A program made the translations under genes and the position numbers. DNA of 64,000 nucleotides from Octopus sinensis (taxonomy: Eukaryota), in the NCBI RefSeq assembly GCF_006345805.1, contig NC_042999.1, positions 29,760,001 through 29,824,000 on the forward strand, read 5' to 3'. Of the stretch, positions 1-64,000 are shown piece by piece. The notes beneath the pieces were generated by a model. It saw nothing but the letters and a program-made list of their open reading frames with translations. It had not been told where the DNA came from and did not search any database. Position 1 is the stretch's first letter. Every line of letters begins with the position of its first letter.

Positions 1-1300
1 CTAGCTCTCACTGACAAAGCAAACGTGTCCTTCCAACTGCTCGATATTGTAGGCCCTGAACGTTTTGATACAACCCCTTGTATGTATGTATGCATGTATG
101 TGTGTATGTATAAATTTGAGCGGGTGTGTTTGCGTATGTATGCGTGTGCATATATATGTATTGTGTGAGTACGTTTATGCGTGCGTATGTGCATGAGCAG
201 AAGTGATTTGAAGTAGAATATTATCTATATTCTAAATGGTATGCTTTATAAATTAGCCATTTTTTAAAAGCTAGAAACCCTTATATGAGAAACAGTCAAT
301 GGCTGGCTTAGATTGATTAGAAGGCATATGACAAAGTGAATCACTGAACTGTTCCGACATGTAATGAGAGAGCTGGATTGGTTAGAGAATGACATTTAAT
401 CAGGAAGATTTTTGGAAGGGATTTTGAGTACGTGAGTGTGTGAAATTGACATCAATATCAGAAAAGATAACTGTCACGGTAACTTCTTGTCACGGTTCCT
501 GCTTTGTGTTATCATGTTGCTACTAAAAATCGTTTAAATAGGATGAGAGCTTTCAACAGACAACAGAAGAATAGGAAACCAATTAATCAATTGCATTTCC
601 TGAACGACCAAAAGCTTCACAGGGCTATTATAGACAAACGTGACGCACAAGTCGCACGCATACCCTCGTTCCAAAACTCCAATTTTCAAAATCTCATCAT
701 CGTTAGCAGAAAATGTTTTACAAGTTAAATATTTAATTCCATTGTCAATACACGTGAGAAATGAATTGAATCGGTATAAGCTTCCAGGCGCCCAAAATTT
801 ATTTGGTATTCTAATTAACAAATTTTCAATAAATTTTCAATAAATAATTATTAGTCTCAATCCCAAAGTTCTTCGAATTTTTAATTTACAGACACTCACA
901 CACACACACACACATACACATACACAAACGCACATGCACACTCATGCACGCATACACACACACATATATATCGTATATAACAGAACTTATAATTTTCCAC
1001 GTACTATAACAAGTTATATTCCAATTGTTTGTAATAATTTATACACACATATCATTGAAAATATTTCTGACCTTCGAGATTTCAACTATTGGAAACACAC
1101 ATATAATGTAGGTATTGTGTGAAAAATGCCGATGCCTTTGTTGTTTTGCAATTGTATGTGCCTTGGTGGACCATCAAAGCCGTTGTCTTATGATTGAAAA
1201 ATAAAGTGAACAAGAAATAATGTGTGCATGCATGCATGTACTCACACACTCACACACATATTATAACACACATAATCACGCATACACACACACACGCGTA

Positions 1301-1343
<43 letters not shown>

Positions 1344-1778
1344 CAAAACTACATATAATTGGAAATGTTTTGCTAATTTTTATTCACTGTTACACGTGTT
1401 TCATTTACAAATAAAAATTACAAAGTTTTACATATTAGATTTTCATATAACGAATTGTCCTATTTGAAATTTTTCAGGCTGTATTTCTCCGCTTAAAAGG
1501 GATATCAGAAGGGAAATTGGGGGTGGGTGGTGTTTAGAATTTTTTCCACTGACATTTTGAAAATACATTGGCTTAGATTCCGGAGACTCTAAGACACTAT
1601 CTTTTTAGCATTATATTTACGTTCTGAGTGGAAATAACTATTTCTCGCCCATTTTGCTTCTTAATTCAACCTTCAACTTTTTATATTTACTTCTTTGTAG
1701 CCTTTTCTTGCTTTTGTCTCATATTATCATCACATTTTTAGTTGTTTATGACATAAAAAACTATATTGTGTTATATAT

Positions 1779-3010
1779 ATTGGTTCATCCCGTAACGAAT
1801 CCGTTTTTATTTCAGTTGCATGAACTAGAAGTTTGTATTTCTGCTTAGTGCAAGTTTTGAAGAGTGAAGTTCGATTCCAACAGTTATTTTTGGAAAACTA
1901 TAATAGCAGTAAGAAAGAAGCATATATTCGGTTTATTTTGCTTTATGAATTCAATAAAGGCGACGACGCAACGGAATGTGCCAGATGTATTAGTGCGGTA
2001 TATGGGCTTCGGACAATAAGCGTAAGCCAGTGTCAACGGTAGTTCCAGAAATTCCTAGCGAGAAACTACAGCCTAGAAGACGAGAATCGTCCTGGAAGAT
2101 ATGTAGAGTCCGATGAGGACGTCCTGCAAATCCTAGTAGAACAAAATATATATCTTAACTGTCGAGGAACTAGCAACAATGTTGGATTTCGCCATTTAAA
2201 CATTCGTCGAGGCCTGAGTGCCATAGGACTATTCAACAATGTCTTCCGCACAAACTAGCCGAGCCTAATCGCACGCAGAGAGTGAATGCGTGGTCTTCTT
2301 TGCTGTCAGGTCTCAACAATGAACATTTGTGCGGCCGAAGAGTGACGTGTGACGAGAAATTGGTTATTTATAAAAATGTCTAGCGCTGAAGACGGTGGGT
2401 TGGGAAATGTGAAACACCGGCATCCCGGACTAAAGAAGGTCTTCAAACACGTAAAGTGTTGTTATCTGTTTAGGCCACGTAAATTACTGTTACCGTTTGG
2501 TGCGATATGTAAAGTTTAGTCAACTTTGAATTTTAAACCCAAATCAAACGATAGCAAAAGAGATTTACTGTGAGCAGCATGTGTGACTTAAATTAGCGCT
2601 TGATGATAAACGATCATCTTTGGTTTCAAGACCAAAGGTGTTCCTCCATTAGGATAAAGCTCGGCTATGTACGGCCAGGATGACATTCCAAAGGCTGGAG
2701 CAGTTTTAATGGGAAACGATTCCCCACCTAATATATTCGCTGTATATTTTCCCATTTGATTACGATTTCTTCCCCAGACTTCAAAACTACTTGGACGGAA
2801 ACAATATGAAGTATGTAGACGAGGTAGAAAAGTATTTGAGGAGTAATTTTCGTTACGAACACGCGAAATTGGGAAGTTGGGCCTTCTATCAGTCAGATGG
2901 AAGAGCATTGTAGAAAATATAGGGGTGTATATTTTAGATTAAAAAATACCTTTTTCTAATTTTGAATAATATATTATATAAAACCGCCTTATTTTTAGGC
3001 TGTCACGATA
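1779..3010 (+). mobile_element. Full-length decayed mariner (Tc1/mariner) transposon with degenerate TIRs
   Basis: Translation gives IRFILLYEFNKG..A...I.AVYG..TISVSQCQR*FQKF...YSLEDE.RPGR (mariner HTH). A CDEKLVIYKN (GDEKW-like) motif lies near 2340-2375 and a C-terminal LQNYLDG...RWKSIVEN motif near 2780-2920. Ends TATTGGTTCATCCCGTAACGAATCCGTTTTT (1778) and AAAACCGCCTTATTTTTAGGCTGTCACGATA (2980-3010) are imperfect inverted repeats. Many stops and frameshifts. Confidence 0.85.
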
Positions 3011-3025
3011 TAGACTTACATATAC

Positions 3026-3160
<135 letters not shown>

Positions 3161-3460
3161 GTATGTATATATAAGTCTATATCAAATGTATATATATATA
3201 TATTATATATATATATATGTATGTACGTATGTATGTATATATAAGTCTATATCAAATGTAACAACCACTCAATAGGGGACAATAAAACAACTGGAAAGAC
3301 ATACAATACAAGTTCGACACGCATATACGTGTGATCTCTCTATCTATCTAGTTATCTATTTATCAAATCTATCTGTATGTCTGTCTGGCCGTCTGTCTGG
3401 CCGTCTGTCTATCCATCCATCCATACATCCATCCATCTAACTTTATATATATCTATGTAT

Positions 3461-3618
3461 TATTTAAAAGCAGCAGAAATTCAACAAAACCTGTTACTCG
3501 GAGTTTCACGTTCCTGTTCGACGGACAGTTTTGTTAGAACTTTAACAAAACTGTCCGACGAACGGGAACGTAAAGCTCCGAGTAACAGGTTTTCTTGAAT
3601 TTCTGCTGATTTTAAATA
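3461..3618. repeat. 158-bp foldback palindrome (76-bp arms, 6-nt loop) carrying the 3' half of a hammerhead ribozyme
   Basis: Arms TATTTAAAAGCAGCAGAAATTC...GGACAGTTTTGTTA / TAACAAAACTGTCC...GAATTTCTGCTGATTTTAAATA with 6 mismatches. The minus strand of the left arm reads GAAAC-TCCGA-GTA-ACAGG. Confidence 0.9.
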
Positions 3619-3792
3619 AAGCATATTACTCTACCCCTGGTATTTGAGTACTCTTTTTTCCACCTTGTTTCACATTTATGTGTTTACTCCGGTATATATA
3701 TATGTATGTATATATTTATCTATCTATCAGTCAATCTATATATCTACCTATAAACAAGCACATACACACACTTACACACATTTCATACGTAC

Positions 3793-3850
<58 letters not shown>

Positions 3851-3854
<4 letters not shown>

Positions 3855-4459
3855 AAGAAGGGTAGTAATATTATTTACTACCAGGTGCCCAGCACAAAAC
3901 ACGAATTAGTCATAAGACAAAAATATTATTCATATAGAAAAATATTATTCATGTAGTTATACAATTAAGGGCTCCTAAATAAAGATGCCGAGTGCTGGGA
4001 ACACAAAAGGGGATGAATTTATCGAGAGTGAAAATCAAAAACGTTTACCGATAACTTTAACAACTCGTACCGCGGTTTCTGCTTCTTTCTAGCAAAACAC
4101 AGAATATGTTTGCTAAGGCCAGCTTCATCAGCGAGTCGCCTAAATTTAATCGAGGTCTGCAGCGATGTGGGACTATGTGTTGAATCCGACTACTAGCAGA
4201 TCTTAACTTTTCAAATCTCTGCGCAGACGCAAAATTTACACGGGCATGCCGGGAAGAATTTTACGAATAAATCCATCATGTGGTGTGCGAATATAAACAA
4301 GAAGGGTAGTAATATTATTTACTACCAGGTGCCCAGCACAAAAGACGAATTAGTCATAAGACAAAAATATTATTCATATAGAAAAATATTATTCATGTAG
4401 TTATACAATTAAGGGCTCCTAAATAAAGATGCCGAGTGCTGGGAAGACAAAAAGGGGAT
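3851..4459 (-). mobile_element. ORF-less HHR-bearing partial-tandem element (444-bp unit, 164-bp terminal duplication), retrozyme-like / non-autonomous PLE
   Basis: 3851-4014 is repeated almost identically at 4295-4459. An HHR lies in the unique middle, and both ends abut (AT)n. Confidence 0.8.
4063..4136 (-). ncRNA. Type I hammerhead ribozyme
   Basis: Minus strand: ACTCG-CTGATGA-[A GCT...TAGCAAA-loop-TTTGCTA...AGC A]-GAAA-CCGCG-GTA^CGAGT. Stem I is ACTCG/CGAGT, stem III is the palindrome ACCGCGGT, and the GUA cleavage site falls between 4068 and 4067. Confidence 0.85.
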
Positions 4460-4544
4460 ATATATATATATATATGTAGGTCCCGGGTTGATTCGGGGTT
4501 AACCACAGTAAATAAGGTACTCAATACATAGCAGAGTAAAATTA

Positions 4545-4959
4545 ATTTATTATATAGAAGGAGCTTCTACAGGACTAGAACTGTTTCATTCAAGAGAAAT
4601 CTTCAGGAAGCTAGTTAACAAGAATTGTATTGGCATTTATACATTTAGGCGGGTTTAAAGGGGTGGTGGTGGGGGACTTTTTTGGGGGTAGGCATAGCGA
4701 AAAAAAATCATACTTGGGGGAGTGGTCAAGGAGTCAGTGGTAAATTAGATAGAAGAATAAATAAAAGAATAAAAAAAGGGAATAAAAAAATATATAGAAG
4801 AATAGAGTTTTAGGTAAATAAGGAAATTCTCACTTATACCTATACACATATGTATACATATATACACACACACATGTATATATACACACACACGACCACA
4901 CATACACATACACACATACACACATATATATATATATATACATACATATATCTACATAT

Positions 4960-4993
<34 letters not shown>

Positions 4994-5221
4994 CATACAC
5001 ATATACATGCATATACATATACACACACACATGTATATATACACACACACGACCACACATACACATACACACAAAAAAATATATATACATACACACACAA
5101 ACACATACACACATACACACACAAATCCACATACACACATGCACTCACAACACACAAGTCCCTATATACTCATATATACATATACACATATATGTATATA
5201 TACATATATATATTATATATA

Positions 5222-5308
<87 letters not shown>

Positions 5309-5633
5309 GTGTTCCTATTCATACCTACACATACACACATATACATACAAATACAAACCCATTCCCTAATTTGAATTTATTATCTTCATTTTTTACTTTT
5401 GTTATCTTTGACCGCTGGTCACAAGCATCTTGGCTACGACAGCTAGTCCCTTTCATCTTTCTACTTGAGCACAAGCACTCACTCACGCACGCACACTCAT
5501 TAGCACGCACACTCATTCATTCGTACGCTCATACACATACACGCACGCACGCGTTATATTCATACATACATACATCTACATACATACACGTATATACACA
5601 TACGTACGCGTACCTACAGATTCATGTCTACAA
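4545..5633. repeat. Left arm of ~1 kb inverted repeat (partner 16146-17122)
   Basis: Unique segments (4545-4850, 5360-5480) match the reverse complement of 16830-17122 and 16290-16410 with only scattered substitutions. Microsatellite lengths differ between the arms. Confidence 0.95.
4562..4612 (-). ncRNA. Type I hammerhead ribozyme (PLE 3' pLTR)
   Basis: AGCTTC-CTGAAGA-T TTC TCTT GAA T-GAAA-CAG TTCTAGTC CT-GTA^GAAGCT. Stem I is a perfect 6 bp, stem II has a U.U closing pair, and the triplet is GUA. Confidence 0.85.
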
Positions 5634-6287
5634 TCTTAGAAGCCTAGTCTATACGTATACACCAATAAATATATATACACACATACATATACACCTACAT
5701 ACAAATACAAACATACATATATATACACACATATATATATACACATACACACATATATATATATATATCCGCATACATACATGCATACATATATACACAC
5801 ATACACACACCCACACGTATACATATACATACATATACGCGCATGCATACACATACAAATACATACACATACACATATACATATACATACATACATATAT
5901 AGATATATATATATATATATACATACATACATATACATACATATACATATATACACACACACATACATACACATATACACATACACGCACATACAAATAT
6001 ACATGCGTACCCATACACATTCACACACGCGCGCATCCATATATACACATAAGTACACACATGCGTAAAAGTATACATATTCTATGCTTACACATACACA
6101 CACACACACGCCATTCTTATGTTCATACTTACGCATACTCCAAAAATAAGTAATAAATATATATACGTGCAGTTATTCATACATGCATACTCAAAAAATA
6201 ATAATAAATAATAAATAATAATATTAAGTATATATAGTGCAGTTACCTATTATACAGACGGATACATACATAATAACCTTACACACA

Positions 6288-6366
<79 letters not shown>

Positions 6367-7419
6367 TATATATTTATATACAAATATATATATCTCTCTA
6401 TATATAAACGGCAGTTTGTCTGTGCGTGCTTCTGTCTGTCTGTTTTCTCGTACCCTCACCCTGACCACGGCTTTCAACCGATTCTGATGAAACTTGACAC
6501 ACACATAGCCCAATGTCATAATTCAAAACTAACGAAGCGAAAATTTTGAAAAGTTCCCCCAGTTCTGAAAAAAATTGATAAATTCGACATGGGGTCGAGA
6601 ATCATAAACATGAACCACAGACTGTCTAGGGGACGCAACTCGAGAATCTAAGCTTTTTTTATGCAACGCATAACTATGGTAGTTTTCACAACTTGCAATC
6701 GATTTTCACCAAACTCATGGTGAAGCTTAATGTTACCCTAAGAAACTCAATTCTGACGTTAGTTTTCCATGCAATACCTTACCATCAGAAACAATCGATA
6801 AAATCATGCCATTTTGGGAAATCGCGTTCAAATTCAAGATGACATATTTTCGACAATATCTTTCACAAATTGGCAGGAATCTTTTTTTTTTCACAACGAG
6901 CATCATGTCTGCTCCAAGGAGCTATATAGCCCTTTTTATTCCAATAGGATACATTATTGGAAAAAATCGGTTAATTTAATCATATGTGGCACACATAGCA
7001 AACAAATTTGTGTATTAACACAAACCACCAGACTGTCTAGGGACGTAACTTGACCTTTTTAGCTATCGATAATTCGATCCAACCAATTCCTACCAGGAAG
7101 AATTACATTCGAGACTTTACCCCCAACACCGCCACTTCTGCTAATAGCTGCTGCAGCCGCAAGTTATTCGAATACTTTTTGGTTTAAACTTTCTTTATAA
7201 CTACCACCCCAAACGTTTTACCTTCAATTTTTGACGTACCCTAACGGTCCTCGGACGCTACTTGCAAACTCTTGGTTTATTATAAACCACTTTTGTCGTG
7301 TGCATCAAAAAACTTTTCCTTTCGTTTGTTCAGTTTGATCACTTTTGACTTTTTCGTTGTTGTCACTCACATTGCTGCCAGCTTTTTGGCCGTTTTTGTA
7401 CATTTTTATACATTTTCGG

Positions 7420-7546
7420 ATACTTACCCCACGAGCTCCTCCTTTTTATTACACCTTTACACCAAACACATTGCTATCCACCAAAATACTTACCCCACGT
7501 GTTCCTTTTTATTACACCTTTGCCAAACACATTGCTATCCACCAAA
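7420..7546 (+). repeat. ~65-bp tandem duplication immediately upstream of the Helitron ATG
   Basis: ATACTTACCCCACG...CCTTTTTATTACACCTTT..CCAAACACATTGCTATCCACCAAAAT occurs twice, and the second copy runs into ATGCCACCCAAG. Confidence 0.85.
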
Positions 7547-10500
7547 ATGCCACCCAAGAAGAGAAGGACCATCCTCAGCCCTCGGACGGCCAAGGCATCG
7601 GCTGCTAGGGCTAGAAGGGCACGCGAGACCCACGAGGAAACCGCCTTGCGCCTCTCGCAACCAGCTTCCCGTTATGCCGCTGCTCAGGCATCTGAAACTA
7701 CTAGCGACCGTTCTACCCGACTTGCAAGGGTCGCAGCGTACAGATCTTCCCTCCGCTTGAGGTTGACGAAAGAGCAACAGTCCAGCCAAAACATGCGGGC
7801 TTCTTACTGTGCTTCCATCCGCAGAGCTCGCGAGAACCCCGAACAAAGGGCCATTCGGAATGCGGCTAACGCCACTAGCACTGCCAGGACACGATCTGTC
7901 GAAACCTCACAGCAGAGGAGAACTCGCCAAGATGCTGACGCCACAAACAAAGCCATGGCCAAAGCTGCCAAAACACCTCAGCAGAGGAGAGCTCGCCAAG
8001 CTGCTAACGCCGCAAACACAGCCAGGGCTCGATCTGCCGAAACTCCACACCAACGGACTATTCGGACATCCAGACATGCCATTAACACTGCTTCTGCTAG
8101 GGCTTCAGAGGGTGCTGAGGCGAGAGCTGAAATGCTTTCAAGGGATGCCACTGCTACCGCTGTCGCACGTGCATCTGAATCTGCTGAGGCACGGTGCACT
8201 CGACTTGAGAGTATCAACAAACGTCGGGATATCATTCGTGGTGTACGTACCCCTGCCCCCGCTTTCTGGTTGTCACTAGCATTCAACTACGACGCCACAA
8301 TTAACTTTTCCTTGCGTGACGACATCAAGATAGGGTCAATGACAATTGTATGCCAGTTTTGCAAAGCCAAGAAATGGCCCGGAGAGCCACCTGGTTTGTG
8401 CTGCTCTGGTGGCAAAGTGGACCTGCCACCCCTACGGGAACCACCTCAACCACTGAAGGATCTCGCGGCGGGTTTAACCCCCGATTCGTCACAATTCCTT
8501 GAAATAATTCGAAAGTACAACTGCTCATTCCAAATGACCTCTTTCTGGGCCAAAATTCCTCCCAGAGAAGGCTGGATGCCTACTTTCAAAGTGCAGGGAC
8601 AGGTCTACCATCTTATTGGGTCACTTCTGCCAGACGAGATTCAGCAGTCTTCTTTCCTCCAAATATACTTCATTGCCGACTACAACCACCAGGTTGATGC
8701 ACGCCTTGGAATAATACCGGGTACAAGCTATGTTCCCCGCAAAGACATTCTTCTCCTCTCCAAACCATGCTTCATGATATCAACAGCTACGTCTGCAGCT
8801 TCAGATATGCCTTGGACAGTGCTCCTTCTCCAAACTTCACCGTTGTCATTGATGCTGATAAACGACCCCACGGGGAGCACGAACGCCGTTTCAACGCACC
8901 TGCGTGCAACGAAATTGCCGCAGTTATACACGGAGAGCAACACAACAGCCGTGACATAATCATCTCCTCCCGTGGTAACAACCTACACAGGATCAGCGAG
9001 ACTCACAGATCTTATGACGCGCTTCAGTATCCATTGCTTTTCCCTTATGGGGAAGATGGCTACCACTTCGGAATTCCTTTACGGCAGCCCTCCAATCAAA
9101 CTACTGCGGCATCAAAGACGGTTTCCTGCAGGCGTTCTACTCATCATACCGGTTCATGGTCAGGGAGGGTGAGTTCAATTTATTGCCCCGTTGTCGTCAG
9201 CTATTCAACCAGTTCGCCGTCGACATGGCCGCAAAAATGGAATCGGAAAGGCTGCTATACATTAAACTTAATCAGACCAAACTTCGCTCCGACTCCTACA
9301 TTCATCTCCGTGACGGTTTGCAACAAGAAAATGACCCTCGCAACATCGGCAAGCCATGCATTCTACCCTCCACCTTCACGGGAGGACCGCGATATATGCG
9401 TGAAAGGATCCAAGACGCCTTGACCTACGTGCGCATTTACGGCCGGCCGGACCTCTTTATCACCTACACGTGCAATCCCAGCTGCGACGAAATCACTCGC
9501 GAAATCCTCCCGGTCAATCTCACACCCATCGACACGACATCGTTGCTAGGGTTTTCCGTCTGAATTTGGGCAAAATGAAGGATTTGATAGTTAAGGGTCA
9601 GATTTTCGGGCATGTCAGGTGCCACATGTTTCGGTCGAGTGGCAAAAGAGGGGCTTGCCACATGCTCACATCTTAATTTTGGCTCACTCATAAAATTGAG
9701 ACTAATGACATTGACAATTCATTTCCGCCGAGATTCCTGACCCCGATGAGGACCCCGGACTCTACGAAATTGTCCGCACTACCATGGTACACGGGCCCTG
9801 TGGACCAAATTACGCCAACACACCATGCTACAAAACCGGATTAGCCTGCTCAAAGGGATTCCCTAAACGGTTCACTTTGGAGACTCAAACAGGCGGCGAT
9901 GGGTATCCGCTGTACAAACGAAGGAGTCCAGCCAATGGAGGCCGCACGATTACGGTTGGGCGACATCAAGTGGACAACAGCTACATTGTCCCCTACTGTC
10001 CTCTCCTGTCGAAGATATTCAAAGCCCACGTCAACGTTGAGTTCTGCAGCTCCATCAGGTCAATACAATATGTCTGCAAATATATCAACAAAGGCAGCGA
10101 TGCTGCCATGTTCAGCATCCAGAGGACCACCAGTCGCGACGAAGTGTCCAACTACTTGGCTGGCCGGTACCTCAGCAGCAACGAAGCGTTTTGGCGCATT
10201 TACGGCTTCCTGCTCCATCAGAGACACCCGGCTGTGGTGCAGCTTGCTGTACACTTGGAAAATGGACAGCGGATTTACTTCACAGAGCAAAGTGCTGTGC
10301 AGATAGCCACCAGCCCTAAAGACACAACGTTGACTGGTTTCTTCAAATTATGCCAACGTGATGACTTCGCTCGAACGCTTTTGTACCCACAGGTCCCATC
10401 GTACTTCGTGTGGTCTAAAAACACCTGGGTTCGACGGAAATCCGGCAAAAACGTCGAAAGCTTCCCAGGCGTCAAGTTTGACTCCTGCCTGGGTCGAGTT

Positions 10501-12416
10501 TACAACATCCCGCCAAACCAGCGAATGCTTCTACCTCCGTCTCCTTCTACATGAGGTCACTGGTCCAACAGGTTTCGCCAATATAAGTACCGTCAATGGG
10601 GTTCTGTGCGACACCTTCAGGGAAGCATGTATGAGACTTGGCCTTCTAGAGGATGACTCCCAGTGGGACGCCACGATGGCAGAGGGTGCTTTACTGCAAA
10701 CGCATTCGGCCCTGCGACATCTTCTTTTCGCAATCCTTCTTCAAAAATGTCAGCTTAGTCATCCACTAAGTCTCTGGATGAAATACAGGGATGACATGTC
10801 GCACGACTTCTTACGTACGGCTCAGCAACACTGCCCTTCCGCCGAGATCACGTTCACCAACTTCATTTACAATTTTGCGCTCATTCAACTCGAAGACGCT
10901 GTCATCGATATGGGTGGGTCTGCTTTAACAGAGTACGGCCTTCCACCACCCACACGTGAACACGCCAATGTTATGTCTGCTGAATTGTTACGCAAACTTC
11001 CTACTGCATTGAGGAACTGCACCAGTACGTCCAAGATAATGAACCACGGCTGCTTCCAGACCAGCGCATAGCCTACAACACCATCGTAGACTCTGTCAGA
11101 CAGCAACGTGGGGGGATTTTCTTCCTTGATGCACCCGGCGGCACAGGCAAAACCTTCGTCACTAAACTAATTCTGGCAGAGGTCAGACGCAACACGGACA
11201 TTGCCCTGGCTGTAGTTTCCTCTGGTATCGCGGCCACGTTGCTTCCGGGTGGCAGAACCGCCCACTCTGCCTTCAGACTCCCGCTCGATCTGGCAAAGTC
11301 CGAGTCACCTATCTGCAACATCGCCAAGAACTCAGAACAGGCCGACATTCTTCGCAGATGCAAACTCATCGTATGGGACGAGTGCACTATGGCACACAAA
11401 GGCGCCCTTGAGGCACTGGACAGGTCCCTGCAAGACATCAGAGACTCTACGGCCCCCATGGGAGGATTAACTTTACTTCTTTCAGGAGACTTCAGGCAGA
11501 CTCTACCTGTTATTCCAAAAGGAACCCGTGCCGATGCCGTGCGCGCGTGCCTTAAGTCGTCAGCTCTTTGGGCACATGTGCGGCCCTTGCACCTCCAAAC
11601 TAACATGCGCGCGCAGTTAATTGGTGACAGCGGATCCGCTGCATTCTCCAGGGACCTCTTATCGCTCGGTGAAAATAGGATGCTGTCTGATGCGGATGGC
11701 TACGTTCAATTGGACTCACTTTGCACCATTGTCGACACCCCTGCTAGCCTCCGGGACGCTGTCTTCCACGACCTACAAAACAATTTACGCGACCTAAAAT
11801 GGCTGGCAGGCAGAGCTATTCTCGCACCCAAAAATACAACCGTCAACTCCATCAATATCCAGCTACTTGAAGCTATTCCTGGTGATGTCCACGTCTACAA
11901 ATCTATAGATAGGACAGCAGACCCCGCCCAGCTTGCCGATTATCCTGTTGAATTCCTGATTCACTTGAACCGCCAGGCCTGCCACCACACATCCTGAAGT
12001 TAAAAGTCGGTGCGCCCATTATGCGCATCAGGAATTTGGTTCCACCTAAACAGTGCAACGGCACACGTTTGGTTGTGAAACATTTGGCACCACATTTAAT
12101 AACGGCCACAATACTTACCGGTTGTGGGAAGGGAGAGGACGTCTTCATTCCACGGATGCACCTTCAACCGTCGGGCGCAGACCTACCAATCCACTTCAGG
12201 CGTTCTCAGTTTCCTGTTAAACTCTGCTTCGCAATGTCCATCAATAAATCCCAAGGCCAAACGCTACAAGTCGCTGGGTTACATTTGGGCGAACAGTGCT
12301 TCGCCCACGGTCAACTCTACGTGGGCTGTTCACGCGTTGGGAGGCGCAATGATGTTTTCATGTTTTCGCCCAAACGGACAGCTAGGAACATCGTATATAC
12401 AGAAGTATTCCAGTGA
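7547..12416 (+). pseudogene. Helitron Rep-helicase (~1620 aa reconstructed: STPR-like repeats, Zn finger, HUH-Y2 Rep, PIF1-family SF1 helicase), broken by ~9 frameshifts as assembled
   Basis: CQFCKAKKWPGEPPGLCCSGGKV Zn finger; YPLLFPYGEDG; ILPSTFTGGPRYM; GRPDLFITYTCNP; VEWQKRGLPHAHILI (HUH, ~9634-9678); YVCKYINKG (Y2); FLDAPGGTGKTF (Walker A); IVWDECTM; SGDFRQTLPV; CNGTRL; [20 protein letters not shown]; [11 protein letters not shown]. Confidence 0.93.
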
Positions 12417-12538
12417 AGACAAGACATTGCAACGTCCACATGCACCTTCGTTCCCTGGAGGGAAAGGACTACATTGGGATTAGTCGTTGCCTACTAGGGG
12501 CTCTTACATACCCGGGCAACGCCGGGCTATGCTGCTAG

Positions 12539-12590
12539 TGAGCTGATGATAGAAGTGTTGTTTTGACTAATCTTGAAACGTACGTTCTCA
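12539..12590 (+). ncRNA. Type I hammerhead ribozyme abutting the Helitron 3' end
   Basis: TGAG-CTGATGA-T AGA AGT...ACT AA TCT T-GAAA-CGTAC-GTT^CTCA. Stem III is the palindrome ACGTACGT, the triplet is GUU, and the first base is the T of the Helitron A|T target. Confidence 0.75.
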
Positions 12591-12773
12591 AATAACCTTA
12601 GCATTTGATTTTTCGATGTCCTTACCCCCAAACTTTTGTCAGTTGAATTTAGCAAACACTATATATGAGAGAGATTTCCTTTAAGTATTAGAAATAGCTT
12701 TAAAAAAGTTTTTTAGCTGCTATTTCTAATGAGTTCAGTATGCGGCAAAGTAATTTATTTTACTAAGCCCTTT

Positions 12774-12775
<2 letters not shown>
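12539..12775 (+). mobile_element. Short HHR-bearing PLE-tail-like insertion; a related 5'-truncated copy lies at ~13915-14112
   Basis: 12670-12770 aligns to 14010-14110 (…TTTRGCTGCTATTTCTA..AGTTCAGTATGYGGCAAAGTAATT.ATTTTACTAAGCCC). Both copies end in (TA)n. Confidence 0.6.
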
Positions 12776-12812
<37 letters not shown>

Positions 12813-13207
12813 CTTACACATATGTACATATACATACACGCATACATAACTCTACGTAACTACATATACCTAAACACACGAGCGTACACGTATATGTACA
12901 TATACACATACACATACACAAACATATATACATACATACATATAAATACACGCATATATACACATATATATATATATATATATACCTATATATATATATA
13001 TATATATACATATATATATACGTATACACACATACACACATATATACATACATATACATAGACACACATACACATACACACACATATATATATATATATA
13101 ATATATATAATATATACATACACATACATGTGTGCAAACATACATACATACTCATACACACTCACACACTTACATATACATATATACACACACTTACACA
13201 CACACAT

Positions 13208-13273
<66 letters not shown>

Positions 13274-13563
13274 TATACACACACATATATACACACATAC
13301 ACATATGTACACATACACACACATATTCACATATATATATACACACACACTTATATATATATATACATATACACACACATATATATATATACATACACAC
13401 ACACATATATATATATACCCACACCTACACATACACACATATATACATATATACATACATATACACACATACACACACACATATATGTACATACATGCAC
13501 ATACACATACATATACATATACATATACATATACACATGCACATACGTATAACTCTACCTACC

Positions 13564-13609
<46 letters not shown>

Positions 13610-13738
13610 TATATACATACACATATGTATATATACACACACATATATATACCCATCTACAATCTGTATATACACACACATACATGCACATACACATAAC
13701 TCTACATACCTACATATACATCGACATACTCGCGTACA

Positions 13739-13831
<93 letters not shown>

Positions 13832-14211
13832 ATACATATATGTACACACGCACATACATATACATATATATATACACACACACACACACATACACATACA
13901 TATATATATATATCAACAATTGAGGGTAAAGTTAATTAGTTATTAATCAATTTCACCAAGTATTCAGAATGTAAAAGGACCATTATTTTTTTGAGTAAAC
14001 ATTGTCTGAGAGAACATTTTCTTTAAGTAGTTGAAAAGGCTAAAAAACTTATTTGGCTGCTATTTCTAGAAAGTTCAGTATGTGGCAAAGTAATTGATTT
14101 TACTAAGCCCTAATTATATAATATTTTATATATACATACACATACATACACACATACATATACACATACATATGCATACACACACATATACATACATACA
14201 TATATATACAC

Positions 14212-14243
<32 letters not shown>

Positions 14244-14432
14244 TTTTACATACATACACACACACACACACATAATACATGCGTATATTCCTACTATACC
14301 CATACATTTCTATACATATATACGATACACATATACAAGCGTGCACATACAATATGTGAAAGGTCTTAGGAGAAAAGGTAGTCGGGGGTGCTACGGGAAC
14401 GGTGGGATTGGGCGGTTGTGGGTGGGGTGTCA

Positions 14433-16150
14433 TCAATCTGGTTGCCGGGTAGGTCTATAGTTCTTGTAGTTTGCATAATTCTTATGCATGCAATTTGGGG
14501 AGTGTTCTGAGATCTTGTTAAGGAGAGGGCCTTTGGCGAACAAGATCTCTAGGCTCTCCGAAATGCAAAGGTCGCAGCAGGTATGGCCTCCTGTGTACGA
14601 ACGCGCCTTCTGTAGTAGTTTCCACTTGGTCTTGAAGGGGATGGAGTTCCTTTTAAGGTACCAGATGTGGGCGGCGAGGGTAGTTTGGTTGGATTTTTTC
14701 CGGTCGCTGGAACAAGTGTCTGTGTGCGTACCAACGGGTCTTAAAGATGTTTGACGTCATTCCGATGTAGGATTTTCTTTTATCGTCAGGGCCTGATCTT
14801 ACCTCGCATGTATATACTAGGTCCCTCTGTAGGCAGTTGTTGTTGAGGGGGCAGGTGGTTTTATCAGGGCAGTTGCAATTGGTATCGGACGTTGGATGGG
14901 CCTCGGAAAAAGTAGATATGTTAAGTTTTTTCACATTGTTGTTGGCTAGGTTCCTGGCTAGATTGGGCGTGGTAGAGTAGGAGAGTCTAATAGTGTTCTT
15001 ATTTAGGATAGTGTAGTACTTATGTTGGGTGGGGAAGTGTTTCTGTAGGAGAGTGAAGAAGATTTTAGCTACAGGTGTAGCGACCTCACGGTTGAAGGGG
15101 GGGGTTGTACCAGCTAATGTATCTTCGTCTATTTTTCATGGGTTGGCGTGGGGCTATACAAGTATAGGTAATCTTATCATTAAAGCCACTGCGGGCCAGG
15201 GCCTCGTTGTAATAGTGGGCTGCGGCCTTAAAGATATCTTCCGTGGCGGACAGGCTAGAAATTCTAATTGAGACACTTTTTACTAGGTTATCTAATATAT
15301 TTTTGGGGTGGTTGGAATTAATATCTATATATCTAAGGGATTCATTTGGTTTGTGGTACGGGTAATAAAGTGAGGTTTTTAAGTCGAGGGTGACGTCAAG
15401 GAAGTTAGCTTTGGTTAAGTTGGATTCTAAGGTAATCCTAAGGCCTAAGTTTTTAAACAAGGTGTAAAGATTTTTCCGGAACCCATCCGTGGTCCTGGGG
15501 TTTATGTTGTGGAGGGCGAAAAGGCCGTCATCGCGGTAAAGACCACCGGAGAGGCCTGTGAATAGGGTTTTCAGCCTATGGAGGATGAAAAGGCCCACTA
15601 GGTCACTTATTTCAGCCGAGTCGCTAGCACCATGGGATCCGTCATGGAAAAGAAAAGTCTTACGTGCGTGGAGGATCACATCTTGCTCGGCCTCTGTGAT
15701 CGTGGAGGACCTCCTGGCGAAGTTAATCGCGTCGATCAGCAAGCTCTCCGATATGGAGGCGTAGTAATCCTCGATATCCAGTTGTAGGAATCGGGTGTTG
15801 CTTTTGTCAGGTAAATCCCGGAACCAGGTTATTGCCTCGGAGGTCCTATTCCAGAGTGGAAGGGGTGAAGCTTCAGGCATTTTTGGTAAAATCCTGTCCA
15901 GGATCTTCTTGCTGACGGATCCGATGTCAGACTAGGTTGGGTTAATCAGTCGGACCGACGGTTTATTTTCGAAATGGTCTTTGTGGACTTTCAGGGTGAA
16001 GTGTGGGGACTTCACCTTCAGGGGTTCACTTCGGTCATCGATTTTAAGGGAGGTGGCAATCTCTTTCCCGGCTAAGTTGGTTTCAGTTAGCGCTGTGTCG
16101 TCTACTTTCTTGTACTTAGCTGTGATGGCGTTATCAGCTAGTCTGTTGTA
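14433..16150 (-). pseudogene. PLE ORF: reverse transcriptase + C-terminal GIY-YIG endonuclease (Naiad-like, inferred), 5'-truncated and disrupted
   Basis: [15 protein letters not shown]; VRLINPT*SDIG; LQLDIEDYYASI (motif A); GASDSAEISDLVG; GGLYRDDGL (motif C); FLDVTLDL; YYPYHKP; SNHP; WYNPPF; CNCPDKTTCPLNNNCL; LVYTCEV...SYIGMTSNIFKTRWYAH; HIWYLK...CDLCISE...LLNK...CMH. Defects: a TAG at 15932-15934, +1 frameshifts in the C8 (~15100) and A6 (~14695) runs, and an internal deletion at ~15630. Confidence 0.92.
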
Positions 16151-16476
16151 GACATGAATCTGTAGGTACGCGTACGTATGTGTATATACGTGTATGTATG
16201 TAGATGTATGTATGTATGAATATAACGCGTGCGTGAGTGTATGTGTATGAGTGTACGAATGAGTGAGTGTGCGTGCTAATGAGTGTGCGTGCGTGAGTGA
16301 GTGCTTGTGCTCAAGTAGAAAGATAAAAGGGACTAGCTGTCGTAGCCAAGATGCTTGTGACCAGCGGTCAAATATAACAAAAGTAATAAATGAAGATAAT
16401 AAAATTAAAATTAGGGAATGGGTTTGTATTTGTATGTATATGTGTGTATGTGTAGGTATGAATAGGAACACATATG

Positions 16477-16532
<56 letters not shown>

Positions 16533-16675
16533 TGTGTATATGTATATATGAGTATATAGGTACTTGTGTGTTGTGTGTGCATGTGTGTATGTGGATTTGT
16601 GTGTGTATGTGTATGTGTGGTCGTGTGTGTGTATATATACATGTGTGTGTGTATATGTATATGCATGTATATGTG

Positions 16676-16715
<40 letters not shown>

Positions 16716-17116
16716 GATATATGTATGTATATGTATGTGTGTATATATATATATATATGGGTGTGTGTGTATGTATGTGTGTATGTATATGTGTGTGTGT
16801 GTGTGTATATATGTATACATATGTGTATAGGTATAAGTGAGAATTTCCTTATTTAGCTAAAACTCTATTCTTCTATATATTTTTTATTCCCTTTTTTATT
16901 CTTTTATTTATTCTTCTATCTAATTTACCACTGACTCCTTGACCACTCCCCCAAGTATGATTTTTTTGCGCTATGCCTACCCCCAAAAAGTCCCCCACCA
17001 CCACCCCTTTAAACCCGCCTAAATGTATAAATGCCAATACAATTCTTGTTAACTAGCTTCCTGAAGATTTCTCTTGAATGAAACAGTTCTAGTCCTGTAG
17101 AAGCTCCTTCTATATA

Positions 17117-17122
<6 letters not shown>
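16146..17122. repeat. Right arm of the ~1 kb inverted repeat, joined to the truncated PLE ORF
   Basis: The junction ...GATTCATGTCTACAA|CAGACTAGCTGAT shares TACAA with the ORF codons TAC AAC. This arm lacks the outermost 69 bp (4476-4544) of the left end. Confidence 0.95.
17055..17105 (+). ncRNA. Type I hammerhead ribozyme (inverted pLTR copy)
   Basis: Identical to the 4562-4612 HHR: AGCTTC CTGAAGA TTTCTCTTGAAT GAAA CAGTTCTAGTCCT GTA^GAAGCT, cleavage after 17099. Confidence 0.85.
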
Positions 17123-17162
<40 letters not shown>

Positions 17163-18306
17163 ATACATGACATATATACAATGCTCACTTGTATCTAATA
17201 TCATTGGCGCATCGTACCCCAACATTTACGCAAATGCTCGAAATACTACGTTTTTATAATAAAGCGCAATAGAAAATGACGCCGGTTCTTCAGATCCAAT
17301 CTACTTTTCACGCACTTTTCACACGTATTCGTATATATGTTTAAGTATGTATATATGTATGTATATGAGTACGTGAGTGTGCCTGTGTTCATATGTATGT
17401 ATAAATGCGTATTTATATCTCTACAATGAATACATTCTAAGTTGCTATCCGGTTTGCATCCAACTTAGCATACACACACACACACTCATTCACACATACA
17501 CACGTTCACACATGCACGCACACGCACGCGTACGCGCAAAACACACGTCATGTTTCTTCTTCTTATGAGCATGCATGTATTGAAGTGTCTACGTTAATAT
17601 TTCATATGATTATGACTGCAATTGCTCTTTTTTGTAATTGATCTTGTTTACATTACATTATTTCTTTTAAACGTGTAGATTCCCCATATTCAGGGAGAGA
17701 GAGATGATGGAGAGAGAGGAGGGAGAGAGAGCAAATGAAATAGGGAGAAAGTGCGAGTGCGTGTGTGATAGATAGCATCTGCTGCATGTTTTCAGACACT
17801 GGGTATCTTGCATAAACACGGAAAATCTCCGAATCATTTTGCAAATGTTTAGCCTCCTTCATAATTCTTTATTATGCCACCGTATTTATTCTTTTCAGTT
17901 CAAAGACAGCTACTGTTATCCTACGCACTTTTACTTTCTTCTATGGAATCTGACATGCCTGAATCCTTAGACATATTCACTCACCCTGTGGCACAGAACT
18001 TTATTGAATTTTCAAATTTTATTAACTGGTTTCAACCTACGCTGATTTATTTCTATCTTTCTCCAAGTAAAATACATTTACTGGTTCACATTTGTTCCTT
18101 CTTTTTTCTCGAAGAAATATCACTTGCCTACTGATCATATAAGCCTAATATTTTCTTTCAAATATTTGACGATTCGAAATATTACTTACTGGAGTACATT
18201 AAATGTAATTAGTAACCGAAGAAGAAACAAGTTCTTTGAGTTTCTATATCCCAGTTAACATATAAAATCATATATTTTTCTGAATATATCTCTTATATAT
18301 AAGGAA

Positions 18307-18703
18307 CTAGCAGTATCGCCCGGCGTTGCTCGGGTTTGTAACGGAAATAATTATATAAGCATTTTTAGAGAGTTATAGCCAAAAGATAGCAAAAAATGCA
18401 TTAAAATGGAAAAAAATGATGGTAATTTTTTTTAAAAAATCGTTGACTCATCTTAGACATGTTTAAAGAGTTACTTCCCTTATATAATAGCGAAAAAATG
18501 CATTAAAATGGAAAAAAAAATGATGGTAATTTTTTTTTAAATCGTAGACTCATCGTAGACGCGCGCTAATACCCACAAGGGCTCGATATGAATCACGACT
18601 ATAAGATACCCGGTTTTGGTTAAACTGCTCCGCAAAATGTGGGGGTAGTTAGGAATCTAAATCGTAGGAGACAGACACACAACTTCACTTTTATATATAA
18701 AGA
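18307..18703 (-). mobile_element. Non-autonomous Helitron (397 bp)
   Basis: Minus strand 5' A|TCTTTATATATAAAAGTG and 3' CCCGAGCAACGCCGGGCGATACTGCTAG|T. Has an internal ~60-bp duplication (18393-18450 / 18494-18555). Confidence 0.9.
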
Positions 18704-19092
18704 TTTGTACCACTATTACTATGTACATTAAAGAATTTCTTTACTTCTCTAAATATATCAAACGATGGTTCGCGTATATTTGCATTTACAACATTGTCTC
18801 ATGCGTACAGACACATTAACATATTTACAGGAACACAAAAACTATACATACAAACGTATATATTGAAGACATCTATCTAAATAGGATTTCAATCCCGTGT
18901 TTACATGAGCAAGATGAGACATGGATACGGAAGCGCGATGCAAAAAACATTATTACGAACACATGATTTAATTAGGTTACTTGAGAGATTTACATAAGGG
19001 CGATATGGGTGATAGTCTTTCGTGATAGCTCTAGAAAGCAGATTGATTGTATCTCCATCGATGAGAAATTTAAAGTTTCAGTAAAATATGCA

Positions 19093-19210
<118 letters not shown>

Positions 19211-19399
19211 ACAGACTGCAGATGTTACCATGTACCAGCGGTAGGCACATCACTATAGAGCAAAGAAGTCGAAGAGAGCAAGAACTATGGAGAAATTGGA
19301 TAATGGGCGACTCAATTAACTGTCGGCGGAGAGAGAAGATTTAATCAGCTGATTGATAACGCTGAAGTCATTACTTCGTAAATATTGAGGTGCACCTTA

Positions 19400-21700
19400 T
19401 TAGAAACAACCCAGGAGATTCTGCCAAAGAAAACGAATAAGATCGAACCTAAATGTATGACTGAGGAGAAACTTCCAATGATGAGTAAGACAGGAAATTC
19501 GAAACAAAGAATCGAAAGTGTAGAGGGGCCTAGGATAGTATGCTTAAATAAAAGTTAAGGTAGGCTAAACGGACTTTGCCGAATGGACAGTGTGAAGAAA
19601 CTGAAAGACAATTTGCTGTAGGATACATTAGAAAGCACGTTAAAAAGTAAATAGGTTTTGCGACAGCATTTCCGGGCGATAAAAATTCGGATGTATCAAA
19701 GCAAAGAATGGCGCTATGATGTTTGAGAAGATTGACAGTATATAGATTTATTTCGTGATGCGAAATAGATCTGACCTAGATTTCTTGATTCTAATGCGGG
19801 TCCAAAGTTTTTTTCCCAGCTGCATAACATCTACCCATGAAATTGGGGAGAAAAATCACTGCTGCTGGACCGGTCAAAATGGTCATGGAATCGGCAGAGT
19901 GACAGACGTAAGAATTGGAAACTCTTTGCACTCTGAAACAAATCAAAATTACGGATCATTATTGCTTCATTAGTCTCATGAGTCACGTTACAAATATAAT
20001 TTTGAGAATTTTACTCTTTCGAGCAAGACGCAGAGTAACACATCAGACTGAAATTAAACATTAAAGTTTGTAGGTACGTGGCATTTCGTCATACAAACAC
20101 AATATGCTATGAAATATACTAAATATTATCTGAGTCAGTACCACGTCCAAGAGTGTTTGTTACATTAATTTTAAGATCATTTCGACAGATATACCACAAC
20201 GTTTCGTATCGTGATGTAAATAAGCAATGAGATCGGAGACAAAAGTGAGTAATGTGTATATATATATGCCATACTTTGGGTGTTGCCCCGTCATCAGTAC
20301 CCATCTAACTCAGTTTCCTCTCCGATCACATCGTGGTAATAAAATATTGGATATACCAATTTATATATTAGACGTATTCCTGGCAATGGTATGTAAAAAT
20401 TAAAGGCTTTAAGGTACGTGGTACTTCGTTAAACGGCAGCTATATAAGCAATGTTTACATCTGACGTTCTCAACGCGAAATTTTGATGGAAAAATCAGTG
20501 ATGGTTATATGTTCTATAGAATATTCTTACAAACAACGTTAAAAACAATGCAGCAAGAACTGGTGACGCGGTGAGACGTTCTACTGATTTATAAAATCAT
20601 TTAGTATACCTCATAATATATTCTGATTCCATAACGAAGTGCCACGTACCTACAAACCTTTAATGTTTACATATCAGTTCCAGGAATGCGTTTCATATGT
20701 AAATAGGTGTATCCAATAACATAACAACGCTATACACCGTAGCAATATAAGCAATGTGTTCAGAGAGAGAAGTGAGTTGGATGGATGTTGATGAAAGGGC
20801 AACAACACCCAAAATATGGCATATACCCTCAATAGGCATTTTTGTCTCTGGTCTCATTTTGTGTTTACATCTGATGTCTCTATACGAAACATTATAGCAA
20901 AATCCGTGCTGGCTATAGTTTCTATAAAATATCTGTAGACACATCCTTAAGAATAATGGAATTCAACAATTTTGCTTTGCAAAGGGTGCAAGTATAAGGA
21001 ATGCAATTAACAGAGCGGGCGATGTAGTTCCAAAAGGACACCTCCATGTGTTTCATAGATTACACAGAATATTTCGATGAAATATGAAGTGAAATTCACA
21101 GGTAACGTTGATCTCTCTGTGTGAATGAACTCCGAATCTTGCATATATAGAAGTGGAAACAATAAGAGTGCGTAAAGCCGGATGAGAAGTGCCGTGAATA
21201 CACTAACATCTGTTGAGGGCGCAGGCAAATTTGTGTTACGTCACCAAATCTTAATTACTATATTGAATTAGGATAAAAGATGTAAAGAAGAAAAGCAATC
21301 TTTGAGTAGGGAGCCGAAACATCACAAAAATAAGATATGTAAATGACATAGAGTTATTTGCACAATCCGAAAAGGAACTTTTTCGAACAGGGGTTGTCAG
21401 CTGCTTCCCCTTGTTGGTCTGGCATCTACAGACTAGTTTCAGGTTACTTGTCCCTTATCAATGTAGAGCAGCCGAACCCAGCAGGCGTCGCTACTGAGCG
21501 TTTGTTCGAAGGATTAATTACCTAAAATTACCTAAAATTCAGTGGAATACATCCACTGGTTTATACTTCTGGAGTTAATGGTCCGAGGAAAAAGACGGGG
21601 CAAAGAAGACAGATTTTATGGTGATGACAACGAAGGGAAGCCCAACGTGCCGCATGATGAAAGTGAATGATCAAATCATACTTCAAATACATTGGAAATT
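19400..21700 (+). mobile_element. Decayed RTE-clade LINE ORF fragment, split by insertions (pieces ~19400-20045, ~20955-21385, ~21595-21700)
   Basis: ILPKKTNK..PK.MTEE; GCIKAKNGAMMFEK; AGPVKMVME; ISLMSHVTNIILRILLFRARRR; FCFAKGASIRNAI; ERAM.FQKD..MCFIDYT; RYVNDIELFAQSEKEL (YADD equivalent). Confidence 0.75.
20160..20960. repeat. Diverged foldback element (~270-330-bp arms) inserted in the RTE LINE
   Basis: 20170-20430 is an imperfect inverted copy of 20634-20945 (e.g. ATATGCCATACTTTGGGTGTTGCCC / GGGCAACAACACCCAAAATATGGCATAT). An extra copy of the inner motif TAAACATTAAAG(G)TTTGTAGGTACGTGGCA sits at 20055-20089. Confidence 0.65.
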
Positions 21701-22351
21701 TGATCAGAAAAGATCGAAGATGTATGAAGGAGTTCATAAAATCGGTTAGTGTGCGCGGTTCTGGGCGTATGTAATATAGAATGTTTGATAAAGGGAATCG
21801 TGTACATTTCTTTTATTAGGTGAAGCCTCGCGTTTATATATTGTTTCATCTTAGGAGGCATTTTCTGAAATTAATTTACAAACCAACTGTAACAATTTAA
21901 CAAACTGTTTTCTTACACTTGTCATTGAAATATTTTCTTCATTCGAGTAAACAATATCTTAACTGATATAAAGATAATTCGTTAGGCTGATTCAATTTCC
22001 AGCGAATGTATTTTGCAACGCATTGTGCATGTTTTGTACTTGGTAATCCACAAATTACATTAAGACATTTTACATTCATCACCGTTAATCAATGATCACG
22101 AAAATAATTTCCCCTTAAAACTCCAGGTTTTTAGTAATATTCACCAAATTTTTTTGTAGTTAACGCCATTTATCCCCGCTCAACGGCATCTAAAAAAATC
22201 AATGAAAATCTCATATTTCCGAAATGCATTACTGAAGCTAAGTGGTTCGATGCTGCTGCGAAATCTCATTAAAAATTAGGAGAATACACGAGTTGATGAT
22301 GAGCATCGTTGCACGGGCAAGAAAAAAGGTGGGGGATTGGGGAGTGCTCGG

Positions 22352-22390
<39 letters not shown>

Positions 22391-25139
22391 TGTATGTATG
22401 TACATATTCACGTGTCTTTCTGCTTATGAGTGGTTTTGTTCAAGATTATACATTTTATTGACAATCCACGATGAGCACTCAGAACAGTGTGGAACGACGC
22501 AAAGGTATATCAGTTTATTGCAGTAAGGAATTATAAATGAAAACGTGAATATCTTACTACTCTTCATCTGAAAACATTCTTCATCTTTCGACTATGTATG
22601 TTATTAATACACGTGAGGAAGTTGAGACATCGGTATATATCGAACATACTGTTTGTCTTTTCAAAACACAAAAGATTTTCAGACCAGATATTATGTCTGA
22701 ATCTACCAGAAAACTCTAGTATTAGAAATGTCCATATTTTGTTTTCTTTGGATTCTCAATGTTGTGATAGCTTCACTTGAAACGTTAATCTGGATTCAGC
22801 ATTAATCATCTAATATTTTCTTTGCTTACATGAGGTTAATTACCGGTAACTACAGCTGCTGCTGCATATAGTTGCTTACTTAGTAAGGGAGGGTGTGAGA
22901 AATAAGGAGCGACACTATGAGATGATATAGAAGGATAACATCTTTCTTAAGAGGAGAGTACCACTTCAGGATTTACATTCTATCTTTTGATTTTTGGCAT
23001 ATCTCAATATGTAAAAAAAAAGATGGTGCTTCCATATTTCCATAAAATCTATTTATTTGATATTTGTGTAATTTCAGAAGTTGTTCATAGCGCTATTTTG
23101 CGCCCACTCGATCAATGATACTACGACGTAACATGAAGAATTGAAATTAGTTAGGCTATATCATTCGAAAATTTTCAGTAGTAAACGACATCGATTTTCT
23201 TTTTCAATAGCGGGGGAAAATGTGGGAGAAGACTCAGACCAGAAAAGGGAAATATTCAGACATTTAAGTTTAGGATTATAATTAGACTTAAATAGGATCG
23301 ATTTATCTACATTCATTGTGTTTAACAGCGGAGAGACAACGGATTGGGAGAGACATATAATGATCAAATGATGGATAGTCTTATGTCCGTCTTAAATTTG
23401 CTTTAGAATTTTAGGCGTGTTACATATTGTCTTTTCCATTTTTTTCTCCTTCCAATACATTTTCTCAACAAACATAATACAATACATTGTTTATTCTTTT
23501 CGGGTGTGAATGTGGGATCATTGGTTTTATTTCTTTGTGTCTTATTTAATCTGGAGAACTTAGGTTTGTTATCGTATTTATTTTACCTCGCTATGGCACT
23601 TCGTCATCCGTTTTATAGATAACAATCGCAATTCAGCCAGTGTTTAACGTATGAGTGTTTACTTCTCTGGCAAATTCAGCTGCTGATATCTTATAGTTGT
23701 TTACGGAGTAAGAGAAACAGGGAAAGAGAGTGTCATTACGAAATGAAAGAGGCAATGCATCCCGGTGTTGCCCGGGTGTCATGATTTACAAATACAGTGT
23801 ATTAGTTTCTTAAGGGCAGAATCGACACAGGAAGAGTGTGAAGCAAATAACTCTTGTTCGTAAACATGTTTTTCGGTTATTTTGGGATGTACTATGCTGA
23901 AATTATTCACACCAAAAATATGTAGAATGGCACCTTAGATTTGAATGTAATCATAGCATTGCACCCAAAATGACATAGAGTTAGCAGTAAAGAATTGGAT
24001 GGCATATGAGGACGTAGAGGGACCCGTATTGCACAAAGGTACACGACTGTAATGCTTAGGCGGACTGCACACTTAAACATATGTTAAGTGAAGCCGACAA
24101 TGATCCTGGCTAGATTATCTTTACTCACTGTTGTAGAAAAAATCTTTCATTTTTATTCACACAGATTTGTATCATATGTTTGGAAATGCAAACGGCGTTA
24201 TGAACTGTATGTGTATATATACGGAACATAACATTTTCATTGCTATCCATTCTCTATTGAAATTCTTTGAGCTATTATGTCAACATATGTCTTTAAGTAA
24301 ATATTACAGAATTGAAATGCAAAAACAGTCATAGTAAGCGGAAACAAGACTCTTAAGACCCCGAATTCTCAAGTATAGGGGAATAACATGGGAACAATAT
24401 GCTATTTGGGAATCGTGAATACATTACTTAATGTCATATTTTCAACCAAATACTTTCAACGATCGTTCGACAAATTTCTTTTCATGGAACTATTTCTCTT
24501 AAAACATCAATTTGCTGATTTTACACTTTAGAATTTTGTGATTGTCCCTGTTAACACTTATTTTATGGGTCTCTACCGTTATAAACGTGTTGGTTCTTAT
24601 GATTCTATATTCAAACCTACTTAAAAGCAACAGGGTATAACGAAAGTAAGGTGCGCATAATTCACTATATATTGTTTAAATAGCCAATAATGTTATATTG
24701 AAATTTATCCATATTTATTTCCACGTTAGTTACATTTATATTTTTGGAACATTAATCCATAAAAATGCTCCATAATTTTATATAATGTTACGTATTTGGT
24801 AACGATATTTTATGGTCTGAATCATCAGTATTATGTTCTACAACAAAGTAGTAATATGACATTATATAAAACAATATATATGCATGATCATATAACATAG
24901 ATATCATATTCATGATGATCAGATATCAACTTAGAGATATTCATTGTTGAAGGAGGGTGACCCGATTCAGCATACCAGCTTCCTTTGTATAACTATCAGA
25001 AGATCATAATTTCGAATAAATTGAGATGTTAATGTAGGGTCAGCTGGACACCGTCTGTGAATTAAACATCACCATGACGCAATTCACACTACGAGAAATT
25101 TAGTAAGAGCACACCGCACTATTTCGCATTTGCGCAAGA

Positions 25140-25820
25140 AGCTCCACTACAAATATTTCTGAGTGTTTGGATGTCAAGCTGAGGCGAATGCCATCTGAGA
25201 ACATGAACCGAGAGTGATAAATATCAAACAACCCGTCAGCTTCGAGGTTCTTGATGTTATCACTAGTGATGGTGACGTTTTCCCTTCATTAATCTCTTCA
25301 CGCGGCCTCAGACTCATTATGGAGGCCGATTTCAAATGCCTGGAAGCGGTAGTACTGCCCTGGTCAAGAGAGTGGCTGCTTATATACACTAGGACTGGCA
25401 ACAGGCCTCTGCATTATGCCACGCAATCAACAGAACCCAGTCATGGCCGTCAAACAATTTCTGCGACAACATCAAGCCTAACATCTGGTCTCCCAACTCC
25501 CCAGACTGCAATCCCTTGATTATTACGTATGAGCGCAGTTATGCGAGAGACCAACAAAACTCCTTGTAACACCACGGATGAACTAAAGGCGAGTGTTTGG
25601 CACCGTCCACCAACTTAATCAAGGTTATCGACCAGATGATTCACAGGAAATTCCGAAGTCGTCTGGAAGCTGTGGTTGAAGCCAATGAACACATTTTCTC
25701 TTTTCCATTTCCAGATATTTTAATGTAAATTTGGTAAATATATTTGTTAAAATGAGATGTCGGTGTCACATTCATCTCTGCGCAATTCAGTCGATAGTGT
25801 ATTCACTGCACACTGTATAT
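25140..25820 (+). mobile_element. Decayed Tc1/mariner-superfamily (maT/DD37D-like) transposase fragment
   Basis: V.DVITSDGDVFP...HGLRL..EA..KCLEAVVLPW; WQQ.SA.CH....TQSW.SNNFCD.I.PNIWSPNSPDCNPLDY; FRSRLEAVVEAN. The right end CACTGCACACTGTA resembles a TA-CAG terminus. Confidence 0.8.
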
Positions 25821-26229
25821 ATATATATATATAAACAGGAACATGGATTTATGTAAGACGGATATGTTTTCCCATCTATGATATCATTAAACAGTCATGT
25901 ACATTATTGTTTTCTGGACCTAAGTGTGTTTCAACTGCATTAAAGTGTAATGGGTTTATTTGAATATTTTCAACGTATATTTTCTTTCATATGGACACCT
26001 TAACCACGCCGGAGTACCTAATTCGCAGAATTCTTCCACCGTCGGATTATGTTCCTTTTCATTCGGATTACCCATTGCTGCACCTTGATCGGGAATCATT
26101 ATAATTTATCGGTGACTCTTCCGCTTTATCTCCTCCTACATATCTTCTTCTATTTCCATTCTCCTCACTTATTCTCTTTCTCTTTTCATTTTCGTCGCCA
26201 TCAATAACACCTACACCGTCAGTCACTCC

Positions 26230-26600
26230 TCACCATGCCTGACCTCCACTCCTCCTCCAGCACCTTCAATCCCTTCTTTACCGTTTTCATTCCTCCCCTC
26301 CCATATTGCTTGCAACCCGCAAAAACTGTCTCATTTACTTCTCCAAAAAATCTCTCCGCTCTCGCCATCTCTCTTTTCTAAGACTTTGCCTCCGTCATCA
26401 CGTCATACCTAGTGGCTTCCACGCTACCCCGTATTCCACTCCCTTCATCGAGCCTACCTTCGCCCGCACCCCCGCCTCCTCATCCGTGCCTCTATCTGTT
26501 CCACCCGCTCTCTCCTCCACTGCCTTTACCACCAACTCCTCCATGCTTACCTCCTCCTCTCTTCACCCTTCAGTCAGCCCATTCTCCGCTTCCTTCTTAA
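26230..26600 (+). mobile_element. Probable N-terminal ORF fragment of another PLE
   Basis: SRHLSFLRLCLRHHVIPSGF resembles the H..FL..C...IP.GF motif of PLE N-termini. C-rich codon style as in the 14.4-16.1 kb PLE. Confidence 0.4.
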
Positions 26601-27133
26601 TTAGAGTAACTCAGATCAAAGTGACTGTCTAAATTTCAACGTTCATTCACATCGATCTTGATACTATATCTTTCTTAGCTGCGCACCCTCTACTTACACA
26701 CATTCAACATCACACATTCACTTCTACCCTTGTTTAGATTATCAAGGAGAACAAGTATGCATTTGATTTTATCGGAATGCAATCTCAAGTAAATTTTTGA
26801 ACTTTATGCACTTTGCAATATTCATACGTACATAATTTCAGAATGGAAACTAATTCTTATTCGAAAAGGAAAAAATAAATATATAGTACAATATATATGT
26901 GTATTTACTTGCGTTTCGCTACTTTTGAGTTCAACTGTGAACTCTGCTATATTTCCTATTTGTCTACCAGGTGAAACTCGAAATATCATAGGCTATTGCT
27001 TCTGTAATGACCAATGACATGTCTAGACTAAATGGATAAAAATAGAGAACACATTCTTATAAACTGATATATTGAGATTATCAAATTACTATCATATTTT
27101 AACACTTTAAATCTCATGATTTCATTTGGTTAT

Positions 27134-27167
<34 letters not shown>

Positions 27168-27168
<1 letters not shown>

Positions 27169-27370
27169 GGGAGAGTTTACGAAACAAACAAAAGACGAAG
27201 ACAGGTAGTGTACAAAACAAACAGATGTATTAGTATAACGCTCAGGAATAGAAAAAAGTATTTTACGTTTCGAGCCTACGCTCTTCTACATAAAGGGACA
27301 TAGAAAAAACAAGAAGAGAAACAAGGTGAGAAAAAATGTGTGTAGTGGCTAACGATCTATCAGTGAGACT
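27168..27370 (-). mobile_element. Short (AT)n-embedded repeat with degenerate minimal HHR
   Basis: Minus strand CCTTT-ATGTAGA-A-GAGC GTAG GCTC-GAAA-C-GTA-AAAT. Flanked by (AT)n on both sides. Confidence 0.45.
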
Positions 27371-27431
<61 letters not shown>

Positions 27432-27432
27432 A

Positions 27433-27502
<70 letters not shown>

Positions 27503-28044
27503 GTATGTATGTATGTATATAAATACATGTACTTGGTATCTGAAGACTTAAATATCAGTATCTTACTCTCTTCGAAGAAATTAAAATTTCTCCAAGACGA
27601 GATAGAATTGTAACATAAGAAAACCAAATAGACATGCAGAGTTTGTTCTCCTATGAGCGGAATACAACGATTTAGAAATTGTCAATTCATCAAATGTTGG
27701 AAGCTCTCCTGTAACGAATGTTAGGATGGATTTGTATAACCCTGATGGACGTGTTGACAATGATTAAAAAAAAAGAAAAGGAATAATAATCATTGTAAAC
27801 GTTTTCTATATATCCGAGAGCTAGTCTGGAAACATTGGACACACCAATTCATGCAGCATATTCAAAACATTATCGATGATGACTTCGGAAATCAATGATC
27901 GCAATCGCCAAAGAACTTCAGCTGTCAGAGTGAACTATCAGAAATGTGATTATTCGAAATAACAGATACTGGTGCTGTAGCAGATATGTGTCTGTGTGCT
28001 TGATTACTATAGATAGAGGGACAAAGAGAGAGAAAAAAAAGGGG

Positions 28045-28335
28045 CAACTTCGTCTAAATTAGCCCAAATGATCTCCAACCATTATTCAACTTTCCGAGAT
28101 AAGAGAAAACAACACAGCACGGGATTAAGCAAACTAATTTTGCGTCTGAAAGACAGCAATTCAACCTTCAAGCTGGAATGGTCCATTTTGTCGGTATCCG
28201 TTCCGTTTGATAAGGGCAGAAAATTTTGTGGCGTCTGTAATTCTGAATTTTTTCATATAGTATTCGCCAAGGTACCTTTAATAAATTCAATCGTCGAGAG
28301 GTCCTACAGGTGCTAGCACTGAAGGAAATACACCT
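28045..28335 (+). pseudogene. PLE GIY-YIG C-terminal fragment (same type as 14433-14760)
   Basis: SNHYSTFRDKRKQHSTGLSKLILRLKDSNSTFKLEWSILSVSVPFDKGRKFCGVCNSE...LINSIVE...C*H parallels HIWYLK..FKTKWKLL...CDLCISE..LLNK...CMH. Confidence 0.75.
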
Positions 28336-28930
28336 TTTACTCATACGAATTATAACTAATATAGATTAGCCCCTTTAATTTTAATTAATATATTTCCATT
28401 TATATATTTCACCCCTTTAGTTTAAAAAAAAAATTATGCTTTCAAAGACATACTACCCAATCCATTGAGGTTTGTTTTGCCTTTGTCCCAATACCTCGCC
28501 CTCCTCTTCCTTTTTTTCTCTCTCTGTCCCTCTATCTATAGTAATCAAGCACACAGACGCATATCTGCTACAACACCACTATCTGTTTTTTTTTGACATC
28601 TACCCATCCACATACACTTTCACGCACACACATACACACACATAGGTATTAATACAGTTATATTCATTCACTCACACAGACGCTCATTCAGAAAAGATTT
28701 AACAAAACCCACCATGCATACGACCTGTTCCAAATCACCTTACTTTTCTTAGGCCTCTCTCCCCCTACTTCGTTTGAACTCTTGAACCTTTAGAACCTTC
28801 TAGAATTTTCTACATTCAACCAGTTTGACGTTACTCCTTATAAAGAAATATTAAAGAGACACTCATTATCGCTATGCGCTCTGTGAGAGCAGTCATTTAA
28901 AGTTATTGTGAATCTTGATGTTGACATAAA

Positions 28931-29029
28931 TTCCTTGTTTGTCCTGATGAGAAAGCGGCATAATGTACTCCTTATTCCTTCACAATTAGGAATATGCAGC
29001 CTTCGAAACATATGTCGAAAATAAAGGAA
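28931..29029 (+). ncRNA. Type I hammerhead ribozyme (eroded stem I) downstream of the GIY-YIG fragment
   Basis: TTCCTTGTTTGTC-CTGATGA-GAA...TTC-GAAA-CATAT-GTC^GAAAATAAAGGAA. Stem III is the palindrome ACATATGT and the triplet is GUC. Stem I has 3 mismatches in 13 bp. Confidence 0.7.
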
Positions 29030-30708
29030 ATTTGTTAATTTGTCGTTCAACTCCATTCTTTCATTTATTCATAAATTTTATAAAAATACACACAAATTTC
29101 CACACGATAACACGTAGTCTCTGCCCTAGGCACGTAACTTGAACCGTGTTATTTCTGATGTGAATTTGCTACCCAGGTATCGGTTAAACGAATTATCCAT
29201 AAAAAAGATATTTCATTTTTCTACTCATCTATATATATATATATGTATATTTATTTATATTATGACTGATTGATTAATTCTTATAAAGATTTTATCCTAT
29301 TTTTAAATTCTAAATATATATATATACATACTTGCATATATGTATACACACAGAGACACACACTTGAGTGTATGTCTGTGTATGTGTGTAAGCAATTTCA
29401 TATTTCAATCAGAAATGAATACGTTTAAAAGAAGAGATCCAAGGTAGGATTTGGTATCAAAACAACGAATGGCAACGTAAGAAGTCACAATTTATCAATA
29501 GAATATCTATGAATTCAATAAAAGCTAATAGCAGTAAAGTGTTGTTTATTGTGCTCTCAAGAATGTTATGGTTTCTACTTCATTACTTTCTGTAGGATTG
29601 AAGAAATTAGATGGAAATTATTATTATGTAGAAATAACATCTGGACTGAAAAGCAAAGAAGAAGCCTCTACTCGCAGGTAGATGTGGCAGGCATACACAA
29701 TCCTTATAGCGTCATACACTCGAATAAACACAGTAATATTTCAATCCTACAACCTATCAGCCACGGTATCAAAGATGATATAGACTTGATCATAAGTGTT
29801 GTATTTCAGAATTTATTTCTACAATGCAACAAAGACAATATTCATTAGAAAACTAATTGTGCATCCCTAAGTATTACCAAGTTGTCCAGAACACTTTTCG
29901 ACCACTGTCCAAAGGCCACTATCGCCTAATTTGTAATTATTTCATAGTTGCGGTTGGAAAGTGGAAGGATATAGTTCTTCATAACGTGGTAATACCTACG
30001 GATGCACAATTGCATTTCTACTGAATATTGTTTATGATGTATTCTAGACTGCATTCTGAAATACATTACACATGATCCAGACTATATCATCGTTGATGCA
30101 GTCTGTATCATAAGTTCTGTGTCTGAAATAAAATTATAAAGAAACAAAAGAAAACTGCCACACATGTTACATTGAGTATTTATTATCCACTGCACTTTTT
30201 AGCCAAATTTTATAGACGTAGCATATTCTTAAATCGGATATCTGAAAATATGATCATAATACCCACTAATTGCAACATTCTACTTGTACTGTTTGATGTT
30301 GTTTGAAAAGAAATTCTATTTCGTGCACTGACTAGAAATATAATAGAACATGGCAATTCATTCGTATACAGTAAACAGACAGTATGTTTAAAAGAGTTCA
30401 TTAGTTTATGCAGACATTTAGAACGTCTCCTCTTCCCAAAGCTGTTATACGAAGTATATATAATGTCATATAAAGTGCATAGTATAGACAAAATTTTCGA
30501 TGTACATATTTATTCAAAATCTAACAAGCAATCAAAATTTCGCGTGCATTAACATGGATGCACATGGATGCACACACACAGGCACACACACACACATACA
30601 TACACACATACACACACACACATAAGCACATATATATTATATATATATATATATAGATATATATAAGTATATATATAAATTTATATGTATGCATATATAC
30701 AGGTAGTG

Positions 30709-30965
30709 GACGCGCGTGGTTTAGTGGTTAGGGTGTCAGCATCATGATCGTAAGATTGTGGTTTTGATTCCTGGACCGGGCGTGGCGTTATCTTCTTGAG
30801 GAAAACATTTCATTTCCCCTTGCTCCAGTTCACTCTGCTTGCAAAAATGAGTAATGCAGCGATGGACTGGCGTCACGTCCAGCTGGGGAACACATACGCC
30901 TTAGAAACCGGGAAATAAAGCCCATGAGCCTAGCTAGGTTTTAAAAAGGGCGCATTTATTTATTT
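30709..30965 (+). mobile_element. tRNA-derived SINE
   Basis: A-box TGGTTTAGTGG and B-box-like GGTTTTGATTCC, followed by a CORE-like TTGAGGAAAACATTTCATTTC..TTGCTCCAG body and an A/T-rich tail. Confidence 0.7.
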
Positions 30966-31239
30966 TTATATGTACATGTGTGTGTATGTTTGTGTGTGCA
31001 TATACATGTGAGAACCAAGAATTGAGGTGTAGGAACCTCAAATGTGGTAAAATCTAAAGTGCAAGGTTATCTTGATTACATCAAAAGCTACATCGTCGAA
31101 AATGTTGTACATGTTGTTGCACTGATTCAATAGGAATGTGTGGCGGGCACAATACGTGAAAGGTCTAGAAGAAAGCTTTCCATTGCATCTTTCGAATCAA
31201 TTCCTTAGGACCGTGAATAATAAGTTACATGTACTCATT

Positions 31240-31553
31240 TTTTTGTTGGTAATTGGCATATCCTTAAGCGAAAGTTACCCTCCCAGGTACAAGTCCGGTC
31301 CAGGTTATTTATGGAAGGCCAGCAGTCACCCTTGCATACCAGCCTCCATGCCATCAATGTTATCCAAGGGAAAGGCGAAGGCCGATACAGCTTGGCATCA
31401 GTGATGTCGCAACTCATTTCTATAGCTGAGTTAACTGTAGCAACGTGAAATAAAATGTCTTGCTCAACAACACAACATGCAGCCCGATCTGGGAATCGAA
31501 CTCACAACCTCAGGATCGTAAACTCGACGCTCTAATCACTGAGCCGGGTGCCT
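31240..31553 (-). mobile_element. tRNA-derived SINE
   Basis: Minus strand GGCTCAGTGATTAGAGCG...GAGTTCGATTCCC...TTGAGCAAGACATTTTATTTCACGTTGCTACAG. Confidence 0.75.
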
Positions 31554-31873
31554 TCACAAACACACACACACACACACACACATATATATGCATATTCAAA
31601 ATCAACTTATTTGTTGGCATTAATTATTTATAGTTTGGCTGTTATTTCTGTCAAGTAAAGACTTATTTATTTTGTTTATTATTTTAACTTTTTGACTGGG
31701 GTGGAGTGGTGATGCTCACTAAATGTTTAATAATCTCTTGAGAGTTTTGGACAAAAGAGTAATGTTTCCTGAACTGCAGACTGGACAGAATCCCCTATAA
31801 AGGGTCCAACAAAGGCACTAACCATGCCATGCGGTTATCTTAGATGGATTTCGTAACTTTTTACCAATATGTG

Positions 31874-32278
31874 GGCGTAGGAGTGGCTATGTGGTAAGTA
31901 GCCTGTTTACCAACCACATGGTTCCGGGTTCAGTCCCACTGCGTATTACCTTGGACAAGTGTCTTCTACTATAGCCTCGGGCCGACCAAAGCCTTGTGAG
32001 TGTATTTGTTACACGGAAACTGAAAGAAGCTCGTCGTATATATGTATATATATGTATGTGCGTGTATGTTTTGGTGTCTGTGTTTGCCCCCCTAGCATTG
32101 CTTGACAACCGATGCTGGTGTGTTTATGTCCCCGTCACCTAGCGGTTCGGGAAAAGAGACCGATATAATAAGTACTGGGCTTACAAAGAATAAGTCCCGG
32201 GACCGAGTTGCTCGATTAAAGGCGGTGCACCAGCATGGCCGCAGTCAAAATGACTGAAACAAGTAAAAAGAGAAAAAG
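31874..32278 (+). mobile_element. tRNA-derived SINE of the dominant family in this window
   Basis: GGCGTAGGAGTGGCTATGTGGTAAG...GGTTCAGTCCC...GGGCCGACCAAAGCCTTGTGAG...GGTGCACCAGCATGGCCGCAGTC..ATGACTGAAACAAGTAAAAG. Related copies lie at 33095-33216(-), 40885-41300(-) and 61703-61860(+). Confidence 0.8.
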
Positions 32279-32729
32279 AGAAAGAAATGTCAATCCAGTC
32301 TAGAGTTGGTAGTTTCTCGACAAAATTTAGAGAAACAAAAGCAAGGATTTCCTAAATGATATCTGAACTGAAAGTACCGACAGCTGGGAAAAGTACGTGA
32401 AGGAATTCTGATAGACATACTATTAACTCGGTTAGTAACCCATTTTCTCCAATTTTTTTATTTCCATTGTTGTGTGAGTTAATTCTGCAAATTTGAAGAA
32501 TGCCGGGTCCATGTGAGCGTGTAGTATATAGTGAATCCAAATAAAGAAGACAAAAAAGAAAATGCAACAACGAGATGCTGTAGTACAAATACTGTATAAT
32601 CGGGCTCTCAGGAAAGGAAAGAAAGGGAAATTTACGGTTTGAGCAAAGCTCTTCTTCAGAAATGGAGGAAACTCCAAAAGTTATATATATATATAATCTA
32701 AATAAGCAACAAGAATAACTTCGGTAATT

Positions 32730-32813
32730 TGGTACGATCGTTTCATGCTACATCAGTTTATTAAATTTTATAAGCATTGCAACAGTTTTAAAATTCTGAA
32801 CACTCATCAGCCA
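32730..32813 (-). ncRNA. Type I hammerhead ribozyme within a repeat (32700-32900) also present at 53110-53300
   Basis: TGG-CTGATGA-GTGT...GCAT-GAAA-CGATC-GTA^CCA. Stem III is the palindrome ACGATCGT. Confidence 0.7.
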
Positions 32814-33595
32814 TTAATAGAGGTTTTCCATTAATACATACTTTCATATCAATTAATAACATTATAGAGAAGGTAGATATATAGACAAATATCTGGATTT
32901 AAATTTTAAGAACATTTACGGTAGCGGGGTGTATCAACTGACTGAAGAATATTCAGTTGCTTTGATGGGCTAGAAGTACCATATTCATTTGAATCTAAAG
33001 TTTGCTGAACTCATATATATATATGTGTGTGTGTGTGCGCGTGTGTGTGTGTGTACTGCGCATTTTTATCTATTTCTAATTTACATATTCTCTCACAGGG
33101 CTTTGATCAACCCGATGTTATAGTAGAAGGCACCCGCCTAAAGCGCCATGTACAGGGACTGAACTCAGATCCATCTTGTGTGGAACACAACTTCTGACCA
33201 CACTACCACGCCTGCCCCAACACTCCCAATTGATTTAACCGGAATTGTACTGCAGTTCAGAGCAGCACCAATATTACACCTACATTTCCATCATTTTTTC
33301 GTTATCGTCTAGATCATAGAATCTTGTGGGATTGTGAAATGGTTATCGTTGCTCATCTCTGATTCCTGTCTCAAAAACACAACTACTCCTAAGAAGATCT
33401 ATCTACAAGGCCTTGCAGATTAGCATTGCTATTTATATACACACTCGTATTATTCCACAAATGGACTGTTTTTATGTAATTATATAATTATCTCTCACTC
33501 TTTCTCTCCATATATGTGTGCGTTTGAGTGTGTGCCTGTGTCTGTATACATATATTCACATACATACATGCACAAATATACACAGACACACACAG

Positions 33596-33639
<44 letters not shown>

Positions 33640-35069
33640 GTACACAAACACACACACATGTATATACATATACATATATGTATGCATACACACACACAAA
33701 TATATGTGATATATATCATTTCTCAATATACATAGATAAATAGATAAGTGCAAGTATTTTGTATTTAACTCTTTCTTGTATATATATATACAGGTTTACA
33801 CACTCGCATAAAGTAGTAAATATTCTTGTATAGCTGAAGTATATACAGCGCTAACCACATAGATACATACACAGCAACACATATTCCCTCGCTACCAAGA
33901 ACATACTTGCGGTACATTTATGTTATCGTTAAGTTATTTGAGTACATACTTCATGTGGTATCTAGTAAGTCATAGTTGATTCTCATACTGCTTCCCTCTG
34001 AAGAAAATCCTCGCGGAACACAGTAAGTAGATTATTTATGTTATGAAATCTTCTTACAAAGGGAAGTTTCCGAAAGAATCCGATATATAATTGATAACAA
34101 TATGGAATAGGAAGAAACGTGAGTATTTGTGCAAGCTTTAGCTTTCTCTTCGGTGCTTTTGAGATATAATTTTGATTCTCTCTTGAAATTGTATCGTATT
34201 TGTAATGCTTATATTGTGGCATGATAAAAGAAAAGGTAGAGCGCTGGACAACATCTATTGTGAAACGCAATTATGTTATTTTAAGTTAATTTCATTATTC
34301 TGAACGTGATAAAATAAATACAATCAATACGTTCATTAGTGAAATCGATCTAATTGATTGTATAACAGCCTGTTAGTGAATGATTCAATGCAATATATTC
34401 CACTGGTAAATCAACGGGTAGATATGACGTAATGTAATCGATGTTGCAATTCTTAAATGCGCTTCTATATATTTTGATTTCTTCTTAAAGCTTCTGAATA
34501 GCAGATGAAAAGACAAAATATAGCACCTTAGATTTCGTTCGTGTCATTTTTGCAATCTCACTGTATTTCTATAACCATCAATATTAATATTCTTTTCTAT
34601 ATGTACGTTCTAGATGATCATTTCCTTACTATTGTTTTAGAGTGAGGAAGGATAAGAGTTATAACGTGCCGAACCCAGCGTTGCATACAAATAAAACTAG
34701 ATATCACCCACAAAGGAGTATTAACAGCTATACACACATTGAACGGCATAGTTGATGGAACCAAGGTATTGTCATTATTAGTGTTGTTAAAAGTTGTTAT
34801 GTCGGATTTACAATCGCATTATACTAAACATGAGTTTCAGAAATTATCTAGCAGAATTGCAGAACGTTCGTTATAAAAACAAATTGGTTTTATTTAAAAG
34901 TCAAATTGTGGTGATTTCAGGCTATTTGGAAAATAATTTTCTTCTATGTCGAGGAGAACATTACACCCCTGTGGTGCACGAGCAACAATTCTAAAGCCAA
35001 CAAAATGCTGACAACGCGGAGATTCAAGCGTATAACAATTCTAACAATTCCAATATCATTTATGTTATA

Positions 35070-35127
<58 letters not shown>

Positions 35128-35208
35128 ATAGAAATGGTAAGACAACAAAAGAATGAAAGAAACCTCGATATTATGTAAATAGAGGCATTTATTTGTAATT
35201 TTATTATG

Positions 35209-35435
35209 TGACAATTATTCGGTAGCCATGATAAAACTCCGAGTTTCGGATGTCATGGTGGAAATCCACGCCGCCATCTCTTCAGTTATCCGGCCATCGG
35301 AAAAATTGCTATGAAAATCATCTTTCATGGCATTTTTTCATAGCATTTTTCCGATGGCCAGAAGAGATGGCGGCGTGGATTTCCACCCCGACATCCGAAA
35401 GTCGGAGTTGTGTCATGGCTACCGATTAATTGTCA
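35209..35435. repeat. 227-bp foldback made of two inverted HHR-containing arms
   Basis: TGACAATTATTCGGTAGCCATGA...GAAAAATTGCTATGAAAA / TTTTCATAGCATTTTTCC...TCATGGCTACCGATTAATTGTCA. The minus strand 35290-35230 reads GATAA-CTGAAGA-GATG...CATC-C-GAAA-CTCGGA-GTT^TTATC. Confidence 0.85.
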
Positions 35436-35649
35436 AATGTTATCTTTATATATATATGAGTGGGTTGGGTGTGTGCTTGTGTGTGTCTAAGAAGGATTTT
35501 TTCTGATATCACTCAAAAACCTTCAGACAACCCATGTTTGTAGCAGAATGACAGAAGAAATATGCCCAAGGTACCATACTGTAGGACCGAACACAAAACC
35601 CTGTGGTTGGAAAATGAAGTTTCTTATGAAACAGCCACATATATTAGAG

Positions 35650-36330
35650 CGTACCCAAAATAACCGTAAATATCTGTGTGGGACAAACCCGTTGTATTTC
35701 ACGCTTCGACCGCCATAATATTCTTGAACCGCCCTGCAAACATCAGTCTCCCGACTGGCGTCTAGGTTTACAGTCGGTACTGTCACGTGGTGCGTCTTTC
35801 TTTTGCAGTTCTGTTCTCCTATTGTAGATTTTTCCGATTGCTGAAGCGTAGGAAATGCGTGCTTCCATGAAATTCTATTTTTGGCTCGGAAAAAGCGCGA
35901 GTGGAACAAATGTCATGCTTCAAACGCCTTACAAAGAACGCGCTCATAAGTAAAACGCAAGTGTGCGAGTGGTACACTTTAGGAATGGTCACTTGTCGCT
36001 TGAAGACCAATCACGTTCAGGACGACCATCGACATCCTGAAGGTAAGAACCCCCAAGAAAATTCGTGAATTGATCTTGAAGGACCGTTGCCAAATAATTG
36101 AGGACATTGTTGATATGACTTTTGTGTCCTGGAGCTCCTGCCAACAAATTTGGAGCGAGGAATTGCGAATAAAAGGTTGCATCAAAATTTGTAACTCGCT
36201 TGCTCACAGAATATCGAAAGCAGTCACGACTGAATGCGTGTTGTGACCTGAGAAAGCAGCTGCAAGTTGACCCCGATATTTCTTCTAAAGTCATCACTGT
36301 TGACGAAGGCTGGTCCAAAGAAATTTGCAA
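35650..36330 (+). mobile_element. Decayed mariner transposase 5' half
   Basis: RACMKFYFWLGKSA; KTQVCEWY...RNGHLSLEDQSRSGRPST; IRELILKDR; SWSSCQQIWSEELR; RLLTEYRKQSRLNAC.DL.KQLQVDPD..SKVITVDEGW (GDESW). Confidence 0.85.
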
Positions 36331-38782
36331 ATGTGGAAAAGATCACGGAAAAACGATAGAAACGTTAAAAGCATCAATTCTCAAGTGTCCCAGAACTGCA
36401 TCGATTAGTGTAAAAAATTACCTGTTCCGATGCATTGTGATAAAACTATAAACATGTAATAGTAAGAGATTGAAATAATACTGCAAAATTCCAGTTTGTT
36501 TCTGGTACTTTACGTATATCAACATTTTAACGGGGCATATTTAATAAAGCTTCTAATCGAATATTGGTGTTTCTATATATTTCATTTCCTCTCCTTTTAC
36601 AGCAAATGCCTGATTAGATACCTAAAAATATGTCTCATTGCAAAGATGATCTTAGATCTGTGACCTTGTCAATGAACTTCTCATGTTGCTTTAATTCCTT
36701 AGTTGTTATCTTTGTGCTGATTTCTCTTTTTCACGTATGAATAGTAAGAATTTTTGAGCCAAAGTTGACGTTGCAAATTTATATTACTAGGAACATTGCA
36801 TGCATTTTGGGGGAATGTTTTTTGGTTCTTGAGTATATTATTCTTTTCCCTTTTTACACTGACATTTGGGTGCTTTGATGACCCAATAATTCTTTATATT
36901 AATTGCATTGGTGGTGGTCTAACTCTAACACAGAATACATTTTACATCACCGTTCTTATTGAGGCGCTTTTCTTTTGTTTGGCAAGTTGATATAAGAATG
37001 TTTTTTCTCCTTTCCTTTTATAAAATTCAGTATTCTGTTAATCGTTCACATACGCTACAAAGGCCTTCCTCTATGAATGCTCTAGTGTTTTACCTATATT
37101 GCTCCTCTAAACACATGTCATTTGCTGTAGAACCCGGATGCAAGACCAAATGGAAGCAAATAAAGTCCTGGGATCCTTTAACATGATGAACGGAAACACG
37201 GTGGCTCAATGTAAATATCTTTCCCGTGTCCCAAAAATTATATCATCATGGCAGAGTTCAAAATCTATACGCACACTTGCACACACACAGAGCTTATATG
37301 AGAAACAAGTGAGCCAAAACGTTTGGGAGTATGCTATTATAGGGAAATTTAAGTTATAAGGTTAATTATTTGAGTAGTAAACATATTGGCGACAGGTTAT
37401 AAACAATTATACAATCATTAATTATTTTCGAAAACAAAAACAAGTGAAACATATACAAACACATGTCATGGGATTACCTATGGCATTATTCATAATGGCA
37501 CTACGAAAATATAACTCTTATATAAAAAAAACGAGATATATTCATGCGTGTGCATATAATTATGAGATGTTTTCGTGGGTGCAAAAGAGTCTAAAAAGGA
37601 ACATTATATGAAAAAGGGCCTACAGTTACCAGAGTAGCGAGCAGGAAAATGGTGGCCAAAAATCTGAAACCAGCAATTCGCATTAAATGCGGTGCTCCAC
37701 TTTCAAAGCAAGTGTTATTGTTGTACGAAAAGGTACAACCAGTGGAAACCATTGAAACCATTGGAAAATTATATTTCCCGTTGCTGAAATGACCTGCATT
37801 CTATCCAAACTTTTCCCTTTCCAAAACTACCTTCAGTTTGGGAGGCTCAAACATTATTTACGTTGTCAGTAACTTAGTACGGATAAAGAAATGCTGGAAG
37901 TGTTCACAAATGGCTGCGCGACCAGAATTAACAAGCCTTATAACCACTGGATAAACCACAGATTGACCAGAAATGATATAACCATTCAGCGCTTGCTTTC
38001 CTTTGACGAATTATAGAAGCAAGAGTGTGTATAATCTCTTACCTACCTTCGTACGTGTAAACGTTTTAAGAAGTCAAAGAGCATAGTTTCAAAATCTGAG
38101 TAATTTTGATAGTCATTGAATATTTCCTAAGACATAAATTTTAGCAACATTTTTTCCCTCTTCAGTTACACCCGATACACACACGACCCTGAAGTAACTG
38201 CTATACAGTTAATCAAAAGTAATTTTAAAAACCTAGGGACTAAAACGAGCGGATGGATAGAGAAATGAATAACAGCAAAGGGTACCATGGATATCCATCT
38301 TTGAAAAAGAAATTATTCTAAAGAATGCTGTAAACAAAATGCTTTGGAAAACAGAAAAGTTAGAAGCGAATGAAGAATCAGTTACAGTTATCCCTTTTGA
38401 GAAAATAGCTTCTTTCCTAGGTGCATATGTAAAAAAATAAGAGGGACATACGAACACTGCAGATTTTGAAAACGAAGAATCACTGCATCGTATCTACCTG
38501 GCTATCGAAGTGACATCCTGGGATCTAGACCAAGCTAGGTAGTTTTTTGTCAAAGACAAGCATGTGTACATTTTCTTTCATAACACATTATTCTAGTGGA
38601 GACTTCAAATTGAACTGTTCAATTTGAAGACTCCACTAGAGTGGACGAAAGCGCTATTATATGATATATGATGTATAAAAACATGTAACATACAAATAAA
38701 TATCTGTAAATATAAAACCATCCAGATTCCTGATTACCTCATTTCTTCTAATATATAATACCTGTACATCATCTACAAACCG

Positions 38783-38847
<65 letters not shown>

Positions 38848-40099
38848 TTGTGTTCATGTATAATCAATCTTCTGTTAGCAGTGTTATAACGCACAGTGCA
38901 AAAAAAACCTTTGCGAAAACAGACGTGTATATATTAATATCGTGAAGTAACTCACATTCTATGAATACGGATGCTTCCTAATGAACCAATGTAATTACCA
39001 ATAGAATTAGCTGTTAATTAGCTTTCACTGAAGTGATGCGCTTTCTTTGTCATTTAAGCATTGTATTAATTCCCACATAATTGTTTAGCTCTTTCGTATT
39101 TTCCACTTGTTTTAATTTTTGTTGCTTTTAGAAACGTCATGCAGAAAACTGAAAGCATTTAATTTCGTTTTCTTTTGACAATTATTTTACTTAATGTGTT
39201 TCTTTTTATTAAATCTTCTGTAAAGCATAAGATTTTATTGTGTTATTTATTTCAATTAGTTTAAGTATTGTTTTCTCAGTAATTAACATCAGTGAGGATA
39301 AATACAGATCTTTTTTTTTAAGATATAGACCCACTTACATATAAAAGTGTATTTTATTTTTGTACCAATCTTTCTTGATATAAAATATGCAGCCTGTGAA
39401 ATTCTTTCATTATACTTGCAACTTCTATCGTGTCCTGTTGTGTCTGGGGAGAGTCATTTTCTTTTTGTGTCTTATACTTTAACACACTCACCGGTAAAAT
39501 TTCCGCTTATTCCTTATTTTTATTTTCCTGAAATTTTCGTTGCGTCTTGCAACATTTTCAATAGTCTTGACTCTGTTCGTTATTTACACTGCGTTCCTTT
39601 TTGCTTCTTTGTGCGCATGTGTATGGGTCAGTGTGTGTGTGTGTGTGTGCATATGCATGCATGCATCTACGTATGCATGTATGTACGTATGTATGCATGT
39701 GTGTGTATGTATACAGATGTGTGTATGCATATGTATATATGAATGTGCACCTCTATGTATGCATTCTGCATATTCATGTCCTTGCATGTCCGTGTTTGTG
39801 TAGTTTCTGTGTATGTGTGCGTGTGTTTTATATATATGCATCTCTGTCTCCTTGTGTGAAGTAAAGTGTGTGCGTATATATGGACATGTATTTCAGTTTC
39901 CATTTGCATATATGTGCTTATCATATAACCTTTGTACCTATCCGTTTGTATGTTGATCTGTTTATTTTCATATCCATACACTTACATACATGTGCACCCC
40001 CCACCCACGCATACATACACCTATCTACATAACAGCCTACTAACTATTCTACTCTACCTGTGTAAACTATGGGTATGGAGGCATGATATCTACTATGAA

Positions 40100-40440
40100 T
40101 ATTTCCGATTTAGTATTGGGGAAGTTTCACGTATAAGGATGTACTCCCGTATTTCTCTGAGTGTTGGCTCTTTTGGGTGCTTGGATACGATGCGGATGTC
40201 AAGTTAGCCCGAGTTGCCTCCATGGTGGTCTTTGGCATGTTGTTAGAGTATGGAGGACTGCATTTTTATGTCGACATATTGTCTCACATGTTCATTTAGT
40301 CGTTCCGCAATGCTCCTAGATGTCTCCTCTATGTACGTCATGTTCATATCTTTATAAGCACCTTCGATGTATCTTATGCTGAAAACTACATTTCGAGTTC
40401 TACAGTTCTATGAGTTCCATCGTGTCAATGAACAGCTATT
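40100..40440 (-). pseudogene. PLE GIY-YIG endonuclease fragment of a second (Neptune-like, inferred) type
   Basis: NCRTRNVVFSI...TYIEETSRSIAERLNEH.RQY...SIL*QHAKDHHGG...IRIVSKHP..PTLREI.EYILIRETSPILNRK. Confidence 0.7.
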
Positions 40441-40884
40441 GCTTATCTATATAATTTTATTTCATGTTCTATTTTCTTTCAGCAATGGTATCTTCCATTA
40501 ATGAGAAAACAAATATATACACCCAATTTTTCAATAGAAAATGTTGCTTCCTCTGAATCATTAGAAAATTACTTGTTAATGTTCTATTATTTCCTTCATT
40601 TTCTTATCACTTGTTCCCGACCAATAAATATTCGACTTACTATATCAGGTAAAGAAAGGGGTAATCACATCGGAATTCAGAAATCATTTAGCCATAGCTT
40701 TAAAATATTTATTTATTATTTCTTAACATAACATTCGATATAATGTTGCCTATGTTTATTTTTACTTTTAACAGTTCTCGTCGATTTAGCTATCCTATTT
40801 TGAGTAACTTTTGTGATTACGAAAAAAGTAGTTTAAAGATGCCAGGGAGCCCGGTTGTAGAAGAGCAGCCGGTCTCGCAAACAT

Positions 40885-41300
40885 CATTTATTTCTCACTT
40901 AATTATTTCAGTCATTTAACTGCAGCCATACTGGGGCACAAACTTGAAGGGTTTTATTCGAACAAATCGACACTTGGACTATGCCATCAGGTTATCTTGC
41001 CGAACCGCTAAGCAACGTTAGGTGAACGCAACAGCTCCATTTGTTAAGTTGTGCTAGGAGGGGGGGGCGCAAACACAGACATAAAGACACAAAGTCACAC
41101 ACACATGCACACGCTCGCGCTCACACGTATGTCTATACACATATACGATGGAGTTCTTTCAGTTGTCCTCTACCAAATCCACTCAGAAGGATTTGGTCGG
41201 TCCAAGGCTATCGTAGAATATATTGCCTAATATTCCACGCGGTGAGACTCAATACGGAGCCACGTGGATGGAAGGCAAGCATCATACTACACAGCCATAT
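40885..41300 (-). mobile_element. tRNA-derived SINE (same family as 31874-32278), diverged
   Basis: Minus strand TATGGCTGTGTAGTA...GCCTTGGACCGACCAAATCCTTCTGAGTGGATTTGG...CCCCAGTATGGCTGCAGTTAAATGACTGAAA. Confidence 0.65.
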
Positions 41301-44187
41301 CTGTGCCTATGAAAACTTTGTTAAACCTCCATTCATATATCATCCATATATTCCAAATATCCATGATCCTTTGTTTTATGCTCAACACAGTAGAATTGTG
41401 TGTCTTTGAAATGTAGGTTTATATTCAGGCACGAAAATGTAGAAGATACGTAAAACAGCGTTTCAAAAATAGTAAGGTTAGATAGATCAAAATAATCATT
41501 CGTTTTTCTTCATGTTATTTCTGCAAGGTATTATATATGGCTTTCCCGAATTTGACAATACGTGTATATTATGCTTTCGAGTTTTGGTGAATTTATATTG
41601 GTTTTATATATGAAACAGCCGTGGCATTCTGAGTAGTAGGAAATGGATTTTTATCGGCAACTGCTTTAACGTCTGGAATATGCCGACTATATCGAGAACA
41701 GAAAACAGCTGATCGTATCTGATGTCTGCAGTAATGAGGTAAAATTCACAATTTGGTAATCCTTGCCTTTGAACTTCTAGTTCCTTGATATGGCGAATGC
41801 ATGTTCGAGAGAGAAGTGACGCTGGCTTAAAATGAAGAGTTGCAGATTGATATATTGATAGTTTATCAACGAATTACGTCTTCGTCAAAACCAAGTTTTA
41901 GCTTGATATCTGAATGTTACGGTGTACCAATTCATGAAATTAGCTGTAAGAATAATCTTTAGATTGCCTTTCTGATATTACAGAAAGAACGATGCTATGC
42001 GTATAGTACTTAATAACTTGGGCTATTTAGCTGATCGAAAAAATGGGGTGGAGAAAGAAGGCAAGAGGGCAGGAAAGAAAACAGTAAATATAATATTAAT
42101 GGAATGAGAATAATTCAGAGAGGAGATGCTAAAACACAAGGACAGAAAAATTCAAGGCCAAATAATGAATGTGAATAGCAAAGAGGAAGAGACCATGAAG
42201 GAATGGAAGAACAAATGAAGAAAAGAAACGTGAAAAAGAGAATGAACGGAAATAAATAAACAGACAAAAATATACAGAGATTTATATAGAAAGACCAATA
42301 TTTATCCATCTAGACAAATTACATTTATTTGTTTCAACGTAACTATTTATGAATAGGAAACTAAAAAAACAAGAGAATATCCGTATGCAAATTTTCTGAA
42401 TATATATTTATGAATATTGATTCATATTTTCGTTTATATTTTTAAATAAGTGCAGTTTTTAAAATAAGAAATATCATATTTCCGAAAGCTTTAACGAAGT
42501 AATTCATCTAAATGCAGTGAGTGAGATAAGGGGAGAGAAAGGGGGATTAGATGCATGATTTGTGATTAGACCCGGACGTGGTGTGACAGATAGACAGTTT
42601 TCCAGATCTTCGATTTATGGCTATCACTTTACGTAAATATCGCAAATGTTTTGGAATTTAAATAGCAACACTGTTTTATGGAATCAGAAATTACGATTAT
42701 CCGACATTGTATTTAGAGAAAAGCAGCTAATTCAAAACAAAAGTAAAGCTGAGAGTGGTGGAACTTGAAATGAGTGCATAATTATTCAGAATAAGTATAT
42801 TAAATAATTTTTTCTAATTCAGATACAAACCTAACAATTTTAAGGAGTGAAGTTAGTGGGCTACACGGGCACAAGTACTTAACTGATACTTATATTATCG
42901 ACTCCGAATAAATGACAGGTAAAGTCGACACCAAGGAGCCTTTGAACACAGAAAGGAATTTGAAATGAAATGCTAAGCATATTGCCAGCTCACTTCCATT
43001 ACCAATTTAACAATAATAGATTTAAAAAGAGCATCCTTGTAGCATCAGATTCAGGGTATGGTTACGCTAGCACCATAGAATTTACAAATCTCTAGTTTTC
43101 ATAGATTTCTCTCCGCATTGTATACTCATAAAGTAAAATTGGAAACCAAATCTAAAGGGTATTTGGTTCTCTTTAAAATTACTCCTACTGAAATTTCGTT
43201 TTAGTCATACTCTTATTATTTCGCCCCTTAATATATACCTACGTTTCCACAATGCAAAATTTTAATTATTGAGTTGTGCACAAAACTATGGATTTTTGAG
43301 GTTTAAATAATATGTATGGCCCCCAGTTAATTCTTGCATTGTGTACAATTAGTACCATGGATGTACTATATTATTTCTTCTTAGTTTAAACCAGGTGCAT
43401 ATTAGTTACAATTCTGGAGAGGATATTGTTGAGGTATAATTTCATTGAATATTGGATTATGAAGTTAACATTTACCATGTAGCACCTAGCCAAAGAGGAG
43501 TAAAGAGTTCAACACATGCGTTAGAGTTAGTAACCAAATCCTATAAAAATAACATGATTTTCAACCACGAAACATCGGACAGATTTTTCATAAGATGCGC
43601 AGTCACAAAACAACTCTGTGTTGTAATGAATGGAATGTCTCTGATCATTTAAAACCTAAACCAAACCTGAATTGGTGTTAAAAAAAAATAAAATCGTTTC
43701 ATATAATTTATAATGAACATAATTCGAAGCATTGTAAGTCCAGGACAAAATACATTCGATTGATATATTCAAAACATGGTCAACTAATTCTACATTCAAT
43801 ACAAATCATTCCGATGAAACTTGCATGCATCAAGACTCGCTAACTGTAACCATATTTTAAAAAATATATCTTCTCAGACGAGTTGTATTAATAACTAAAT
43901 TATTCATAACTGCATGATCTCAAAAGTAGTAATCGTCGAGAAATGCGGCTGCTATATCTAGTAAATCGAAAAACCATGTACAGGCTCCCGATATGACAAG
44001 CGTATCATCTACGTTGTGTTTTATTCATACATGAATTCAAAGACCATATTTATAATTCCATTTTCTTTATCTGATATTTATATTTGTTGTTTTCGTAAAC
44101 TTAAATAATAAAACTTTGACAGTATAGCTATAAAAAGATATCTATAAATACAATAACTGATAACTAGAAGCGCAAATAAAGACATAC

Positions 44188-44251
<64 letters not shown>

Positions 44252-45584
44252 GTGTGTGTTGTGTGTGTGTGTGTGTTGTGTGTGTGTGTGTTGTGGTGTG
44301 TTGTGTGTGGTGGTGTGTGAATGCATATGCATAACCATGTAAACATGGACATACACATGCAATGTGTGAGGTTGCATTATGAGTTGGGTGTTTGAATATG
44401 ACGCTGAGTGTGTGTGGGTGGACGTGCGTGCATGCGTGCGTGCGTGAGTGCGTCTATGTGAGGACGCATGTTTGTGCGTGTAAGTGTGTGTACGAGCGTG
44501 TACAAATACCTCTGCATGTTCATTAATTTTTGTTCGTGAATATTGACAAATATTATTCTGAAACTGGAAATTAACATCACATAAAACAGAATCACAGTTC
44601 TATAACCAGGGTTGTATGATATGCGATTTCTACTTGATCGATGTATATTTATCCTCCCATTTTTTTCCTGGCAATATCGTTGAAATTTTTTTTTGTGATT
44701 CTGTTATAATTCTATTATAAAATCTGTATTTGACAACACATAAAATACTTTTATTTCCCTTATAGTAGATATATACTAAATACTTGAAACTAACAAATCA
44801 ACAATATGACAACTAGAATAATTATAAGTTTCTATAGAAAGACATCAATATTCCGAATAATATTTATAACTTTGTTTTCAAGGTGCTGCAGCAAAATTCA
44901 CCATTAGTGATGAAAAAGTCATACACAGTATACTTCGTGCTAATAGATCCGCTATTTCCGTTTTAACATGTAATATATTTGAAAGAAATCAAGCATGCTG
45001 AGATAGTGTGGAAACCTGTTTTCGACTTTGTCACATTAGAGAATTATCTGAAAGAAATGTTGCATTACAAGAGGATATGTAACTGAAAAGAACTTCCTGA
45101 AAGTAACAACGAACATTGAAAGTTTTACATCCACCTTATAATTCATGCTTGTTTTCCCATAAATACTTGGCATTGTATAAGAAACAGTGCCACATTTGAT
45201 CGCATACGAGAGTGTATTTTCATACTTTTAGTTTCCTGCTGCGAGGACTTCAACTCTGTTAATTAACACTGAAGACTTAAACATACTTTCCTCTTCTGTT
45301 GCATTTCTTTCTTTGTGGAAAGCGAGAAACTCTTGAAGACAGGATTTTAATGGCTAATAGAAATACTTAAATAGCTGCAGTTTTAGAAATTGCTACCAAA
45401 TCGCACTTACATGTACACGCGCACACACACAAACGATGCATCTTAGTATATCCTTACAATATTTCTCTCTCCGTAACAGTATATATACACACACAAAAAC
45501 AAATATATGTACCATACATATTTATGTAGACACCAATATCTTTCCTTCTATCTACTTCTCTATATCGATATTGATATCTATATG

Positions 45585-45615
<31 letters not shown>

Positions 45616-45930
45616 GAGAGAGAGAGAGAGGGAGAGAGAGTGAGAGAGAGATGAGAAAGTTGGTTTGTGAAAGCACGTGGTTGAATATATGGAAAATAGT
45701 AAAAAGTGAAAAGACTACGGAAGGCTTGTTTTGAAAGGTTAAAAAATATATATTTGAGTCAATATGTCTGAAGAATATTATAAATTTTTTTCTTAAAATG
45801 ACATAGTTTAGAAGAAATGACCGGTTTTCACTTTTTACTATTTTCTATATTTTTACTATTTTCTCTCTCTCTCTCTCTCTGTATATATATATAATATATA
45901 TATATATATTGTATATATATATATATGTAT

Positions 45931-45964
<34 letters not shown>

Positions 45965-45986
45965 ATAATATATATATATATGTAAC

Positions 45987-46025
<39 letters not shown>

Positions 46026-46577
46026 TATATTAGAGAGAGAGAGAGAGAGAGAAAAATATATATAATATATATAAAGAGACAGAGAGAGAAATAAAGCTCT
46101 AAAAACATAAACCTTATACATATAGATAAAAGTACAAGTGCACGTGAATCTGTGAGTAATATGAGTGTATATCGAGATATTTAATATATTGTAATAAAAT
46201 GGTGTCTCCAGCTGCAGTAAAAGCGTTTCGTCTTAAGAAATTTTTAATTCGTCTTGTAGACTTTAGTCTTAGATAATACGAAAATATAATTTGCTTTGTT
46301 GGTATGTTGACACACATATATTTTATACGTGTTATTTAATTTATTCTCCAAACCATAGTTATTTCTTCGACTTGTACCATATTTTGTAGAAAACTTGCTC
46401 AAACGATTGCAATAAAACGCTGGGCGCCTGAGAGTAATATCATTTAAATACGAATGTGAACATTTTAGTAGAATTGTAAATTTGTGCTTTGTGTCGAAAT
46501 ACTGATTTAGACAGCTATATCCACGAAAGAATTGTTATTCTAAAACTTATGTTTGTGCTTGCGAAAGTGTTTATTTG

Positions 46578-46626
<49 letters not shown>

Positions 46627-46644
46627 TATATATATAATGAATTG

Positions 46645-46677
<33 letters not shown>

Positions 46678-46700
46678 ATATATAATATATATATGGATTG

Positions 46701-46733
<33 letters not shown>

Positions 46734-46869
46734 ATATTTACGTATATAAATATATACATACACAGACACACTGAACCCAACACACATGTAGTTACGTATA
46801 TATAATTTTATATATATGATTCCGAATGTGAATAAAGAAAACAAGAGGTCAAATGTTATATTGAATTGA

Positions 46870-47110
46870 AATTTAATTATCAGTGTACTTTCCCTGGTTA
46901 TGTGTGATTACCTTCCATTTATTTACAAGGTTTTTAACCCCATCAATGTAAAATTTCTTTGGTTTCAAAGCGAAGAACTCTGAAATATCAGTTTTGACTT
47001 CCTCCTGGCTTGCGAAAGTTATGCCCCTTTAGACATTTTAGAGTGGCGTATCACGGAACCGAATCCTGCTAAATCACTTATGATCATCCGGTATCAACAC
47101 TCACCAGTCA
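46870..47110 (-). mobile_element. Mariner transposase C-terminal remnant
   Basis: Minus strand F.SQEEVKTDISEFFALKP..FYIDGLKNLVNKWKVITHNQGKYTDN*. Confidence 0.65.
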
Positions 47111-47948
47111 AAGATAGACCACAGTCACGAGAAGCTCGCTGTAGCCGCCTGAATTGAACATAAGGCCATGCACAAAATTGTGAAGCGGCTTCATGACGCC
47201 TTCAAAGAAAATATAAGCTTCAGGGAAATTGGTTCATAGGAATTTCATATCATGTTTTGAAACCTTTACAGTTTCACTGGGCATCGTTAGGATATTCGCA
47301 TTTTGATACACGTAGCCTATCACTATGATATAGGAAATTCTTTTCTAACATCCCAATCGTTTAAGCTTCACTAAACCAGGTAACATTTTCTCATCTATGA
47401 CTTATTTGTTGTACCCCGCACCCACGTCGATGACTATTCCACAATATATCAAGCTGTTCTTCAAAAGATGACACATAAAAATGACCGTCAAAATTAGCCA
47501 GGAACACCCTGTACGAATGAGGGGACTCAAATCAAATGACAGACAGCTGGATTCGTCTACTCCTCATTAATAAGGGTTAAACACCTAAAAACTAGTCTGT
47601 GGGTGCCGGACAAGCAAGGGAAGCTGTTGACCTCCACTATTCGAATGTCATAATCGACACAGGCTCGTGTATCACATAGATAGCTAGAGGCGATGGTCTC
47701 TTGTAGCTAATCAACAGAAGCATTCTTCCAATTTATGTGGACTATCATGTTAGCTTGGCGATAACTATTCATATCCAGTACCGCTGTCGTAGTCTCCTGA
47801 GAGAAACTTAGAAATAATGATATTTCTAAGCATATATGCTGAACATATATATATGCATGTACTATTTACACACGCATACATATGTACATAAATACATAGA
47901 TAAACACACAAAGATGTACATATATATTTATATATATACACATGTATA

Positions 47949-47990
<42 letters not shown>

Positions 47991-48347
47991 TTAAAAAATC
48001 CTTGAGAATGGTGATTATATATATTTTATTATACAATTTCAGGGTTTTCTTCAATTATCAGATTTATAAAACAGTGATTTGCAGTGAGTTTGCTTCGACT
48101 TTCTTTATAAAATCATATATAAAAGGATAAGCACACTTACTGTAGACCACTATTTTGGGGAATCCGATGACGGAGGAAGGCGCTGAAAATGTAAGTAAAA
48201 ATTTAAATAACCATCCAACATTGTGACTACCTCATTCTCCATATATAGTATGTGTACATCACTTCAAATCTCTGTCTTTCTCTCTCTAAATACAATCACA
48301 CAAACACACACATATGTATATGTAGAAATATATGAGGATATGTATGC

Positions 48348-48378
<31 letters not shown>

Positions 48379-48414
48379 ATGTATATATATATATATGATG
48401 TATATATACATATG

Positions 48415-48502
<88 letters not shown>

Positions 48503-49009
48503 GACACCGAGTGTTTCCATGCAATGAGAAAATAATCCGCTTCATACAATTTTGCAGAGCAATTCTGTCCACGGTGAGAAAATTAGTTTGTTTCTTTAGG
48601 ACATCTTATGCAAAATATAATTACATTTATTCTCAATAGTTATGTTTATGAAAGCATCATTGTTAATCCCACCATTGTTATTACTATACACATCGTTGTC
48701 TTGTCATTGATACGATATAGTAAATAATGAACACAGATATGTATGTATATATATAAGGATAATATCGAAATTATCAAGTGGCCAGCATGGGAAGAAATAC
48801 CATGCATAGGTAATAATTTTTCACAACAATAAATAAGGTTATCTGAGAGACACTACCATGACGGAATAGCAGTGAAACCATGACTCTAAAAACCACCTCA
48901 AATGTTCATATCGCCCGCCGAGATAAGACAGAGAGAAAAATAATGTAGCAAGAATATATTACTGGATAATTCAAGATCTTGGATTTCTAGCTTTGTTTTA
49001 AATAAGCAA

Positions 49010-49045
<36 letters not shown>

Positions 49046-49455
49046 TAATATATAAAGAATCCCAACACCCCTCATATTGTCAATTACCACTAAATTATGC
49101 AGAACTATTTTCTGAGTGTTTAAGCAGAAACTTTGAAATTATGCTATATCTCATATTCTACGTACTCCATTAATTCTAATAGGTCAGGATTATGACACTC
49201 ACGTGAAACAGATCAATGTGACACAAATTTATTCAATGTTAGTGATGAGAATTAATCCGAGGAATATGAAGAAATTATAAATTAACAGCTATAATATTTA
49301 AATAGCCATTTAAATACCTCTTCAACAAAGAACGATCATTCATAAAAAAACATTTATGCAGTTATATACATGACTAGAAATGTGTTTGTATGTGCATATA
49401 CACACATAGACAGCAGAACAAACACACAAAACCACATACGCACACATTCACACAA

Positions 49456-49486
<31 letters not shown>

Positions 49487-49534
49487 CATTCATACACATA
49501 TACACACACAAATATATATATATATATATACATA

Positions 49535-49800
49535 GGGTGGTGCAATAGCTTAGCGGTTAGGGCCATGGACTCGCGGTCGCGTGTTTATTGAGCGAAAACA
49601 CCTTAAAGCTCTATGAGGCTCCGGCAGGGGGTGGTGATCCCTACTGTACTCTTTCACCTCTCTTTCTCTCACTCTTTCTTCTGTCGGCCTGCTCGCTTAG
49701 CCAACGGGGTGGCGTCATTCGAAGGCTAAAACAATGCGAACGCATTGTGACAAGGGATGTGTAGCAACATCTGATGGAATGGTCGGTCACGTGATCAAGT
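49535..49800 (+). mobile_element. tRNA-derived SINE-like repeat
   Basis: GGTGCAATAGCTTAGCGGTTAGGGC head (A-box-like), B-box region apparently deleted, then TTGAGCGAAAACACC body. Confidence 0.5.
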
Positions 49801-49851
49801 GATATATATAGAGAGATATACACACACACATTTATATATATATGTATATAT

Positions 49852-49896
<45 letters not shown>

Positions 49897-49897
<1 letters not shown>

Positions 49898-50680
49898 TAA
49901 TCAATATAGGGTGGCAAGGAAAATTTTGTAGAATTTTATTGCCACCAGCGGCCCAGCGGGAAAAAAATTAAATAGTCATAGACCATTTTTAAGTTCAACA
50001 TTAACATTAAGGAACGGCCATAATAGGCCATTCACCCACTAGAAATAACAGCCAAAGCTTCTACCGCAAATAAAGATTAATTCCGTAAACAGGAGAAAAT
50101 TAAAAAAAACATTACCCTGTAATTTCTTGTACGGTATACCGTTTCATCCGCTGTTTAATGGTATACTAACCTGATTAAATTAAATCAAGCCAATCTTCCA
50201 TAAGCCCTCGGATTCTTCAGCAAGAAATAGCTCAAGACGGAACAGATATATACACGAGGCATACCCAATCTTGCAAGTCAATATCTGACCTAAAATTTTC
50301 AAATCGTCGCACTCGCGCCAAATTTATCGGCAGCAAATAAATATCAGCCGTCGATTCCATTACGGAATTAACCAAAAAATTCATAATTAATCAATATAGG
50401 GTGGCAAGGAAAATTTTGTAGAATTTTATTGCCACCAGCGGCCCAGCGGGAAAAAAATTAAATAGTCATAGACCATTTTTAAGTTCAACATTAACAATTA
50501 AGGAACGGCCATAATAGGCCATTCACCCACTAGAAATAACAGCCAAAGCTTCTACCGCAAATAAAGATTAATTCCGTAAACAGGAGAAAATTAAAAAAAA
50601 CATTTACCCTGTAATTTCTTGTACGGTATACCGTTTCATCCGCTGTTTAATGGTATACTAACCTGATTAAATTAAATCAA

Positions 50681-50684
<4 letters not shown>
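49897..50684 (-). mobile_element. ORF-less HHR-bearing partial-tandem element (~490-bp unit, ~297-bp duplication), retrozyme-like
   Basis: 49897-50192 is repeated at 50387-50684 with ~2 indels. A complete HHR spans the end of the first copy, and the element is flanked by (AT)n on both sides. Confidence 0.85.
50122..50228 (-). ncRNA. Type I hammerhead ribozyme, all stems perfect
   Basis: ATTTCTTG-CTGAAGA-ATCCG...CGGAT-GAAA-CGGTATACC-GTA^CAAGAAAT. Stem I is 8 bp, stem II is 5 bp, stem III is the palindrome ACGGTATACCGT, and cleavage falls between 50130 and 50129. Confidence 0.92.
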
Positions 50685-50725
<41 letters not shown>

Positions 50726-51462
50726 CGTGTATATACATGAATATATATATAAATATATTTACATGGAGTCTGTGTGTAGGAGCGAGTGTGTGTGTACATA
50801 CACACATACAGAGAGAGTGAGCGTTATAGATATAAAATGATCAAAGTCGATGGCATAAATAGAAACTAGTACCAAGTCTATAACCTACTACTTAATGTTT
50901 CGCAGCGTGTATCGGTTCCAAATAGCAATTTAGCTGCAAACAAACAAAAACGGGTTGTTACCAATGATTGGGTAGATGTTTCGTGACGATTTAATATCTC
51001 CGGTAGACTCAAGGAGTATGACTTCCATTTCTGTTTGCCTTGACGTGACACCTTCGAGATGTGTCTTAAATGCTACACATCTGTGAATCTATCTGTCTAT
51101 CTACTTACCTATCACATATTTTAATGCACCTATACACAAACGCAGGCAGTCAGAGAGAGACCATCATACACACATCCACGCACATACACACGCATACACA
51201 AATATATATATAAATATATATATAAATATACATATATATATACACACGTAAAAAACATATGTGTATGCCAACAGGAAACACAAGATATTTTAATAAGATT
51301 CTAGGTTAAAATACAATTTTTAAAAACCTTTTTAAACAGTGCAGCTATTTATGCGCATCACACCATTGTCAACGTTTATATACTTTCGAATCGATCAAAA
51401 TATTTACATACACACACATACATACATAGATACATATATACATATTAGTATACACACACATT

Positions 51463-51579
<117 letters not shown>

Positions 51580-52317
51580 ACGAATGTAAGCATATGTATT
51601 TGTCAAGGGTTGGATTATTGCTATATGTGTTTACTTGTGTATTTCTAAAATTTCCAGTTCTATACACCATTGTTTCTTTTTTATATAAATAGTTTATATA
51701 TATACATACACACACACACACACACACACAAATATATATATATATATATATATATGTACATACACACACACACATATATATATTGAGCAAAATTCTTGCT
51801 TGTTAATTGATTTTAATGATTCCAGAAGACTAGGCATTAACAAGTGAAGTTTATTAAAGAGATAATTACTTTACGGAATCTTCTGGTATAATTATTTCCG
51901 TATAGAGCAGTTACTGACAGTAAAGCTGATGAAGAACAGCCTGATATCTCATTTAATAACATTTGATTTTTTTTAAATTTATTTATTCTTACATAATTCG
52001 TGACATTTTCTCTCAGTGTTTTGTGTTCAAATCCATGTCATTGCATGTAAATTTGTTTTTATTATTTCCGATCGTTCTCGTAGCATACTACTGTTAGCGA
52101 TGCCACTTCTCCGTTTCAAATTTAACGAACTATATGTATAGTGAATGAAATTTGATCGAGTTGAATATTTTCTTTCGCAATGTCAACGTATAAACACTGA
52201 GATTAATGTCCGAAGTCATCAGCACTCTAATTTTGATTGCAGGTTTCTCGTATCAGTTTTGATTAATATCACAATCAAAAATGGAAAAAAATACAAAAAA
52301 GTCATAATTCGAACCAT

Positions 52318-52520
52318 TGGCACAGGGCTTGCATTCTCGGAGGGGGGTGGGCAAGTCGATTACATCGAATCCTGTCCGTAAATGGTACTTATTTCATCGA
52401 CACCGAGTGAAAAGGAAAAGACGACCTCGGCGAAATTTGAACTCAATATGTGATGATGGGCAAGATGATTAACGGTATTTAATCCGCGTTGTTAACGATT
52501 ATGCTAGCTCAACACCTTTA
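52318..52520 (+). mobile_element. Interspersed repeat (SINE-like body); diverged copy at ~42860-43000
   Basis: Shared GGTACTTATTTCATCGAC.CCGA...AAAG.CGAC(C)...TTTGAAC motif in both places. Confidence 0.5.
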
Positions 52521-53025
52521 GAAAATCCATAAAATAAAAATATTTTATACTGATTCTATCGTAATACAGTCATTATAATTATCCTCATCATTGTTATCAA
52601 CATTATCATCATGAATATCTCTTTCATCATCAATATCAACAGTATCATATTTCAGACACAGTTATATCCCAACCATCAGATGTATATAATTTGCTCTCTT
52701 CTACATTTACTTATGCCTCTTGAAAAGTTTTTTCTCTGTACACACACATTCTTAGGCAAAAAATTCCCATATCACTTCATAGGATAATTTTTATAGTGTT
52801 TGTATATTTATCAGAAATGTTCTTTTAGTGTCATTCCCCCTCCTTCAGACAGTGGTCGGTTTCCTTGGTTTTTAGTTTTAATATTTTATCATCTTGTCAG
52901 CTCGGAGGAGAATACAAGAGGTTTTTTTTCATTTTACGTCCTTTCACATCGAATATATTTTAAATTTATTTTTCAATATCAAGTATTCCCACGCCCAAAC
53001 ATATTATGTCCGTGGTATGTATAGG

Positions 53026-53068
<43 letters not shown>

Positions 53069-53185
53069 CAGCAAAATTTAGTTTCAAATAAATATGGTAC
53101 TTAAAATCTTTGTCTCTATATCTACCTTCTCTATAATGTAACTACTTGATATGAAAATTATGTATTAATGGAAAACTTATATTAA

Positions 53186-53269
53186 TGGCTGATGAGTGCT
53201 CAGCATTTTAAAACTGTTTGAATAATTACAACATTTAATAACATGATGTATTGCGAAACGATCGTACCA
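53186..53269 (+). ncRNA. Type I hammerhead ribozyme (family shared with 32730-32813)
   Basis: TGG-CTGATGA-GTGC...TTGC-GAAA-CGATC-GTA^CCA. Flanks (53110-53300) align to the reverse complement of 32700-32900. Confidence 0.72.
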
Positions 53270-54279
53270 AATTACCGGAGTTATTCTTGTTGCTTATGTT
53301 GATAATATATATATATATATATATATATACATAAATTTTGAATTAAAGTTTGTCTACACGTATATTTTTTTCCTTTTCTTAAACTTTATTTACACCTACA
53401 CCGATATCTACTATATTGCTGAAGACCCTGACGTAACGCAAGTTGCAATATGTACAAACAGTCCTATTGGAATGTGTCTAATTCGTTTATATTCAATTCG
53501 AGAATGTACACGTGCAATATAATAACTAATATACGGCCTTTGTTTTGAACATTATTTAATGACTCTTACTTCAATGAACGTTACCGTATATGCTTCCACC
53601 AATGAAATTGCATGATATCTTGTGAATATAATGGGGTCTTGGGAAACTCTATATAAAGATAATAGGCTACAGTTTGCATCTGTGACAACGAACACACGTG
53701 AGTGCAACGAAAGGACCCTCAGCGAGAAGTAAGACAAAATTCTTGATGCAAGGCTGGAACAGGTGCATTAGCATACATGAAAGATGAATGAAAAGCAATT
53801 TTTTTGTGAATACTTGTGTATGCGTGCATGCGTGGTACGTATGTGTATGCAGGTATGTGATACACATCAGCATGCACCCATGATGCATAAAACACATACA
53901 CGCACAGAGAGACACACATATATATCTAAGCAAATAGACTCAAAATTGCTTGTCCTTCGTCTGCGATGGCAAACCATATTCTATGTAGTTAAATTGATGG
54001 TAAGAGTAGAGTGCATTTGCCGTGAAAAGTGTAAAATCCAGCGTTTCTGAGAGCGTTTCTGTTGAAGATAAATTTGAAAATAAAGATTTGTTACAGAGAC
54101 TCTCTTGGTTTTATTTCTTCCTCCTTCTCCCATAGTTTTATCTCTGCAATTCTTGCTCACATATGAAGCACACGTAGTCGTGATTTCTTGTTCCTTACCG
54201 TTACAGCCACTTGAGATTTTGAACTTATATGATTTTTAACTAGGAGAGCGGGAGCCAATCACGCAGATAAGATCAGCGT

Positions 54280-54835
54280 CTCAAAGTAATTTGAGACGCA
54301 TCTTCTATACCATGTGGACCGGTCACATCGCCAACACCGGAGTCCTCGACCTTACCAAAGCAGCTAGTATACTCAACCTGCTCCAGCAAGGCCTTCTGAC
54401 ATGGCTCGGTCTTGTAAATCGCATGCGGGACGGGAAGATCCCAAAAGAGCTTCTGCATTGGGAAGTAGCCACAGACACAGAGCACAAAGACGACCTTATC
54501 TTCGTATCAAGGACGTCTGCAAGAGAGATATAAAATCGATTGATCTGGGCGACCTGAAATGAAAAGAGGTCGCAAATGATTGCCCACGTTGGAGACAGAT
54601 TCTTTAAAAGGAGTTGAATCGAGAGGAAGTAAACGAGGACTTGCCACCACAGCAAAGCTTACTCGGGGGAAGGAAAAGCCAGTAGCTCCGGCAGAGAGGG
54701 CCTCTAAATGCAGTCGTTAAACACGGGACTACCACTCCGGTGTGGGTCTCTAGATCCACAGCAGAAGCCGCACCACCATCAGCAGTGGGGGCCATGATTT
54801 CTTCGGCCGCTGCAGATCCATGGTCTCACGAGACC
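54280..54835 (+). mobile_element. 3' fragment of an RTE/BovB-like LINE
   Basis: LRRIFYTMWTGHIANTGVL...LLQQGLLTWLGLVNRMRDGKIPKELLHWE..T...(G)RPYLRIKDVCKRDIK...WRQ...KCSR....HSGVGL.IHSR, followed by the 3' hairpin GGTCTCACGAGACC. Confidence 0.85.
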
Positions 54836-54863
54836 AACATATACCTACTCTCTCTCTCTCTTG

Positions 54864-54905
<42 letters not shown>

Positions 54906-56223
54906 ACGCGTAATTACGCAAGTGAGTGTATAAAAGGGAGAAGATAATACATTTGTTTGAGTTAGATATGCTTGTACTATCATAGAGATATCAATTATTT
55001 GCTAAGTACTCGTTGTGGAGCAGATATGGTATTCATGAAATTTTCCGATATTCTACAGGATGTAATATTACAGGAATATGATAACTTTATTTGGTATAGT
55101 AGTATATATATATATATATATATGTAGCAGAGAAGACATTATGCTAACGACATGCAGCCGATGTTATGTGGGCTATGATATTACAATTACAATAATTTTC
55201 ACATGGTAAGAAAAAGAATTTTATGGTTTAAGTCTACATATCTGATTGTGTGAGTAGTATAAATTATAGTTAGGTGAAATATTTAGACACATCAGGAATT
55301 ACATACATTGCCAATGAGAATAAACCGGTACACTCAGGGTGTTATTAGATACATCGGAGTTCTTTGTTATAGCTGTAAAAATAAGAGACCCAGCATTTTG
55401 TGTATCCATGAGGAATTACGACTGACAGATTACCCCAGACTGTTCAGGTTATATAACATGTGTAAGCTAAAAATATTTACATATTTTAACACTTCAACTT
55501 TAGAAGGAAACGATTCACCTAGCCTCACCCACATGAGCAGCGATACTAATTCTAATTTCATGAAGAATGTCAAGTATATCTTCCAACGAAATGTTATTTG
55601 TTAACGTGTTTGATTCTAGGACGTAACCCTAGTGTTCGAAATATACATTGATTACCCTTACAGAAAGCTATGACTTCAAAGAAGAATTCAAACAACACAT
55701 GAAGTCTGTTTGATATAAACACAGAAAACACTCCGCTTCTCTCTACCGCTAACAGTTAACAATTATATGTCATCGAAACGAATTCATGCACACCACATGT
55801 AACGTTCTTGACGATATTTTTCCCCTGCGCTTTATGATTGCTAACTCTGCCTCTAAGGTAAACTAAACATACACTGTAAACGGACATTATATATTAATGC
55901 AAAAGACTATCTTTCTACTGCCACCACATATATGACTTGTAACTGACCTGCAAGTAGTTGACCACCAATAAACCGGGTATTTATTCTATGGTTAGCAATT
56001 GGCAAATTATCTAACTCATGCAACCTGTAGATTTCAGAACCAAATTAATAACAATCAAGACAAAAGCTTCTGCAACCGCAATATCAAAGCCGAATAACTA
56101 GCAATTTCTTATATGATGAGCTGACACCGCTAATTTTTCTCACCTTATTAATTACGACAATGTGATAGCAGCAGTTAGCGACTTTCAGTATATGAAGCAA
56201 ATTGAACAACATCTCTCTATCTC

Positions 56224-56306
<83 letters not shown>

Positions 56307-56396
56307 ATCTATCTCTCTATCTATCTATTTGTCTCTCTGTCTATCTATCTATCTATCTATCTATCCATCTATCTATACCTCTGTTTGTCTGGTTCC

Positions 56397-56449
<53 letters not shown>

Positions 56450-56452
56450 TAT

Positions 56453-56483
<31 letters not shown>

Positions 56484-56724
56484 CTATATATATATATATT
56501 ATATATAATAATATATATATATATTATATATATATATATAGGGAGAGAGAGAGAGAGAGGAGAGAGAAAGAGAAAGGGAAAGAAGCAGAAAAAGACACAG
56601 GCAGGTAGAAAAAGTGAGATGAAACAAAAAGACATAAAGACACGCATGCAAACAGGCAGACAGACAGATATATACGTTGATCGTTATGCATATACACGTA
56701 TCAGGGTTTACATATTTAATAACA

Positions 56725-57123
56725 TTTGCATCATGGAAAATGTTTATAAGCCATTTAAAACACACACTTGACATTCTTCATGAAATTAGAATTAGTATCG
56801 CTGCTCATGTGGGTGAATCGTCTCCTTCTAAAGTCGAAGTGTTAGAATATGTAAATATTTTTAGCTGATACATGTTATATAACCTGACAAGTCTGGGGTA
56901 ATGTTAGATTTACTTCAACATTTAAATTTAAATTGTCAAAATATTTACATCGCTTTTAGACCACGACCTCTTTATTGAAGAAATATAGGAATTTCGTCAG
57001 TGAACAGGTCGCGGTCTGAAAGCGACGAAAATGGTTTGATAAATTAGATTTAAATCTTGAAGCGAATCTAACGTCTTTGTGTGTTTTTTTTAATGTCTTA
57101 TAAACACATTCCACGCCGCAATT
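56725..57123. repeat. Palindromic foldback family copy 1 (with ~130-bp insertion)
   Basis: Arms TTAGATTTACTTCAA...TCGCTTTTAGACCACGACCT / AGGTCGCGGTCTGAAAGCGACG...TTGAAGCGAATCTAA. Homologous to 60450-60728. Confidence 0.75.
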
Positions 57124-57887
57124 GTTTTTGTTACAGCACTCGATCTCAGATCAGGTCACTTGCTCTGCAAGGGCATCTCCGCATATAAGAATTTTTTACA
57201 TCCACTGTGAACAAATTTAATTTTAACCTTGTATGATAGATTGCCTTGTTCTACTTCACGCATAGTAATTTTACACCGTCAAATGAACAATATATTTCTC
57301 CAGACAGAGTATTATAGAAAAAATATCTCCTCAGAAAGAAAGATTCGGAATATTTCTCTTCAGTCTATTCTCAGAATTTTACCAATTTAGTATATTCTTT
57401 CACTTAATACACTTTTAGCATAACCCGAATAATTCGTATTCAGTATGATACCTGTGTGCGCTTTGTTAACGAAGATTACCTCCATGTGAAAATTTATTCA
57501 TCTACGTTGTGCACCGGATTGAATCATTAAGTGTTTCTTGATCGAGTATGTAGGATTCAACGAATGTAATTTCATTCCAAGAATTTTCATACGACATTTT
57601 CACAAAATACATGTAATAGTTGGCGCAGAGTTTTATTTCTGTTCGGTGCAATCCTCGGTTCTAGTTAGAATTTTCTAATGTGGTCTTACATATACCTTTC
57701 AACTATATGACAAACTTTGGATAAGATGTTTTAACACACAGCTTAACGCACACACACACACAAACACAAACAGGCAAACACACACTCACACGCACACGCA
57801 AACACACACAAACACAAGCACACACATACATGCATGTTCGGTGCGTCATAAATATTCTCTTCACATTACTTCCAAATAGATTATAAT

Positions 57888-57964
57888 CCCAGCAGCAGCA
57901 GCAGAGGCGGCGGCAGCGGCAGCAGCAGGAACAGCAACAGCAGCAGCAGTAGCAGCAGCAACTT

Positions 57965-58010
<46 letters not shown>
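57888..58010. repeat. (CAG)n/(CGG)n then (TAG)n trinucleotide microsatellite
   Basis: Directly visible. Confidence 0.95.
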
Positions 58011-58011
<1 letters not shown>

Positions 58012-59371
58012 TTTTTGGTGGCGTTTGTCGTTTGTGCAGCACTAACAAGTTTTACAGTTTACCACTTTAAGAAGCGTACGGATTTTTGAGCAACTTCTGT
58101 TATTTCAATATTTTTCAAATTTCCTTTTTTTTATGGATATATTTCTTGTTTGTTTGTTTATTGTTCATCTATTCATTGCATCCAAGGTTTATTAAAATTT
58201 TCCTTTGTTGACCAATTGTCCGGCTTCAATTCAGAATAAATTGAAAAGAAATTTCTCATTGCTTAAACGTGATTAATTTTTCATCAAACACGAGAATACT
58301 GAACAAAGTTTTTTCACAATAACTTCCGTTGCAGTATTTGCATGTAGAACAAATTACATGGGCATATTTCGGAATGTTTCTAAAACCGAATGCTGGTGCA
58401 TTAATGTTGTCGTCAGTTTTGAATCACTTCTGCATATTTAGATGAAGGAGGTGTCCCATTCGGAAAAGTTATCTTCTACCGTTGATGTAACTTCCAAATT
58501 AGCAAACACTTCTGACACAGTAGTTGTGAGGAACGACATTGAGATTCTACCAGTATCAGTTTGCTCTCATCAAAATTGCGCACCTAATATTCGTCACTGA
58601 AACTAAATTATTAGTCCTTTACATTCGCAAGTGAGATTTACTTCCTCTTATCTCCATTTGCTACAAGAAACAACTCCATCTAATCCTTTCTTTACACTCT
58701 CCTCTATCTCGTCCTCATTCTTGTCGTGTAATCTAAGATTTGCAACTGGCTATAAATCAAACAGCCAATGCTGCTAACGTATTCTATGGAAGTTTTGAGA
58801 GTATTATCCACAATGAGGTCGGCATGACGCAGGATTCTGCTCGTTAGATGCCATGTCGTTTCACACCAGATAAAAGACGCAATATGCTAATGGCATCACG
58901 GGAAACATTGTTCCCTGCAGATGAAGGTAGTGTCTGTGAAAGTTTCTTAAGCGAGGATATGTGTTCCGTTCATAATTTGAAGTCAGAGGGAAACAAATAG
59001 CCCATGCAGTGGAAAGATTCTTTCTCACCTGTTCCAAAGAAGTCCCTTGTAGTTTCATCTGTGGGGAAAGTGATGTTGTTAGAATTTTAAGGTACACTAG
59101 GCTTTGTGTTTATTGACGATCTTCGAAAATGCCACGACAAAAATGGCTTGTAGTATACCAATTTTGCTGTAGCAGTTCAGAACGCCTATCAAGGCCACAC
59201 ACTTGGGATGATTGACATTCTCTTGAAATCTTGTTTCTTCAGGACAATCCTCTAGCATGGATATCATTGGCTTCAGAGGCTAATATTGTCGACTGGTTTG
59301 GAACTGGTTGATCAATCAACTTACTCCACTAAATTGGCCCTATGTGACAATCATCTGCTCCGCAACATGAA

Positions 59372-59414
<43 letters not shown>

Positions 59415-59419
59415 ATGAA

Positions 59420-59650
59420 ACCACTTGTCTGAGATTTAGACACGGAGTGATGAAGATGCCATACCTGCTGTCGATGATATTTTACCAACAGGATGAAAGT
59501 TTCTTCACTAAAGGAATCCAAAACCTGTAACACATCTGGAGGACGTGTGTGGACAGCAAGGGGGATCGTGGTGGAAAATAAACCTCTTTTGACCATATTG
59601 CATCAGTGAAGTTTTTTTCAACCTATGAACTTTTCAACCGATTCTCGTTT
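59420..59650 (+). mobile_element. Mariner C-terminus and right TIR
   Basis: L.FRHGVMKM..AVDDI..QQDESFFTKGIQNL*H.WRTCVDSKGD...K*, ending TATGAACTTTTCAACCGATTCTCGT. Confidence 0.65.
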
Positions 59651-60449
59651 ATATCCATCTATATAAGCGCGAATGTTTGTAATTTTTTTTCTCTGTTTCA
59701 ATATTCTATGTTTATTACTGCGATTTTTTTCATGGTTGTTGGTGTATAGGTACAAGATTGTCGCTATAGCTGAATGTCTTCATAAACGTGTGTATGTCAC
59801 ATGTGTGGTTGTGTACGAGTTTATAGAAGTAAACCGTGTTTACAAAAATACAGCTTGTATATATGTTACGAATCTAATTATTATTCAAGTTTTGTCCTGC
59901 TTTGTTTATAAAAAATTTAAAGTTGAAATTGAAGATCGGAAGATGGTTCACAGATTAATTTCCATATTCTTTAAATGGAACCTCAACATGATGAAACAGA
60001 AGACGCTTTCGTACATTTTGAATTTAATCACAATATTTTATTATAATGTTGGTATGCCCTCTGTTCTTCAAGATAAATGTAGTAATTCAAATTAGTTTGT
60101 AAACCGTATGCTTGACCATATCGTTTAAAGAACTTGCTGATAACCAAAGTCTATATGTCGTAATCCTGGTGAAACATATTCAGCAGTAGCTTCAGATTGC
60201 CCGATAATTACGAGATTTTGTTTCATAGAAACTCCCAGAATATTCATAGGTATATATATGAAAAACATCAGTAGAGATTGCTTTTTGGAGGACCCTGCTA
60301 AAAAGCAATCTCTACTCATTTTTTTTTCAAAAATACATATAATAGGCTAGCAAAATATGTTTTTGTTATTCTACTATATTTATATATATTACAAACATGT
60401 ACTTGCAACGGGAATGACATGACATGAGAACGTGTACTGACAGAAAAAG

Positions 60450-60728
60450 AATTGCAGCGTGGAAGGTGTTTATAAGCCAATTAAAAACACAATAATACCG
60501 TTAGATTCATAACATTTAAATTTAGTTTATCAAAATATTTTCGTCGCTTTGAGACCGCGATCTCTTCATTGACAAAATTCCGTACTGCATCACGATAGTT
60601 TGTCGGTGAACATGTCGCGGTCAAAAAGGTACGAAAGAATTTTGGGAAATTAAATTTAAAATTTGAAGTGAATCTAACGGTTTTGGTGTGTTTTTAGATG
60701 GCTTATAAACACCTTCCACTCTGCAATT
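60450..60728. repeat. Palindromic foldback family copy 2 (279 bp)
   Basis: AATTGCAGCGTGGAAGGTGTTTATAAGCCA ... TGGCTTATAAACACCTTCCACTCTGCAATT. Confidence 0.85.
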
Positions 60729-61889
60729 GTTATACACACGAACACACACACACACACACATATATATATACATATAAATATATATATATATACATACTTA
60801 TATGTCTATCTGATTTTTCTTTCTATATACTACACGCGTTCAAACACGCGCACGCACACACACAACATTCCAAGTTCTTTTATTCATTTACAAGGCGTAG
60901 AAACAGTGAAATGTTGCTGACACAAGTGTGTGAATCTGAGAGGAAAATATTTGACATAAAACCAGAATATTTGACATAAAACCAGAATTACACATTTTAC
61001 CGAAACCCAGGAACCTTTAAGCACGCCTTTGAGCATATGCATATAATTATGAGAAAATAGGATTCATGAAAATTTTTATTGATCACAACCATCGTTTCGA
61101 CCCAATTTCAAACGGTGCATTGCGGGTGACATACTATATAGTGAGGTGTGGTGCATCACTCAGTGAAGATATTTTTCTATTCGTGGGCTTTTCTAAAACG
61201 ATACCTTGCTCGATAGACTCAGTTCCGGTTGGTTCGATTAGTGTGCATGTTGTTATTTTCAGTAGGTTGTTGGATCAAATGACAGGGTGTGAGCATAGTA
61301 TCGTGGTTATCAACAGTTAATGTGTATACATATGATTGATATTTTAATAAATGACGTTGAATAAATGACAATAAAATAAAATAAAAAATGAACAAAAATA
61401 AATATACATTTGTAGACATTAACACGCATATAAGGCACACATATACACAGCTATATGAGCGCATGCACATATATAGCGGCGCTCACAATGTTAAGGAGAT
61501 ATCATTGAATATACTCATAAAAAACTAGGATTTATGATTTTAGAGGCAAAGAGACAAAGGGTATCTGCAGGCACGTTGTGAATCAGTCTTCAACCCGGTA
61601 CACAAGACTGAGCCGGGATGTCTGGTAGTGGTTTGATGTAATGATATAAAATGCCTAGTCACCGTATACGTATGCGCAATTTTTTATGCGTATATTTATA
61701 GGCAAAGGCTGGTTTGTGTGGTAAGAATATTGATTCCCGTCAACATGATTCCGGGATTAATTCCAGTCGGGCAAATATGTTCTACTATCACCGGGCGGAC
61801 CTAAAACTTACTTGTGAAAGTATTTTGTAGACAGAAACTGAAAGAGGCTCGTCGAAAATATGTGCGAATATATAAATATATATATATAT

Positions 61890-62019
<130 letters not shown>

Positions 62020-62492
62020 AGATATATGTACATGTGTGTGTGTGTGAGAAAAGGTAATTCCTTTTATATATATAGTACTGTCGTAAAGACTGCACGTATC
62101 ATATCTCTCTGTTCTAACTTTTCTCATGTCAAAGACATTATTTCTTCCCCGTACGCTCTTTTACCCTCGTTCTGGTCTAACGAAACACCAGGTTTGGTTC
62201 CCGTCGTTTTCTTTGTATGTCTCCACTGTCCTGTTTTTGTTCCTACCTTTGATCTTCCATAAGTCCCAAATTTTATTTTGGTACGTACGGGTGCAACTGT
62301 CTTCGAAGTCTCATATGGTCATCCAATGCTCGTATTGCTGAGTAGATAGACAGCTGACAAGTGATGAAGTGTCATTCTTTAAGTTACTTGAGCTGTTTTG
62401 CATTTGTTTCCTGTTTTGTCTCCGTATTGAAGTCATTTGCATTCGTATTTCCTGTTGTTTACTGCTGGTGGCGTCCTGTACGCACACATGCA

Positions 62493-62524
<32 letters not shown>

Positions 62525-62610
62525 TTCATGTAGGATAATTTTTTTCTAAAAACACTTCACCAATGGTCAGCATATTAAAAAATGCATTTAAAGGTTAAAT
62601 TTATAAACTA

Positions 62611-62709
62611 CTTATAAATAAAGGCAAATTTTCTAATGCCAATATGCCGAAATTAGACACTTTGTCCATAACCATTATTTTTTTTTGTGAAAAATTATAC
62701 TGGTTATGG

Positions 62710-62782
<73 letters not shown>

Positions 62783-62960
62783 ATATATAACTGATAAATA
62801 AGGGCAAACAAAAAAAATTCTAATGACAAATATGCCGAAATTAGACACCTTGCCCATAACCATTATTATTTTTTGTGAAAAATCATAGTGGTTATGGACA
62901 ATGTGTCTAATTCCAGCATATTTGGCATTAGGAATATTTTGTTTGCCCTTATTTATAAGT

Positions 62961-62961
<1 letters not shown>
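62611..62961. repeat. Foldback element in (AT)n: complete ~173-bp hairpin at 62789-62961 and truncated copy at 62611-62713
   Basis: ATAAATAAGGGCAAAC...TTAGACAC.TTG.CCATAACCA / TGGTTATGGACAATGTGTCTAA...GTTTGCCCTTATTTAT. Confidence 0.85.
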
Positions 62962-62994
<33 letters not shown>

Positions 62995-63179
62995 ATATGT
63001 ATGTATGTATGTGTGTATGTATGTATGTATGTATGTATGTATGTATGTACGCATATATATATATATATGAGCTTACACATAGGTGGTGCGACATTTTATA
63101 TGTTGACACTTCTTTCCGATGGTCTAATTGCTGTTTTACCTTACTTTTCAGATAAATAATGATTGACATAAGGTGACTT

Positions 63180-63430
63180 GACAAATGGTAAAACGCTGTG
63201 ATATAGAGATAGCACGTTTCCTGGATGTTGCAGGAAACTTCATTGTTCAAAATTTCCTGGAAGCTGCTGACGGAAACAAAGTTGGCACATAAACATGACG
63301 GACATGCACAGGGCCCTAATGAATTCGGAACACATATCTCTGCCACAGATGTCCGACAAATAATCCAAACAAAACTGCGCATATTCTATCCGTGTCTTTC
63401 CAAATGAACTGAAGCATTCCGAATGCCTTT
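63180..63430 (+). mobile_element. Heavily decayed maT/Tc1-like N-terminal fragment
   Basis: CDIEIARFLDVAG.F..QNFLE.A.GN resembles the N-terminus of the family at 25140-25820. Confidence 0.4.
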
Positions 63431-64000
63431 TAAGAAGTTGTGCAACTACATATCCGGTAAAAGTCTTATTTGATTTGGAGCTGTCATTGTATGCCGGATG
63501 AGAATCGTTGGATCCATGGAGAGAATTTGCTTAAAATGTTAACACACAAGAAGGCTGAAATGAAGTCCTCCGGTAAGAATAAATCTTCTATCACAACCAA
63601 GTGGCACACACAAAGAAAGACGAATGGGATTAAAATGATGCAGAAATTAAGTGCAAGAGGCATTCTTATTGAGTAGAAATACAATTACACTTAGAATACG
63701 CTGATTTGACATGGTCCCACAGCCGGACTCATCGGAACCCAGCCTGCAATTGGTATGACAATTGCTTTTCAAAGGCACCAATGGATGAGGGCCCTCAATA
63801 TTGAAGCACCTAAGCCCTTCTGTAGAAAGATGAATAGTTAGCGAGAAATATAGAGACATAGCCATATTTTTAGATGTATGACGATTTATGAACATATCTA
63901 CCGACACATATGTGTGGATTTACCGGGTGAGTAGGATTGTTTTGGTGTGGGGATCATTTGTATGGGATTAGTGAAAAACCCATAGCTCATCAAATATTCT

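What the first reader, a model, noticed from the sequence alone, without database searches (positions are those of the whole stretch)
49897..50684. ~490-nt retrozyme-like unit with a textbook HHR and two cleavage sites one unit apart
Seen: ~1.6 tandem copies and no ORF. One complete HHR has perfect stems. The upstream partial copy keeps GAAA-stem III-GUA-stem I' (site 50622/50621) but lacks its CUGAAGA. The two GUA sites are 492 nt apart, and the copies are nearly identical (young). Inference: the stem III palindrome ACGGTATACCGT could allow dimeric or trans cleavage releasing a unit-length RNA that circularises. This is the best candidate in the window for an active small circular-RNA retroelement.
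Basis: partly seen in the sequence, partly recalled or inferred. Interest (0 to 1): 0.8.

Follow-up and report, generated by a model that had tools for sequence, protein, structure and literature searches.

The report
Hammerhead-ribozyme retroelement insertion in octopus-like DNA
A young, non-coding 788-bp insertion (1.6 copies of a 492-nt unit with one complete hammerhead ribozyme) sits in a TA microsatellite of an octopus-like genome; it is a fairly ordinary member of the animal "retrozyme" / non-autonomous Penelope-like class, and no activity has been tested.

Summary
On the minus strand, 50684->49896 is an A-B-A insertion: A1 is 299 nt, B is 193 nt and A2 is 297 nt. The two A copies show no substitutions and two 1-nt indels, and the period is 492 nt. 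No ORF exceeds 52 aa. One complete type-I hammerhead (50228->50122) has an intact core and folds as a three-way junction. My descriptor finds it once in the window and in 0 of 300 shuffles. Rfam Hammerhead_1 aligns full length but below threshold (21.4 vs 34 bits), because helix II carries a long insertion. "Textbook" is therefore overstated; the 10.1-11.1 pair is also A-U. The upstream copy keeps only the substrate half. The two GUA|C sites are 492 nt apart.

The partial tandem, the (TA)n target, the hammerhead and the lack of coding capacity match a metazoan non-LTR retrozyme, that is, a non-autonomous Penelope-like element. The 492-nt circle is predicted to be unusually stable (z = -6.2) in one polarity only. 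The single catalytic half can dock on the upstream site at about MFE energy, so release of a unit-length RNA is plausible.

Cleavage, circles, copy number and a PLE partner could not be tested. I found no second copy anywhere. Verdict: new member of a known kind, modest interest.

The parts
49896..50684 (-). Whole insertion: 1.6 head-to-tail copies (A1-B-A2) of a 492-nt non-coding unit.
   Evidence: No ORF longer than 52 aa.
50386..50684 (-). A1: the upstream, 5'-truncated copy (299 nt). It begins inside the helix II extension of the HHR.
   Evidence: Alignment: 0 substitutions and 2 one-base indels against A2.
50193..50385 (-). B: the part of the unit present once (193 nt). It carries the helix I 5' strand, CUGAAGA and the helix II 5' strand.
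49896..50192 (-). A2: the downstream copy of A (297 nt), ending ...CCCUAUAUUGAUUAAU at the 3' junction with (TA)n.
50122..50228 (-). Complete type-I hammerhead. Helix I: 50228-50221 with 50129-50122. CUGAAGA: 50220-50214. Helix II: 50213-50209 with 50150-50146, plus a 58-nt extension. GAA: 50145-50143. Helix III palindrome ACGGUAUACCGU: 50142-50131. A17: 50130.
   Evidence: MFE fold is the three-way junction. Descriptor scan gives 1 hit against 0 in 300 shuffles. Rfam RF00163 aligns full length at 21.4 bits, E = 0.0034.
50129..50130 (-). Predicted cleavage site 2 (GUA|C) of the complete HHR.
50614..50642 (-). Upstream half-hammerhead (substrate half only): CGGAU-GAA-ACGGUAUACCGU-A|CAAGAAAU. 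Predicted site 1 lies between 50622 and 50621.
   Evidence: Docking of the downstream catalytic half on this site gives -171.8 kcal/mol against an MFE of -173.3.
50130..50621 (-). The 492-nt site-to-site monomer that double cleavage would release.
   Evidence: Folded as a circle: MFE -139.2 kcal/mol, z = -6.2 against 100 dinucleotide shuffles, 59% of bases paired, 22 of 145 pairs G-U. The opposite polarity gives only -94.8.
49910..49946 (-). 8-bp hairpin GGUGGCAA...UUGCCACC, 13 nt from the 3' end of the insertion, with AAUAAA in its loop. Possible RT recognition or initiation element (inference only).
   Evidence: Read directly.
49833..49895 (.). (TA)n microsatellite abutting the 3' end of the insertion.
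50685..50758 (.). (TA)n microsatellite abutting the 5' end of the insertion.
   Evidence: Perfect (TA)>=6 tracts cover 4.1% of the window.

Best explanation
This is one recent insertion of a non-coding, hammerhead-bearing retroelement of the metazoan 'non-LTR retrozyme' / non-autonomous Penelope-like (PLE) kind. The host genome is octopus-like.

Shown:
- A 492-nt unit is present as a partial tandem: a 5'-truncated copy followed by a complete one. This is the pseudo-LTR architecture typical of PLE-type integration.
- It sits inside a (TA)n tract.
- It carries one complete type-I HHR and one substrate-only half-site.

Inferred mechanism:
1. A PLE reverse transcriptase / GIY-YIG endonuclease supplied in trans nicked the AT-rich microsatellite. 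It copied a more-than-unit-length template (a multimeric or circular RNA) by target-primed reverse transcription and stopped inside the stable helix II hairpin.
2. If the locus is transcribed on the minus strand, the complete HHR cleaves its own site (50130|50129).
3. Helix III is a 12-nt palindrome and the two substrate strands are identical. The same catalytic half can therefore refold onto the upstream site (50622|50621).
4. This releases a 492-nt RNA with 5'-OH and 2',3'-cyclic phosphate ends. A tRNA ligase (RtcB) could circularise it into a compact, highly paired circle.
For: Anatomy.

HHR: core, helices and fold. Rfam Hammerhead_1 aligns full length. It meets the CUGANGA / GAAAY / RUH descriptor used for retrozyme HHRs (supplement of PMC7229834).

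Class features: non-coding, 36% GC. The RNA is strongly structured in one polarity only (z = -6.2; -139 vs -95 kcal/mol), as described for retrozyme circRNAs (PMC7229834).

PLE-type integration: PLE and non-autonomous PLE insertions are typically 5'-truncated partial tandems, with an insertion bias for (TA)n (PMC8557442). A PLE RNP nicks AT-rich DNA (PMC11167929). Both flanks here are (TA)n, while such tracts cover only 4.1% of the window.

Host context: the window carries PLE relics. Octopus vulgaris is reported to have 31 recently active PLE families (PMC13282606).

Two-site cleavage: the docked conformation on the upstream site is within 1.5 kcal/mol of the MFE, both before and after cleavage at site 2. 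The mussel retrozyme HHR also has a palindromic helix III. Dimeric HHR action and RtcB circularisation are documented for animal retrozymes.
Against: - Only one locus is available. There is no other copy in the window, in about 85 kb of sampled O. sinensis / O. bimaculoides DNA, in exact-pattern scans of the metagenome, prokaryote-genome and viral collections, or among called proteins. 'Family', copy number and mobilisation are therefore unproven.
- There is no sequence similarity to the PLE relic in the window.
- The HHR is below Rfam's gathering score. It has A10.1-U11.1 and no recognisable loop-loop contact, so it may cleave slowly.
- PLE HHRs can be dispensable for integration in vitro (PMC11167929).
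- Target-site duplication cannot be read in a microsatellite. Microsatellites also flank several other elements in this window, so the target preference rests on n = 1.
- There are no transcription data.
Confidence: 0.7

Rival explanations
1. Internally deleted autonomous PLE. The structure would be pLTR - remnant - pLTR of a once-coding Penelope-like element, rather than a dedicated non-autonomous retrozyme family. The HHR would be ordinary PLE baggage.
For: The A-B-A arrangement is the pLTR architecture (PMC8557442). HHRs normally lie in PLE pLTRs (PMC4209133). PLE relics exist in the window.
Against: B is only 193 nt and has no similarity to PLE proteins (tblastn with 120 PLE-like proteins hits only 14.4-16.2 kb and 28.0-28.3 kb). 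The HHR runs continuously across the B/A2 junction, and the whole 492-nt unit folds as one compact structure, which argues against a random deletion product. PLE HHRs are usually minimal, with a 1-2 bp helix III; here helix III is 4 bp plus a loop.
Confidence: 0.12
2. Local DNA-level tandem duplication, or the eroded remnant of a hammerhead-bearing satellite array (as in newt satellite 2, Schistosoma Sm-alpha or the cave-cricket pDo500), not a retrotransposition product.
For: The copies are head to tail with a perfect junction. Type-I HHRs were first found in satellite-like repeats. Multimeric arrays can collapse in assemblies.
Against: There are only 1.6 copies and no further diverged units on either side. 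Both boundaries are sharp and fall inside a (TA)n tract, and the 5' end falls inside a stable hairpin, as expected for reverse-transcriptase fall-off. Zero substitutions argue against an old eroded array.
Confidence: 0.12
3. Integrated cDNA of an exogenous viroid-like or circular-RNA replicon, not a genomic retroelement family.
For: A more-than-unit-length copy of a small structured RNA with an HHR is what reverse transcription of a circle would give (idea in PMC4209133).
Against: No ribozyme is found in the opposite polarity (Rfam on both strands), and the complementary strand is poorly structured (-94.8 vs -139.2 kcal/mol). The composition matches the host window (36% vs 35.5% GC). The type-I HHR with a palindromic helix III is the animal genomic type.
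Confidence: 0.03
4. A chance hammerhead-like motif in junk DNA, with no ribozyme function.
For: Below the Rfam gathering score. A-U at 10.1-11.1. AT-rich context.
Against: 0 hits in 300 shuffles of the window even with relaxed criteria. All 11 invariant core bases are present, together with helices of 8, 5 and 4 bp. The MFE is the HHR fold. The motif sits exactly where a unit-length RNA would be delimited.
Confidence: 0.03

Closest known systems
Metazoan non-LTR retrozymes (Cervera & de la Pena 2020, NAR, PMC7229834; Li, Clavereau & Pollet 2026, bioRxiv 10.64898/2026.07.22.740005)
   Same: - Type-I HHR with a palindromic helix III.
- Non-coding, AT-rich, head-to-tail repeats of a few hundred bp, with no PBS or PPT.
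- A predicted compact, highly paired unit-length circle.
- Co-occurrence with PLEs in the host genome.
- The 492-bp unit length lies inside the 51-972 bp range of consensus lengths reported in 2026.
   Different: - Only 1.6 copies at this locus, so only one complete ribozyme.
- The unit is longer than the 170-400 nt circRNAs described in 2020.
- Helix II carries a 58-nt extension, so the HHR falls below Rfam's threshold.
- The 10.1-11.1 pair is A-U.
- Expression, circles and copy number are not known here.
- My paper searches found no report of retrozymes in cephalopods. They found only a count of 235 Hammerhead_1 loci in the giant squid (PMC6962438).
Penelope-like elements and their non-autonomous derivatives (Craig et al. 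2021, PMC8557442; Cervera & de la Pena 2014, PMC4209133; Frangieh et al. 2024, PMC11167929)
   Same: - Partial-tandem (pseudo-LTR) insertion with a 5'-truncated upstream copy.
- Insertion into (TA)n / AT-rich DNA.
- An HHR in the repeated part.
- Non-autonomous PLEs are reported to make pLTRs and head-to-tail copies.
   Different: - No RT or GIY-YIG ORF.
- No detectable similarity to the PLE relic in the same window.
- Helix III is longer than in the minimal PLE HHRs.
- No inverted 5'-truncated copy and no recognisable 30-40-bp 'tail'.
Plant LTR retrozymes (Cervera et al. 2016, PMC4918200)
   Same: - Non-autonomous and non-coding.
- Two direct repeats, each carrying an HHR cleavage site, delimit an RNA that is excised and circularised.
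   Different: - Plant elements have type-III HHRs, true LTRs, a PBS, a PPT and 4-bp TSDs, and give 600-1000-nt circles mobilised by Ty3/Gypsy elements.
- Here the HHR is type I, there is no PBS or PPT next to the repeats (read), and the repeats do not end in TG...CA.
Hammerhead-bearing satellite DNAs (newt satellite 2, Schistosoma Sm-alpha, Dolichopoda pDo500). Recalled from general knowledge and from the reviews read.
   Same: A type-I HHR within repeats of 330-500 bp; dimeric (double-hammerhead) cleavage through a palindromic helix III.
   Different: Those occur as long arrays or SINE-like dispersed copies. Here there are 1.6 copies, and ARAGORN found no tRNA-like sequence that would suggest a SINE-type (Pol III) origin.

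Membership tests
Hammerhead ribozyme, type I (Rfam RF00163) | Conserved core C3 U4 G5 A6 N7 G8 A9 / G12 A13 A14 / A15.1-U16.1 / H17 | tested here: met
   CUGAAGA (50220-50214), GAA (50145-50143), the A15.1...U16.1 pair closing helix III, and A17 at 50130.
Hammerhead ribozyme, type I (Rfam RF00163) | Three helices around the core, with helix I open-ended | tested here: met
   The MFE of 50235->50105 is the three-way junction. Helix I is 8 bp, helix II is 5 bp plus an extension, and helix III is 4 bp plus a UAUA loop (z = -3.2).
Hammerhead ribozyme, type I (Rfam RF00163) | Score at or above the curated gathering threshold of the covariance model | tested here: not met
   No hit at gathering score or in a 1.2-kb E<=10 scan. 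A 136-nt scan aligns model positions 1-45 of 45 at 21.4 bits against 34, E = 0.0034. The penalty comes from the large insertion in loop 2. This is a database threshold, not a biochemical criterion.
Hammerhead ribozyme, type I (Rfam RF00163) | Loop 1 / loop 2 tertiary contact, needed for fast cleavage at physiological Mg2+ | tested here: inconclusive
   Helix I is a perfect 8-bp stem with no internal loop. Helix II opens into an internal loop after 5 bp. No conserved contact motif is recognisable, and without homologues there is no covariation to examine.
Hammerhead ribozyme, type I (Rfam RF00163) | Site-specific self-cleavage giving 5'-OH and 2',3'-cyclic phosphate ends | not testable with these tools
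   Needs in vitro transcription.
Metazoan non-LTR retrozyme | Type-I HHR inside short, non-coding, low-GC head-to-tail repeats without LTR, PBS or PPT | tested here: met
   492-bp period, 1.6 copies, 36% GC, no ORF longer than 52 aa. No PBS- or PPT-like sequence next to the repeats (read).
Metazoan non-LTR retrozyme | Two or more complete HHRs in tandem, so that a monomer is excised | tested here: not met
   There is one complete HHR plus one substrate-only half-site. Excision would need the one catalytic half to act on both sites. This is energetically feasible but not shown.
Metazoan non-LTR retrozyme | Unit-length RNA predicted to be compact and highly self-paired | tested here: met
   Circular MFE -139.2 kcal/mol, z = -6.2, 59% paired. 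The active HHR fold is only 2.0 kcal/mol above the MFE.
Metazoan non-LTR retrozyme | Multicopy family in the genome, expressed as linear and circular RNA | not testable with these tools
   No eukaryotic genome or transcriptome search is available. Indirect attempts found nothing.
Penelope-like element (autonomous) | ORF encoding a PLE reverse transcriptase, with or without a GIY-YIG endonuclease | tested here: not met
   No ORF. tblastn with 120 PLE-like proteins gives no hit within 20 kb.
Penelope-like element (integration signature; applies to non-autonomous derivatives too) | 5'-truncated partial tandem (pLTR) and an AT-rich / (TA)n target | tested here: met
   A1 is a 5'-truncated copy upstream of B-A2. 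Both flanks are (TA)n. With n = 1, target preference is only suggestive: (TA)>=6 tracts cover 4.1% of the window.
Penelope-like element (non-autonomous derivative) | Sequence similarity of its termini to an autonomous PLE of the same genome | tested here: inconclusive
   No similarity to the only PLE relics in the window. PLEs elsewhere in the source genome could not be searched.
Plant-type LTR retrozyme | Type-III HHR in true LTRs, plus PBS and PPT | tested here: not met
   The HHR is type I. No PBS or PPT.
Viroid-like / HDV-like RNA replicon | Ribozymes in both polarities, or RNA-only existence | tested here: not met
   It is DNA-encoded. No ribozyme is found on the complementary strand, and the complement is weakly structured.

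The most novel reading that the evidence does not exclude
A partial-tandem (1.6-mer) insertion with a single complete hammerhead may be enough to make a circular RNA. In this reading one catalytic half, with an unusually long structured helix II, cleaves its own site and then the identical upstream site through the 12-nt palindromic helix III, releasing a 492-nt circle. If so, the pseudo-LTR architecture that PLE-type integration creates would automatically make every new insertion circle-competent. That would link PLE integration and retrozyme circRNA biogenesis mechanistically. It would also be the first retrozyme family documented in cephalopods.
Probability: 0.25. Interest if true: 0.5.

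Novelty: new member of a known kind. Interest (0 to 1): 0.33.

Why it matters
If it is active, this is a compact natural example in which one ribozyme core serves two cleavage sites. It would also extend HHR retrozymes to cephalopods, whose genomes are reported to hold recently active PLEs. It gives a simple construct (788 nt) for testing whether the partial tandems made by PLE-type integration are what make such elements competent to produce circRNA. If it is not active, it is one more decaying HHR repeat, of the kind already catalogued by the thousand in invertebrate genomes.

Tried and rejected
- Rfam at gathering score on the whole window, and at E<=10 on 1.2 kb: no HHR. The mir-297 and mir-1277 hits there are microsatellite artefacts. 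Only the 136-nt scan recovered Hammerhead_1.
- TRF did not report the 492-bp period because there are fewer than 2 copies.
- Search for minimal PLE-type HHRs elsewhere in the window: none.
- Search for further copies of the unit in the window with blastn, word size 7: only chance matches of 30 nt or less.
- Exact 20-mer GAAACGGTATACCGTACAAG in the public collections: 3 metagenome contigs, 1 prokaryote-genome contig and 0 viral contigs. None has a CUGANGA context or other similarity, so all are chance matches.
- Six-frame pseudo-peptides of the unit used as a handle to find other copies among 5.8 billion called proteins: nothing.
- About 85 kb of O. sinensis / O. bimaculoides DNA and three Logan contigs, fetched via Helitron helicase homologues: no unit and no HHR. 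These loci did show shared interspersed repeats at 88-92% identity, which places the window in or near Octopus.
- The PLE RT ORF of the window as a route to same-species PLEs with pLTRs: best hits were only 45% identical and none came from cephalopods.
- tRNA / SINE origin: ARAGORN found nothing.
- LTR-retrozyme reading rejected: type-I HHR, no PBS or PPT.
- The bacterial promoter/terminator scan was not run, because the window is eukaryotic.
Full report
**What is there.** All coordinates are on the minus strand. The stretch 50684->49896 is a sharply bounded 789-bp block lying between two (TA)n microsatellites, at 50685-50758 and 49833-49895. BLAST, the repeat finder and a pairwise alignment show an A-B-A structure:
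- A1 = 50684..50386 (299 nt)
- B = 50385..50193 (193 nt)
- A2 = 50192..49896 (297 nt)

The two A copies have no substitutions. They differ by two 1-nt indels in short homopolymer runs. The period is 492 nt, so there are 1.6 head-to-tail copies. TRF missed the repeat because it has fewer than two copies. Neither strand has an ORF above 52-53 codons, also when the unit is read as a multimer. The window contains no other copy of the unit.

**The ribozyme.** At the B/A2 junction lies a complete type-I hammerhead:
- Helix I: AUUUCUUG/CAAGAAAU, 8 bp.
- Core: CUGAAGA.
- Helix II: AUCCG/CGGAU, with a 58-nt imperfect hairpin between its strands.
- GAA, then helix III ACGG-UAUA-CCGU, then A17 at 50130.

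The predicted cleavage site is between 50130 and 50129. The unconstrained MFE of 50235->50105 is exactly this three-way junction (-33.7 kcal/mol, z = -3.2).

A descriptor that requires the core plus all three stems finds this one site in 64 kb on both strands. It finds none in 300 shuffles, even with relaxed stem lengths. A looser descriptor for minimal PLE-type hammerheads finds nothing else in the window.

Rfam reports nothing at gathering score or in a 1.2-kb permissive scan. A 136-nt scan does align Hammerhead_1 (RF00163) over its full model (positions 1-45), at 21.4 bits against a gathering score of 34 and E = 0.0034. The loss comes from the large insertion in loop 2. The motif also satisfies the CUGANGA / GAAAY / RUH rule that the de la Pena laboratory uses for retrozyme hammerheads.

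"Textbook" therefore overstates it:
- The core and stems are perfect, but helix II is atypically long.
- The 10.1-11.1 pair is A-U. From general knowledge, G-C is usual there and contributes to a metal site, so the rate may be reduced.
- No loop 1 / loop 2 contact is recognisable.

**The upstream copy.** A1 starts inside the helix II extension. It keeps CGGAU-GAA-ACGGUAUACCGU-A|CAAGAAAU (50642-50614, with A17 at 50622). It lacks the helix I 5' strand, CUGAAGA and the helix II 5' strand. The two GUA|C sites are exactly 492 nt apart.

**Host and surroundings.** The window is eukaryotic, 35.5% GC and rich in microsatellites.
- A Helitron-type PIF1 helicase ORF has its best hits in Octopus bimaculoides, Acanthosepion pharaonis and O. 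sinensis, at about 60% identity.
- Interspersed repeats in the window match O. sinensis loci at 88-92% identity and O. bimaculoides at about 78%. The source is therefore an octopus or a close relative.
- The window holds a frameshifted PLE relic (RT plus Cys-rich linker plus GIY-YIG-like domain) at 16183->14439, and a scrap at 28020-28349.
- Neither relic is similar to the unit. No PLE-like coding DNA lies within 20 kb of the finding.

So at this locus the unit is not the pLTR of a coding PLE.

**What it most likely is.** The combination seen here is a type-I hammerhead with a palindromic helix III, in a non-coding AT-rich unit of a few hundred nt, arranged head to tail, with no PBS or PPT. 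This is the published definition of metazoan non-LTR retrozymes (PMC7229834). A 2026 preprint reports consensus lengths of 51-972 bp and argues that these elements derive from PLE pLTRs.

The integration signature also fits PLE machinery:
- PLEs and their non-autonomous derivatives insert as 5'-truncated partial tandems (pseudo-LTRs), with a bias for (TA)n (PMC8557442).
- A purified PLE protein nicks AT-rich DNA and starts reverse transcription inside its RNA (PMC11167929).

Here both flanks are (TA)n, while perfect (TA)>=6 tracts cover only 4.1% of the window. That is suggestive only, with n = 1, and microsatellites also flank other elements in this window. The 5' end of the insertion falls in the 5' arm of the 12-bp hairpin of the helix II extension, a plausible place for reverse transcriptase to stop (inference).

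Octopus vulgaris is reported to have 31 recently active PLE families (PMC13282606), so a trans-acting partner is plausible.

The absence of substitutions over 297 nt gives a 95% upper bound of about 1% divergence between the copies. On the scale used in that paper (JC 0.09 for about 25 My), this is of the order of 1-2 My, provided the copies have evolved independently (inference).

**How it could work.**
- *Structure of the monomer.* Folded as a circle, the 492-nt site-to-site monomer has an MFE of -139.2 kcal/mol (z = -6.2 against 100 dinucleotide shuffles). It is 59% paired, and 22 of its 145 pairs are G-U. The complementary polarity reaches only -94.8. This asymmetry indicates a structure selected at the RNA level in one polarity, as expected for a DNA-encoded retrozyme rather than a symmetric RNA replicon.
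- *Competing fold in the circle.* The MFE sequesters CUGAAGA and half of helix III in alternative pairings. The active hammerhead fold lies only 2.0 kcal/mol higher.
- *Two-site cleavage.* I modelled the transcript 50684->50100. The conformation in which the downstream catalytic half docks on the upstream site has a 12-bp intercopy helix III plus an 8-bp helix I, with helix II retained. It scores -171.8 kcal/mol, against an MFE of -173.3 and -163.2 for the cis hammerhead. After cleavage at site 2 it remains 1.5 kcal/mol above the MFE.

This is the double-hammerhead logic known for newt, ASBVd, PLE and axolotl ribozymes. The difference here is that only one of the two catalytic halves exists.

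The expected sequence is cis cleavage first, then refolding, then cleavage of the upstream site. This would give 63 + 492 + 233 nt, followed by RtcB-type ligation. None of these steps is shown. No transcription data exist, and PLE hammerheads can be weak or dispensable.

**Rivals.**
- *Internally deleted coding PLE.* Disfavoured because the hammerhead runs continuously across the B/A2 junction, the whole unit folds coherently, and nothing in B resembles PLE proteins.
- *DNA-level tandem duplication or eroded satellite.* Disfavoured by the sharp ends inside (TA)n and the lack of further diverged units.
- *cDNA of an exogenous circular RNA.* Disfavoured by the one-polarity structure, the host-like composition and the animal-type hammerhead.
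- *Chance motif.* Excluded statistically.

**Limits.** I could not find a second copy by any route:
- Exact-pattern scans of the metagenome, prokaryote-genome and viral collections gave only chance matches.
- Pseudo-peptides of the unit found nothing among called proteins.
- About 85 kb of sampled Octopus DNA contains no copy.
- The PLE ORF of the window has no close relatives that could lead to same-species PLE termini.

Family status, copy number, tandem arrays, covariation support and the identity of the autonomous partner all remain open.

My literature searches found no report of retrozymes in cephalopods. They found only 235 Hammerhead_1 loci counted in the giant squid genome.

**Verdict.** This is a real, well-formed feature and a new member of a known kind. 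It has two mildly unusual traits: the very long helix II, and a single catalytic core flanked by two identical substrate sites. Interest is modest.

Noticed in passing
window 14439-16183 (-): Frameshifted Penelope-like element relic. It has an RT core ORF (15880->15086; best database hits 45% identical, with PF26215 on the homologues), followed by a Cys-rich linker and a GIY-YIG-like ORF (14934->14653; Pfam GIY-YIG only at E = 0.07). TA/CA microsatellites flank it on both sides. No hammerhead lies next to it.
   Followed up: partly
window 28020-28349 (+): A second short PLE-like coding scrap, detected by tblastn with 26 of the 120 PLE-like proteins.
   Followed up: no
window ~7500-12420 (+): Helitron-like element broken into several ORFs. 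It has N-terminal STPR repeats (PF21107) and a PIF1 helicase (PF05970). Best hits are Octopus and cuttlefish proteins at about 60% identity.
   Followed up: partly
window 31872-32283 and 18294-18704: An interspersed repeat of about 410 bp, 88-90% identical to copies in O. sinensis loci L006/L007. This was the evidence used to place the window in or near Octopus.
   Followed up: partly
window 49813-49886 and 50681-50758: Rfam sub-threshold mir-297, mir-1277 and mir-3149 'hits' are artefacts of TA/CA microsatellites that fold as hairpins.
   Followed up: yes
window 49535-49800: A GC-richer island of about 265 bp between two microsatellites, directly 3' of the insertion. It is single copy in the window, ARAGORN finds no tRNA in it, and it has no match in the sampled Octopus loci. 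Possibly another small retroposon.
   Followed up: partly
window 50130-50621 (-), folded as a circle: The MFE of the circle hides the ribozyme. CUGAAGA pairs with UCUU..AGC just upstream. GGUAUACC of helix III pairs with GGUAUGCC about 120 nt upstream. The active fold is only 2.0 kcal/mol higher, so this could be an on/off switch.
   Followed up: partly
window 49910-49946 (-), and its twin at 50400-50436: An 8-bp hairpin GGUGGCAA/UUGCCACC with AAUAAA in its 21-nt loop, ending 13 nt before the 3' end of the insertion. It is a candidate RT-initiation or 3'-processing element.
   Followed up: no
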